Assembly (NCBI GenBank): GCA_020891255.1
Contig: BQFW01000014.1
Location: 1,426,001-1,490,000 of the forward strand
Length of the DNA: 64,000 bases
DNA from: Entomortierella parvispora E1425
Lineage: Eukaryota > Fungi > Mortierellomycota
Direction of reading: 5' to 3'
Shown: one piece after another, positions 1 through 64,000 of the stretch
Numbering within the stretch: position 1 is the stretch's first letter
Layout: each line of letters starts with the position of its first letter
Notes under the pieces: generated by a model
What the model was told of the DNA's origin: nothing
The model's input: the letters and a program-made list of their open reading frames with translations, nothing else
Databases searched by the model: none
Made by a program: the position numbers and the translations under genes

Positions 1-1154
1 GCACCCAATTCATCCAACGGCTATCAGTGAACACGAAAGCTATTTGTCGTCGAATTGCGCTGTAATGTATTGTACGCACAATGCAGTCTGTTTGCCGTCA
101 GATAGAGGTCGGGGAGACACCTTACTTCTCCTTCTCTTTCTTTTTCTCTACCTCTGTGTCCCGGAGTTCTGAGTCAGCTCTTTGTGATCAGACATCTGCA
201 TCGCAACCGCCAGGTTCCCGTCCGTGTGTTCGATGGATCCACTGATATGTGCTGTATACATGCATGCAGTACCCGCCGCCCCAAGACCCAACCATCTTTC
301 TCGATCTTTGTTTTAGCGCCAACCCAGCCGCCCAGTGTCTCTCCAGCCCCTCTGGGTCAATGGAAGGTTCCATGTCTTCTTTCTGACTCGGGAGAGTGTG
401 TCATTTTAGTTGGGTTCCGTTTTGACGTTCTGGGATTGAAATAATTTTTTTGACATTTTTTTTTTTTTAAAAAAAAAATCACCCTGTCAAAAGAAAAGAA
501 CACCAAGACCCGGGCTCGGAAAGAACCCTCATGGCATCGAAGCTGGAGATAAGTGAGCAAGAAGCACATCTCCTCCTGCCTAAACGAGGAGATGAAATGG
601 GGGGAAGAGGTTGGTGCGGTGCTCTAAAGATCAGGCTCACTCTCTTTGTTTGTCGGATAAAGTTTTTTTTTTGACAGGTTGAACCACTTTGACATTCTGC
701 TATTGACAACGGAGGCGTCGGACCTGTGGCAGGGACCCACGCCTTGCATGAGAAGGGGGGGGGGGGGGTATTCCGCAATGGTGTACCTTCAAGATTTTTC
801 TCACTGACCTGTCAAAAAAAAAGTTGACTCTGGACCACCACGAGGTTGTCAAAAAAGTTGATTGTGAGATGAATCCGATCCCTACGTCAGCCTGTACAGT
901 TCTCTCTGTTCATCCGGACATGAAGCTGCGGAAAAAATGAGAAACTACGGATTGTTTTTCCCCCTAGATATTATTATAGATATCTTCACATAAGCCAAAG
1001 AGAAAAGAGAAAACAATAAGATATGAATTTGTTTGGTTTATTGATGAATTTGTTTCTTGGATGGTATATACACAAAGATATGAAGTGATGGTTGAATGTT
1101 TGGTGAGCGCTAGAGAGGGTGATAGGGCTGAAGGAAGCCTAACAGCTTGGCCAT

Positions 1155-2369
1155 TTATCCGCAACCAGCGCAGCCGCTGGATGAACCATTTGAAGCAGCT
1201 CCATTCTTGGATTGGACCATGACCATGTTCCTCTGTCGCGAGAACACGACCGCGCCCACGCAGAGTCCCAAGATCACGGCAAAGAATAACGCCACGTTAA
1301 AGGTCATGGTAACCAACATAAGCGCGTATCCCAACGTGGTCTCCACAAACATCAACACGGATCGGATCAAGTTCTGGCGCACCTCCCGGGCAGACCAAGG
1401 CTGACGCCACAAGTAGACCCAATTCATCAGGATGGAGCTGGAGCCGGAGGGTCCCACGGTCCTGTTCGAGTTCAACGATACTGAAGTCAAAGGTTCCGAC
1501 GGGCCCGTCTTGGCAGTCTCGGCTTCGGCCTCAATCTCAGCAGCCAATTGCTCGGCCCATTGGATATCCAGGCCGGTACGGTAGGCGGCAATGGTCTGAT
1601 AAAACAGTGTCAAAAAGAAGAGCGCGAACCAAGTGCCAGCGTATTGGCCTGCGGATCGAGGCACCCAAGTCTCAAAGAGGACATAATCCTCAAACCCAGT
1701 GTGGAAATACATCCTCATCTTGGGGGGATTCATGTCTGCACCTCCCACGCCAGCAGCACAGTACTCGGACTGATCAAAGCCCATGCTTGAGGCTGATGGG
1801 GTGCACATAGACTTCCAAGTCGAGCATTGGCTCATCTCTGGCATGGCCTTGCAAAGGATTGCATAGGTACCGAGGGTGTCGCATTCGGCTGCATAGGCGT
1901 TGGGGGCGGGCTTGGGGCAGCGCTCGCATCCAGCCATGTCCATCTCTGTGCAGATACCAATCACAAGAGCGGAGGCACTCTTGGTCGTGGGGAACGACGG
2001 GATCATGGGAGCCTTGGTGCAGATGGTAGCAGTAGAGTTGTTAACTCCACATAGTGCGACGTAGTTCTTGCAGCTGCCCATGCCGGGCATGTCCACAGCA
2101 CAAATGTCGGCCAGGATAGAGAAAGGAGTGCACCATTGATCGGTCTTGTGGCTCGACTGGCAGGAATTGAGGAGCGAGCAGCCAGGCATGTACGGCATTT
2201 GTTTGCAAAGGTCTGCCAGGTTCGCTTGGGTTGTGGCTGCTGGAAGCTCAAAGGAGGCACAGCTTGGATCCCATGGGGTCTTGAGGCAGTCCACGGCTGT
2301 CTGAGCAGACACCAGGACCTGAAGGCTCAATGCTCCAAGAGCCAAGAGGATCTTTGGGGCGGAAAGCAT
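1155..2369 (-). CDS. Ctr-family high-affinity copper transporter with a signal peptide and a Cys-Met (CxxMxxMxxC) ectodomain
   Basis: Intronless ORF; likely start MLSAPKILLALGALSLQVLVSA (ATG at 2369). C-terminal Ctr hallmarks: MRMYFHTGFEDYVLF, TM2 MxxxM (MLVTM), TM3 GxxxG (GLCVG). Ectodomain motifs: CKQMPYMPGC, CAVDMPGMGSC, CTEMDMAGC, CKAMPEMSQC. Confidence 0.93.
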   Translation of the reverse strand: MLSAPKILLALGALSLQVLVSAQTAVDCLKTPWDPSCASFELPAATTQANLADLCKQMPYMPGCSLLNSCQSSHKTDQWCTPFSILADICAVDMPGMGSCKNYVALCGVNNSTATICTKAPMIPSFPTTKSASALVIGICTEMDMAGCERCPKPAPNAYAAECDTLGTYAILCKAMPEMSQCSTWKSMCTPSASSMGFDQSEYCAAGVGGADMNPPKMRMYFHTGFEDYVLFETWVPRSAGQYAGTWFALFFLTLFYQTIAAYRTGLDIQWAEQLAAEIEAEAETAKTGPSEPLTSVSLNSNRTVGPSGSSSILMNWVYLWRQPWSAREVRQNLIRSVLMFVETTLGYALMLVTMTFNVALFFAVILGLCVGAVVFSRQRNMVMVQSKNGAASNGSSSGCAGCG

Positions 2370-3388
2370 CGAGGAAGATGGGCAGGGGTAGCGATAAGAA
2401 CAAAGGGTCGTTTGAGGGGAATGGAGAGAAAGGTATAGTTTGTCTTTGATCGAGGCAATTCCAGGGGTGAGGTCGATTTGACAAGTTGGAATAAAACGGA
2501 ACGAGGGAGGTTTATATAGAGTTTTGTGAATGCATGAATGAGAAAGATTGAGAAAAGAGAATGTCAATCGCCGAGAGATGCGCAGACGAGACGAAGCGGT
2601 CTAGGCAAAAGACGGGAAGAATAAGAAGAACAGGAAGAACAGGGAAGAGGAGTTGCAGTTGGATGGGAGAGAGAGAGAGAGGGAGGAAGGGAGGAGGAAA
2701 AACGTTCGACCAGGGACAGACAGCCAAGGCAATTGAGTTCTGCGAGAGTGGCGATGATGCTGGTGCTGGGACAGGAGAGCGACGGAGCGGGATGTCAAAG
2801 ATGGTCTCGCGGAGAGAGAGGCGAGCGATGGAGACCTGTTCCCTATGTCCTTCATGTCCGCCTGTCAAGTTGACAGAAAAAAATAAACAAAAAAGAGTAC
2901 CTTTCGGGGAATGTCAAACCTGTCAGTTTTTTTTCATATTCACCTGGTATTCAGTCTCTGGGATTGAATCGCTCGGCTGTCTTCCCGACCTTCTTTTATC
3001 GTGATAGAATGAGCTTGAGCTCTCGTGCTTGTCCACCTCTGTCCCCTGTTTGTCTGTCTGTGTGCTGCATCCAGTCAGCCCCGCCCACCTCCAGTTGTGA
3101 TGGATGGCCATTGGCGCGCCCTGCCAAAAGAAGAGGTGCCGTTTGACAGGTATGTCCTTGCCGGTACGACCCACCGCCGCCTGTCAGTTCCCAGGCCGCA
3201 ACTGTCCCCGCTGTTGTCACTTGTCGCCGCCGAAGTCAAAGGTTGTCAAAACACAGACTGAGAGAAACCTCGGATCCATACACCGCTGTTTCTATAAAGA
3301 GAGTGGTCTTTCTTCATTGCCCCGCGCCTTTTCTTGTTTTCAATCCTTACCCCTGCTCACTCATCCAACCTCTCTACATACATTCGCC

Positions 3389-4180
3389 ATGCGTTCTTCC
3401 TTGTTTTTGGCTGCTGCTGCTACCTTGTTGGCCTCCTCTGTCTCTGCTCATCCCGGCCATGACGATGCTGCCTCCGTTTGCTTGACCACCCCCACCGACC
3501 CTTCTTGCTCGACCTTCACTTTCCCTAACGCCACCTTGTCTGCTGCCATCGGCGATATCTGCAAGACTTCCTCCTTCCTTCCCGGGTGCTCTCTCAACAC
3601 CGCCTGCGCCGCTGATGCTTCTTTGCCTGCTACTCAGTGCGCTCCCTTGACGATCTTGGCCACTCTTTGCACTGCCACCGACGATACCGCGGTCACGACT
3701 GCCGTCTGCTCAAAGACCTACGGTGTCTTCTGCGCTGCCAACTCTTTGATCCCCTCCTGCAAGACCCAGGTTGCTTTCCCCGGCTTGCCTTCGGGTAAGG
3801 CTGTCGCCGGAGCTGTCTACTCCATCTGTCAGGAGATGGCTGCCATGACCGACTGCAAGATCTGCCCTGCACCCGACGCCACCGGCTACAGCAGCTGTGA
3901 CCAGGTCAAGGCCTGGAAGGGCTTGTGCTTGGACATGCCCGATATGAAGCAGTGCCCCTCTTACAACGACATGTGCAAGGCAACCCCTTTTGCTCCCTTC
4001 TGCACTGCTGCCTATGTTGCCCCCAGTACTCCAACCACATCTAGCGCACCTGCTCCCAGCCCTTCCGGTGACCACTCTGGCCATGGTAGCGGCAACTCTG
4101 CTTCCTCTGCTTCCTCTGTCATGGCCAGCGGAGCCATGACATTGCTGTCTGTCGCCCTTGCTGGTGCCTTGGCTTTGTAA
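3389..4180 (+). CDS. Secreted, probably GPI-anchored Cys/Met-rich protein paralogous to the neighbouring Ctr ectodomain
   Basis: Signal peptide MRSSLFLAAAATLLASSVSA followed by HPGHDD. Cys spacing is collinear with the Ctr ectodomain (CLTTPTDPSC vs CLKTPWDPSC). Carries CQEMAAMTDC and CLDMPDMKQC, a Ser/Thr/Pro stalk and a hydrophobic C-terminal tail (GAMTLLSVALAGALAL). Confidence 0.85.
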   Translation: MRSSLFLAAAATLLASSVSAHPGHDDAASVCLTTPTDPSCSTFTFPNATLSAAIGDICKTSSFLPGCSLNTACAADASLPATQCAPLTILATLCTATDDTAVTTAVCSKTYGVFCAANSLIPSCKTQVAFPGLPSGKAVAGAVYSICQEMAAMTDCKICPAPDATGYSSCDQVKAWKGLCLDMPDMKQCPSYNDMCKATPFAPFCTAAYVAPSTPTTSSAPAPSPSGDHSGHGSGNSASSASSVMASGAMTLLSVALAGALAL

Positions 4181-4326
4181 ACAGGCTGCCCCTCATCCAC
4201 CTCTCTCGCATCTTATACACTACATGTAAATAAACTACACTAATCTGCAACCCCAACTCCTTGACTGTGTGCGATTTTGAAGGAGCAGTAAGCACAGCTT
4301 TTGGCTCTTTCCAACAGTGCGAACCT

Positions 4327-4334
4327 GAATAAGA
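4327..4334. repeat. Left 8-bp target-site duplication GAATAAGA
   Basis: Identical to 9752-9759 and directly abuts the left TIR. Confidence 0.95.
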
Positions 4335-5036
4335 CAGCCTCGACAACTGGGCCACTTTTTCGAAAAAAGTGACCATCCTTCGTTGCACAGAAACGGTGGC
4401 TTCACTCAATTTTTTGGTGGCCACCACTTGGTCGCCACTCAAAATAAAGGAGTGGTGCAAAGGTGTCAACAAACCTGCAGCTCCACTCTTTTTCACTCTT
4501 TTTCACTCTTTTTCACTCTTTTTCACTCTTTTTCACTCTTTTTCACTCTTTTTGAGTGATTCCTGCAGGAAAATGGTGATTTGTCCCAAAAAGGATCGCA
4601 TCCACCAAAAAAAAAAGTGGTCGCCAGTAGTCCCACCAAAAAAAAGTGGACCTCACTTGGGAAAGGAGTGGTCGGAACATTTTGTGCGACCCAAAAGCAG
4701 AGACAAAAAGCGCGTGTGCGGTGCGGTCCAGCGTCTCTCCTCTCGAGCAGCATGCGCATGCCCATACCATGGGCCACACTAGCTTCAAGCGTGCCGTGGT
4801 CTATCTGTTCACGCCTGTTTGTCCACGGATGTTTAATTGCTTGTCTGCCCTTTTTTTTTTTTTTTGTTTCCCGTCTTTTTCCAATCCTGGCCCAAGTCGA
4901 CATTCTCTCCCAGTGAAATCGTATCATGGACGCGCAAGAGCAAGCCCTCCCTCCTCAACAACCCGAGGCTGATCCTGAACTCGTTCCCCAACCTCCACAA
5001 AACTTATGGCACCCACTGGTAGCGGGACTTGAAGAC
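4335..5036 (+). repeat. Left terminal inverted repeat (702 bp)
   Basis: Reverse complement of 9051-9751. The only difference I saw is a 15-T vs 14-A homopolymer. Confidence 0.95.
4484..4553 (+). repeat. (CACTCTTTTT)x7 tandem array inside the left TIR, mirrored at 9533-9602
   Basis: Seven perfect 10-bp units read directly in both TIRs. Confidence 0.95.
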
Positions 5037-5375
5037 CACTTTCAATTGCCAATTGGTGAGCTCCCTCCAGTTCAAGCATGCATCGCTGCAAACAGGCTTG
5101 CCCTCGCCGCAGTTCCTATCAGAGTTGCTAGGAATCAACCGATTGACAACAATTTTTTTGCATTGGAGGACAGGGCCACTGGAGACACTGGTCCTCGCTT
5201 CTCTAAATGTCAAGTTCAGAACTGTCCTTACAGAATTCGCTCTGATTTTGGCTTGAACATTCGACTGCGTCACATCAGGAACACCCACAGAGATTTGATC
5301 GATGCAGTTGTTGCCTTCCGAATCGCTCAAGGTGACCCAGCTTTGGATCAAACACATCTCTTACCTGATCAATAA
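4926..5375 (+). CDS. Transposon ORF-A: small stand-alone BED-like zinc-finger protein (149 aa)
   Basis: KCQVQNCPY...RHIRNTH (C-x4-C...H-x4-H). Similar to the transposase region LKVGQLPP...HVTRNHPEILSALTTFRKNQG. The stop codon overlaps an AATAAA. Confidence 0.7.
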   Translation: MDAQEQALPPQQPEADPELVPQPPQNLWHPLVAGLEDHFQLPIGELPPVQACIAANRLALAAVPIRVARNQPIDNNFFALEDRATGDTGPRFSKCQVQNCPYRIRSDFGLNIRLRHIRNTHRDLIDAVVAFRIAQGDPALDQTHLLPDQ

Positions 5376-5636
5376 ACCATGTGAAGCCCTTCACATTTTT
5401 TCCTCGATGTTTTTGTGGCCATGGTGTGCATGCATGCCCCAGACCAAGAAAATCGCCCAAGCTTATCGCAAGCACTGTGAACCTTCCCGTTTCCTCCATG
5501 CTGTGGGAACTCTTGACTTCTTCCAATGCTCTTGTCTTGAATTTTCCTTTCCTCTTCCTCTTTCCTTTTTTTTCCTCCTTATTTTCTACCTTTTTCTTTT
5601 CTCTATAACATCTATAGTACTACCATTTCTCTCACG

Positions 5637-8600
5637 ATGGACTACGACCCATATAGTCATCATTTCAACGATGATGATGATGCTGTCCAGACAGTACAGA
5701 CCGATCCTCCTCCTCCTCATCCTCCTCCTCACCCTCCTTCCAACATCGAAACTGAGGCTACCCAAGAGCCACAGACTGGTCCACGTCTCCGTCCTTATCC
5801 TCCTTCCAGCATCGATACTGAAGATGTCCAAGAGCCACAGACTGGTCCTCGTCCTCGTCCTCATCCTCCTTCCAACATCGATAATGAGACCATCCAAGCA
5901 CCCCGGACTCATCCTCCTCCTCGCCTTCATCCTCATCCTCATCCTCGTCCTCCTTCCCACACCGATAATGAGGCTGTTCAAGCACCACAGACTCGTCCTC
6001 ATCCCTATCTACCTTCCCACCATCAATATAACCCACTAGTTCCATCCCAACCTCGAGGTCCTCAGTACCCATACTCCCAACCTCATGAGCTTCACCATGC
6101 ATACCATATCCCTGGACAGTATCAATTTCCTCAATATCACTCTCAAGACCCAAATCAACCTGTCTACCACCCACCAGGCCACTTCCATCCATATTCAGAT
6201 GTACCATACAGTCCTTACCCAGGGATGCATCACACCGAATCACACCATACTATGCAGTATTCTACTCTTCCCATTCATCCACAGTATCGCCCTCCTCCCG
6301 GAATGCCCTATGAGCACTACAGAGTACCTCCAACTATTCCAAAGAAACGTCCTGCGGATCAAATCCGTGGTCCAACTCCAGGTGCACCGAGGGCAATTGC
6401 AGATATACACCTTGGGGCTTCGTCCCGAGCCGTATCACCAACTGCCCGAGAGGCTGAAGTTGAGACAACTCCAATGGAACTTTGGAATGCTCGACAAAGG
6501 AATCTGAGTAGAACTTCATCGGTGGCGTCCATTTCACGAGAGCCATCAATGATGTCCGAAGTGGAAATGTACACTCAGGAACAAACGGGCGATAGTACAT
6601 CGTCACCTGTACTCCTTCGGTCAACCCCAGCCTTTTCCGAACCTCCACCAAATGGCGGAGGTATATCCATGACTATAGCAGACTACGAGAAAACACTGAA
6701 AGTGGGCCAGCTCCCACCATATAGTGTGTGCAAGGAGGCCAAGTCTATGCTCGCACATATACCCATAAGGCAGATCGATCTTACGATTCCAGGGGCATGG
6801 CACCGTCATTTCTTTGAGAAGGTGTCAACAACAAATCCTGCCACAATCAACCAGGTTGATCTCCAGCCCACCATCAACGCCCCAACCGTTGATCCATACA
6901 CAGGGAAAAAGTTTCCTTATGTCTCTGACATTCCAAAGGCATGGTTCTTTTGCCGAGTCAAGACTAGTGAGAACCGCAGATGTCACTACCATAAGCCAGG
7001 ATCTCAAGGTACAGGCATGCGTACGGCACATGTTACAAGGAACCATCCAGAAATACTCTCAGCATTGACAACATTCCGAAAAAATCAAGGATTCGAAGGT
7101 AATCTATCTCAATGAATTACTCATAGGTGTACACTATCACATTTTTAACCTATCAAACGTCAATTCATGTAGATGTGGAAGCAGGAAACGCGGAAGGGTA
7201 TTCAGTATTCTATGACCAGACAATGCCAAAGTCCTCGCAGCTGACCAAGATATTGCCGAGTACTCAAGAAGCTATACAGCTATTCACTACTCACAGCGCG
7301 ATTCAACAGAGACTCCCGTTCTCAGTGGTTACTGGCCCGTATGCCTCGGGCGTCGCTAGAATTCTCGGATTTTCATACCCGTCGCCTTCTCCTCAAACCG
7401 TCGGAAAGTGTGTATTCAAGCTTTACGGAAATGCTCGCGCACGACTGGACAAAATATTTGCTGCAGGAGTCGTTCGAGGCTGCTTTACCTACGACGGTTG
7501 GAAGAGATTTGGCCGGAAATTCATCGGGATCACGTTCCATTACATCGAGAAAAAGACCTACAAACCCAAATCTCTGGCGATTGGTTTTGAGGAATACTTT
7601 GGTTCTGGGACGGCTGTTGACATCCAGGATATAGTAGGTAAGTGTGGATGGTAGCTCTGCTTGCCGTCGTCTTTGGCCCTGGCTGCAGCTTGATCTAATA
7701 CAAATCACAACTTCTAGAGCGAACCCTTTTATTTTGGGGGCTAAAAGGCAAGGCCTTTTGCAGTACTACCGACTCCGCCAATGTCATGAAAGCAACAACT
7801 CGACTTTTAATCAACGATGACGAAACTTTTGGTCCGTGGTTTCCCTGTGCCTGTCATAAACTTCAACTGTTTATCCGCAACATCATCGAAGCAACGGGTG
7901 ATATAAAGACTATTGTCCGCAAGGCTGAAGAACACAACAAGGCGTTCCTATCAAGCGGAGGATCAACTCTCCTATGCAAAGCGCGATCCGACTTAAAACA
8001 AAAGGAACTAAAGGCTCTCACATTCACTGTTACGCGATGGAACAGCAGATTCATGATGATAGAGCGCCTTCTGGAGCTACGTGAAGCAACAGACCTGGTC
8101 AAGGCGCGAGCGCAGATGCCTACTGCCACGCAAATGGAGAAGACATTTTGGCGAGAATATGGTAGTCAGCTTCTGAGTAACGAAGAGTTCGATGTTCTCA
8201 AGGAGCTTCTTACTGTCCTGCGACCCACCGCAGAATTGACAGTAGCAATGTCCTCCAACGACCCTGTCATCACAGGCTTATACCCCAAGATCCGCAAGGT
8301 CCTGAGTTCCGACCCTCTGTTGACGATTCCTATTGTGGAGCGGTTCCAAGAAAAAGTTTGTAAGGCAGCTCGCAGGCCTCTTCTCCACAGCTGATATGGC
8401 CGATGAAGTCCTCATTGCCACATACCTCCACCCTACCAATATTAAGAATGATGGATTTTTCACTGGATTGGAAGGAGAAAGACTGAAACAGCTTGCAGAG
8501 GACCTTATTCTTGCAACGGCTGATCCTGAAAGTCCACTGCGCACAGGAATCGACTTTGGGGATAAGTCTACTGAGGATCTCACCACGCTCCTGTCGATGG

Positions 8601-8941
8601 AGCTGCAGAGTTATATCGAACTTGCCCAATCGGAACCGTTGAAAGATTACAACAAACCTCATGAGTGGTGGGCAGTGCATGGAGGCATGTTCAAGTACCT
8701 GTCCCAGTTTGTTGTCATCTTCTTTAGTATACAAGCCTCCTCAGCGGCAAGTGAAAGGCTCTTTAGCGTCTCTGGATGCGTTCTTACAGCAAAAAGAACG
8801 CGTCTTGGTATCCTCAAGCTTAAGGCATTGGTTTTGCTGGCTACCTGGGACACCGGCTACAAGATAAAACTGGACGATTACTATAATGATGGCGATGACG
8901 ATATCGACATATTCCAAAATTTGGATAGCAACATTGGGTGA
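5637..8941 (+). CDS. hAT transposase (exons 5637-7098, 7173-7637, 7718-8941) with an apparent +1 frameshift near 8347
   Basis: Introns 7099-7172 (GTAATC..TAG) and 7638-7717 (GTAAGT..TAG) join three ORFs in frame. BED finger WFFC...C...H-x4-H; catalytic D (TYDGWK), D (TTDSAN), E (ASSAASERLFS); CACH; TRWNS; HEWW/dimerisation domain. The reading frame switches between ORF 7786-8394 and ORF 8333-8941. Confidence 0.88.
5733..6008 (+). repeat. Four degenerate coding repeats (66-bp base unit, PPS(N/S/H)xxxExxQxPxT...) in the transposase N-terminus
   Basis: Units begin at about 5733, 5799, 5865 and 5949 and are visible at both DNA and protein level. Confidence 0.85.
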
Positions 8942-9050
8942 GAGCTCTCAAGATATAAGACTTAGCTGAGTAAACATTAGGAGAAAAATGACGAGAAGTC
9001 CTTCCTTAACATTAGTTGAATATGTACTGCACAGCGATGCATAAAAAATA

Positions 9051-9751
9051 GTCTTCAAGTCCCGCTACCAGTGGGTGCCATAAGTTTTGTGGAGGTTGGG
9101 GAACGAGTTCAGGATCAGCCTCGGGTTGTTGAGGAGGGAGGGCTTGCTCTTGCGCGTCCATGATACGATTTCACTGGGAGAGAATGTCGACTTGGGCCAG
9201 GATTGGAAAAAGACGGGAAACAAAAAAAAAAAAAAGGGCAGACAAGCAATTAAACATCCGTGGACAAACAGGCGTGAACAGATAGACCACGGCACGCTTG
9301 AAGCTAGTGTGGCCCATGGTATGGGCATGCGCATGCTGCTCGAGAGGAGAGACGCTGGACCGCACCGCACACGCGCTTTTTGTCTCTGCTTTTGGGTCGC
9401 ACAAAATGTTCCGACCACTCCTTTCCCAAGTGAGGTCCACTTTTTTTTGGTGGGACTACTGGCGACCACTTTTTTTTTTGGTGGATGCGATCCTTTTTGG
9501 GACAAATCACCATTTTCCTGCAGGAATCACTCAAAAAGAGTGAAAAAGAGTGAAAAAGAGTGAAAAAGAGTGAAAAAGAGTGAAAAAGAGTGAAAAAGAG
9601 TGGAGCTGCAGGTTTGTTGACACCTTTGCACCACTCCTTTATTTTGAGTGGCGACCAAGTGGTGGCCACCAAAAAATTGAGTGAAGCCACCGTTTCTGTG
9701 CAACGAAGGATGGTCACTTTTTTCGAAAAAGTGGCCCAGTTGTCGAGGCTG
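9051..9751 (-). repeat. Right terminal inverted repeat (701 bp)
   Basis: Reverse complement of 4335-5036. Confidence 0.95.
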
Positions 9752-9759
9752 GAATAAGA
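9752..9759. repeat. Right 8-bp target-site duplication GAATAAGA
   Basis: Identical to 4327-4334. Confidence 0.95.
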
Positions 9760-10245
9760 GGACAAAAAATGCACGGGCCAATCGACCCATCCGACTCGTT
9801 GACGGCGAACAGACGAACAACAGGCGAGCAGGCAGAAGCGTGCAGGGTTTCTATATTTCTATATCAACTATTCCAAAGAGGCAGATCCATGACGCACATG
9901 GAGGCCACTGGCATCCTCCCTTTTGGTTTTAGACCGTTTTTTATTCTCTCCCAAGTGCTTTCGAATGACGACAACCCAGGACTTCTTTCCATCCAGGCTT
10001 TGACCTCTTCCAGCTAAACCAGCAATATAAAGGAGGCGACAGAGAAAGATGAACACAACATCTTTTCATTGCTTTGCATGCGTTTTTTTAGTCCCTGATT
10101 CTCCACACGACTCTAAAACACGTTTTGAGTATATTTTTTATTTTCTTCCATCTTCGTTTCTCTTCTTTCCCTTTCATCCTACTATCCCCCATAAACCATC
10201 CACACTACTTAACGACTTTTCGTTCTTCACATTGAAAAGATAAAT

Positions 10246-12297
10246 ATGAATCAAACTCAGGCGGCTCTTCATGCTTTGCCGAGCGATCTGGTCACCAAGT
10301 TATGTCGATCCAAAGTGACCAGGCTCTCTGTATGTTTATATTTTTTCTTCATCCTACGTTCATCCCATCACTAGATCTCTGACTTTCATCCATTATTGAT
10401 TGTGTTTTTGTGTTTTGTATCATCTTCACTCATTGACGTTTCCCCCTGCTAGCTCAAACAAATGTACACCCTGGGAAGACATGTACTTGAATCCAAGAAT
10501 CAAGGCGCGTTCGTGATCCCAGCTGTTTTCTTACATCAAGAGCTTCCGATTCGCATGTCACATGCACTTTCCATGCTCAACAACTCCTCAAACCTGCTGC
10601 CACTCAGCGTGGTGGAGATGCCCACCTTTCAAAAGATTGCTCGATCCTACTTGGAAGATATTAGGTACTAAAGTGGTGCTTAGCACGAAAAGGTGGCGAG
10701 GGAGGAAGAAAGTTGTTTGCACAGGGAAGGGCAAGGGAATGTAACGAGATCATCATCCAAATCTCTCAAGGCCAAAAAGAAAATACCTCTAACCTCTGAC
10801 CTCTTTTGTCTTTTCTTTTGCTCTTCCAATGGAAGTCTTATGACGCAAATTCCTAAGCCGTCGACACCTCAGCTGGAAGAGCAGTTCACTGCGTTGCTTT
10901 TTGATCTGGAGCAACGCCATGCGCTCAAAATGCTGACTATTGATCAAGGCGTCAGGGAACTAGTAGTGGCGTTGCAGGGTCATCGAGACAATCAGGCGAA
11001 TGACGCGTGCTCCATGAGGAGATGTAGCGTCGGTGAGAGCAGTAACAACTCTTACAACTGCAACCCTTGCCCTGAAGATGCTGCCGCTATCCAGTCCTTC
11101 TTCAACCGATTCTACACTATCAACCTTGGCACTCGTCTTTTGATAGGTAGGTCAAGTGGAATCAACGGTTAAGGAGATGACCTGATTAAATTTGTCCAGT
11201 TCTTCTGCTGACGCGTTTTTTTTTTTTTTTTTTTATGATCCCATGTACTAGGTGAACATCTCGCCCTTAAATACTCGAATGAAAATCTGGTCAAACGGTT
11301 GAACCCTCTCAAGATCTCTCAAAATGCCATAAGGGAGGCTCAGGACGGGTTTGTTGCACATTGTCACCAACAGTTTTCTACGGCACTAGCAGCAACCCGT
11401 CCGGTCATCGCTATCCCCACAGTTGAGATTCTGACATCATGTCCATCTTCGAACGAAATGTCAGCAACGTACGTGGAAGAGTTTTTACGTAGGAATATTG
11501 TTGAACTTCTCAAGAACGCCATGCATGCCACTTGTGAGACCCATCAGTCGAGACTGGAGGGTGATCCCTGGACCCTTGCCATGGGTACCCCTTCAACATC
11601 GTCAGCGAAGAGATCAGCGTTGCCTCCCATCCGACTAACCTTGGTGCACGGTGAAGAGGACGTGTCCATCAAGATCACGGACGAAGGTGGTGGATTTGCG
11701 CTTTCGGAGCTAGATCGGATCTGGAGCTTTGCACACGCCTCTCTAACGTCGTCGTCCTTGTCAGCCATGACAACCAAGCCCAGTTCAAAAACCCTTCTCT
11801 TTTCCCCTCCCGCTCCTTTCAAAATCTCAATGGGCTGCGGTCTACCACTGGCCCGTTTAATTGCTCGGTATTTTGGCGGAGATCTGACGGTGGTTCCTTT
11901 GGATGGACACGGCACCGATTCGTATCTCTCTCTTTACAGGAACGATGATCACCTTGAGAACTTCCCAGAACTCGAGACCGAGATGTTGGATGAGGTTGAT
12001 GTGCTTGTAGACGACCTCTTGGACAGATCGATGACCCTTGATTCTTCCTTGGTGACGGACTCTTCAATGGGCAGTCTCTCTCTGGACCCTTTAATGGCTG
12101 ATTCTTCTGTATCCATACCAGAAGCAGAGGCTCCATCCCCACCTCCTTCATTGCCAACGAGTATGCTCCTTGGCTTAGGCAAAACTTCCCCAAGGAATAG
12201 TGACGGTGCGACAACCAAACTGCTTCTGCCCAGAGTGGAATCATTCCTTCCACCACCCTCACCCTCTCTTTCTGAGCCCAACTCGCCGGCCTTGTAG
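10246..12297 (+). CDS. Mitochondrial alpha-ketoacid dehydrogenase kinase (PDK/BCKDK family), multi-exon
   Basis: FLHQELPIRMSH (N-domain), N-box ELLKNAM, G1 DEGGG, GLPLARLIARYFGGDL. Exon boundaries and start (MNQTQAAL) are inferred. Confidence 0.85.
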
Positions 12298-12862
12298 ACT
12301 AATAAAAACTATAAAAAGGTCTTATACTTGTACATATGTACCTTTGGCGGCGAGTAGACTACCAGGCACAGAATTTCTATAGTTAGGTCGGGACGCGCCA
12401 AAACTTTCATTGGCCAGGGATCGGCCGTCGCAAAAGTTCTTGGAAGGTAGCAAAACAGCATGGTAGAGCTACGAGCACTATCGCCGGGCGGGTTCAAGGA
12501 CCTTGAAGAGCTGGACATGACAAGAACTGGCAGCTGCAATAAGGTCTGCATCTGGGCCTGAGCATGTGGCAAGACCTTGACGCGTCTTGAGTTAACCATT
12601 GAAACTCGCGTCCTAGAGTTTTGAACAACAACATTCTGGTTTCTCGAGGAGAATCTCTTTTCTTCAAGGCAAGAGACCTTATTGTCATCTCTCCTTTAAA
12701 AACTGTAAGAGGTTCATATTGGTTCATATTTACTACCACTGAAACCCTCAATGTCGGTTGCTTAGGGACTTCATGGCCAACCTCAGTAGATCCCTCAAAC
12801 ATCCACCCGAGAGCCATTATCTCATGAGTTTACCCCACTCAGCACATCGACATGGAACATAA

Positions 12863-12874
<12 letters not shown>

Positions 12875-12910
<36 letters not shown>
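12875..12910. repeat. (AC)n microsatellite, about 18 units
   Basis: Read directly. Confidence 0.95.
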
Positions 12911-12913
<3 letters not shown>

Positions 12914-13654
12914 GGGAAACGATACATGGCAAAATTGCAAGAGTTGTATTAGTGCTCTTTTCTCTTCTATCTCTCACGACTGCGGCAAAAAAAAGAGGGT
13001 CGATTTTGAATAGCCAGAGGTGAGGCTCAAGGGAGAAAAGGAGAAGGGCTATGGAGGAGATGAAAATATGAGCTGCAATGTTGTTGGAGATGCCAATAAA
13101 AAGAGAAAAAAAAAAGAAAAAAGAAAAAGAAAAAAAAGAGAAAAAAAAAACAAAAAAAGAGTTGTCAGAAAAACGACAAGCAGGTAGGTAGAAAGGTAAG
13201 ATAAAAGAACAGGGATTGATAAAGAATTACTACATTACAAGGGGGAAGAGGCAAATAAAAAAAGGTACTCCTAGCAATATAGAGCTGGAGATAATTGAGA
13301 CGTAAATAGGACGGCTGGGAAACCGTCCGGCCCGCGTTGGTCGCTCTTCACTTGTCTGCACGCGCTTCCTGTGCAGAGAAGGAGAGCGAGCGGAAGAGAG
13401 GAGAGAGGGGGATGAAGAGTATTATTTTCGAGGTGGTCGGTTCAATGAATTTGGTCCGGCAGTCGGTGTGTGTGAGTGAGTGAGTGCGAATATGTGAGTG
13501 GTGTGTGTGTGTGAGCGTGAATGTCCTCCTTTTCTCCTCACATTTCGAAAAAGGAGTCTCCATTTCATCCTTGCTGCTCTAATGAAACATAGTCCAGCCA
13601 GGTATTGGAGTAGATAGGGTGACAAGGCATATATCCACTCCACAGAGCGAGCAA

Positions 13655-15533
13655 TTACAGAATGCCACTATCTTTGAGGGCGTTCTGTAGGATTGTTTCC
13701 TTAACGGCGGCAAAGACCAATCTATGGAGAATAAATGTGACAGGGGTCAGACAGAATTCTCTCTAGTTGCACCATAATTTTACTCCCATGAGGGTCAGGA
13801 TGAAACGTGTCAACTTACCGAATCTATGGAATGTGATCAAAAGACGCGCAGAATCATGAAACAGGCACAGCAGTGAAACGCTGACAGTTAGTAACTTGCG
13901 GGAAGATGTGGGTGGCTCCATGAAAGATTTCCATTGTTCATGTATCAATTAACCTACATTCAGAGTATCGGTCGCCTGCGTCATGCTGTTGGCGAAAGGA
14001 AAAGAAAAGTTGAAATAGGTTAATGATATCATCTTGGGAGCTCAGTGCATGCACTGCGCAAGGAAATGACACTGTGACATCCACACTTACTGAGGGTATA
14101 TGTGAAGTCGTGCTCGGTTGGTTTGAGTGAAACGCCAGAGGATGTACTTTGCAGCCTTGGTGATATCAGGGCCACCTGGTAAAGTTCAAAAGGGGGGATT
14201 AGATACTGTGCAGGAACTATGAAGGCTCAGATCATTGTCCTGAGCACACACCTGTGTAGTCCGAAAAGTACTTCTCCAAAGGTACTTTTGGAAGTTTGGC
14301 AGCAAACAGATCAATTTTGTTCATAAACAGGATAATGGAGGTCCTGAGGAACCATCGACTGTTGATTACGGATTCAAAGAGAACCAAACTTTCGGCCATA
14401 CGATTCTAGAGAAATGAATATGACGCAACATGATTAGGCAAAGGATATACCTCTAGGAAACAAGTGTGTTCGGTTGGAGGACACTCTTACCTGTCCAGAC
14501 TCTTCCAAAAGAACTTGATCATATTCACTCAAAGCCACACAAAAGATGATAGAGGTGACAGCCTCAAAACAATGGATCCATTTTTTCCGCTCTGAGCGCT
14601 GTCCACCGACGTCAAACATGCTAAAAGATCAAAGAGGAGAAAGTGCAATTAGAATCAGCGGTAGTTAATAACGTTCACAGGCAGACGGGCATTGGAGATG
14701 CGACGGGACGTTACTGTATACTAAGCTGGCCCATGTTGAATCGTGTTTCCGATATGCCCGTAGTTTTTGAACGAGCACGCAGTACATCTTGCACGACAGG
14801 AGTGTAGTCCTCTGCACCCAGCCGTCGGACCTGACTGAAGAAGCTGTTGAAGGACAGGATAGCAAGAAGAGCATATGTGAGTCGCGGTCGTGACTGGAAC
14901 ACGATGAAAAAAAAGTACAGTCACGAATACAAGAACAGAGAAAAAAAGGCGAAAAATACTCACTATGGCGCAGAGTCCATGATATAGAACTCACTGGACC
15001 GCTCCATCGTCTTGGCACTGCTGGGATCCTTGTAAAGGCTGTCAATAGCATTGACAATGTCGGCGCTCAGCGTAAAGTACGGATCTGCATCCACGCGATA
15101 GTCGAGGATACGATCAGCGTTGGCTTTATTCTCCGGCAAGGCCGGCTCCAGGCGCAATTTTTCCATAGCCAGCACCAACGACTGTGCAGAGTCGATGAGG
15201 TTCTTGTAAATGGTGAGCTTGTAGGTGGCCAGCTCTTCTGGACTATATCCTCCTTGATGAATCACCTTCATTTGCTTTACAATGGTCGATTTGCCAGATT
15301 CTCCACTCCCTAAAGGTCACGTCAAACAAGGGCGGGGACACGTTCAGCAGGCAAACATACAAAACGGATGAAGGGGCTAAATTGGCCGTCGACTGGAACA
15401 GGCGTAGTACTCTACCTAGAAGGAGGATTTTGCACTCTTTCTTGAGGCGTCGGTTATCTTCTTCCAGCCCTCGGTCAATGTTCTGGCTGATCTCCTTCTG
15501 CTCCTTTTCCTCGGCAGAAAGACACAGACCCAT
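13655..15533 (-). CDS. Heterotrimeric G-protein alpha subunit, group III (cAMP-pathway type), multi-exon
   Basis: MGLCLS N-terminus (myristoylation/palmitoylation), [33 protein letters not shown], and C-terminus [21 protein letters not shown]. Confidence 0.95.
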
Positions 15534-16815
15534 GGTGAAGTATTATCCAAGAGGTCGGGATTCAGAATGAGATAGGGTGGATATCAGAGTATTCAAATAG
15601 AGCGGTGGACGTGAGCACAAGCCGTAATAAAAACGACGTTGATGCTTGCAAGGGTCAAGCAAGGAGAGGGCGGCGGGGCAAGACGGGGGGTGTGCTGCAG
15701 AGGGGTAGATAGGTCGCGCGTTTGAGAGCTTGCTGGGAGCTGACTGAAAAGAATGCGCGGGTGATGAAGGTCTGTGTGGAGTGTGGTCGTTTTGTTTGAT
15801 GAATGGGGCGAATGCGCAGGACTGGCCAGGTAATCAAGGTTCGGGATGGAATGGGGAGGCGGAAGGGCGGGGAAAAGAAAGAGATTGGCGAAGGATTGTG
15901 AATTGTGAAGAGAGAAGAGAAATGAGAGGGGAAAAGCGGAAGAAGAGAGCGGGAGTCGGGAAACAAACACGAGAGAAGAGAATGAGAGGAAGCCAATGAA
16001 GAGACCAAGAGAATGAGAGAATGAAGGAACGACAGAAAGCAACGTTGATGGGAGGGAAGGAAAGAGAAAATGAGAGAAAGTGAGAGAAAATGAGAATGAC
16101 AGAGAGCACAAGGGTGCAAAGAGGGGGAGCGAAGGAGGGGAGAGAGAGAGGGCGAGTGAAGGAGAAGAGAAAAGAGAGAAGAGAGAAGAGCAGTGCACTC
16201 AAGAGACACGCAAGAAGGAAGGAAGGAAGGAAGGAAGAAAACAAGAAAACTGAGAGAGTGTGAAGTGTGAAGGTGTGAGGTGCGAGGTGAGGTGAGAGAT
16301 TTGGAGTGGGAGGGAGAGAAGGTAAAAAAAAAAAAAAAAAAATCAGAAACAACGAACGAATGCAAAGCAGCGAACGAGACACGAAACGACGTTGGCTGGG
16401 CTGGCGGGGGAAGTGTGCACAATCATGGCCATTTCCTTCACTGCCTCTTCTTTCTTTTCTTCTTCTTGTGTGCGGGCATGTCTATCTACAGAATGAACCA
16501 CAACCAACAGACAACAAACTGCCTCTGTTGCTGTTGCTGTCGCTGTTGCTACTGTTGTTTTGTTTTGTTGTTGTTGCGAACAAAACTAGAACCTGAAGAA
16601 GCAAAAGGTGGGGGAAAGTGGAAAGGAGAGAAAGCAAGGGAACGGGAGCAAGGATCACGTCTGCAACGCTCTCTTCTGTCTCCATTCGTTCGTCCGCTCT
16701 CGCTCACTTTGGCCAGACCATGGCCACGACCTCTCCGTTTCTTCTTTTTTTCCGACTCGTTTGTCTCCTCGTCCACCTCCCTCCAAGGCCACAAGCGTGA
16801 GAGCGCGTGTCGCTG

Positions 16816-16847
<32 letters not shown>

Positions 16848-16848
16848 T
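16816..16848. repeat. Compound (TC)n(GT)n microsatellite; (GAC)7 nearby at 16903-16923
   Basis: Read directly in the G-alpha/RAD14 divergent intergenic region. Confidence 0.9.
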
Positions 16849-17326
16849 CTGTGTCTGTGAGCACAAGCAGTTTGTTCATCGCGCCTGCACAGGACCGCCG
16901 CGGACGACGACGACGACGACGACGAGGGATTTTGAACGACACAACCACACACTGTCTGCAACGCAACACACCAAACTCAGCCATGCCCTTGTGCCATGCT
17001 TTTCCACTTGACCTCTCTGTCTGACAAAGAAACATTTTTTTTGGCAACGATTTGGTCATGTGACCTTTTTTTTTTTTTTTTTTTTTCGTCTTGTTTGACA
17101 ACGACATGCAAGAAGCGATTGCTCGACATGTTCCTCACTTTCTATCCTTCCTCACACCTTTTCTCCTTCTTCACACCTTCTCCCTCTCTTCTCTGTCCCG
17201 CTACCTTAGAGACGGCAATTGTACCATAGACCATACAACGGGGCACACAGTCGCCTTTTGAATTGCTATTCATCCTCATTCGACCTTTAGTTTGACCGTC
17301 CACGCCACCAATTTTGATTATAAAAA

Positions 17327-18520
17327 ATGGGTTCTTCCAACACACCAACGGACCTGGCCTCTTGGAGTTCCCGAGCAGAGCACAAAACTTCCACTGACTC
17401 ACACTCCTCAGCGACCAGCGCAAAAATGGCTTCGTCAGGGTCGTCTTCAGATGCTACTCATTTAGAATCAGAAGGCCGACATGTCTCTAAGAGCGAAATT
17501 TCACCTGAAATCCAGGCAAAGATCGAACGAAACCGCCAGGCTGCTTTAGAGAGACGTGCAAAATTCCAAAAGAGACAAGAGTCAGAGAGAGCGATTGCAG
17601 AGGCGCTTGCAGACAGTGGAACCCCATCTACTGGTGGGGCGTTCGGGAAGGATACTGCTGCTGTGATCAAGGCCATAGAGGCCATTGAGCCCCTTCCCAA
17701 GAACGATTGGACAAAATTCTACGACTATGATCTGTCAAAGATGAAGGATACTCGGGCTGGTTTCATCAAGGAGGTTGAAGAACCTTCATCTGCCAAGTCA
17801 GCAACGGCTGCAGACGACGAGAGCAGTCGAAAGAGGAAATGGCAGCCCACCATTGTGCAGCAGGATCCTTGTAGGTCTTCATTTGGTGCTTATATGCATT
17901 GACGGTTTTGTTTAATTTCATATGTTGAATGCTGACTGACGATACTCTCTTCTTTTGTAGCTATATTCTTGGGAGCTCAGGATAATTATGAATGCCAGGA
18001 TTGCGGTTCCCTCGACGTTGATTTCCAACTCTTGACCCATTTTCATGTGCCTGTCTGCATCAGTTGTCGAGATTCACAACCCGAAAAATATTCCTTGCTG
18101 ACAAAGACAGAGTGCAGGCAAGATTACCTTCTGACAGACCCAGAGCTGCGCGACACTGAGTTATTCCCATTCTGGGAGCGGCCAAATCCCAAGAAATCGA
18201 CCTGGAACAACATGATGCTTTACCTCCGGTGTCAGGTCGAAGAGTTTGCCTTCAAGAAGTGGAATGGACCTGAGGGGTTAGACCAAGAGTTTGAGCGTCG
18301 TGAAAGAGACAAAGAGGCTAGGAAGGAGCTCAAATTCAAAAAGGAGCTACGGGATCTGAGAAACAAGACCAGGACATCAGTCTGGCAGGACAAAAAGCTT
18401 CGAAATCGTGCCAAAGTTCACAAACACGACTACGGCGCAGCGCTGGTTGATCCCTCCACTGGTGCATCAGTTCAGACTTGCATCGAATGTGGCATTCAGG
18501 TAGAATGTGAAGAGTTTTGA
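17327..18520 (+). CDS. RAD14: Nucleotide excision repair protein Rad14/XPA
   Basis: YDYDLSKMKDTRAGF, zinc finger CQDC...CISC, YSLLTKTECRQDYLLTDPEL, PNPKKSTWNNMMLYLRCQVE. One intron at about 17871-17960. The start could instead be 17426. Confidence 0.95.
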
Positions 18521-18591
18521 TTCTAACAATAAACCCCTCATGTATATTATCAGATGCAATGCTATTTGTTTATTTTTATTTCTATTTCCAT

Positions 18592-19969
18592 TTAAGCGGT
18601 TTTCGTCTCAAGATCTGTCCATGCCTCCTTGTCCAGGATATACTGGTCGTACTTTTCCTTTGCCTCAGCAATCTGTGGGCGGACCAAAGCCAGGGATGTT
18701 GCGGGAACTGGTGTCGAGGTGCTTTGAAGGAATGTGCGAAGAGTGACCAAGACCTTCTCCACCAAATCCTCGTCATCCATATGGAGAGTGAGAACGGTGC
18801 TGAGAGCTGAAACAATCTCCAAGTTGACCAACTGTGTGCTGCATGCAGGATCTTCAATGAGAAGGCTGTTGATCAAGAAGACGGCCTTGCGCAGAAGGCT
18901 GATATCTAAAGAACCAATAACATTGAATGCAGTTAGAGATCCATTATTGACCAATTTTCTTTTTTTACGCTCTGTAAATCAAAGCAGCCAAAAGTCAATA
19001 GAAAATATATCTGATTTACCAGTCTCGTTCTTCAACATGCCGACAAGTTTGCCGTGTCCATCCACAGCCTTGAATTCCTCCAAAGCAGGGGTATAGTGCT
19101 TGATCGCTCCTGACAAGGCATAAATAGCCTTGGCGCGAACATATGTCTCTGGGTCTGAAAGCAAATCAATCACAGGGGCCAATCCCTTATCCTTCAAGAA
19201 CTATGAGGCAGATCGAGAAATGAAGATTAAAATAAGAAATTAATAAAAAGATCGGAAAAGAAGGTCATGGAACGTTTCTGTTGTAATGTGTTATCATTGG
19301 CGTGCAGCAAACTGAATAGTCACAGCGAGGATCCAGATCCATATGCCATGAAAACTTACAGCTGCCTGTGCTTTAGGGTTGTTCTGAGTCGCTGTTCCGC
19401 AAACCCACGCCGCCTGCTCCCTGAACTTTGGATTCTCGTTCTTCAACTCTTCCAGGATTGGAGGCCACATCTTCATATTCTCAATATCTAATGAGATGAA
19501 AAGGAAAAGTTAGCGACAAAGACATACCGGAGCTAGCAGCATACATTGATAGACATGTCGGTGTAACAAAAAGCCCCATGTTCTTACTACAGGCGTTGTC
19601 GATCTGCTGGATCAGCATCTCAAAGTCCTCCCATGCCAACTCCTTGTTCTCAACGGTAGCCTGGGGGCTTTTGATCACTGTCAAAGCCTCAAGCATCAAC
19701 TGGGATTCGCTCTTTCCAAGAATAGCGTCAATCAGACCAGGATCCTATAAATCGAGTAAGTCTTATGAGCTTCCATGACAACGCGTTTCGTCAAAGACCT
19801 AGTTTGTTTGCGTTTTTTTTTTTTTTTTTTTTTTTTTTCAGTAGGAACCTACCAACTTTTCCATGGGCTTAACATCGGCGCTTTTCACTGAGGCATCTTC
19901 GCCAGCGGTAGCCTGGTTCAGAATGGACCACTTGAGGAGTTCGTTCAATGATTTCTGTTGGGCGGCCAT
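18592..19969 (-). CDS. FES1: Hsp70 nucleotide-exchange factor Fes1/HspBP1
   Basis: LNELLKWSI N-terminus, EDFEMLIQQIDNA, WVCGTATQNNPKAQ, and VRAKAIYALSGAIKH armadillo repeats. Multi-exon. Confidence 0.92.
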
Positions 19970-20546
19970 GGTAAAGGTAATGTAATGTGTCTGTTGAAAA
20001 GAGAAAGCAATGGAATGGAAGAGAAAACATGGTCAAAGTCAACAACTTTATACACGTGATCTTCATGATAAATATTATCACGTGATACGTGGGTCCGTGC
20101 GCACGATGATCCAACATGGACACAAAAAAAGACATCAACACTGACGCAGATAAAGGCAGAAAAGACCTAGGAACTTGGGCGACCTACAGCTCGTATTTTG
20201 ACTACCTGAAAAGAAATAATGACTAAGAGACAAAGATCTGTTCTGATCTGCCCCGTAGGTTAGATAGCGGCCGCGCCCCAGTGCAGAGTGACATGAGAGG
20301 ACCCAGGAACCAGAATGTCGTGTTGGTGCCGTTGAAATACGTCAAGAAAAAGAGAGAGAACAAAGAAGGGAGGTTGAATTGGCTGCAGTGTTAGCAACGG
20401 CTTTTTTTTTTTTTGCCTTTTCTCAAAACATCCAGTACCCCCAAAAGGTTCTCTTTTTTTCCATTGACCCAATTGATCAGCCCTAGACATTCTCTTTACA
20501 CTGTCGTGCGACTTGAAACCATCCACTTTCGTGCGTCTTCGAAGCG

Positions 20547-23517
20547 ATGGCAGCTCACTCGACAAACCTCTCTGACTCTGCGTCCCCAGCGCGTCTGAAA
20601 AAGACTAAGAGCCCCTTCATCAGTCGCCAATCTCAAATCTTTGAACAGTCAGCCCAAAATGAAGAACATCCAACAGGAGAAGTCCCTGGAGTCAGGCAAA
20701 GAACTCTCAGCAACTGCGGCTACAAGAAGTCCAGTACAGACAGCCTCCTTATACCCAGCAACAAAGTCAGTCAATTGATCCACTCGTTCTCGCAGCAGTC
20801 GCTAAGCTCAAAGAGCCCTGTCGCCAACGCTTCAACTGGGCTGTCCACTCAACCGCGCTGCACAGAACCATCCAATACCGTGCCGCTCCTTGTGCGTATG
20901 GACAATGCTGGGCCAGGACTCGACCATTCTTGTATCGAAGTGGCCTTTGAATCGCCTTCGTCTGACTCTGCCTCGTCTATTTCACCCTCCTCAACTCGCT
21001 CGGATGATTCTTGGGGTGAACGGCGAGTAGTGGCACCTCCAGCTGTCGATTCCATCCAAGAAGAAGCTCTTCGTTTGCAAGCTTTAGAAGATAATATAGC
21101 CTCTGGGAAGAAGAAGAGCTTCGCCAAGGTCTTGCCTGTTGAGGCTTCCAACTTCTTGGTGGTCCCTGAGAATAGAGGAGCTGTTCCACGCTTGAACTTG
21201 ACTCCAGTCTCTCCATTCTCCCCCGGTACATTGCTTACAGCCGCTCTGAACCACGGCGCTACTGGCGAGACCCCTATCGCTGATACCCTCAGCAGCGAAA
21301 GCAGGGTCGTTGAGATCCAGTCCGAGGCTATTGAGCCGTCAATCAAAGTCCAGGATGTTGATGGCGAGACTGTGAAGCAGGATGCGACTCACGACGAAGA
21401 GGATGAAAAGCCAACCAGTGTCCCGACCACTGCCAACTATCAAAAGTTTATCCAGACGGTTGATGTTTGTCCCAAGGACGATGATGATGAAGACGATGGT
21501 GAAGACGATGGTGAAGAATCAGACGTGGAGCAGGAAGACGATCAAAATGAACAGAGTTCCAAAATTGCGTCCATGATCACCATCCCAACGCAAAATCAAG
21601 AAGTTGAGTCCAATAGCCTGGTCAAGGGGAATTCGGATGACGTAGGCCCCCTTGAAGCTGTCCAAGCTGTTGCCGTTCTTACCAGTACCCCTTCCAGCTC
21701 CACTAATCAAGGAACGGAGACCTTTGTCAGTGCTGCGACCAGCGCACAGCAGCTTGCAAAGGATTGGCGTCACCATCAGTCCACCAACATGCTCATTCAA
21801 AGATCTGATGGGTCCATGATCGAGCACGTTGTCCCTCACGACTCCTTCGATGGGTCTCAATTCCTTGAGAAGAGGCAGAAGAGACAGAGTAGTCGGGGTC
21901 GCCTGAGCTCCATGGAATCCCTCGCGTCTTCATCCAAGCGAAATCTGGACCGAAGTGGCGTTTCTATTTCATCCTCTGTCCAGGTAGGCTCTCCTTTGGC
22001 AGCAACTTCAAAAGATAGTTCGGTCTTTGATAATCAGATAGCGGCCATGTCCGAGGACGATACTCTTCTCCTTCCCCCCTCGGGCGCCTCCACAAACCCG
22101 TCTTTGGAAGCCTCCTTGGTCCCTCAGGGGCGATCTCAAGGGACTGCATTGTCCTCCCCTTCATCAATTACAGCCTCAGTAATCCTAGGAGAAGCGGAAG
22201 GAACAGGAGTGAGTGTCTCCAACAACAACAATCTTCACAGGAGACCTTCCAGAATTGACACTTCTTTGGTGGCTGGCAAGAGCCAAAGTGCCTCAAAGGT
22301 CACTTCAGAGAAAAGTCAGTCCACAACAGTGCTCCATCTGAAAGACTCGAGCGCATCGGGTCCAGAGCCAGTGATTTCATCCAAAGTCTCAAGGAAAGGA
22401 AAGCTGTTTGCCAAAAAGATCAAGACCATTGCCGCCTTTGAGTACAACACCTCCAAGAAACTGGGCAAAGGCAACTTTGGAATCGTCTATCAGGGCAGTA
22501 GGGCAGCTGCGCCTGCCCTCTCCAAGAACGCATCCTCGACTTTGGTGCCTACGGAGGAGGCTGAGGTGGCGATCAAAAAAATCACTAGAAAACTTCCTGG
22601 CGAGATTGAGAAGTTGGGTCTTGTCCAGCGAGAGATGAAGGTCTGTAGACTTTTCAAAAATGCTGTAAGTGGATCTGGGTAATCAAAGGCTGTCTTTTTT
22701 TATACCTTTCTGTTAATGTCTGGCACTCAATCTCTCCCTTGTTCTACAAAAAAACCGATTTTAGGTTGGCATTGTTCCTCTGTTGGACATTATCACTACC
22801 AGCAAGCATCACTATTTGGTCTTTAAAAAGGCCGACGGCGATCTTGCAGAGATGATCAAGGAGCGTTGCAACCGCTCTGGAAAAGGGAGCAGCAGGGACC
22901 CGAACCCCCACCCTGCCTCACCCTCTTGCTCACTCGGCTCAATCTTGAGCATCGACGAGATCAGGGGCATCATGCGCACGGTTGTCTTGGGTGTCCAGGC
23001 CCTGCACAAAGAAGGCTACAGCCACAAAGATATCAAGCCCGCTAACATTCTTCACTATCGTCAAGAGGGACTTCTTTGCGACTTTGGACTCTGCAGTCGA
23101 GGAGATGATCTTCCTCGAAATCAATTCTTTGGGACCCAAGACTATGCAGCCCCGGAGGCTCGACGAGTGAGCAACCATCGAACGTGTGATTACATCCGAA
23201 GCGATATTTACAGCCTGGGCGCAGTCCTGTATGAGCTGGCAACGGGTCAAGTCCTGTCAAGGGTGATCTCCCAGGGCCTAAACTGGCAAAAGATGGCTCT
23301 GTTTGGTGGCCGGGCCTTTAGCGAGTTGGTGCAGGGGATGTTGAATGACATTGAAAAGCGATGGGACATTGAACGAGTGGTCAACAGTCCGTTCTGGAGC
23401 GACAGGTCGATCGCGACGCCGTGCACACCAACAATTGCGACAGCTGGGGCCCGAAATCCATCCGAGGTTGCGTTACCCATGACCCCGCGAACACCAGGCA
23501 TAGTGGGCAGGCAGTAA
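20547..23517 (+). CDS. Ser/Thr protein kinase with a long low-complexity N-terminus, family unassigned
   Basis: LGKGNFGIVY, VAIKK, HKDIKPANIL, DFG, GTQDYAAPE, SDIYSLG. One intron at about 22665-22764. Confidence 0.85.
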
Positions 23518-23912
23518 CGACAGTAAATTGGAGGACGTTATCCAGTTTTTGCGAGCGCCGATCGTTAAGCAATAAACAAACCATATGAATGATGATGGAA
23601 GAGGACTGGCGATGACGAGAACGTCCTGTGTTGTTCTGCAGGAACGACAGACAGCGGAGACTGACTGAGCAGTCAACCTTCATGGGAGGTGGTTGAACGA
23701 ACAAAGAAAAAAAAATATGATAAAATTCTTGTCATGACATCATGGCCGAGAGCAGGGCCAAAAAAAAAAAAAAAAAAAAAAAAAAGCATTTGCACACAGA
23801 CGCACACACACTCGACAGAAAACGACCAAGAAGGCAAAGGACCCATGTCAATGAAGGCGGGGGTCCCTTCTCTTCTGGGCGCACAGAGGGAGACAATCAT
23901 CGTCATCATCGT

Positions 23913-23966
23913 CAGCAGGAACAGCAGGAACAGCAGGAACAGCAGGAACAGCAGGAACAGCAGGAG
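23913..23966. repeat. (CAGCAGGAA)x5-6 tandem repeat upstream of HOG1
   Basis: Five perfect units plus one variant, read directly. Confidence 0.9.
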
Positions 23967-24193
23967 CAGAAGGATCGCTGGCTGGATTGCCCTTTTTTTT
24001 ATTTTTCTTTCTCTCTTCCATATCCCTTCCCCTCCTCTTCACGCTTCTGTTTCTCGACTGTTTCACACACACTCACGGTTTGAGAAAAACACGCCGTCCT
24101 TCTTTCTTGCCTTCTTTCCTTCAGCCTCGCCCTTCTCCTCTCTCACAAATCTCAATTCACATCCTCCAACCTTCTCATCCCCATCCTTCCGCC

Positions 24194-26332
<2,139 letters not shown>

Positions 26333-26418
26333 GCCAAAGCTCCGGGCACAACCCTGTAATATTAAGAAATCGAAGTCAATAAATACATATATACATCCAT
26401 TTCGAGAACAGAAACCGA

Positions 26419-26470
26419 GAGAGAGGGAGAGAGAGGGAGAGAGAGGGAGAGAGAGGGAGAGAGAGGGAGA
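26419..26470. repeat. (GAGAGGGAGA)x5 purine repeat 3' of HOG1
   Basis: Read directly. Confidence 0.9.
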
Positions 26471-26836
26471 GGAATAGAAAAAGAAAAAGAAAAAGAAGAC
26501 AGCCCTAATAAGAGATAGGATGCCCACTCAAAACAATACATGCATGCTCCCGCCCGTGAGGAAGAATGTGACGTGCACTTCTTTTGGGGGGGGTCCCAGG
26601 GCGGTCATACTCTGGGCTGATCGCGCAAAGGGCGCGCACACCCTCGCCGTCATCATCATCATCTCGCATTGTCTTTTTGCTTCTCCCCTTCCTTTGTTTC
26701 ATCACTCTACATCCTATCTTCTTTATCCCTGCCTATACTCGCCCAGTCTCCCCTCCGATCAGGCCGAGCTACACAGACAGACAGATCTGCCAATCCATCC
26801 AATCCAGCTAGACTCATCCTTTAATTTCACCACAGG

Positions 26837-28074
26837 ATGGCAATCAACGTAACCAGATGGTGCATCGGATTGCTGATGCTCCTCAGCGTTCTCCCCTCGG
26901 TCTTTGGCCTTTACTTCTATCTCGAGGGCTCTGAGCAAAAGTGCTTCTCCGAGGAGTTGCCCAAGGAAACCATCGTCACAGGTAGGATGCAACCCAAAAA
27001 GATCTTGTAGAGGACAATGCAAACAATCTGGACAATCAGACACTGTTTTGCTGCCTGGAACAGAAGCTCCCATTGATGGAGCCTACTCTCCATGAGAATG
27101 GCACAACTGCTAATATCGAGGTGGATGATGGATGCATTTTAATCAACTGAATGTTCCATCTCATAGGTCATTTCACTGCCGAGGAATGGAACGAGGAGAA
27201 GAAGACCTTCGCCGTCAACTACGAGACTGGAATCGAGGTTGTTGTTGAGGTGAGTAAAGCTATGATACTTCATTTGGATCCGCATACGTGCATGCAGAGG
27301 TCCAGCTAAAGGAAAGGCACAAAGTGTTCCTAACATAGCCTGCCTTCGTTGAATAGGAAATGCCTGCTGGCAAGAGAGTCTACGCCCACAAGTTGAAGGC
27401 CAAGGATCAGTTCAAGTTCACCTCTGCCGAGTCTGGACCCCATGTTATCTGCCTGTTCACGACCTCTGCTGGCTGGTTCAGTTCCACGAAGACTGTACGA
27501 GAGGTGCTATCTTTCTATGAGGATCATGGCGCGGAGATGCACTATAGACGATCAAGGTGCACGACATCTGACTTTTCCTCCTTCTTGAATGTTTCTAGAG
27601 AGTTTCTCTGGACCTGGACATCCGCGATATCTTGGACGATGCTCCCGAGCCCGCTGAGGGTGCTTTGTCTGGTAAGGACATAATGTATTAACATGGTACT
27701 GCTCAGTTGATGCATCATTGCATTACTGATTCTCTTTTCACCCTCTATCAGAACTTGCCCTGCGTGTCCGTGAATTGAACCACAGAGTCAACGACATCCG
27801 CCGTGAACAGTCTTACCTTCGCGTAAGTAGCATGTCCATCTTCCATGAGTGCCAAAAAAGTAGAGCAAGAGGGATCAAGGGATGATACTGACCTGTTTTT
27901 CTTTTATTATTTTGCGTCATTCAGGAACACGAGAGGGAATTCCGTGACAAGAGTGAAGCGACCAACGGGCACACGGTGACCTGGACAATTGTGCAGCTTG
28001 TTGTCTTGGCCATTACCTGTGCTTGGCAGATGCGCCACCTACGTGTTTTCTTTGAGGCTAGAAAGATGATTTGA
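26837..28074 (+). CDS. p24/EMP24/GP25L cargo receptor (alpha-subfamily-like), multi-exon
   Basis: Signal peptide then LYFYLEGSEQKCFSEELPKETIV (GOLD domain), coiled coil RVRELNHRVNDIRREQSYLR, FRDKSEATN, TM segment, and tail HLRVFFEARKMI*. Confidence 0.9.
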
Positions 28075-28608
28075 AGAACGAGACAGCTCATGCTGATGCC
28101 GATAGCAACCTAATGTGGTGCCGATGTTCTAAACAATAAGGCGCCAAGAGAGTAGTTTCAATATACGTATATATGCTTTTCTGCCTCTCAGGAAGACAGC
28201 GACACTTTGGGTTGTTTGTAGGAGCGAGAGCAATCCTCGGTTCATTTTTCTGGTGAATGGTGCCACAAAATGAACGGAATGAAGGAGGAGCGACGCGCAC
28301 GGAAACAGGCCAGCGACGCAGCAAAGACATCAAACCCCTCACTTTTCTGGCCCTTCTTTTTTCTCTCTTTTTGTTTCCGTGGTCGCGTATTTCGTCCTTC
28401 ATTCTTCTCTCTTCTCTTTATTCCCTCTTCCCTAACTCGCCTCACCCCTCTCCTCTCCTTGACATTATTCTTTGCAGCTCTTTTCTCCCCCTCTTTCTCT
28501 CATTTGTCTCATTTTCTTAAAATCTGTCGCTCAAAAGAATCCATCCACACTTGCATCGGACCTTTAATCCGACTGACAGCTCCTCATTCAAGAAGAAAAA
28601 AAAAGATA

Positions 28609-30855
28609 ATGACCCTGTCTTCATCGACGGGATTAACCCGTTGGTCCCAACCCACCGCCCTGCTCTCAACAGCCCTTGCTCTCTATCTCGGATATAAGGC
28701 CATTCGGCTCTTGGATTCCCAACGACGAGAACGATCCAAAGAACCTTCTCCGACCAGCCCTATGCTCATGAACCACTTTCAATATGTAAACGTCAATGGA
28801 AAGCGCCTACGGATCGTTCATATCCCCCATGCTCTTGGATCCAAGGTGCCATTGTTGGTTTTTATTCATGGTGTCGGTGGACAGGTAAATCTCACTCGCT
28901 TCCAGCTTGCATATTCTTTGTTGATAACGATCGATAAGCTAACCCCAGACCCTTTTCGTGCGACATTGTAAAATGGAAAACGTGCACAGTTGGAGCAGTT
29001 TGAGAAGCAGATCGAATACTTTAGTTTGAGCACGCACATTCTTGCAATCGACATGTGCGGATATGGTACTAGCGATGTACCAGACAGGTATACAGGATGT
29101 CGTTTTTGCTGTCGTCTAATCGACTATGGTCTATTTTATTGTACCAAGATGCTGACTTTTTCGTTGGCTGTGAAATTAGCTATGAACATTACACGACTGA
29201 TGCCTATGTTGAGGACATCATTACGTTGCTACAACGCTACAAGAGCGAAGAAACAGTTTTGATCTGCCACTCCTACGGCTGTACAATCGGAACCCAACTC
29301 TATGGACGGCTCATCGATTCACCTACTTCGCCAACCTCGGATGAAGGTCTGAACCACTCCATCAAAGCCATGGTCATGATTGGACCCAAAGCCATTATTA
29401 CCCAACATGAAATGCAGGCACGGGAGAAACTAGCAATGACTCCAGATTGGGTAGTGGATTTTGCCCGAAAACTGGATAGGATGGGAGGCATACATTCAAA
29501 ATCTGTAAACAGACTTTTACATGCAAGTGCAAGCGAGGATCTGAGGAGGAAACAGTTGCGGTGGAACAAGGCTTCTAGGACATCCGTCCTGAAGAGACTC
29601 ATGGCAGGAATCCGATGGCCTAGTCCTGCAGATTTCCAACGGATTCAATGCCCTTTGCTGCTGATGTCCGGTGAAGATGTAAGCACAAAGCCTCACATTT
29701 GATAATCTAGAGATACCTGTGGAGGGCCACGACTGACTATTATATCTTATTCACCTGTTTATCATCAGGATCGAGTATGCCCGTCGTCGAATGTTGAGCA
29801 GATTTACAATTGGTGCAAGGCAGCCAACGAAAAAACAGGATCACCCTTCATTATCCCCAAGGCAGGACATCAAACCATGCTGGAGAACTGGGAATTGGTT
29901 ACCCCGATTATCAGCTCGTTCCTCATTAAGGATTGCGGGATGACCACCATGGATCCTGCCTGGCAGATTACGAAAAAATGTCAAAAAGAGAACAAGTGGA
30001 GTTTGAAGAACACTGAAAAGGTACGGTATTGGCGACTTTTTGGCTCTTTTCATCTCCATCTCCATCGTTCATTTTTCTCACATAATGAAAAAAACTACGG
30101 CATATTGTAATAGTGGATGAATACCCCCATCATCTCTTCGCAGATTGGCAAAGGCGCTGGAAAATTCAGAGCAATGAAAGTACTGCGACAGACAGACACT
30201 GATCACTCACCCTCAGCTTTTTTGGCTCAACACCCTGAGGTTGGCTTTATTGTGGATATTTCGCTGGACGAACCGCCATACAGGACAACGGATTTTGAAG
30301 CCACCTCCATCACTTACACTAAACTGCCGACCGTGAGCAAGATTCCGCCATCAATGGAGGATGTGAAACGGTTCATCAAGCACTGCAACGCCTGTTGGGC
30401 AGAAAAGCCAGGTGTGGATATTGCAGTTCATTGCCACTATGGGTAAGCCTCGATATTCAACGTGTTGATGCTGCCTCCTTTTCTTTTGTTGGAGCAGCTG
30501 AAGCTAAAATGAGGTTGCCTCTGCCATTCGTCTTATTAGCTTTAACCGCACCGGATTCATGGTCTGTTCGTATTTGATTCAAGAGCAGCACTATTCAGTC
30601 GCAGATGCAATCTATCATTTTGAACTTGCAAGGCCTCCCCGCGGCATTAGGTAAGGACTATGTCCAGGAGCTGCTTTTATGTTCTTGCAGCTGTGCATAC
30701 TAAGTATGAAGTAACTCTTTCCTAACGCCTTACCCTACGCTCCTTTTCGACTCTTGCCTCCTATGTTCAGACACGACCATTTCAAAGGCGAACTTTTCCT
30801 CCGCTATGAACCTGCAAAGCAACTTATCTCTTCTCAGCCACCTGCATCTCATTAG
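28609..30855 (+). CDS. Alpha/beta-hydrolase fused to a C-terminal DUSP11/RNA-triphosphatase-like cysteine phosphatase
   Basis: N-terminal hydrophobic anchor; FIHGVGG oxyanion loop, nucleophile ICHSYG, His in PKAGHQTML. The CX5R motif HCHYG|FNRTG is assembled across an intron at about 30443-30539. Confidence 0.82.
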
Positions 30856-31031
30856 AGACAAAGAGCGACATGTATAGAAGTATAGAGAGGAAGACAGTGA
30901 CATGGTCGCCAATAGGTTACATTAATTATTTGCTGTTATTAATATTATTTTTAATATATCCTGCTTTTCTTTCAAATTTCAACCCTGGAAACTTGTTATT
31001 GAAAGGCAAAGAGTGCGCAAGGAAAGTTTTC

Positions 31032-31835
31032 TCATTTCATCTTTGAGAACCGTCGATTGCTGTTGCAGGGCACCTCTAAGGAGTCATTGCTGCCTCGACG
31101 GTGCTGCCGTCCCCAACCATATCCACGCCCCGGATATCCCGAGCCATGGCCACTCCCACTGACGACACTGTTGCGGAGACTTTTGCGCTTCTGAAACAGA
31201 TCCTCAACACCGACATCCTGCAGTGAGCCGACCGAGTTTCGACCATGATTGTTCTGATGGTCGCCAAGGTCGCCACCACGAACCACCGTGTTTTGTTGAT
31301 GTACCACGTCCAAGAGATCGGATCGAGTCTGACGACGGAGAGCGTTTACCTTCTTGATCTTGATCCCAGCCAGGTGGTCTTCCACGTAGGTCATCTCGGG
31401 TATATCCTGATCCTCTTTGTTGTTTCGGAGGACCAAAGTCCGAGCAGTTGCTGTCCCGGGAGCCCTGTTGTTGGTTCTCTGAGTAGAGGCTAAGGAACTG
31501 CTGGGGCGCTGTCCTTGGTTTTGAGGAGTATGAGAAAAGGGTTTTAGCGATGACAGTGAGTCGCGTGTGGAGGACGCTTGAACGCCGTTGATTTCTGCAG
31601 GCTGGCCTATGGCCTCGAGTTCTAAACGCGCCCTAAGTAGAGCGCGTTGATTGTTCATGAGCCGAGCCTTGCTGACTTCAGGAGAGGAGGTTGAGGTAAA
31701 GGTTGAGGACAAAGACGATGATGATATAGAAGGGTTTGACGTTGTGGCCCTGGATTGTTCCGACTTGGCCTCAAGTTTGGCTTTGGCGTTCATCTCTGAG
31801 ATGACAAAAGTTTCAATAATGGTTGAGTAGTCCAT
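31032..31835 (-). CDS. Hypothetical Ser/Gly/Arg-rich protein (267 aa)
   Basis: Long open frame with an ATG; no recognisable domain. Confidence 0.55.
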   Translation of the reverse strand: MDYSTIIETFVISEMNAKAKLEAKSEQSRATTSNPSISSSSLSSTFTSTSSPEVSKARLMNNQRALLRARLELEAIGQPAEINGVQASSTRDSLSSLKPFSHTPQNQGQRPSSSLASTQRTNNRAPGTATARTLVLRNNKEDQDIPEMTYVEDHLAGIKIKKVNALRRQTRSDLLDVVHQQNTVVRGGDLGDHQNNHGRNSVGSLQDVGVEDLFQKRKSLRNSVVSGSGHGSGYPGRGYGWGRQHRRGSNDSLEVPCNSNRRFSKMK

Positions 31836-32376
31836 CGTTTGACGAGATGCAGAGAGGGTCGTGTTGGGAGAATGTGGGAGATCTCTTTTTTAAAGGTAGG
31901 CAGTTGAAAGTAAGCGGACGAAAAGGATGAGAGAGGGAGAGAGGAAAAGAAGAGAATAACAGTGGTGAGAATCGCTTTTTAAATAATTAGAAATCCACAT
32001 TGAAATGCTGAGGATTAGCTGGGCGTTTTGACCGAAACCCACCTCCCAGCAAAGTGGAAGAAACGCTCAAAGACAACCAAAGTGAATATGGCTTTTGCTT
32101 TTGTTACTATTCTTTCATCCAATGATCGTGGGGACTCCCTTCCGACAATGGTTGACATGAGCATGCCACCATAATTCAAAAATTGCAACAAAGAACTGTA
32201 CATATTTTTCTACGCGTTGGAGCCGCCACCTTTCTTCATGGTTGCAGGGAGCGTGAAAGTGGGTTCAGACATGCTAAATTGGAAAATGTTTATAAGTACT
32301 TGAAGGCTGATAGGTATAGGTATAGGTAGGTGAAAAAAAATGGGGGGACTCAGGACTACGGGCCATGTCTCTATGA

Positions 32377-33636
32377 CTACAGGAGTAAAGACACCCCGAG
32401 TACTCCAGCCAGAAGGGCTATTGCTGTCAACTCGAAAACCTTCCGGCCGACACCGTTAATCACACTACTGGCGCTCTGCCCTCTTGTATTCGAAGGCGGG
32501 ATCCGGGTTCCGTCATTAGAGTCTGCACAAGCCTCAGCAAAGGCAGCGAGTGATGTGGTGACGTTCTGTTGCGTAAGTCCATCCAAAAAGTTGCGTTGGT
32601 TCGATACGCGGAAGCAGGTCAGGCAGACCTTGGCAGCCGCTAATCCTTGATTTGGGCAGATGCACTGCAAGAACGGCATGATGGATGTGAAATCCATCCC
32701 AGAAGGCGCAGGTGTGGTCGCTCCTCTTTGGCCGTGCTGATCACTAGAGGCCCCTGAGGGTCCGTCACCACCGCTGCCATTGCCATTGCCTTGGCCATTG
32801 CCGGTCCCAGGTGCAGACGATGTGGTGGCGCCTCCAGGACCCAAATTGCCATTACCGCTGCCTGTTGGATCTGACAGTGTGGAAGTGGCAGATCCAGGAT
32901 TGCTGGCCAAGCCAAATTTGCTGATAAGAGCCATCATAGACTCCATCCCAGGCCCACCATCCCATCCACCATCCCATTCACAGTCCACTCTCCCTTCCTG
33001 ATCGCTCCTGATAAGAAGTGGACTCCTCTCCTTGGAGAGCGGCATGGCCCCCGGTCCTTCAGTAGTGATACTACTGCTTGTCCTTGGTTCACCGAGACGA
33101 GGAATGAGACTTAGGGTCTGGTTGGCGATCATGTTACATTCGACCAATTTCGGATAGAAGTAACGGCACTGTTGACAGGACACGGATTTGGAAGGAAAGT
33201 AAGGAGTCGTCGCGTTCATGTCCACACCCGAAGTACCCGAAGGTGGCGGGATAAACATCGCAGTGGGTAATACAAGACCTGTCGTTACCGTTGGAGAAGT
33301 CGAACCAACAGGCTGGCTCAGGCCTCCACCTCCTCCTCCTCCTCCTCCTCCTCCTCCTCCTCCTCCTCCTCCTCCTCCTCCTCCTCCTCCTCCTCCTCCG
33401 AGCGGCGGCTGTGGAGCGGAAGGGTCAGCGGGGGGCGGGGGTGGCGCTGCCTCTCCAGGACTGCCAGGCGTCGCTGGATTCCCTCCTGGAGATGGTGACA
33501 AAGTTGGGTTGTCCACTGCGCCTGCTCCGCCTCCTTGTCCCTGTACGATCTGGATTGACCAGGCACATACACACCAAAGTGCCAGTATTGAAAAGTAACG
33601 ACCGTTCCAATGCAGACAAGAGGAAAGTTTAGCCAT
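32377..33636 (-). CDS. Secreted, probably GPI-anchored Gly/Pro/Ser-rich surface protein with a split Cys domain
   Basis: Start MAKLSSCLHW with a hydrophobic leader, a 26-Gly tract, Cys clusters CQQC..C and CICPNQG..CLTC..C, and hydrophobic tail AIALLAGVLGVSLLL. Confidence 0.72.
   Translation of the reverse strand: MAKLSSCLHWNGRYFSILALWCVCAWSIQIVQGQGGGAGAVDNPTLSPSPGGNPATPGSPGEAAPPPPPADPSAPQPPLGGGGGGGGGGGGGGGGGGGGGGGGGGLSQPVGSTSPTVTTGLVLPTAMFIPPPSGTSGVDMNATTPYFPSKSVSCQQCRYFYPKLVECNMIANQTLSLIPRLGEPRTSSSITTEGPGAMPLSKERSPLLIRSDQEGRVDCEWDGGWDGGPGMESMMALISKFGLASNPGSATSTLSDPTGSGNGNLGPGGATTSSAPGTGNGQGNGNGSGGDGPSGASSDQHGQRGATTPAPSGMDFTSIMPFLQCICPNQGLAAAKVCLTCFRVSNQRNFLDGLTQQNVTTSLAAFAEACADSNDGTRIPPSNTRGQSASSVINGVGRKVFELTAIALLAGVLGVSLLL
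33331..33399 (-). repeat. Pure (GGA)23 coding microsatellite (poly-Gly)
   Basis: (TCC)23 on the + strand, read directly. Confidence 0.95.
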
Positions 33637-33986
33637 GGCAGGAAGGTGACTGTGTGGAAATGAAAGATAAAGAAATGTAAAAAAAGACCTTCGGCCGGCG
33701 GATAAAAGAGAGAGAGAGAGAGGAAACCCGTGGCACGAGATGGCATGGAGCTGCGCTAAACGAACTGCCTGGCTCCCTCTCCTGGGACCCCCGTGATTTT
33801 CAGCCGCCCCTTGAGTCACTCACTGCCAACTGATCAAGTTGTGCCCCTTTAGTCACATTCAACTATCTGAGCCAAAGTCTTTGATCCTCATCCCCGCTAA
33901 TTTCCAGAATAAGAAGCCTTTGATTGTTTGGCGAATGTACGTCAAAGCGTTTATTCAAGTTGCAATGTCCATTATCCAGAAACCGT

Positions 33987-34910
33987 TTACTTGCGGTTGG
34001 TAAGGATACTATAAGAATAAAAATGAATCGAAAACGTCATTAGTTACAGAAAACGAGATCAATAGACAAAGTCTTCCTTCAGAAAAAAGCTATTAACTTA
34101 CCCATCGTAACGCTGCTTGAACCAGTTCATGGTCTCCTCCTTGTTGACGCGGTGGTTGGCACCAACCTTGGCAACGCAGCGGCGACGCTTGGTGATGCGG
34201 TTACCGGGGCGGTTCATGCAGACGAAGAAGTCCATACCGTAAATACCGATGGAGGGATCGTACTTGATACCCAAATCGATGTGCTCCTGGATACCGAAAC
34301 CGAAGTTGCCGGTCTCGGAGAAGTTGGCCTTCTTCAACTCGTACTCCTTGACCTTGAGGCCACGCTCGAGAATCTCCTCGGCCTTGGGGCCACGGACGGT
34401 GACGTGGACGGCAATCTTCTCGTTACGACGGATACCGAAGGTACGGACGGTGTAACGGGCCTTGGAGTAGACGGGGGTCTGACCAGTCAACTGCTCCAAA
34501 ACCTTGGCGGCACGGGTAAGTCTGTCACCAGACTCTCCGACGCAAATGTTGAGGACGAGCTTCTCAAGGCGCAACTCGCGCATGATGTTGGAGGAGGTTT
34601 GGGTCTGGTCTTCAGCGGACTATTAGGTTGGGACCGATGTAATTTTTTTGATATAGAGAGTACAAAATAAGGACGAAGCGCGTTATTAAGACCGCAACTC
34701 GAAAAAATATACATCGTTTTGTTCTGAATAGTAGCTTCCGATCCCCCCGAATCCTGAGTAATTCGCTTTCAGGTGAAAAACAAGGAAAAGAAGAGAGGAC
34801 GTGCGGAAAGGCGACTGTTCTGTTCCTGTGTGTATCCTTTGACGTCGAGGATATCCTGATCCTGAGCTCCTTGTTACAACAGTCATCCGCTGCCCCCAAA
34901 CGTCTACCAT
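33987..34910 (-). CDS. RPL11: 60S ribosomal protein L11 (uL5)
   Basis: [32 protein letters not shown]...[27 protein letters not shown]. Last exon gives ..DG|ILTNRK*. The first exon is a lone ATG at 34910 or 35341 (uncertain). Confidence 0.97.
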
Positions 34911-35670
34911 GATGTGCTGAGAGTATCCCGACCCTGTATACAGCTCCTCTGTCCAAGTGCAGACTGCAAAGTATCGTGATAACTCCTGTCTCTCTCCATC
35001 AACGTGCAAAAGCACCCAATGGATCAAAGTGATCGCTCTTTCCACTCAGGAGGATGACTTGCAACAGGTGAATCGGTTCGTTGAATGAACAGCCGAAACG
35101 ATCTCATTGCGCTGTTACTTCTGATTGGATCGACGATTCATCCTTGACTTTCCAGAGCCAGGATGTAGAATCAGATTGACCCCATGGCAAGATGGACCCG
35201 ATTTGATAATCTCCATGATGGCTCCTTCCGGTAGAGTGTCCAGTTGTTGGTAATGAACTAAGAACAGTGTCCAGACATCCTGTGAGGGTCGATATCCCGA
35301 TGGATGGGTTGATGGATGGATGTGATCTGGATCTGTACCATGTCGAAAAATGGGCTATCGAAAAAGAGAAGGAGCTCTTGGTGCTGCAGGCGAAGCCGCA
35401 TTTGAGGGGGTCAAAAATTAAAGTGAGTCACGTGTGGTCCGCAACAGTTTGAATACTTTAGACCCATAAATCTATTTGCTGCTGTTGTCAAGTATCTCAA
35501 CAAGGCAAGCAATCCTTCATTCACTTCGTTCATTCATCCCTTCAACTGCAGCGCTCATAATCCATCGTCCTTCTCCGTCAATAGCGACCGAGTAACCCCA
35601 TCCATCACCTCCCCTCTCTATTTCTCTCTCCAGTTATTCAGAGTGAACACTCTCTCTCCACACGCACAAC

Positions 35671-37189
35671 ATGAGCACATCGGATCAATGGATATTCAAA
35701 AAGGAAGATCTCTACCGGACCCCTTCACAGACCATGGGCGGAAGCACCTATTCTGAAGAAAAGGAGGCTCGTGCGAAGGGAGTTACCTTTATAGTCTCGG
35801 TCGGGATGCACCTCAAATTGTAACTACTGGATGAGATGTTGCCTCCATGCCAATGAATACCGGCTCCATGAAATCGTTCCAACTAACAGGTCTGTTTATT
35901 TGCAATCACCATAGGCCACAACTGACAATGGCGACTGCAGCACTCTTCTTCCATCGATTCTACATGCGACATTCTCTCAAGGATTACAAATTTTATGTAT
36001 GTGCTTCTGCATACCAGGAAGAATGGAGACAGACTTGCACTGTAACTGATACTGTATTTACTGTACTCAACTTCAATTCTGCAGGACATTGGCGCCACCT
36101 GTATATATCTCGCCAGCAAAACTGAAGAATCCACACGAAAGTTCAAGGATGTGATCGTTGCTTGTGCTCAGAAGGCGGCCAAGAGGGATGCGCCGATTGA
36201 GGATTCGTCAAAAGTACAACAGAATAGGCGTTTGCTTTTGTTTCGATCTTATTGTAATCGCAGTTGTAATCTAACAAATTACCTATCTTGATTTATAGGA
36301 GTTCCGAGTATGGAAAGACACCATCATCTTTACAGAGGAGCTGTTGTTGGAGACGCTCTGCTTTGAGTTGAGTGTAGAGCATCCATATCACTTCATGCTG
36401 ACTCTCTTCAACAACCACTATGTCAAAGAGTCCAATCGTAAGGATATTTTTTAGGAAAAGGAAATAGGAGGCGCCCCACTCATTTTCCAGATCTAACATC
36501 CCTCGTTCTCTCCCTTATAGGGTCTGCACACCTGAGACAAGTAGCATGGGCGTTCATCAATGACAGGTGTGTGTTTTTAGCTGAAAATGAAGTCAGCATG
36601 ACTCTTTCAACTTTGACATGGAGTTTTGACCGCGCCTCCTTTTTGATATAGCTTGAGGACCACACTTTGTCTTCTTTACCCACCACGGATTATTGCCCTC
36701 GCAGCGGTCCATATTGCAGCCAAGTACCTTGATGAAAACCTGAACGAAACATTAGGAGATACTTGGAGAGAGCTTTATGAACCCGACAATCAGGAGATTC
36801 AAGGTAGGGCTGGGGATTAATCAGGATCTATTAGAAATGATTGACACAACTTTGCCAAACAACAAACTTAACTTCTGCACTTCTGAGAAAATTGTAGACG
36901 CTGCAAATGAGATCATGGACCAATATGCACAGGCGAGCAACAGAAATGGCCGATCGTTCGACAAGGTAACCGTTGAATGTGAAAACCAGGAACGGATGTT
37001 TGATTTTTTTTTTCCATATTTATTAATGATTTTACCCGTATCATGACGTTTGATGAGCAGATTGCACCAGGATCAAAGCCAGGAAGTGAATACCAAGAAA
37101 ACAACACACCGGCCTATGCTGGGTACCTGAACAGTCCTGCAAAGTTGGCGACGCCAGTGTACAGCCACGATGCCTCTATTGTGCCATGA
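35671..37189 (+). CDS. Transcriptional cyclin (cyclin T/K, Pch1/Bur2-like), multi-exon
   Basis: QWIFKKEDLYRTPS, RAKGVTFI, ATAALFFHRFYMRHS, YLASKTEE, EELLLETLCFELSVEHPY, AWAFINDS. Confidence 0.9.
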
Positions 37190-37655
37190 GTGGCTGCATG
37201 TCTCTAGGATTAGACAGCACGAGCACGAAAAAAGAACCCCATCGAGAAAACAGAGCTTTGTCGATAATAAATGGCCGCTATGCGCGTGCCCCTCTGGCAA
37301 AAAGCCAAAGCATGTCCTGGAGTGCTGGAGAAACGCGACGTGATCACATGACCCATGGAAGGGAGAGAGCGAGAACAAGCCCAGACAAGGGCGGTGTGGT
37401 GTGCGACACAACCTTCTTCTTCCTCTTCGTTTCATCGTCCTCATCTGTTGTCCACCCCTCTCGCTTTGTCTACCTTCCCTGGCTCTCTCGTTCTCTCTCC
37501 TCTCTCCTCGCCACCGCCTCTGTCTTGTGCCTCCGTCTCTTACTTCCTACTTTCTGTAGCTGGTCTTGCTACTCTCGCCTTGCATGCACACACCTGCTTC
37601 CAACACCCGCACCTGCCGTTGAACCTTGCACTCTCTTGTGCCGTCGTCCTTGCCA

Positions 37656-40600
37656 ATGTCGAGCAAGCGAATTGCCACCGGGGACACCATCTTTGCCAGT
37701 CAACTCTTTACTAGACAGGAACTGGTGGGGAGGGGTGCCTATGGTGCGGTCTACAAAGGGTAAGGGCCACGCATGCATCTTTTTTTCATTGAAGGAAGGA
37801 GGGCTCAAGTTGGACTGACCGCCTGTCCGCACTGTCTGCAATGCAACTCAGCACGGATGAGCTGCTGCTTGACACTTTTGGCTTGAATATCTGCGAGCGA
37901 CACCGGGCATTCGAGCCCAATAGGATGGGATGAGATGGGATGGGAAGGTATGGCGGCATGATCGCATCTATTTTGCAACTAATATACTCACCACCCCCTC
38001 TCTTCAAACAATTCAACAGCATAGAGAATGCGACCCAGCAAGTGGTGGCCATCAAAGTGCTCAATCTCGACACGGAGGAGGAAGACGTCTCTGACATTCA
38101 GCGCGAGATTGCTACACTTTCTCAACTCAAGAACTGCGACTCGCAAAACATCACCCGGTACCATGGAAGCTTCCTCAATGGCACCAAGCTGTGGATCGTG
38201 ATGGACTATGCCGCAGGGGGAAGCATACGGTCCTTGGTAAGAGAAGAAGATAGCATTAGAGAACGCGAAATATGGTTTCAGGGATCAAAGTGTGAAGTGC
38301 ATGTGTTGGTGGCAAACAGGGAGGGCGTGCGTGGATGCAGGCAGCCCCAACTGTAGAAAACGGCCGTCTGATCCCATCCCTTCTTCCTTTTCATCTCTTT
38401 CTCCCGTATGCCTTGTCTGCTCCAACCCGCCCCCCGCTCCATAGCTACAAGCCCTGACACGGATCGATGAAAAGTGCATTGCAGTCATTGCCCGTGAGGT
38501 TCTCCAAGCGCTGGGCTACCTCCATAAGCACGGGATTATTCACCGAGACATCAAAGGCAGGTGCAATGATTAACCCGCAAAAGCTCGCAAAAGGGCCAAA
38601 GAGCAGCAGGACCAAAGGTCCATGGTCAGAGATCAATCTCGGATTACTGACAAGCCCACCAACTTCTATTTTGTTGTTGTCTTGTACCCCTCTGTTCTCA
38701 TCATGCGCTGCCCTCATTCGGCACGTGTGCTTACGAAACTTGTCCCCTTCGTCTTGTTCGCCCACCCAGCTGCCAACATCTTACTGACGGATGAGGGAAG
38801 GGTTCAGCTCTGCGATTTTGGTGTTGCAGGACAAGTCACCATGAATTCGCTGAAACGAAACTCGTTTGTTGGAACACCGTACTGGATGGCCCCAGAGGTT
38901 ATCAAAGAAGGACAGACCTATGACTTCAAGGTACCGGAGCTCTTCTTTTTTTAATTCTGTCCATCTTATGTACAAATTTACTTATACGATTGCTCGATTT
39001 TTTTATCTTTAGGCCGATATTTGGTCCTTGGGAATCACTATTTATGAAATTGCTACAGGAAACCCACCTTTTGCAGATCAGGATCCTATGAGAGCAGTCT
39101 CTCTGATCCCAAAGTCGCGGCCGGCACAATTGGAAGGCGACTGGTCACCGGCAATGAAAGAGTTTGTCGCACTTTGCTTACACGAGGAACCAAATGAGGT
39201 ATATTGCCAAAACGACCGAGAAACGCGCCATCTCCACTACGATTCGCACTGTTAACAAACGCCTCATCTTTTCCTTATAGCGACCTTCTGCTGAGGACTT
39301 GCTGAAGACCAAGTGGATCAAGAGCACCAGCAAAAACTCTTTGGTTCTCCTGAAAGACCTTGTGGCGAAATACGAGCACCACAAACTGGAATCGGCTCTC
39401 AACAAAGATGAAACAGGCGGGTAAGCTCTTTTCCCTGGCATTTTTGAGCTATTTTCACAAACCCGACAATTGGTTGCTAACAGGGGTTTCCTCGATAGTG
39501 AAATCGACATTGATCATGAGCTTGAAAACTTTGATATGGAGGTCGACCCTGATGCATGGAGATTTGACGTAAGTGTTGTGATATTGGCTTCCTACAGCTC
39601 CTGCATATCCGGGTCTTTGGGTTATTTAACTTTTTTCTTTTTTTTTTCTTCTTTTTTTTCATAGACTGCAAAGACAGTACCAAAACCAACACCATCGAGA
39701 GCATCCAGTATAAGTAGACCTTCGACAGATCCTAGCAGCGATCTCACAACTGTGAGGAGTCCCATTCAGTCTGCTCAGGACAGTGGGGTGGTCATGCAGG
39801 GTCGCAACGGAAAGCAGCAAGACTTCGAGCACAAGAGGCAGGAGAGCGGAGCTCCTTCATCATCAGCTGCACTTGCTACTTCTCCAACCGTCAAAGCAAA
39901 AGCGAACCCCTCGTCTCCTCCGACATCCAAAAAACGCTTTCCTTTGATATCACAACCATCCATTATTTCTCATGAGTCACATCCTCTCCTTCGACTGTTC
40001 ATGCACCACAAAAGCGCCAGTGAGGAAGACCTGTCGACATCGCATTCACATCACTCTCAAGGGATTCAGCTCACATCTGCACCAATGACCTTGACTATTC
40101 CAAATCTGGACGAGGTCACAAATGCTCGACTGGCTTCTAAATCACCAGTTCCAGGGTCAGAATCCAGTGCAACCTTTGATCACTTCCACCCACCACAGCT
40201 TCAGTACTCTGCCGCCCAAGCAGAAAAACGAGCCTCAGAGTCGACAAGACTTCCGTTTGGATTCAATATGTCAAAGCCGTTCAGGATAGACAGGAGGCCG
40301 TCAGCGCCAGTGCTCATGGGATCAAATCCAGGGCCCGATTTCCCATTTCATAGCCATGGAATGTTGAACCGTGGACCTGTAGGAAGCTCGCCTCTCACCT
40401 CACCTCGAGCAGTTGCGCCACCACCACAATCCTCAATCCTGTCCAACATGCATATGAGAAACGGACTCCCAGATCTGGATAGCGCGGCCTCTTCCTTGGC
40501 CAGCATCAGCAACAAGGGCAGTCAAAGCCACGAGATTATCATACCAAGCCAACACCAGTGCGTTCCACAGACCAACGGAAGACCAAACTCTACTCCTGCC

Positions 40601-42725
40601 TCGCCAGCACTCCCCCCAATGTCGGTGATGGGATCAAATCTCGGACCATCGCAACCTACAGGAGCATCAAGAGACATCTCACGACTGAATGGTGCCCGTA
40701 GGCCCTCTCCAACAATACCGCAGCCTGTCACGATACCCCAGCAACAACAGCAGCAACAACAACAACAACAATCAAACCAAAGTCGATCTCAGGTGGACGC
40801 ACGGAGCAACCTTCCTCCTCAGATCCCACACCGAAAAGCAAGTCTGGACTTTTCCCAGAATGAGCGGCAAACGCTCTTGCGACCAACATTGCCCTTGAGA
40901 CCACCTAGTGCAGCCGCAGTGCGGAGCTCTACGTTCCATGGCCTTGATTCAGCACCGCTCACTAACATTGCAATTGGCAACGAGGCTCTTGGATCATTCG
41001 CCAATGGATATGGACTTTCGGGGCTGAGTATCCAGCCGATAAATATAAGCGAAGAAAAGCTCCCGCCATTTGGACATTCTGCAGCCCATCTCAGATTACT
41101 GAACGCCCTGCCCGACACCGCACCTCCAACCGCCAATGGATTTCACCAGGGGAGCAGTACTTCGAGCGAAAAAGATGGACAGTCTCCGGCATTGAGCACT
41201 AGCGGCGACCCTACTTTTGGGCAAATGAACAACGCGTCATCACAAACTCACGCCACCGCCTCCTCTGCGTCCTCGACTGCCTCAAGTGTGCCATCCCCAG
41301 TACCCAATTCGAGCACGCCTGGCGGAGGATTTGCAGCAACGATGTCCAATGCAAGTCAGAATGCCGTTCTCCCAAGACCTGGGTTGAGAACTGTGGGTTC
41401 GAGTGAAAATTTCGCGCGAAGAATTCGATCGGCGAGCATGCTGAGAAGAGCAGAGGAACAACAGGAAAACATGTCAAAAAGTGGATTCCAGCCTAGCAGG
41501 CCGCCTCAACCAAATGGAAACTTATTGGGACAGACACAGCAGCAGCAACAGCATGGTCAGTACCAATCGTACCTCCAGGGACAGTACCAACAGCAGCAGT
41601 TTTCCTATGGTCATGATCCAAATCAGTCAGACATGGGCAGGTATAGACGAGCTAGCTCTCCTCGTCAAAGGAGCACAAGCATGACCAACTTGAACGGAGG
41701 GCATTCCGCTGGACATTCTGTCATCATGATCCCGGCCAAAAAGGTATGTTGAACGGCAGTGGTCCTGATCATGGTTCACGCGGCAAGCCCCATCGATTAT
41801 TTTTTTTTCCTCAGGCGATCATGATCTTCTAACCTTGCATACCACGATCTTCTGACTCTGCATATTTTTATTATTTTTAATTTCGACCCTATGATAGAGC
41901 TCTGTCGATGATTACTCTCCCAACCCCCTATTGCTGCCACCATCGCCTTCCACTACGCGATTTATTGCGCCGTCATCTCTGAACGTGTCGGCACTGTCCT
42001 CCAGCCCACTTCGTCCAACGCTTCATTCCATGGCCTCCTCTTCGTCACTTTCTTCTTCCTATGGCAGTATATCCGGAGCTATGGTCAACAGTCAGTCGGT
42101 TGGAGGAGGAAACAGTAACGTACCTTTTACTCAGCTGCAACAGCACCAGCAGATGCAATATCGTTCTGGCTCCATTTCTGGACCCCCTGGTATGTCTTCC
42201 ATCTCCACTTCGCCCACTTCTCAGCCTCAAGTGACCAGCAACGGACATCATCTTCATCACCATCACCAACAGCTTCATCATCACCACCATTCACATCAGC
42301 TCCCACAACACCAGCCGTACCACAGCAACAACATGCTGCCATCCACATTTAATAGCATCAGTAGCAACCACTCTGCAGGCGGTGTCAAGTCTTTGATGAG
42401 CACCAGCAGTCCCTCCAACCAAGGCAGCGACCATTTTGCCAACGGTGCCTCCTCTAATGCCTCACATTTGGCGCCCAGCTCTTTTGGTCAGTCAAACAAC
42501 AACAGCAACTCTCTCGTCGCCAGCAACAGTCTGCAAAATCTGCAGCAACCACTGCAGCAGGTGCCCATGCATTTGCTTCTGGTGACACCGGAACCGCGTC
42601 CACTCCACATGGATGCACTGCGACGAAACGACGACCTGTTGGATGAGCTTCAGATGACAGTCAATGACCTCTCACAGTGGCTGGAGGTCTTTGAGACGGG
42701 TATCAAGAATGTCCGTCCTACCTGA
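37656..42725 (+). CDS. Ste20/GCK kinase of the Kic1/Nak1 type with a long low-complexity C-terminus
   Basis: [63 protein letters not shown]-terminal helix [20 protein letters not shown]. Confidence 0.9.
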
Positions 42726-42810
42726 TGGAGAGGGATCTGATCTCTCAGTTCCTCTCAATTCTCCCCTCTCCTTCCTTCCCCAATTATGTACAATATATCT
42801 TAATCCGGTT

Positions 42811-43881
42811 TTATTGGTGATATGCCTCGTACCGGTCCATTGGACAAAGATGCTCCAATGCGATTTCCGTGTTATCGATTTTTGGCCGGAGAACAGCGAT
42901 AAAGCCATGTGTTGAGGCCTGTCGTGAAAAATGAAAAAAGAAAAAGTTAGTATTCTAGTCAACACCATTGCGAAATACTCAGTTTTGCTTCGCATGTGTG
43001 GAGGGGTAGATCGAATATTACCTTGTCGACAATAGTGTTAATAACTGTAGGGTCGGTGATCACGGCAGTGCCTCGTCTCAAGAGACGCTCATTCAACTCC
43101 ATGACATGACCTCCAATGGCGCCTCTGATTACAAACATGACTCGAGAGGGATCAACTGATTCTTTGACCTTTGCGGCATCGCGTTGTTGAGCTCTACTAG
43201 ACAATACGGGTGTTGACTCTGAAGTCGTCTCCTCTGCAACTGCCTCTTCTGGAATAGCCCCCTCTTTAGTAGCCTCCTCTACAGATGTCGTGGTCGCTGT
43301 GTCTGTCATGTCAGCGTTCTCTGAAGAAGGGGGTGCGACGTATTCCAGATCCTGAGCCTCAATCTTGCAAATCACCGTCTCTGCATGACAAGCTGGTGGT
43401 GGCTGTTTCTTCGAATTGGCTGGAATGGCTGTTGGTTGAGGTAATGCCGCCATGATCTTTGAATCGAATCTCACATTGAGGACTTTGTACCGATGCTTTT
43501 GAGCGATCAGTGGGTGTGTGGGTGCCAGTCCGGTAATACAGAGCTTGTTGGGTGATTGATACACATATTGATCTCCTCGGATGACTTCCAGTCCTGTTAG
43601 TTGGTCGATAATCTTCTCGGTCGTGGCCTTTCCATCTTTAAAGAGAAATTAGAGAAAAGGGGTTTGGGACGCGTGAGAACGCAGGGAACACGCGTTGTAT
43701 TTTTGTGGGCGGCAAAGACATGGTCCAACCATTGCTCCAGTATTTTTTCTTTGTTACCTGTGGCCAAAAAGTAGTACTTAGTGTAATAGCGCAAAAGGTA
43801 AGCCGATGGGTCAGAGTTCCAGCCCTTGGTCTCTTCCAAGTATGGCGTTACGTCGTATACGATAGGTGCGTGCTCGTCCAT
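42811..43881 (-). CDS. ABITRAM/FAM206A (Simiate)-like protein
   Basis: RYYTKYY, DQYVYQSPNKLCITGLAPTHP, VICKI, RGAIGGHVMELNERL and STHGFIAVLRPK resemble FAM206A motifs recalled from memory. Two introns inferred. Confidence 0.7.
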
Positions 43882-44025
43882 TGAAAGTCTTTGTATAATG
43901 CTGATGTATGAAGAATGGAAGGAGGATGGATCGTGTTCTGAGGCTTCAAATGATGAAAAGTCAAAAATGGTGGCAAAGAAAAAAAATGCAATTGTGCACA
44001 ACACGTGATTTTTTAATTTGTCGAT

Positions 44026-45086
44026 TTAGTCGAGCTTTTCATCGTCCGTTCGGGACATTCTCGAGTCTTGCTCTGCTCGCTCGATCTCTGCTGGGAGAGT
44101 CTTCCAGAGCTGGGCATGACCCTTTTTCTGTAATGGCTTGAAGTACGGCTTTGATGAGGATTCACTGCTAGATCTTGTTGAGACTGAATCGGCTTGATCT
44201 GTCGAGTTGGTCCCTGAAATTGTCGGTTCTGACGATATTCCTGAAACTCCTTTGGACAGGGCAGACACAAATGCGGCGCCTTCTGAACTGACAGTCCCTT
44301 CCTCTTCAACACCCTGACGTCCCTCATCTGAATGGCCTGAATTTGCTGCTTGCTCTGCCTGGGCGCTCTTGGCGCGCAACTCCTCCAGATCATAGAATCC
44401 ATTGAATCCAGTGTTTGTGTGCTTAACAGCTCTCCGGATAGGAATAAAACCAGTCCGCTTCAACTCAAAGTCCTTCCTGCCTACGCGAATGTATCCATCT
44501 GCCAATGCCTTGTCTATCGATTCTTCATTCTTGAACGTCAAAAATCCATATCCAAAGTATCTCTTTGTTTCGGGGCACTATTTTTAAAATGACAAGCAAT
44601 TAGGATAAAGATCCTTCATATCAAGTGAAGCTGTTCACAACAATATTAGCCCCTTTGAGGAAATAGTTATTTTCATACCCGTGAGAATTGGTACTGGGTC
44701 AAGGGTCCATAATTTGACTTGATGTGGCTGATAAACACTTGGGCTTCCTCCAACGATCCAAGTTTGTCCGGACTCCTGAAAAAGAGTCTGTAGAGATTTG
44801 GGTTGTCCTGTGGTTTGACAAACGAGTTGCCGTTGCTGTTGACATGGTTTTGAGAAGAGTTCTCGTTGGAGTTATGGACATAGACTTTCTTGGGCTTTCG
44901 GCCCTGATAATTAGAGGAGGTGGTGGTTTGATTAGGGACGACATTCTTGTTCTTCTGGCGAAGGGATTCAGATTCGGCCTGAGTAGACATGAATCGGAAA
45001 AGAGACGACGATGATCCGGGAGTGAGTCTGGGCACGGTGACCCGTGCTGTCTGTGCCAGGGTCAGTGCGAGTGTGGCTAAGGACAT
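44026..45086 (-). CDS. RRM-containing protein with a putative mitochondrial presequence
   Basis: Arg/Ser/Leu-rich N-terminus MSLATLALTLAQTARVTVPRL; RNP1-like RYFGYGFLTFKNEES after one intron. Confidence 0.7.
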
Positions 45087-45524
45087 GGCGGATGCGATGA
45101 AGCGAGCGAGCGTTCGGGAGAAAAGCGAAGAGAAGAGAGACGAGTGGATAAATGCAGACTGCTTGAATGAACAAAGAGTGGACAAGTGACAGACTGAATG
45201 AAAGAAGGAAGTCAACTACTGTAGCGAGAAGAAGACAGAAGAAAAAGGAGAACAAAGATCTGATCAGACACGGACATGCGGGACCCCTTTGCTCTCTCTC
45301 TGCCTGTGGCTTTTCTTTCCCTTTTCACACTCTCGCACACTCTCAGACTCTCTTCTTTCTTCTTCCCCGCCTCTCTCCACTCCCTTCGACAAAGACCTCT
45401 TTCGCACTTTTACTCAAACCATTCCTTTCCATCCATCTATCCATCCCATCTTGTCCCATTCTATCCTTCCATCTCTCCTGCTTCTTTCTCTTCCTTCTTT
45501 TCTTGTTCCATTCACATCCTCAAC

Positions 45525-47751
45525 ATGCACAGTCTCTGGACCGGCACCACGCTGGCGCTGACCTGTGCCCTCCTTTGCGTGGCACACGCTCACGCCCAGG
45601 TCTGGCCCGAGCAGCTTCAGCCCCAACTCCCTTTTGCCTCCTTGCGCCACAGACCCCCTGTGGACCACAACGCGGACTATGCTCGCTTTGACGACGAGCA
45701 GGTCTTCCGTCTCGATGTCTCGTCCCTGGAGCAGCTCAAGCAGCTCGAGGCGGCCGTTGAGGTAACAGAAAATCACCTTGGATAGAAATGAACCCCACCC
45801 AAAAAATCTTTCCTCTTCTCGTGCATGGGAACGACATAAAATGAAAAATGACCGTTCGCTATGTCGCGTGAGAATGTGGCCCCTCCTTCGTCCTCTTGTG
45901 CGCCCAGTCATATATTTTTTCTCCCATGGTCCTATTCGTCAGACAATCTATGTGTCTGCCAGCATCAACAATCTCACACGCTACCTCTGCTATCCGTCCT
46001 CCTCGCTCCTACTACCTTCACCCATCGTCCACATGTAGACACATAATCTCGACCTATGGTCTCACCTGAGAATCGGCTCCGTCGATGTTCGTGTGCCTGT
46101 TCAGAAGCTGGACCTCTTCCAGTCTGCAACAGCCTCCATCCCCTCGACCGTCATGATACCCGACCTGCAGCAGTTGGTGTCTGAGCAGACCTCACCATCA
46201 TTGCTTCATGCCCGCCAGGGAGAATGGAACTTCACAGACAACTCGTTCTGGCTCAAGTACCATGATTTTGCGACCCTGAACAACTTTACAGAGACTATGG
46301 TGCAACAGTTCCCTGATCTGGTCAAGCGTGTCTCCATCGGACATACCTATGAAGGTCGAGAGGTCTTTGGTATGTCCATTCACGGATTCAAGGCCAAGAA
46401 GGACAAGAAGAAAAAGAAGCCTGAAAAGTCGAGAAAAGGCCGCTCTTGGTTCGCTGATGAAGACAACGAAGATGAGGATCAACTGGACGACGAAGAGATG
46501 CAAGACGACAACGAGGGTCTTCAGCTTGGGGGCGAGACTGAATTTGACAAGGAGGTCAACGCCTGGTGGTCCTGGCTCTTTGGCCACTCGAGAAAGTCGT
46601 CCAAGAAGCCTTCCAAGCCAAAGAAGAACCCAAAGGCGATTATCATTCATGCAGGACAGCACGCCAGAGGTAAGGTCTTTTACTTCAGTACGCCGCATTG
46701 GCGCAAACAATCGCAGCCAGGCAAACGTATCTTTTTCCATCTTTTTGGCTCTTTACTGATTTTTTTTTTTTTTTTCATTTCCTCATATAGAGTGGATTGG
46801 ACCCGCCGTTGTCTCTTACATTGCCAAGGAGCTTATCCTTGGATACCGCCACAACAAAAAGATCACTCGACTTGTAGACCAGTTCGAGTTTGTGATTGTT
46901 CCAGTGCTGAACGCAGATGGCTATGTCTTCACCTGGGAACACAACCGAATGTGGAGAAAGAACCGACAGCCGACCTCCATTCCCTTCTGCCCTGGCATTG
47001 TAAGGGTCGATTAGCTCTCATTTCGTTGGATTTTATATTGCCTTTATCTCTTTACACGATTCTCAACTGACCTTGCTGACCGCTTTTTCCTTAATTTTTT
47101 GACAGGATCCTAATCGTAACTGGGGCTACATGTGGAATACCGGTGGAAGTTCATCTAATCCATGTAATGAAGGATATCATGGACCTGAGGCGTTCGCGGC
47201 ATTGGAGGCCAAGATGATGTCGGACTATATTCTTCAACGCAAGAATGTTGTAGCTTATATTGATCTTCATTCCTACGCTCAACTCTGGATGTCACCATTT
47301 GGTGGCGATTGCTCAAAGATTCCAAAGGACGACGAGGATATTATGGAGGGCAGCATGGGAGCAGCCAAAGCCTTGCATGATGTCCATGGCAAGAAATATT
47401 CCGTCGGCAGTGTTTGCAGCTTGATCTATCAATCAAGCGGTGGATCGATTGACTGGTACATTCACCTCGAAATATGTCAATGCAGGAAAGGGAATTCTTC
47501 TCCTTTGGTGTGTTCAAACACAAGATATTAACGGCCAAAACTGTTTTTTCTTCTTGTAATTCATCTTTAGGACCTATGCGGAAGCTAATGTGAAATATTC
47601 GTACAGTATCGAACTTCGAGATACTGGACGCCATGGTTTCTTGCTTCCCGAGGACGAGATTCTTCCGTCATCAGAGGAAACGATGGCGGGCATCATGTAC
47701 TTGGCCAATTTCATCCGCAAGCGTGAGAAGCAATGGGGATATTTGGTCTAA
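45525..47751 (+). CDS. Secreted M14A zinc carboxypeptidase with propeptide
   Basis: Signal peptide and propeptide (VFRLDV, NLDLW, VDVRVP). Zinc ligands HARE and LHSY, NADGY, RMWRKNR, DPNRNW, SIELRD. Confidence 0.93.
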
Positions 47752-48169
47752 GTTATAACAATAAAAGACAGTGTGTTTTTTTGACCCTTCATCATCTTTG
47801 CCACAGCAGATTTTGAAAAGACTGACGTTGCTACTTTTTCAAACCCAAGACACTGCAAAGACCTCGAGAAAGCACAGAGAAAATGCATTACTGCAAACAG
47901 CAAGGGGGCGCAGAAACCAGACCAAACCTGGGAGAACCCGTGAAATAGGGGCTACTACCCTCCCGACTTTTTTTCCCTTTAGCCGTGGGGTTCGTCTTGT
48001 CCACTTTCCCTACACTTCCTTTGCCACGCACGCACCCCTCCTCTTGCTTTGCCTTCAGTTTCAGAACAAAAAAAAAAAACATTCACCTCCACCTTTCTCT
48101 TTCTTTCTAAGGCCCACTCCATCTCCCACTCCCAACACCAAACCAACACCAAGCTACCAGATCCACTAA

Positions 48170-48835
48170 ATGATGATTGTAACTGACGCCTCGCCTACAT
48201 ATGTCGTCTCACTTGTCATCCTAGGAGACTCTGGAGTCGGCAAGACTGCTCTGATGAAGCAATTCGTCTCTGGCGAGTTTTCACCCGAGGGTATCTCGAC
48301 TGTGGGCGTTGAATATGGAACACGCACCGTTTCCATCCACGAGAAGACTCTTCAACTCCGGATATCCGACACAGCAGGACAGGAACGGTTCAAGGCAATC
48401 TCTTTACAATACTACCGGAGGGCCGCTGGAGTTCTTTTGGTGTACGATGTCACACGCCGAGCGGGCTTTGAGGGCTTGGATGCTTGGGTGGACAAGATCC
48501 GAGATGCGGCTTGTGCCAATGTCACGATCATGGCGGTCGGCAACAAGAAGGATCTGGAGGGTCAGCGAGTGGTGTCATACGATGAAGGAAAGGCCTTTGC
48601 GGATCGAAAGGATATCCTGTTCCTTGAGACTTCGGCCTCGGATGCCTTCAGTGCCGAAGACGCCTTTATGAATCTCACAATCGCGATTTGTGACAAGATC
48701 GATCGCCAACTACTCAGGAATGAGTCTCATGGAATCACGGTCCTAAAGTCTGCTGCGAAAACCAGGGCGGATAGCATCCATGATCTTCGTGTCAAAGATA
48801 TTTTCCAAAAGAAAAGAGAAGGCCCTTGTTGTTAA
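48170..48835 (+). CDS. Intronless, divergent Rab-family GTPase
   Basis: GDSGVGKT, STVGVEY, DTAGQERF, GNKKD, ETSA and a C-terminal CC prenylation motif. Confidence 0.9.
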   Translation: MMIVTDASPTYVVSLVILGDSGVGKTALMKQFVSGEFSPEGISTVGVEYGTRTVSIHEKTLQLRISDTAGQERFKAISLQYYRRAAGVLLVYDVTRRAGFEGLDAWVDKIRDAACANVTIMAVGNKKDLEGQRVVSYDEGKAFADRKDILFLETSASDAFSAEDAFMNLTIAICDKIDRQLLRNESHGITVLKSAAKTRADSIHDLRVKDIFQKKREGPCC

Positions 48836-50225
48836 AACCCGTCTAGCCTTCTTTCCCTTTCCCTCCTCCCCTTTCCTTCACACACACATCGACTGTTCAA
48901 AATAGAAATTCGCGTTATACAGGCGTTTGATGATGTTTGCAGGGTTAAACGACACCAGGATTTTTTTTATTTGCTCAGACCCTAGCAAGGCTGAGCAGTT
49001 TACATACTTGTCATGAACTTGTTTGGCTCTGAGGAAGGTGGTGTATTGCAGACGACGCGTTTTCACTATCGGGGCTATAGAGGCCAGATTCATCGGAATC
49101 AAGGGTCGAAAGGATTTCCAGAGAGAAGGGAAAAGGTTTAATTGGTTGTCAGCAGGCTGAACCGGGACAAAAGAGGGCAAACGTAAAATCTGTTCGGAGA
49201 GTCGTGTGGAGAAGAACTTTATGATGGAGGAGAGCAAACAGAGACCAAGAAGGTCACGCAGTGTTTTGGGTGGTAAGACGGTAAAGAAAAGAACACAACA
49301 AAAAAATGGAACAGAGGACCAATGTAAACGAACAAAGGTTACAGGAAGGGTGAAGGAGAATCTATTCCCCCTTTGACTGTCCTTTCATTCATTTGTTGTT
49401 GTGTTCATCTCATTCTGTGCAACCCTTGTACCAAACACAATTCGTTTCAACTAACGCGTGCGTCTTCATGTTCACTTGGACAGGTATCGACTCAAATAGA
49501 CAAGGGACACAAGCAATGTAGTCAGCCAGGGCCGTTAAATGAAATAGAGAGAGAAGGGGCAAAGGCCACGGTACTTAACATTGCCTGGTACCCTCTTTAG
49601 ATTCGAGCGGGCCTGCCCAGACCCGACTGCAACAAAGTCGCCCATGTCCGCCCTTCGTGGGCAGCGCCGCGCTGTTCCTTACAGTCGCTCCAATGGATCA
49701 GAGGCAGAGAGCATATACTGACCTCAAAGTCAGAGTTCAGCCAAGGTTCTTTTGCTCCGACCTTCTGAGCAAAGAAACTCTCTTCTTGTGGCTCTTGCTC
49801 TCATTATTCTTGTGTCCTGGTTGCATGCGCACGGGAGTAAGGGGAGGGGGATGGACAAGTCCACGGCAAGTCCGTCCTCCGTCCGTGTATGGGCGCGTTT
49901 CCTCCGCGATCGCCTGTTTGGGGTTGACCTCATGTTTGTGAGTGTATTGTTCTCCGTTTGTAAGAAAAGTACCTGTATGGACGTATATTGTTGTATTGCG
50001 TTCCCCTTCTCTCTGACCCCATGGGTGGTGCCTGGGGCTTTATCGCATTGGTTCCCTTCGCTCCCTCTTCTCTACCTCTTTCTTTCTCCAATTCTTCTTT
50101 TTTTTGTTCCGCCCCACCTTCGGTCTCCTTCTCCACTTCCTGACGACCATCACTCGAACTCCCTACCCTGATAGCTCAATCCTACTTTTCTTGTCGTTGC
50201 CTTCACTCGATCAGATAGATTAACA

Positions 50226-52683
50226 ATGCATCGAGAGGTTCTCTCGCCACGCCGATCAAGAGGGAAAAGAGCACTCCTTCTGGTTTGCCTTGTGCTTCTC
50301 TCAACTCAAACACTCACATCATGGATCCCCAGCGTTTCTGCAGTCGTTCCAACGAAAACGACGGCCGAAGCCCATCCAACAGGCGCTGCTGCCACCACCA
50401 CTACCGTCGCCAGTGCTTTAGCCACCTCAACAAACCAGCCTACCTTTATCCTGCCAATACCAAGTCCAACAGCCACAGTTGGAAATTCGACGGCGGCTGC
50501 ATCCTGCCCCCCACCACTTGTACCCAATATTTATAAGCTGGTCTCGGCCTCCTGCATGGGGGCTTGCTGTCTGCCTTGCCCTGCCTCGGCCGTATTTTAT
50601 GAGCCCAACAAACTGGAGAATGTGTATACTATCACCAGTGCCTTTCGCGCTGTCTCAGCCACAGCCTGCGCCCTCTTGGCCGGTGCATACCTTCTCTTGC
50701 CCAACCGCCGTCGACACCCACATTTGATTGTCTTGCTGTTTGCGTTGTTGATGGTCCCTTGGGAAGGATTGGGTACAGCCTGGCTATACAAGAAGGAAGA
50801 TTTGTTGTGCAAAAACGTGTACGAGATTGCAGACATGTCCAACTCGTGGTTCTGTGGAGTTCAAGGTAAGGATTACAAGACCCTCGAGATTATTTCAGGT
50901 CCAACATACGGTCCTTGTGTGAGGCCAACTCATTAACATCCATTTTTTTTTCTTTGCTCTACGTAAAATAGGCATCGGATTGCAGTACATTGTATTGGTG
51001 ATGCTCTGTCTGGCGTTTTTCTTGATCTCCAACCTCCACTTCCTGACCGTGTACAGATCCACATTTATCCAAACACACATGAGCAAGCTGATGGTTTTTT
51101 CGTTTCTCTTGCCCTTGTCTCTGGTCATCCCCGTGGCGATCCGGAAAAAGATTGAGAACCCGGGATTCGGGTCCATCTGCTTTGTCAGCTCCGATGCTGC
51201 CTCGGCCTATTTCTTCTATCCACTCTCGGCCGTGGTCTGCTTGGCCACCCTATTGCATCTGGGAACGATCGCGTTCATGATCTGGGCTAGTCTTAAGGCT
51301 AACAATAGCAGCACCACGAACCATTCTCTCTCCACCGTCAGTGATTCCAATAGTCAGCAACCGACGAGACGCCGACTCCAGACAGCACGCGACATCTCAC
51401 AGCTGTTGAAACAACAGTGGCGACCGGGTCTCTTTGCGTTGTGTCTGCTCATCATTGACATGATTTACTGGCTTTTCTACTTTGTGGAGGCCAAGAAGCT
51501 GACCACTGTGCAACCAACGACCCCCTGGTTCGTGAACTGGACTACCTGTCTGGCTCAGCAGGCCATGCTCTCGATGAAATCTGGTGCCTTGACCTTGAAT
51601 CCAACTCCGGCTCAGTTCAAGGCTGCTGGAGACGCTGCCCAGGCCGCTTGTGCTCCTGTGGCGGTGAAGAATGTCCCGAACTTTGTTTGGGCCGCAGCAT
51701 CGGATATGTTGCCAGCCTTGTTCGGCATCATTATATTGATCATCTTTGGATCCAAAATGGAGCTCTGGCAGGATTTGAGGACAAGGCTCTTTGGAAGTCG
51801 AGGAGGCAGAGTCGAAATCGGGGGACAGAGCACAAAGGGCGGCGCCAAGATCATGATGAAGGATGTCAATCACAACAGCAACAACAACAGTGGACAACAG
51901 CAGTATCCACAAAAGGTCCCGGACAGACCCCATATGGACTTTAAGCCGTATGATCAAGGAGTGGGCTTTTATGACGAAGATCTCTTGCAGAACGAAAACC
52001 CTTACAGCAGCCAGACCAATCTGGCGGTTACATCGGGGGGGCCAGCTTTTGGTGGAGCAGATGCAAAGATGAACAGCTACAACAAAAACAGCTCGCATCA
52101 AGGCGGATACCGTTTGGATACGCCAGAGCCCTGGAAACCCACTGTCTGGTCCTCGACGGGGGCGGATCAGCAAGATGACCTTTACAGCGCCACGTTCAAG
52201 ACTGCTTCCCCACAATTGAGGATCAACACCCAGGACTATCGTCCATACCAACAGACCACCATAGCAAGGGCGCTGTCTCCCGTCTCGCCATCGCAATCCA
52301 AGCAGTTCTATAATTCTGAGGACATTGACGCCGCGCCCATCAGTCTGACCACTCCACCGCCTACCTACAATAACCTTCATCCTCGCAAGACTGGACAGTC
52401 ATCAAGGTCGCCTTCATCACCCTCGTCTTCACGCGCATTTGCCGACGGCCATGGGCCCGTTTCCCCTCAAAGAAACGCGGCCGTTAACATTGGCGAAGGC
52501 CAAGCGATTGTGGCAGAGGCTAGTCGCGTCCGACTGGATTACCGTATCAGCTCGGATGCGCGTCAGTTCATGGCCTCTACTCAACTTCGCCAACAACCCT
52601 TGTTTGACCCCATGGATTCAACTCATCGTGCCATGTCTCCACCACCAGCACTCCCCAGGAAAAGCATGGCGCGGCAGAAGTAG
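50226..52683 (+). CDS. Seven-TM receptor-like protein (Frizzled/Smoothened-like or cAMP-receptor-like TM region)
   Basis: Hydrophobic leader, Ser/Thr stalk, Cys hinge CMGACCLPCP, about seven hydrophobic helices with extracellular Cys (LLC..WFC; GSICFV), and a long disordered tail. Intron at about 50867-50971. Confidence 0.7.
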
Positions 52684-52859
52684 AACTTCGTTATAAAATA
52701 TGCCTGTATCATTCATCGTTTCAGAAAGGTGTGTTCAGTTGTTTATTGAATGGGGATACGCTGTCAGAAAAAAAAAAAAAAAGAAAAAAAAATTCAAATT
52801 GAGGGCAGAAAGAAAGAGAAAGTACAACAAATATAACGAAAACAAATCCCCCCTGACGT

Positions 52860-54802
52860 CTATGATCGCTTGACCTGCTTGATCTTGGCCATGTGGGACT
52901 TCAACTTCTTGTACTTATCAGACTATAAAACAGACATCAAATATAAGAAAGGGGGGTCAGTGCCATTTTCATTAATGAAGCCGTTGAAAAAAAAAATGGT
53001 CTTCAAAAAGAAAAAAAAAGCCCCTCCCCCTCATTGCACAACATCATTACCTTTCCACCACGCGACTTGTCATATTGGATCGATGATTCTGGCATGAGGG
53101 CATAGGCTCCACGATCAATCTGTGGTACACGAACTCCCAAGGTCTTGGGTGCAGCAGCACTAAAATTGGAGGAAATTTAAAGGAAAGGAATTAGAACGCC
53201 GAGATTGATTGTACCTCTCCTTGCCATAATAGTCAGTCGCTGAATTAATCTTACTCGGCAGCACTAGAGGATGATGATGATACATCCTGACGACGACGAG
53301 TATTACCAGAGGAAACATCTCCCTCTGCGTAGTTGATCTTCTTGTCCCTGTAATCCTGACTGAGTTTGACAATGGGTCGACTCCACTTGTCAACCAAAGC
53401 GTGCGCCTGACGCTTAATCGCAGGGGTCACTCGTGACTCATCCACCTTGGTGTAAAAGTATACAACACGGCCGATCTTGCTGTTGACAAGATGGTCCGTT
53501 TGAATGGGGAGCTAATTTGGTGGATATTAATTCATTATTAGCATAGACTCCTTTTCGTCTAACCCAGTTGGAATATATGCAAACGCCTAGAATTGACATA
53601 CCACATCCAGAATGGTCAAAAAGTCCTGAATAATATCCAAACTTGGCAATGAGAATGAAGAATCCTGCAAAGGTTCCAGCCACAAGGTCATGGCCTCCAA
53701 GATTCCATTGTCCAAAAAGGTGTTGTGTAAATGGGACCTAAAATGGGGGAATGGTGTGAGCGGTTAGCAGACGCTCCCTCGTCAACATTCAGTAGGTAGT
53801 GATGATATTGAGAAATCACAGCTCGGGTCATACTTGTTCAACTGAGTCTTTACACTCTCCAGCATCCTAACTTTGGCCAAGGCCGCTTGGCGGTTCACTT
53901 TATGATCAAGATCGTTGAAAGCGGCCTCACGCATCTTGGCAACAAATCGTGCTGCACTCTCATCCAGCTCTGTGTCCTGAGAAAGCGATAAAAAATTCCT
54001 ATCATGTTAACAAAAAGTCCGCGATCCATCGACAATTAGCATCCATGTCCAGACTCTTACGATATCTTCCTCGTCCTTTCTTCTTCTCCTGGAAGTAGAC
54101 TTTCCACTCTTCAAAGCGAGATCGAAGTCCTTCTCCAATTGGAGAAGAGCCTGTTGGCGAGGGTCTAGTGGTCCCTCTTCACCTTCGACTGGCTGAGAAG
54201 GGCTAGACGGCTTGGCCTTCTTGGAGGACCTGGGAGTGTTAGTTGAACAAATGAAGTAGAAAGAAAGAGATGAGTCCTGCGTTCCTAGAAGCGCCTACTC
54301 CTTCAAGAATGAAAGAAAAAAGTCCCTGGTTGAGCTGAAAGCATTACTTTTTCTTTTTGATCACTGGTGCTGGTGAGCCATCGGTGGTTCTCTTCCTGAA
54401 GCTTGGAAGCTGGGGCTCATCTTCTTCGTCATCCTCTGCATCCTCGGCATCACCAGAAGCCTCTGCTTTCTCAGCGGATGCTTCTCCTTCGTACGAATCG
54501 TCCTTGTCCTTGCCCGAGCGATCTATCATCATAAATGGGGTCAGTTTGACTCCTTGCAACGAGCACAGTTACGAGCGGCTTTTCGACGAAAACCTGAGAG
54601 CAGTCGTATACCTTCGTAATCGCGATCTTCGCCTTGGACCTGGTCATCCTCATCGTCGTCGTCTCCAAAGATGTCACGCTCGATGTGTTTCTACAAAAGA
54701 GTCATTTGTATCCGAGGAGAGTTAGCCATGATCTCTTTCCACAATGGAGAATTCCTTTCTGTTTGCAAGCGAGTCTATGAATGATGGTCCTACTTGCGAC
54801 AT
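52860..54802 (-). CDS. IWS1: Transcription elongation factor Iws1/Spn1, multi-exon
   Basis: ERDIFGDD N-terminus; FLDNGILEAMTLWLEPL..SLPSLDI, SKIGRVVYFY, LVDKWSRPI (TFIIS-N/IWS1 domain). Confidence 0.9.
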
Positions 54803-55053
54803 GTGGAGAAGTTTTTGTTGGTAGTCTGAAATTTGTCTTTGTTGGCGATGTTGTTTATCCCGGTGCTCCTGATTCCTGAAAAATGACTGGCTGACGAGAA
54901 GAACGAACAATTAAATGAGCAAAGAGCGAGAGGAATTGAAGGGAGTCTTTTGTTCCATTGATGATCAGATGTTTCGCGTTGTGGCTTTTTTTTGGTTCAA
55001 ATTTTTTTGATTTAAATTTAAAAATTATTCGAATTTTCTTTGGTTATAATTAT

Positions 55054-56907
55054 TCATGGCTCTGCCTTCCAGTTGGCCCACTCGTTTAGCGTCTCATCCG
55101 TTACATAATCATATCGCCAGATAAATGAGTCTTCGCCTGCACAGATGACTGTCCTTGAGTCTCTTGAAAAGATGCATGTCCGGATGGCCTTGGTCGATCG
55201 ACGATGCTTCAACTCTGTCACAGCTTTACCGGTTTCAATATTGTAAATGTACACTGATCCATTGCTCGTACCAACACAGAAGAACAACTCGTCCATGCTA
55301 AAGAAGTGTAGAGCGGGGAAAGAGCGTTAGCATGCTTTACCATAGGCATCCGGGCGAATTGCCGGAGAAAGAATCCTAAAAATTACTCATACCTGACATC
55401 AAATCGACACTGGTTGCTGGCAGTGTTCTTGATGTTGAATGTTCGGATAGTAGTCAAAGTATCCGGGTCCCAACACTCCACTTTGCCGTTCACGGATTTT
55501 GAAAGGACCTTGTCCTTGGCGAATCGGATACAATCTACAGGAAACATGAATGTTAGGAGTGCAATCACAGCAATTCGCGTTTGTGTGCTCCTGACGTTGA
55601 TTTACCTATCCTAGCAGCATGCAAATTTGACTGCAAAACACGACTGTCGCTTGTATTGACTACCACAGGCTCCACTGGTTCCGCTTCTGTTGTAGGAATA
55701 GTCCACTCCCTGATCTCGCCATTGTATCCACCGGTCAAGAATGTGCGTCCCTCAGTCCTGGGATTGAAACACTACAATAAAGACATTCGCGAATGGATCT
55801 TAACAACCTGGGTCGCATCTTCATAGTTCAGATGATGATTAAGAAGCCTGACAGCCTTTACGTACCACAACAGATGCCTTGATCTCGAAAATGAACAAGC
55901 ACTTTCCTGTGACAATGTTCCACATGCGAACGCTTCCGTCCTTGGATGCTGACAACAGATAATTATCCTCATTGGGATGTGCCTGAATATCGGTAATTGT
56001 GTCTACAAAATGATGACAGGGATCAGCTTACATATACAATGCTACGTCGACAACTAAACAAAGTGCCAAAACGTACGATTATGTCCTGTCAAGCGGATGA
56101 GCTCTTTTGATCTGGCCAAACTGAGAATATGGATAATCTTGTCGGTTCCCGCAGTAGCCAGAATGGCATCCTGTGGCTGATGCATCCAGCAACACGTCAA
56201 CATTTCCTATGTCAGCAAACACAGACACTGTGAGTACACTATCAAAGGGTGGCTGTTCGTGGCAATTACGATGCTTACTGGGAGTTCCTCTGCTCCACTC
56301 TCGCCAACAGGATCAAGCAAGAAATGCGACATGATATCTAGATGGTCGCCGCAGTGCTCGTTGTCGTAAATATTGGCCTATTATTTGATAACAATTGTTT
56401 TGATTCATACAGTCAGTCTTCGAGTTGCACTGGTTCCATCTCATTTCCTTGTCCATGGACGCAGTGTATTACCTGAGGTCCTCCTGTAGTTCCAAGAATG
56501 TTGCTGTTATCCATTGCATCTCTTTTGACCGCACCTCTCTTCTCGAAGGCCTTGACGTGCTCCAATCCGAAGGAAGTCTTGTTGTGCCTTTGATTCAAGC
56601 AAAAGGCCATTTGATTGATTTCACTTCCGTGATTTTCCTTGACAATACGGCAAAGTCTCTGGTTTTTGAAGATCGCCTCCAGTTGTTCAACTTCACTGAC
56701 AGCAGGGGCTGAGACGCTGGTGGATTCAGCTGGCGATCCATTCGTGATTGTCTCATCCTCCATGGGGTTGCTCAGGGACAATGGCGACTTTGGTTTTTTG
56801 CTTGGACCTGGCGAGGCCGATGACGAGGGGGTGAAGTAGTCTTCCTCAGAGGAAGGGGTGGCGACTTCTTCCCTTTCGCGTTTAAGAGGCGAGGTTGACA
56901 TTGGCAA
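55054..56907 (-). CDS. WD40 protein resembling Polycomb EED/ESC/FIE, multi-exon
   Basis: KENHG, LTCCW..ILATAG, GH..I..I.AHP..NYLLSASKDGSVRMWNI, IDCIRF..VLSKS, IRTCIFSRDS..DSFIWRYD follow the EED blade pattern as recalled. Confidence 0.62.
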
Positions 56908-57225
56908 CGATGGTGATGGCGGTGGCGATGATGAGGGAAGGAAGAAAGAAGGACGGCACGACTGAACAGACGCGCTTCGGCGTTGGGGTCAACAATCAAC
57001 GAAAACAACAGTCCGACTCTTGGATTGGACGCGCTTTTTTATTTTTTAGTGGCAAAAAGTGCAATTGACAGGGACCTGTTGCAGATCACGGATCGGTAAA
57101 GCCAAGTGTCTCCTTGGCCGTCGCTTTAGTTGGTCCCAGTCTCTGGGCTTATTCCTATGCCATGAATAGCCAAACAGAACGTATGCCTCTATTCTCTCCA
57201 ATTAGCAACACCGGACTCCATCTGG

Positions 57226-57899
57226 TCACTGATCCTCGTTGTCAGACCCCTCTGGTTTGTCTTTTTGATCCTCCTCGTCATCTTCTCCCTGAGCCTCCTC
57301 TTTGAGTTGCTTGCTCAGCTTGTTATTGCTGGCCCTCTGTTTCCTCCGTTGCCTCTTTGATCTGTTCTTTTCAGTTTTTTCGTCGTCTGCTGCCTTCATT
57401 GCCTCGATCTTTTCCTCATATTCCCGCTGTTCCTTTGCCTAAAATTAAAAAACAAGGGGAAGAGGAAGGGGAAAAAAGAAGAAAATGACGTCCATGAATT
57501 TAGAAGCAGCCCTTGCGTTGAGAGAGAGTCTCATAGATCTCCTGGTTTTCCATTTTTTTCCTCCATTTTTTTTTTTTCAGGCCTTACCTCCTTCGACTCC
57601 AGTTCCATGTTCTTCAGACGAGCATATTCTCTTCTACGTCCAGCACGGTAGACATGGAACTCCCCACTTCCAGCGCCTGCACTAGATCCCTGGACATTCT
57701 TTACATAGTCTTTGGGCTCTTTGGTCGTCTGCTTCTGACTGGGTCGCTCTGGAATGAGTACGGGCTTGTCGATCTTCTCCAACAACTTGTCCAGTTGCTT
57801 CTTTTGTAATTCCAAGGGGGTAAAGTGATGTTTCTTGGGTCCTGCTCCTGGTCCTGCAGAATCTTCATCATCGGACCGGCTGTGTTTGGCTGCAGACAT
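57226..57899 (-). CDS. PRKRIP1-family (DUF1168) spliceosome-associated protein
   Basis: NVQGSSAGAGSGEFHVYRAGRRREYARL signature, then one intron and a charged C-terminus. Confidence 0.92.
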
Positions 57900-58461
57900 T
57901 GTTTGATTTATGATGTGGTTGGTCTATAACGCTTTCGATGGGGAGGCGCGAGGTATTCTGTGGAAGGATGGAGGGCGCACAGCTCATGGGTGGGCAGCAC
58001 ACAAGGAAAAAAGCGTCCCTGTGATCACGTGATGAAATCCTGGATTTGTTCTTTGGCGTTTTATCTCGCGAGACGGACGTGTTTTGCGAGAAAAGGAGGC
58101 AACAAAAAGCTGGAGCTCAGGAGACCAAGGACGAGAGTCATCGGCTCAAGGGATAGCTTGCTCAAAGGAGAGGGGTGTAGAGGGGTGAGCAAGATCTCTG
58201 ACACCGACTACTGACGTCCTTGGCTTACAGTTCCAGGATCCCATTGAAAGGGGACAGACAGACACGATGGGCAAAGGTCACCTACTGCAAAGGAGAGCGA
58301 AGAAACATGTAGGAGAGGGGGGCTCAAACTATCCTAATCAGACAGATGGCTCTCGCTAAGAAACATTCACATCGTCCATTCAGACATCTCTTCATTCTTC
58401 CATTCATCTCCATCCCTTGCTGCACACTCCATTCCTCCTTCCCCCCACATTACGTGAAGCC

Positions 58462-61400
58462 ATGTTTCCCAGAAGCGAGCGCTTTGTGGAGAAGGTACAC
58501 TGGAGACGAGAAATTAAAAAGATGATCTGGTGGTACAGCAGACACCTGTAGTAATATTATAAAAAGCTGTGTCCTGACCGTTACTCCTCTTCCGTCGTGC
58601 CCTCCCAAAGATTGAGATCACTCCAGGACCCAATCATTACGATGTTAAACTGACCGACGATGACCCGTACAAACGGTTCGGGTTCTTGGGCAAAACAAAG
58701 CGATTTGGAGAGAGTCCCAAGAACCACTCCAACGACTCTGGCTCCCACCACTTGTCCTCACACCCCACTTCCACACATCACGGCTCAAGTCCCTATGAAA
58801 GAAGTTCCTTGGCAGTTTCTCTGCCCTCCTTAATCATTGACGACGATGCTTCCTCCGTTCACTCCAATGGATCCACTACACCCGATTATCCCTCTCGAAG
58901 ACCTACAGCCGTTGGACGTTCCAGAAGTTCTGACAAACTGGGAACAGCGACTGGTACTCACAAAGCAGAGGAACGACTAAAGAAGGAGGTAGGATTTCTT
59001 TTTTTTCATGTCCACTGGATTCTCAATCACACAACCATCTTTGATGTTGATCGTTTTTTTTTTTTTTTTTGTATCCCTCTGTCAGTTGGCGGATTTGACA
59101 GATAAGTTTGAAAAGTACCGACTCTCGCACCAACGGGACCTCGATGCCCTCAGTGAGAAGCAAAAGAAGAGCGAGGTCCAGTACCAAGGCGCCATCAAGG
59201 AAAAGAACTCGATCTTGACTCAACTGGCAGCAAAAGAGTCCGAGATAGGTACTGTTCCATGGGATATTTTTAAACGCGAGCCTTGCAGAAAGTCTTAAGG
59301 CTCAGCAATTGAGTTGCTCTTTAATAATGTTGCAGCCAGCAGAGCGAGTAGTAGCATGATCTATCTCTCTCCTCTTCATCTCTCTAACTCTCTCCCTCTC
59401 TCGCGCTCTTTTCTTTGCGTTGCTCAACGAACAAACACAATAGCTGAACTAGTTGCCAGACAAGCAAGGCTCAAAACCAGTGTAAGCAACAGGAGAAAAA
59501 AAAATTAGAGTTGATTCAAAGTTAATTGAGCCAACATGGAGCTCATTTGTTCGCCCCCGTGGGGAATGTTGGACGCTGCAAGGGCAATTGAGTCTCTATG
59601 CCTGCATCAAAGTGTCTAACCGTCTATTGGGAACTCTCCTCTTCTTTGGTCCATTTTGCAGCTTGATAAGTCTGAAAAGGTAGCCCTCTCCGTGGCTGAA
59701 AAGACGGGCAAGAGCACACAACAGCAGAAACGGATAGAAGAACTGGAAAAACTCTTGGCTCGTTCTCGTGCGTCGCTGGAAGAGCAAGAATCCATGTCCA
59801 AAAACCTACAACAGAAACTGGACCAAGAGCGACAAGAGGCACTTCTTCAGTCAAATCTCCAGAAAGAAACGTCAGAGCAAGAACTCGCCAGGGTCCAGGC
59901 CTTGCATCAAGCCGCCGAAGACCAGTACCGAAATGAGCTCAGAATTGCAAAAGAGGACTCGGATCATTGGAGAAGAAAGCTAGAGGCTTTAGAACAACGG
60001 ATCCGAGAACTGGAAGAGCAACTCGAGGCAGAAAGGCGATTGGTAGCAGAGCTTCAAGAAATGATGAAGAGAGAGCGGATACAGTTACAGGAAAAAATTG
60101 ACCTTGCCCATACCCAGCTTGCAGAGAGTCAACGGCAAAACGCAGAGATGACAGCCAAATCCCACTCAACTATCGGCCAGCTGGAGCGTGAAAAGGAAAC
60201 AATGTATCAGGACCTTCAATCATCCCTCTCGGCTTTCACGGCATTAGAATCGGTGCACAAAAAAACAGAGTGCGACTTTGCAGAACATAAAGTGCAGCAT
60301 GTTGACACGGTCGCTACCATGTCTCGGAAACATGAGGAGCAACAAGAGCTCTTGTCCAAGGAGAGACAGGAGAACATCAAGACACGATCCACCATGGAGC
60401 GGTCAATATCCCAACTGACTGATGAGTTGAGCCAAAGTCGAGACACGCTCCTCAAGGTCCAGCAGGATCGAGCAAGCTTAAAGGAGAATTACGATGCGAG
60501 CCAAACCGATCTTCGCACAATTGAGCAAAGGCTGGAAGACCTAAACCAGAAATATGAAAAATTGACCATGTCTGCTCAACAGGAGCGCGACTCGTCGGAA
60601 GCAAAGTATTCTGCCCTATTGTCTGCATCTTCTCTGGAACAAAAGCAGGCATCAGAAGTAGCTGCAGACCTCCGAGGCTTGCTGGACAAGAAGGAGGAAG
60701 AGTTGGCGAGGGTCATGCAAACCATCAGCACAGTCCAGGCAGAGCTCCATGCCGTAGAATCCGAGCGCGAAGAAGTTATCGCACTGCGACAGCAGGAAAG
60801 TAAAGAATCAGAGGAGTCTTTGAAAAGGATAAAAGAGATGGAGGAACAAAAGGTGGAGCAGGACCGCCTACAGCACAGGCTTGAACAAGAAATCTCAGAA
60901 GTCCGCACTGTGTGTCAAAGACTTCAAGACGAAGCCATGCAGCAGGATGAGTCTATCATCGCACTCAAGTCTGAGGTGGAACAGGAAAGAACAGACAAGC
61001 TGCAACGCGAGGCTGAGGCGCAAAAACGGATTCGGGAGCTGGAAGAGATTTACCTCGTGGCAACCAGGCAGGCGGAAACCTTTCACGACAACGAGAAGGT
61101 ATGGGAGTCGGAAAGAACCAATCTTTTGGAGAGTTCGTCGTCTCAAAGGAATTTGATCCAAAGTCTTCAGTCGCAACTGGAAACCCAAGCGACTGAACGG
61201 GAACAAGAGTCAGAGGTCAACAAGAATCGTGTTCAAGAACTGGAGGATCGATGCACGGCTATGGAGAAAGCTTTCCTGGAGATGTATGAGAAGGTTGGAT
61301 CTCCAGAGGTCGAAGCGAATTCCTCTGAAGACGACTGGCACAAGCATTCCAGGGCTGTGGTTCAAGTAATTGATGAAAGATCACTGCTCACCAAGGATGA

Positions 61401-62571
61401 ACACGATGCACTCCTTGACGTGCAATCGGCGCATTCGCAGTGTTGTGCATCCCTTACAACGGCATTGCAGGATCGAGAGAGCAGCCTTCAAAAGGTAATG
61501 GGAGATCAAGCCAGCTACCTCGCCAAGATACAAGAGCTTGAGGACATGATTCGAGTACTCAAAGCTCAAGTCGAATTCCTGGAGGCTGAGAATATTGGTA
61601 AAGAGGCCATCATCAAGGCCCTCCAGGACGAATATGAGTACCAAGAGAAGGTGATCAAAGATCTGATCAAGAATGAAGATGCGGCCAAGGATGTCACTCG
61701 GCTAGAAGAGGAGCTGCGGATAATGACTGACCATACACGAAAGACAGACGAGTGGATCCGTCAAGTTCAGGAAGATGTAGAAAAATATCGAGCAGCGTAT
61801 GTCAAAGCGGACCTCGCAAGGGAGGAAACATTGTTGGATATGGCCAAGTTGCATGAAGAGTTGGAAGAGTCAGAACAGGCGCGTCTTCAGGTCGAAAATC
61901 AACTTCAAGTCGAGGTCGGCATTCTGATAAAGAAACACGAGCTCTCGAACGAAGAACTTTCGCGACTCTCGAAGATGACAGCTGACTCTGCACAGAATCA
62001 AGGTCTAAAGCAAAAGGTAAGGGCGAAGTTCGACAACTGCATTCTTTGCCATGCAGCGTTGAGTCCCAAGAGAGAATACTCATTGTTTACTATTTTAATT
62101 GCAAAATAGGCCAAGCAGCTGGCTCAATTGAAGGAGGAGGCAATCGCCCTAAAGAAGAAGAATCTCAGCCTGTCCAATACGCGAGACTCTCTTCGACTCA
62201 AGTGCCTTCAAGTGGAGCGCGAACTTGAGGCCTACAAGGCGGCATCGTGCGTGGCTGCACCTTCTCCAAGGAGCAATAGACAATCCAGGGCATCTTCCGT
62301 CACCTCCGCAAGTTCTGTAATCTTGAGCGGCACATCTTCCTTGAATATCGTCGCCAATTCAAGTCCTGAGTCCTCTCCTGTCCCGGGTGCAAGACTTCAG
62401 CTGCAAGGCCTGGTATCATCTGATGCCTTTGCGCCAACTCAAGTATCACCACCACCACCGCAAAAGATTTCTCCGAAGCCAACATCAAAGGCAACCTCTT
62501 CATCTTCCCGTCCAGTTCTTCAGTCTAGAGCAGCACGCACTGTTCTTGCTATCCAGTCCACAGCTCGATAA
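58462..62571 (+). CDS. Long coiled-coil protein with HMMR/RHAMM-like termini, multi-exon
   Basis: N-terminus MFPRSERF..TPGPNHYDVK..FLGKTKRF, an ~800-aa heptad region, and C-terminal QN..LKQK|..QLKEEAIALKKKN. Confidence 0.65.
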
Positions 62572-62677
62572 AATAAACTCCTCTCCCTGTCATTAAGCCG
62601 CGGCAGCAAACAACAGCAAACAACAACAACCAAAAAAAAAACCGGAAAACCTCTTCTGCACCAAAAGCAAAAGAAAA

Positions 62678-62751
62678 CGCTCCCGGGTGGGCTTGAACCA
62701 CCAACCTCCTGATTAACAGTCAGACGCGCTAACCAATTGCGCCACGGAAGC
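62678..62751 (-). tRNA. tRNA-Asn (GUU), intronless
   Basis: GCTTCCG/CGGGAGC acceptor stem, TGGCGCAATTGG A-box, CTGACT-GTT-AATCAG anticodon arm, GGTTCAAGCC B-box, G discriminator, downstream T-run terminator. Confidence 0.97.
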
Positions 62752-63093
62752 TACCAAGTTGATGTTGTCTTGTGACTTCATCCATTTTTGTGCCTGAGAC
62801 TCGAATCTCATATCACGTGATCACACATAGCAGAGCTTTGTGACTGTTGTTCGCGTGGACCTGCCACTGCCAGTGAGGTTGGAGGCGTGGCCCTGCTTCG
62901 CCATCCCCTTCGTTTCTTCGTTCACTTCATTCCTACTGCCCGTCTCTCGACTCTGTCCAAGGAGCAACCTATTGACCGCACCCACCGACACTGCACCTCA
63001 TCTCTCCCAGTCTCTAACCCCAACGGGTCGCTTCCTCAGGACCATCACCACTCATAAGCAGGAACAAAAAAAAAAGCGAGCTCTATCTCCGCC

Positions 63094-64000
63094 ATGGACG
63101 CCATTAATGCACGAAAGAACTTTGAGTTCATCAACAGCATCAGGTCTGTCAACCCCGAGACCGACAAGATTTTCTTTTATGACGAGGCCGAGCAAAAGCG
63201 TATCCTGAACGAGTCTCCTGCCCCCTGGAAGAAAGAGTGAGTTTTGTTACTAGTTCTTTTTTTTATCTCCGTCGCGCGTCTATTTCGCTTGCATGGGTGT
63301 TGAAGCTGGCGCAGCAGCCGTGTTGAAAAGTTGTCAAAAGACAACTGTTGTGTTTCTGACAGTCTGTCTCCTTTTTTTTCTATCCTCTTTTTTATACGAT
63401 GACAGTCCTCACTACTTTACAGATGTCAAAATCTCGGCTGTTGCCTTGATCAAGATGGTATGAAAAAATGACGCGTCATTGGGTTTACTATCAGTGGACA
63501 GTGCAAGTTCGCCAGTTTGTTTGAATATGTCACTCATCGTAGTTTTTCACTTTGGTTCTCTCTATAGGTGATGCATGCTCGTTCAGGAGGAAGCATCGAA
63601 GTCATGGGAGTGATGCAAGGAAAGATTCAGGGCAACACCATTATTATCATGGACGCCTTTGCGCTCCCTGTCGAAGGAACGGAAACCCGTGTCAATGCTC
63701 AAGCGGAGGGTTACGAATACATGGTCCAGTACATGACAAAGATCAAGGAGGTATGTACATAGAGCGCAGTCAAGGCTTGTATAGTCATCATAATTTGTTT
63801 CTCCTTCCTCTGACCAGTTTATTTCTTTCTAGGTGGGTCGACTTGAGAACGCTATTGGGTGGTACCATTCTCACCCTGGATATGGGTGCTGGCTTTCGGG
63901 TATCGATGTCAATACCCAGATGCAGAACCAGCAGTTCCAGGATCCTTGGGTTGCTGTGGTTGTAAGTTGAATAGTCGTGTCGAAATCTGGTTTAAAATGC
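63094..64000 (+). CDS. CSN5: COP9 signalosome subunit 5 (Csn5/Rri1), 3'-truncated by the window edge
   Basis: [53 protein letters not shown], and JAMM motif [17 protein letters not shown]. Confidence 0.96.

Follow-up and report, generated by a model that had tools for sequence, protein, structure and literature searches.

A copper transporter gene and a stand-alone copy of its ectodomain, head to head in Mortierellomycota and other fungi: a candidate system for surface copper capture

The Cys-rich extracellular domain of Chlamydomonas CTR1, CTR2 and CTR3 and of Dictyostelium P80 has already been named CTRA (10.1101/2023.10.19.563170). CTR3 is a transporter-less paralogue with a signal peptide; it is exported to the periplasm as a soluble protein, is induced by copper deficiency, and has been proposed to aid copper acquisition (10.1101/2023.10.19.563170). 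Loss of ctr3 caused no copper phenotype and no uptake defect (10.1101/2023.10.19.563170), which raises the possibility that free CTRA proteins are redundant or dispensable. The same study lists CTRA-CTR fusions and stand-alone CTRA proteins in Fungi incertae sedis, attributes free copies to independent duplications, and describes a one-domain soluble free CTRA paralogue from one such duplication in the amoebozoan Dictyostelium; it makes no mention of gene adjacency, synteny or GPI anchoring (10.1101/2023.10.19.563170). Two further systems pair an extracellular protein with a copper importer. In Cryptococcus neoformans, the GPI-anchored cell-surface copper-binding protein Bim1/Cbi1 is induced by copper limitation and works via Ctr1 (PMC9258870, PMC10952591). 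In Bacillus subtilis, YcnI, a membrane-tethered extracellular DUF1775 protein, exchanges Cu(II) with the extracellular domain of the importer YcnJ (10.1101/2025.05.23.655588). Here, we describe a fungal locus that resembles parts of all of these systems.

The locus lies in a 64,000-nucleotide stretch of the Entomortierella parvispora E1425 genome, which we refer to as the window. It had been singled out because two divergent intronless genes, about 1 kb apart, seemed to encode a Ctr copper transporter (gene A) and a free copy of the transporter's ectodomain (gene B). Both genes are indeed continuous ORFs, in agreement with the gene models annotated in the public assembly, and their start codons are 1019 bp apart. 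Just beyond the left edge of the window is a third gene, encoding a YcnI/DUF1775 protein. The features of the locus are listed in Table 1.

Table 1. Features of the locus. Positions refer to the window; strand "." marks unstranded features.
Feature	Position	Strand	Basis or remark
YcnI/DUF1775 gene, just left of the window	-1272 to -613 (L001 5340-5999)	-	Pfam PF07987
Array of 7 TGTCAA/TTGACA sites between gene A 3' end and DUF1775 gene	450..853	.
Array sites	450, 485, 671, 689, 703, 810, 847
Gene A, CTRA-Ctr copper transporter, 404 aa, intronless	1155..2369	-	ORF, assembly gene call, Pfam
Gene A start and stop codons	ATG 2369; stop 1155-1157	-	Start fixed from orthologue N-termini
Gene A signal peptide, aa 1-23	2301..2369	-	Hydrophobic N-terminus ending VSAQ in all orthologues; by inspection
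Gene A CTRA ectodomain, aa about 26-206, 18 Cys	1752..2294	-	Alignment, AF2 model, Foldseek
Gene A, four Cys-Met motifs	2178-2207, 2070-2102, 1926-1952, 1824-1853	-
Gene A pre-TM1 Met motif MNPPKMRMYFH	1701-1733	-
Gene A Ctr membrane domain	1242..1712	-	Pfam match, aa 220-376
Gene A MLVTM (MxxxM, TM2)	1305-1319	-
Gene A GLCVG (GxxxG, TM3)	1254-1268	-
Gene A cytosolic C-terminal GCAGCG (CxxC)	1158..1175	-	Identical in 6/6 Mortierellomycota orthologues
Divergent A/B intergenic region, 1019 bp	2370..3388	.	8 TGTCAA/TTGACA sites
TGTCAA/TTGACA sites, A/B intergenic	2478, 2562, 2793, 2863, 2870, 2912, 3143, 3244
Palindrome CTGTCAAGTTGACAG, A/B intergenic	2862-2876
TATA-like boxes	2510-2519 (for A), 3290-3299 (for B)
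Gene B, stand-alone CTRA protein, 263 aa, intronless	3389..4180	+	ORF, assembly gene call
Gene B start and stop codons	ATG 3389; stop 4178-4180	+	Start fixed from orthologue N-termini
Gene B signal peptide, aa 1-20, then predicted mature N-terminus HPGH (3449-3460)	3389..3460	+
Gene B CTRA domain, aa 29-207, 18 Cys	3473..4009	+
Gene B motifs 1 and 2, without Met	3560-3589, 3668-3709	+
Gene B motifs 3 and 4, CxxMxxMxxC kept	3827-3856, 3926-3955	+
Gene B DHSGH motif in Ser/Gly-rich linker	4070..4084	+	DHSxH in 19/29 orthologues
Gene B uncharged hydrophobic C-terminal tail, GPI-signal type, small residues before	4118..4177	+

Gene A is, by its Pfam match, a member of the Ctr/SLC31 family, as had been proposed: residues 220-376 match Ctr (PF04145) over the entire profile (positions 1-151 of 151; E 7.1e-34; 118 bits, with a cut-off of 25.3). 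The MxxxM and GxxxG motifs, the Met motif ahead of the first transmembrane helix and the Cys tail are conserved across six orthologues. The ectodomain, which has exactly 18 Cys, is modelled by AF2 as all-helical (pLDDT 80), and carries the Cys-Met motifs CKQMPYMPGC, CAVDMPGMGSC, CTEMDMAGC and CKAMPEMSQC. Purifying selection acts on both genes of the pair, with dN/dS of about 0.10–0.16 for gene A and 0.14–0.28 for gene B.

Gene B has 28 Mortierellomycota orthologues (56–74% identity). Its only Pfam hit at E <= 1 falls on the signal peptide and is a chance one. The original prediction described its product as secreted and of GPI type, and the terminal sequences of nearly all orthologues agree with this. 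Using rule-of-thumb checks, we found a signal peptide in every complete B-type sequence, and an uncharged hydrophobic tail with candidate omega residues in 28 of 29 orthologues; the remaining one is a mis-modelled gene whose continuous ORF carries the tail. The most probable arrangement, judged from these terminal signals, is a GPI anchor that keeps the protein on the cell surface. With the cleavage site placed by the -3/-1 rule, the predicted +1 residue is His in 24 of the 25 orthologues with complete N-termini.

The capacity of the gene B protein to bind copper is uncertain, since only two Met pairs are left and its 18 Cys are probably all in disulfides. The two retained Cys-Met motifs, CQEMAAMTDC and CLDMPDMKQC (motifs 3 and 4), have Met pairs that are invariant across Mortierellomycota and are predicted to suit Cu(I) binding. 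The His motifs, i.e., the N-terminal HxGH/HxGPH and DHSGH, were gained in Mortierellomycota and are of a kind that would suit Cu(II).

The two proteins are clearly related. BLASTP with composition correction aligned A and B with 35% identity over 168 amino acids (E 7e-26). The Cys-for-Cys correspondence that had been claimed for them is present, with every motif pair quoted in its support falling within the alignment. When 21 A- and B-type domains from several genera were aligned, 17 of the Cys columns proved invariant, while the 18th is shifted by a single position. The likeness is far beyond chance, and on this alignment gene B is a paralogue of the gene A ectodomain alone. Foldseek and profile matches also place both proteins where the original prediction did, in the Cys-Met (CTRA) family of Chlamydomonas CTR1/2/3 and Dictyostelium P80. 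The gene A ectodomain matches residues 25–193 of Dictyostelium P80 with a TM-score of 0.80, 41% identity and an E value of 1.4e-11. A profile built from A- and B-type domains matched 643 clusters, including sequences from Volvox africanus (E 1.9e-68) and Haematococcus (E 2.2e-57), and a Ctr pore is present in 106 of the 149 top representatives of these matches. A word-indexed profile search with a B-type alignment yielded 5 proteins and no further taxonomic information. Neither A nor B matched a Pfam model over the CTRA domain, and the PDB held no solved relative of the CTRA fold, whether searched by sequence or by fold.

Conserved head-to-head synteny, named beforehand as a check on the proposal, was found both within Mortierellomycota and outside. 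The A/B pair is present in all six Mortierellomycota genera compared (6/6), in Calcarisporiella, and in two chytrids, Polychytrium and Hyaloraphidium. In the latter three genomes, the Ctr genes adjoining the B-type genes were confirmed to be CTRA-Ctr genes. Outside Mortierellomycota, the genes flanking the pair are entirely different, which argues that the pair itself is the retained unit. The DUF1775 gene accompanies the A/B pair in seven genomes (six Mortierellomycota and Calcarisporiella), and in an eighth, Quaeritorhiza, it lies beside a B-type free CTRA gene. The encoded protein matches the full PF07987 profile (E 1.9e-33); its AHVT sequence aligns with the N-terminal HVT of PDB 3ESM, and the N-terminal His is conserved. 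It is predicted to be a GPI-type YcnI/DUF1775 copper-binding protein. Both the phylogenetic spread of the head-to-head pair and its linkage to a DUF1775 gene appear to be new. The statement that no description of the arrangement in fungi was known needs narrowing: stand-alone CTRA proteins have already been reported in fungi, but their adjacency to the transporter gene, the synteny and GPI anchoring go unmentioned in that report (10.1101/2023.10.19.563170).

Phylogenetic analysis points to an old origin for gene B. Mortierellomycota A-type domains nest with chytrid and amoebozoan CTRA-Ctr proteins (support 96/86), whereas B-type domains fall outside a branch with 91/88 support, alongside free copies from other fungal phyla. 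An AU test rejected a Mortierellomycota-specific duplication (p 0.014), and with it the idea that B came from A by recent duplication in place; a single clade of fungal free copies is compatible with the data (AU p 0.39). B-type copies in other phyla have likewise lost Met in motifs 1 and 2. The trees indicate that B was not born inside Mortierellomycota, a point that also appears new, although a similar composition left by the loss of Met may contribute to the B-type grouping, and branches within that part of the tree are weakly supported. A and B would then have stood head to head since before the split of Mortierellomycota, Calcarisporiella and at least one chytrid lineage.

The A/B intergenic region and the DUF1775 promoter region share a sequence element. 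The intergenic region is the densest 1 kb in the 64-kb window for TGTCAA/TTGACA sites, and together with the array beside the DUF1775 gene it accounts for the two densest clusters; at about 53 kb and 62.7 kb there are further spots with ~4 sites per kb, where no visible copper-related genes lie. In an unbiased ranking across six orthologous A/B intergenic regions, TGTCAAA was the top 7-mer, with 34 occurrences observed and 2.06 expected. Its density is 5.1 per kb in these regions and 3.4 per kb in the six orthologous DUF1775 promoter regions. Elsewhere in the intergenic DNA of these loci it is 0.03 per kb, corresponding to one site in 29.6 kb, so TGTCAAA is no general promoter element. Thus, the motif is enriched ~100-fold in the promoters of A, B and the DUF1775 gene in Mortierellomycota, and this enrichment in all three promoters appears not to have been described before; a literature search combining TGTCAAA with copper returned only primers and unrelated matches. 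The pair intergenic regions of Calcarisporiella, Polychytrium and Hyaloraphidium lack TGTCAAA, which suggests that the element is Mortierellomycota-specific. The TATA-like boxes showed no consistent conservation across genera. A strongly enriched common motif between the two start codons lends indirect support to the idea that A and B share a promoter.

A search for sequencing runs covering the stretch listed DNA runs and runs of unstated kind, with none marked as RNA, and it yielded no RNA evidence for gene B. Four runs were aligned to the locus. One of them, carrying the species label but with its kind unstated, gave short high-depth contigs over gene A only; nothing in it was >=85% alike on gene B, which may fall below that limit. 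Should this run be RNA, expression of A would not require that of B. Also among the four was a syntenic 19.8-kb DNA contig of a relative.

We consider it somewhat probable that these genes encode a co-regulated system in which surface copper capture feeds an importer. Gene A would be a plasma-membrane Cu(I) importer with an 18-Cys all-helical ectodomain on a three-helix Ctr pore. The gene B protein would be secreted and kept at the cell surface by its GPI anchor. All three genes would be switched on together, probably under copper limitation, and B and the YcnI-like protein would capture copper at the wall and membrane surface. After reduction, this copper would pass to the Met motifs of the A ectodomain and then to the pore. 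A broader version of this proposal is decidedly tentative: an ancient extracellular relay in early-diverging fungi, encoded by a gene cluster, in which a Cu(II) binder of YcnI type and a stand-alone CTRA protein, both GPI-tethered, would work with a CTRA-Ctr pore as the third part. Its CTRA/Ctr core would be older than the split between chytrids and Mucoromycota/Mortierellomycota, and the Mortierellomycota cluster would be driven by one undescribed copper-responsive element, TGTCAAA.

Other roles for gene B can be weighed against capture for import. B might instead be a surface copper buffer or brake that sequesters the metal, limits or times its entry, or protects at high copper, perhaps being co-expressed with the importer for safe uptake. 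Its loss of Met in motifs 1 and 2 and gain of His motifs suggest a shift from delivering Cu(I) to binding Cu(II), and the normal uptake of the Chlamydomonas ctr3 mutant (10.1101/2023.10.19.563170) fits such a role. We nonetheless regard it as unlikely: the remaining Met-pair motifs are kept under purifying selection, acquisition accounts no less well for the close and long-standing linkage to an importer gene, and CTR3 accumulates in copper deficiency, not excess (10.1101/2023.10.19.563170). It is more doubtful still that B has left copper biology to become a Cys-knotted GPI wall protein with a structural, adhesive or other-metal role. Such a change is hard to square with linkage to two copper genes and a common promoter motif, with the invariance of Met pairs 3 and 4 in Mortierellomycota, or with the gain of His motifs typical of copper sites. 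On the other hand, half of the Met motifs are gone, a B-type copy in Conidiobolus has lost all Met pairs and has no adjoining Ctr gene, and a second free CTRA gene in Quaeritorhiza has a ZIP transporter gene, not a Ctr gene, as its head-to-head neighbour.

The layout could also be a neutral leftover of an inverted duplication, with a regional or general motif and no coupling between A and B. Synteny is generally high in Mortierellomycota, where the flanking Yippee, BCDHK and bHLH genes are also conserved, and the tree indicates that the head-to-head copy in Hyaloraphidium may be recent, or may have been homogenised by gene conversion. Yet the pair is kept in Calcarisporiella and Polychytrium, where all flanks differ, and in Actinomortierella it survives a local rearrangement in which the DUF1775 gene moved with its motif array. 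Together with the scarcity of TGTCAAA in other intergenic DNA, this makes a neutral layout quite improbable. Capture of copper at the surface and its delivery to the importer is, in our judgement, the best overall explanation.

Free CTRA proteins are known, and loss of one of them, in the Chlamydomonas ctr3 mutant, has no phenotype. Here, a free CTRA gene, its product putatively tethered, has kept its place beside a transporter gene in several fungal phyla. Together with the DUF1775 gene, A and B form a defined set for single and joint knock-out. Mortierellomycota are widespread in soil and in association with plants, and TGTCAAA is a candidate cis-element for tracing their copper regulator and its regulon. 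B-type and A-type domains offer a natural comparison for how CTRA handles Cu(II) and Cu(I).

Among the described systems, the closest counterparts of gene A are Dictyostelium discoideum P80 (Q7YXD4), its best match, which likewise has a single N-terminal CTRA domain on a Ctr pore, and Chlamydomonas CTR1 and CTR2, in which the same Cys-rich CTRA with CxxMxxMxxC is fused to a Ctr pore. The original prediction called gene B "CTR3-like", which is apt for an analogue but not for an orthologue. CTR3, a Chlamydomonadales protein of CTR2-derived origin, has three CTRA domains and is soluble and periplasmic, whereas B has one domain and a hydrophobic tail of GPI type that predicts tethering. In our tree, the gene B clade is separate from the Volvox and Haematococcus CTRA domains; orthology to CTR3 is rejected by this tree and by the architecture. 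B stems from a separate, much older duplication, old within fungi, and it has lost Met in motifs 1 and 2 and gained terminal His motifs. The algal genes are regulated by CRR1, a different system from that of the fungal pair. Bim1/Cbi1 and Ctr1 follow the same logic as that proposed for B, with a tethered extracellular partner for a Ctr importer; however, Bim1 has an unrelated, LPMO-like X325 fold with a histidine brace, while B is a paralogue of the transporter's own ectodomain. B gave no Pfam match to suggest an X325 protein, and the paralogous A ectodomain is modelled as all-helical. Lastly, the Bacillus subtilis ycnKJI locus also places a DUF1775 gene beside a copper importer gene, and if the three-part relay is real, the fungal cluster would be a eukaryotic counterpart of that operon. 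The bacterial operon, however, has an importer of CopC/CopD type and includes a repressor. In the fungal cluster each gene is a transcription unit of its own, the importer is a Ctr protein and there is an extra CTRA partner.

Genes A and B, a Ctr copper transporter with a Cys-rich N-terminal ectodomain and a free copy of that ectodomain, are positioned head-to-head with 1019 bp between their start codons. The two ORFs described in the original prediction were found where it had placed them. Both are continuous and are the same as the gene calls of the public assembly (GCA_020891255.1, contig BQFW01000014.1); their starts were set from the N-termini of orthologues. In a BLASTP alignment with composition correction, A and B are 35% identical over 168 residues (E 7e-26), and every motif pair given in the original prediction is present. 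Each ectodomain contains exactly 18 Cys. In a 21-sequence alignment that combines A-type domains (i.e., those of transporters) and B-type domains (i.e., stand-alone copies) of several genera, Cys occupies 17 columns without exception and is shifted by one column at the 18th position.

Features of the locus and of related loci (positions in the window, or in the locus named; L001 is this genome)
Feature	Coordinates	Strand	Details
Gene A	ATG 2369 to stop 1155–1157	minus	ORF, 404 aa
Gene B	ATG 3389 to stop 4178–4180	plus	ORF, 263 aa
DUF1775/YcnI gene	L001 5340–5999, just left of window		PF07987, E 1.9e-33
867-aa gene	5637–8394 (L001 12249–15006)		no Pfam match
X9 contigs over gene A body	1335–2503		668 and 739 nt
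Densest TGTCAA/TTGACA cluster	2251–3250		8 sites
Purine-rich tracts	2560–2840		GAGAGA/AGAAGA
Strong GC and AT skew switch	2250–3250		
Calcarisporiella thermophila DOMON/CDH-cyt/cytochrome b561 gene	L007 12267–13576		
Conidiobolus coronatus B-type gene	L009 8001–8771		
Quaeritorhiza haematococci P0037 and ZIP genes	L012 391–5709		

Gene A is a Ctr with a CTRA (CTR-associated) ectodomain, a domain named by Strenkert et al. (bioRxiv 10.1101/2023.10.19.563170). Residues 220–376 cover the whole Pfam Ctr profile (PF04145, E 7e-34), and the landmarks of the pore region, i.e., the pre-TM1 Met (MNPPKMRMYFH), TM2 MLVTM, TM3 GLCVG and a C-terminal GCAGCG, are all kept in six orthologues. N-terminal to the pore are a signal peptide and a domain of ~180 residues bearing four Cys-Met motifs (motifs 1–4). 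Comparison with orthologues gives a dN/dS of 0.10–0.16, with dS near saturation. In X9, a sequencing run of unknown kind with the same species label, two contigs cover the gene A body only, at about 87–88% identity and word depths of 878 and 447, which suggests that gene A is transcribed in a relative or diverged strain. Apart from a 56-nt piece, nothing in this run matched gene B, which may fall below the 85% likeness limit of the comparison. A search for RNA runs over this stretch returned none.

An AlphaFold2 model of the A ectodomain is all-helical (mean pLDDT 80, pTM 0.76), and its sole significant Swiss-Prot match is residues 25–193 of Dictyostelium P80 (TM 0.80, 41% identity, E 1.4e-11). 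In the AlphaFold cluster library, the model matches many entries that bear the name “copper transporter”, as well as several short, pore-less proteins. One match, A0A507DG15, is named “DOMON domain-containing protein” and has a CTRA domain at residues 228–389. A CTRA profile detects 643 clusters (50% identity) at E ≤ 1e-3. Among the best 149 representatives of these, a Ctr pore is present in 106, and around a dozen are short proteins that combine a signal peptide with a hydrophobic tail. Named members come from Volvox africanus and Haematococcus (Chlamydomonadales), Cyanophora, the amoebozoan Nolandella, Amoeboaphelidium and chytrids. No Pfam model covers the domain, and searches by sequence and by fold found no related solved structure.

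The free copy has features of its own. Among 29 Mortierellomycota B sequences, the predicted first mature residue is His in 24 of the 25 complete N-termini (e.g., SVSA|HPGH, SVSA|HEGPH), and 19 carry DHSxH in a Ser/Gly-rich linker. An uncharged, hydrophobic C-terminal tail follows small residues in 28; in the remaining one, the ORF encodes the tail but the gene model is faulty. The tail looks like a GPI signal.

The original prediction proposed conserved head-to-head synteny as a test, and the loci of gene B orthologues bear it out more widely than expected. The six Mortierellomycota genera examined, represented by this genome and by Linnemannia, Mortierella claussenii, Gamsiella, Actinomortierella and Lobosporangium, each have a Ctr gene head-to-head with B at a distance of 841–1484 bp. 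The layout recurs between wholly different flanks in Calcarisporiella thermophila, the chytrid Polychytrium aggregatum and the monoblepharid Hyaloraphidium curvatum (spacings of 539, 726 and 491 bp, respectively), and the Ctr neighbors in these three were confirmed as CTRA-Ctr genes. Two further arrangements were seen. In Quaeritorhiza haematococci, an A-like free CTRA gene (protein P0037) and a ZIP metal transporter gene are divergently oriented, ~2.5 kb apart. In this genome only, an 867-aa gene lies between B and a BCDHK kinase gene; its region looks like an insertion, because the kinase gene almost directly follows B in Linnemannia, Gamsiella and Lobosporangium.

The duplication is old. 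In an IQ-TREE phylogeny of 63 CTRA domains, the Mortierellomycota A-types share a supported clade (96/86) with the corresponding domains of CTRA-Ctr proteins from Calcarisporiella, chytrids and Amoebozoa, and the Mortierellomycota B-type clade (96/99) falls outside a 91/88 branch containing all A-types. The B-types lie on the side of the free copies from Calcarisporiella, Polychytrium, Quaeritorhiza and Conidiobolus, with weak resolution inside that side. Forcing Mortierellomycota A and B together was 32.3 log-likelihood units worse and was rejected (p-AU 0.014); a single clade of all fungal free B-types was not rejected (p 0.39). Shared composition could contribute to the B-side grouping; synteny and a common derived character, i.e., loss of the Met of motifs 1 and 2 with motifs 3 and 4 kept by most, point the same way. 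The Hyaloraphidium free copy groups with its own neighbor (97/94) and retains Met motif 1, and that pair therefore reflects either recent re-duplication or homogenization by gene conversion. P0093, a 614-aa Ctr protein from a Logan assembly, has two CTRA domains, both on very long branches; the first is placed among the free B-types, the second beside the A-type of Calcarisporiella. It would be a fused version of the pair, although its placement is unsure.

A third gene accompanies the pair. A DUF1775 (YcnI) gene lies 1.5–3.7 kb from it in six of six Mortierellomycota genomes. The protein encoded in this genome has a signal peptide and its own GPI-type tail, and its mature N-terminal His aligns with the one in PDB 3ESM. 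In Bacillus subtilis, YcnI is a Cu(II)-binding protein that exchanges the metal with the importer YcnJ (10.1101/2025.05.23.655588). In Calcarisporiella, the DUF1775 gene lies downstream of B, at ~2 kb, and is directly followed by a DOMON/CDH-cyt/cytochrome b561 gene, whose product is possibly a surface reductase. A 9.5-kb Quaeritorhiza contig (L011) carries a hemerythrin gene, a B-type gene and two tandem DUF1775 genes, in that order, and no Ctr gene.

A highly specific motif is common to the A, B and DUF1775 promoters in Mortierellomycota. An unbiased ranking across the six genera puts TGTCAAA first among 7-mers both in A/B intergenic regions (34 observed vs 2.06 expected) and upstream of DUF1775 (25 vs 2.25). 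It is found in every one of the six species, with a consensus of H-TGTCAA-A-(A/C) and densities of 5.1/kb and 3.4/kb, respectively, vs 0.03/kb in other intergenic DNA of the same loci. Besides the cluster between A and B, the densest 1-kb stretch in the window is at its left edge (7 sites); elsewhere there are ≤4. The Actinomortierella DUF1775 gene has moved to the opposite flank of the pair, and sites remain upstream of it. The motif is absent from the intergenic regions of the Calcarisporiella, Polychytrium and Hyaloraphidium pairs, and a literature search found no paper tying it to copper. A second conserved element containing TGACTC (ACTCGGGA / CCCGAGTCA) is enriched upstream of DUF1775 in five of the six genera (L001–L006; ACTCGGG, 10 observed vs 0.26 expected), with no enrichment between A and B. 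Purine-rich tracts are enriched in the divergent promoters here and in orthologous regions (GAGAGA, 44 observed vs 11.4 expected). The GC and AT skew of the window switches strongly across 2250–3250.

We consider it probable, on balance, that the three genes form one copper-capture system. A, B and DUF1775 would be co-induced, most likely by copper limitation, like CTR3 and Bim1. B would be held by a GPI anchor, with Cu(II) taken up at its terminal His motifs and Cu(I) held at the two Met pairs, and copper would pass to the Met motifs of the transporter following surface reduction. That B is instead a buffer or brake is unlikely.

It is improbable that the role of B lies outside copper biology. 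The Conidiobolus coronatus B-type, in which all four Met pairs have been lost and which lies beside neither a Ctr nor a DUF1775 gene, may be a copy gone from the copper role. There is a similarly slim chance that the pair is a neutral relic, with A and B functionally uncoupled. Pairing within Mortierellomycota is by itself weak evidence, because flanking genes are conserved there too.

The A/B pair, often plus the YcnI-type gene, is retained together across phyla; and B, with a dN/dS of 0.14–0.28 against orthologues (dS near saturation), is an old, selected, exported paralogue of the A ectodomain. The arrangement is directly open to experimental testing.

The original prediction knew of no such arrangement in fungi. 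The kind of system is already known, fungi included: Strenkert et al. distinguish CTRA-CTR transporters (Chlamydomonas CTR1/CTR2, Dictyostelium P80) from stand-alone CTRA proteins (CTR3, a P80-derived protein), and report a periplasmic location for CTR3, its presence under copper deficiency and the lack of a phenotype on its loss (10.1101/2023.10.19.563170). The arrangement is not described there: adjacency, synteny, divergent genes and disulfides are all absent from the text. Judging by the literature that was searched, the fungal loci add four things to these known systems: an ancient B-type subfamily, putatively tethered; the conserved placement of its genes head-to-head with the transporter gene; their linkage to DUF1775; and the candidate cis-element TGTCAAA.

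Follow-up and report, generated by a model that had tools for sequence, protein, structure and literature searches.

Sequence analysis assigns a young transposon family with identical 700-bp arms in Entomortierella parvispora E1425 to the hAT superfamily

Introduction

Canonical hAT transposons have terminal inverted repeats (TIRs) of about 10–30 bp, and their two ends are asymmetric. Mutator-like elements (MULEs) produce target site duplications (TSDs) of 9–10 bp and encode a transposase family unrelated to hAT. In PIF/Harbinger and En/Spm elements, a separate DNA-binding protein beside the transposase (the Myb-like ORF1 and TnpA, respectively) acts on the element ends. For the hAT element Hermes, symmetrized LE/LE ends were almost inactive and end asymmetry was called an important requirement, and its subterminal repeats are bound by BED domains (PMC10368747). 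The long TIRs of MuDR and other Mutator-like elements carry transposase-binding sites and promoters (PMC3310237), and Galileo, a member of the P superfamily, has very long TIRs with multiple sites for the DNA-binding domain of its transposase (PMC3688188).

Here we describe an element in a 64-kb stretch of DNA (the window) from the soil fungus E. parvispora E1425 that combines hAT features with long, identical arms. With a probability of roughly 0.8, we interpret it as belonging to a young cut-and-paste hAT family in which identical arms carry the start of a gene, this gene (ORF-A) and the part of the transposase gene encoding its finger region are paralogous, and end binding, arm conversion and antisense transcription would play the roles proposed below. 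Our search of the full-text literature found no account of a long-TIR hAT element, and the family may be undescribed, as the preliminary description had suggested.

Structure and genomic copies of the element

The window copy (W) spans positions 4335–9751 and has CAG...CTG tips (CAGCCTCG... on the left and ...CGAGGCTG on the right). It is flanked by exact 8-bp copies of GAATAAGA at 4327–4334 and 9752–9759, and its predicted empty site is ...CTGAATAAGAGGAC.... Repeat search and pairwise alignment delimited a left arm of 702 nt (4335–5036, + strand, tip CAGCCTCGACAACTGGG) and a right arm of 701 nt (9051–9751, − strand), which show no substitution, their sole difference being the length of a T run at about 4851 (T15/T14). 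The 21-nt terminus has two sites in the 64-kb window, both at the element ends, where 0.01 would be expected by chance. These results bear out the preliminary description, made from the sequence letters, which had reported the 8-bp TSD, the CAG/CTG ends, arms of 702 and 701 bp with one homopolymer base of difference, and two genes; the latter are ORF-A (4926–5375) and a transposase gene starting at 5637.

Five further copies of the same structure were retrieved from separate loci of E1425 with all-different flanks (L001, L002, L007, L008 and L009), giving a family of at least six. The six copies sit on five contigs, are >99.6% identical and share the same inner arm boundary, with arms of 680–682 bp in the five other copies. 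They diverge from one another by 2–8 substitutions per 5.4 kb, whereas the two arms of any one copy differ by none. L002 and L007 have perfect 8-bp TSDs (GATTGGAG and GAAAAAAA), the TSD of L001, inserted in TTTTTA-rich DNA, is ambiguous, and those of L008 and L009 are shifted by 3 nt, which leaves two imperfect TSDs among the six copies. The element is thus a member of a young, recently active family in E1425, whose cut-and-paste movement duplicates 8 bp of the target.

The transposase and the hAT assignment

The transposase gene lies on the same strand as ORF-A (+) and is modeled with three exons encoding about 1,050 aa. Exon 1 (5637–7098), to whose start the annotated start of EMPS_10542 maps, encodes a Pro-rich region, whose coding sequence contains 66-nt repeats (5714–6018), and then the finger region. 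Intron 1 (7099–7172, 74 nt, GT..AG), predicted from frame and splice sites, agrees with the 867-aa annotated product P0006. Exon 2 (7173–7637) contains the first catalytic-block motif, FTYDGW, and after a predicted intron 2 (7638–7717, 80 nt, GTAAGT..AG), exon 3 (7718–8941) contains TTDSANVMKA, CACHKLQL and the hAT dimerization domain with SERLFS. As assembled, the frame is open in none of the six copies, each of which has a homopolymer frameshift: W and L009 have A5 at 8351–8355, which breaks the exon 3 frame of W, where the four others have A4, and five copies have T5 at the 7805–7808 run. Since the E1425 assembly was built from Nanopore reads with Pilon polishing (PMC8759367), the frameshifts may be sequencing errors; otherwise all six copies may be defective.

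Pfam detected Dimer_Tnp_hAT (PF05699) in the W transposase (E = 3.6e-13, 49.5 bits against a cutoff of 21.4) and likewise in P0010 and P0158. By reading, we located blocks of an RNase H-like DDE core (FTYDGW, TTDSANVMKA, CACHKLQL and SERLFS), which align with the relative L011; the catalytic core had no Pfam score, and a phmmer search of the PDB gave no match. A protein search returned 383 hAT-like representatives at E ≤ 1e-3, some carrying ZBED1_RNase-like together with Dimer_Tnp_hAT, and the nearest protein outside the E1425 genome has 40% identity. Perfect 8-mers surround W, L002, L007 and the relative L133. Short TIRs and asymmetric ends, which are typical of hAT elements though not defining, are absent, the arms being 702/701 nt long and identical. 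On the 8-bp TSDs, the CAG/CTG tips, the Dimer_Tnp_hAT domain and the motifs shared with hAT-like relatives, we retain the hAT identity first suggested for the element and, judging from its sequence, assign it to this superfamily.

ORF-A and the content of the arms

ORF-A (4926–5375, + strand) encodes 149 aa; the left arm covers its first 37 codons. A CT-rich spacer (5376–5636, + strand) separates it from the transposase gene; the relative L003 keeps this two-gene layout including the spacer, which there ends with ATGGACTACGAC. Reciprocal tblastn and hhalign (98.9%) relate ORF-A to the transposase N-terminus, C95, C100, H116 and H121 are invariant in an alignment of six sequences, and the dN/dS of ORF-A is 0.37. 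ORF-A is thus a conserved paralogue, standing alone, of the N-terminal C2H2 finger region of the transposase, and an old one: the duplication predates the split from the nearest relatives. An exact-sequence protein look-up of the window ORF-A was empty, owing to a single residue that sets it apart from the annotated copies. Neither ORF-A nor the transposase N-terminus matched zf-BED in Pfam, and Foldseek structure searches with ORF-A gave nothing significant (the Ac transposase N-terminus and ZBED39 appeared at E of about 1–2). An Atlas search pointed to zf-BED clusters below the reliability marks, and searching metagenome contigs with the ORF-A alignment yielded 0 confirmed loci.

From the tip inward, each arm contains short subterminal repeats and, among them, a 10-bp array of variable length, the ORF-A upstream region and the first 37 codons of ORF-A. 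In the left arm, the subterminal zone (4335–4670) has AAAAAGTG/CACTTTTT at 4353, 4364, 4612 and 4641 along with GTGG/CCAC motifs. Eight of the ten AAAAAGTG sites in the 64-kb window fall in the two arms, and GTGG/CCACC motifs are also kept in the relative L004. By analogy with the BED domains of Hermes, the transposase and ORF-A would both bind these subterminal repeats through their finger regions, and ORF-A would then be a regulator competing for the sites or a helper loading them. The segment directly 5' of the ORF-A ATG (4671–4925, + strand), partly kept in L003 and L004, is a putative promoter and 5' UTR; a sigma-70 promoter scan, of no relevance to a fungus, found nothing.

Since each arm contains the ORF-A upstream region and first 37 codons, the right arm aims a truncated ORF-A (9012–9161, − strand; the 37 codons plus 12 unrelated ones) antisense into the 3' end of the transposase gene. 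The right-arm copy of the putative promoter would produce antisense RNA over this 3' end, and any read-through transcripts would fold as a hairpin of 700 bp; either kind of RNA could feed into silencing. An 11-nt match, ATGCATCGCTG, between the sequence just inside the right arm and a part of ORF-A lying 40 nt inside the left arm was not significant against shuffles, and we rejected the idea that the right arm represents an eroded full ORF-A.

Concerted evolution of the arms and alternative explanations

Long palindromes are difficult to assemble, and the E1425 assembly is Nanopore-based, so the inverted repeat could in principle be an assembly artefact or a rearrangement private to W; yet six copies on five contigs, with distinct flanks and TSDs, have the same arms and the same inner boundary, which makes this explanation vanishingly improbable. 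All three reliable arm variants between copies appear in both arms of the carrier copies. The 10-bp array of CACTCTTTTT has seven units in W, at 4484–4553 (+ strand) and again in mirror copy at 9533–9602 (− strand, from the repeat search and copy comparison), against five units in the other five copies, a 20-bp expansion. L002 and L007 share an A10/A9 homopolymer change and a C>A substitution at 4949 accompanied by G>T at 9138. Such mirrored between-copy variants indicate that sequence was copied from arm to arm after the copies had diverged; the arms of each copy evolve in concert, staying identical while the copies diverge, a case that rests on n = 3 independent mirrored variants. Gene conversion between the arms would keep both identical. 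The arms might instead be identical merely through a very recent inverted duplication, with no ongoing homogenization, and few arm differences are expected in any case because the copies are very young (2–8 substitutions per 5.4 kb). However, the array expansion, the homopolymer change and the substitution are each found on both sides of the copies that carry them, and we consider a recent duplication by itself improbable. The preliminary description had offered recent insertion or TIR homogenization, and our data favor both, through the low divergence among the six copies and the mirroring of 3/3 reliable arm variants.

The nature of the element and of its first gene can be questioned in a similar way. 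A Mutator-like or foldback element is suggested by the length of the arms and their inclusion of a gene's upstream region, by a sub-threshold DBD_Tnp_Mut match in ORF-A (E = 0.095, 12.8 bits against a cutoff of 25) and by the convergent gene pair of the closest relative, L011. Against this stand TSDs of 8 bp rather than 9–10 bp, the presence of Dimer_Tnp_hAT and absence of a MULE transposase domain in the Pfam results, and the hAT and ZBED1 RNase-like domains of relatives, and we give such an identity almost no credence. ORF-A could also be the initial exon of the transposase gene, or a functionless relic in the course of decay, as it lies on the same strand at a distance of 261 bp and has a weak GT site near 5332. 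This single-gene reading is hard to reconcile with the in-frame stop and CT-rich spacer kept in L003 (51% protein identity), with the RNA-informed AUGUSTUS annotation of ORF-A as a separate gene, twice, and with its dN/dS. Moreover, the ORF-A homologue in L011 lies on the opposite strand, 3' of the transposase, and therefore is not an exon of it. We judge the single-gene reading quite unlikely and treat the element as a hAT transposon with two genes.

Comparison with known transposons and implications

With canonical hAT elements (Ac, hobo, Hermes, Tol2 and the fungal Restless), the E1425 element shares the 8-bp TSD, CAG-type tips, C-terminal dimerization domain, catalytic motif blocks, N-terminal zinc finger and short repeats in the subterminal few hundred bp; it differs by ends that are identical over about 700 bp and by its second gene. 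It resembles MuDR and MULEs in having long TIRs and two genes, and L011 even has its ORF-A homologue convergent with the transposase, as in MuDR. In the E1425 family, however, both genes run in the same direction, and the right arm leads only into a 49-codon stump. Of the MULE-like architecture ascribed to the element at first, long arms with an upstream region and gene start therefore stand, while convergent genes are confined to L011. As in Galileo and foldback-like elements, very long TIRs have evolved within a short-TIR superfamily, but those elements belong to another superfamily, have a THAP domain rather than a C2H2 finger and another TSD length, and are without an accessory gene starting in the TIR. 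In contrast to the separate DNA-binding proteins of PIF/Harbinger and En/Spm, from unrelated superfamilies, ORF-A, a candidate accessory protein, is a paralogue of the DNA-binding region within the transposase itself. The symmetric long-arm design is unusual, though not unprecedented, for a DNA transposon.

A mobile hAT element with symmetric 700-bp ends is a natural counter-example to the need for asymmetry in Hermes, whose transposase has been studied more than any other of the hAT type, and would let one probe how hAT transpososomes distinguish their ends. ORF-A could serve as a regulator or a second subunit. Such proteins are known in other superfamilies; we found no description of one in hAT. 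A further, speculative and on balance doubtful possibility is a hAT lineage that dispenses with Hermes-type end asymmetry by combining identical 700-bp ends with an obligatory free ORF-A subunit, built-in arm conversion and a TIR-borne antisense self-limiter. The mirrored variants illustrate concerted evolution within a transposon cleanly and on a small scale, and the family is a potential genetic tool for Mortierellaceae.

Word-indexed protein searches recovered only the E1425 copies together with P0002 and P0093, and a 17-nt degenerate DNA pattern gave 120 chance matches, 0 of them related by blastn. Among the relatives, no inverted repeats were detected in L010 (EMPS_10302) and L011; the 3.5-kb relative L133 has 230-nt arms and the perfect 8-bp TSD CTCTTCAC.

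Structure and copies of the element

By repeat search and direct alignment, the element spans 4335-9751 (5,417 bp), and its left (4335-5036) and right (9051-9751) arms differ only by one base in a T15/T14 run. It starts with CAGCCTCG and ends with CGAGGCTG, both ends are bordered by the 8-mer GAATAAGA, and its 21-nt terminus has no other occurrence in the window (0.01 chance matches expected); the target-site duplication (TSD), tips and arms reported in the preliminary description are thus all present. Using exact-protein look-ups and members of the transposase cluster, we located five further copies (L001, L002, L007, L008 and L009) on contigs 7, 8, 10 and 14 of the assembly GCA_020891255.1. 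All six elements have identical termini at both ends and arms of 680-702 nt, and their pairwise divergence is only 2-8 substitutions. Perfect 8-mer TSDs flank the window copy, L002 (GATTGGAG) and L007 (GAAAAAAA). The TSD of L001 is ambiguous, in TTTTTA-rich DNA, and those of L008 (4709-4720 and 10097-10108; AGTAAAAC+GG vs AGTAAAAG) and L009 (4711-4722 and 10099-10110; CATTGTTT vs CATGATTGTTT) are imperfect, with a 3-nt offset. The six distinct insertion sites rule out both an assembly artefact as the source of the long inverted repeat and a private rearrangement of the window copy; the long-armed hAT element is real. The same sites demonstrate recent mobility of the family, in line with the recent insertion proposed earlier.

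Superfamily placement

Pfam identifies Dimer_Tnp_hAT in the C-terminal ORF (E 3.6e-13), and the transposase exons carry four hAT blocks (FTYDGW, TTDSANVMKA, CACHKLQL and SERLFS) that align with the closest relative, L011. The catalytic core was left unscored by Pfam, the transposase has no sequence match among solved structures, and ZBED1_RNase-like and hAT domains are present in some of its relatives. Of 1.84 billion representatives searched exhaustively with HMMER, 383 matched at E<=1e-3 and only 22 at 1e-10, the closest protein outside the E. parvispora E1425 genome being 40% identical. Taken together, the domain match, the blocks and the few, distant relatives show that the element is a hAT, as had been proposed, from a poorly sampled branch. 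Long arms recur in this branch, as shown by a complete 3.5-kb hAT element on the metagenome contig ERZ27256794 (L133, 1608-5142; core identity ~33%). Its tips are CAG...CTG, its TSD is CTCTTCAC, and its 230-nt arms, 98% identical, are composed of GCACAAACCTCA-like subrepeats; it is without ORF-A, the first gene of the window element. The hAT-related EMPS_10302 (L010, 6001-9121; 956 aa, 28% identical) has a weak Dimer_Tnp_hAT match and no inverted repeats of at least 30 nt in 3 kb upstream and roughly 3.9 kb downstream, and could represent a copy that is old or domesticated.

ORF-A and the transposase gene

ORF-A (4926-5375; 149 aa) shares 99% identity with EMPS_10543 of Entomortierella parvispora, and its stop codon is followed by a CT-rich spacer of 261 bp. 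The transposase, predicted from frames and splice sites, has three exons (5637-7098, 7173-7637 and 7718-8941) and two introns (7099-7172 and 7638-7717), consistent with the 867-aa product annotated for the window copy itself, EMPS_10418 (P0006). That these are two genes, as first described, is upheld by several observations. In the soil-metagenome relative L003/L004, at 51% ORF-A identity, the stop, the spacer and the transposase start ATGGACTACGAC are all kept, and dN/dS of ORF-A between the window copy and L003 is 0.37. In L011 (Logan run SRR33769964), the transposase (285-3036, + strand; about 40% identical) is followed downstream by a convergent 190-aa ORF-A homologue on the opposite strand (3205-3777, - strand; hhalign 98.9%), which rules this homologue out as a transposase exon. 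The gene order is therefore tandem in the window's family and convergent, MuDR-like, in L011. Furthermore, in reciprocal tblastn the window ORF-A pairs with its L011 homologue (40%, 7e-21) and the two transposase N-termini pair together (36%, 1e-21), versus about 26% between ORF-A and either N-terminus. This pairing indicates that the duplication is older than the split of the two lineages. Transposase residues 354-485 can be aligned with ORF-A, and C52, C95, C100, H116 and H121 are invariant in a six-sequence alignment; by these comparisons, ORF-A is an old accessory paralogue of the transposase's own DNA-binding region. Pfam gave no BED match in the finger region of either protein, structure searches with an AlphaFold model (pLDDT 72.8) returned no significant matches, and in an Atlas search zf-BED clusters appeared, all below threshold.

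The transposase N-terminus also contains 3-4 tandem Pro-rich coding repeats of 66 nt (22 aa) at 5714-6018, and the arm-encoded N-terminal 30 residues of ORF-A bear a weak likeness to one repeat unit.

Homology with L011 assigns T4 at 7805-7808 and A4 at 8351-8355 as the in-frame states. The window copy has T4 and A5, L009 has T5 and A5, and L001, L002, L007 and L008 have T5 and A4, with two more single-base insertions in L001, so that none of the six copies encodes an intact transposase as assembled. All frame-breaking differences are homopolymer lengths in a Nanopore/Nanopolish/Pilon assembly of a multi-copy repeat, and may be assembly errors.

Anatomy and concerted evolution of the arms

Inward from the tip, the arm consists of a motif zone, the region upstream of ORF-A and the first 37 ORF-A codons. 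The outer ~330 bp hold AAAAAGTG/CACTTTTT motifs, with 8 of the 10 window copies of this 8-mer inside the two arms, and a CACTCTTTTT array; GTGG/CCACC arm motifs are kept in L004. Because the arm includes the start of ORF-A, the right arm encodes a 49-codon antisense stump that reads in the direction of the transposase stop, at a distance of 110 bp. A putative promoter would lie in the arm upstream of ORF-A, with putative antisense transcription from the right arm.

The 19-nt ACTTTCAATTGCCAATTGG, with two CAATTG palindromes, lies immediately internal to the left arm, at 5038-5056, and is identical in L003 (365-383) and L004 (about 564-582) at an ORF-A identity of 51%. The surrounding codons have many synonymous changes between the window's family and L003/L004, and ACTTTCAATTGCCAATTGG may be constrained at the DNA level.

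Three arm variants separate the six copies: the number of array units (seven in the window copy, five in the others), A10 vs A9 at 4607, and C vs A at 4949. Each is mirrored in the right arm of exactly the same copies, and no copy has a between-arm substitution (6/6); only the T run (13-15 nt) varies between arms, and a Nanopore assembly does not resolve that length reliably. Judging from these three events, sequence must have been transferred from one arm to its partner after the copies diverged, which bears out the homogenisation suggested in the preliminary description. Gene conversion between the inverted repeats would be the simplest mechanism.

Comparison with known systems

In Hermes, BED domains bind subterminal repeats at the left end only, and symmetrised LE/LE elements are almost inactive, the authors calling end asymmetry an important requirement (PMC10368747). 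In contrast, the ends of the E. parvispora family are fully symmetric and the family is mobile, which we consider its most interesting feature relative to Hermes. Long TIRs are known from MULEs, with binding sites and promoters (PMC3310237), and from Galileo, with multiple binding sites (PMC3688188); as in MULEs, the long arms here include the region upstream of a gene. The element is a hAT with MULE-like long arms, an old accessory paralogue and concertedly evolving arms, and our literature search found no paper describing such a long-armed hAT.

Among the neighbours of other copies, a gene called with a 1,283-aa product (L008, 11581-14185), about 1.5 kb from the element, has a weak Pfam match to Cas12f1-like_TNB (TnpB/Fanzor-type), and the pol gene of a retrotransposon (L001, 1-1904), encoding RVT_1, RNase H and integrase, lies 7.5 kb upstream of the element.
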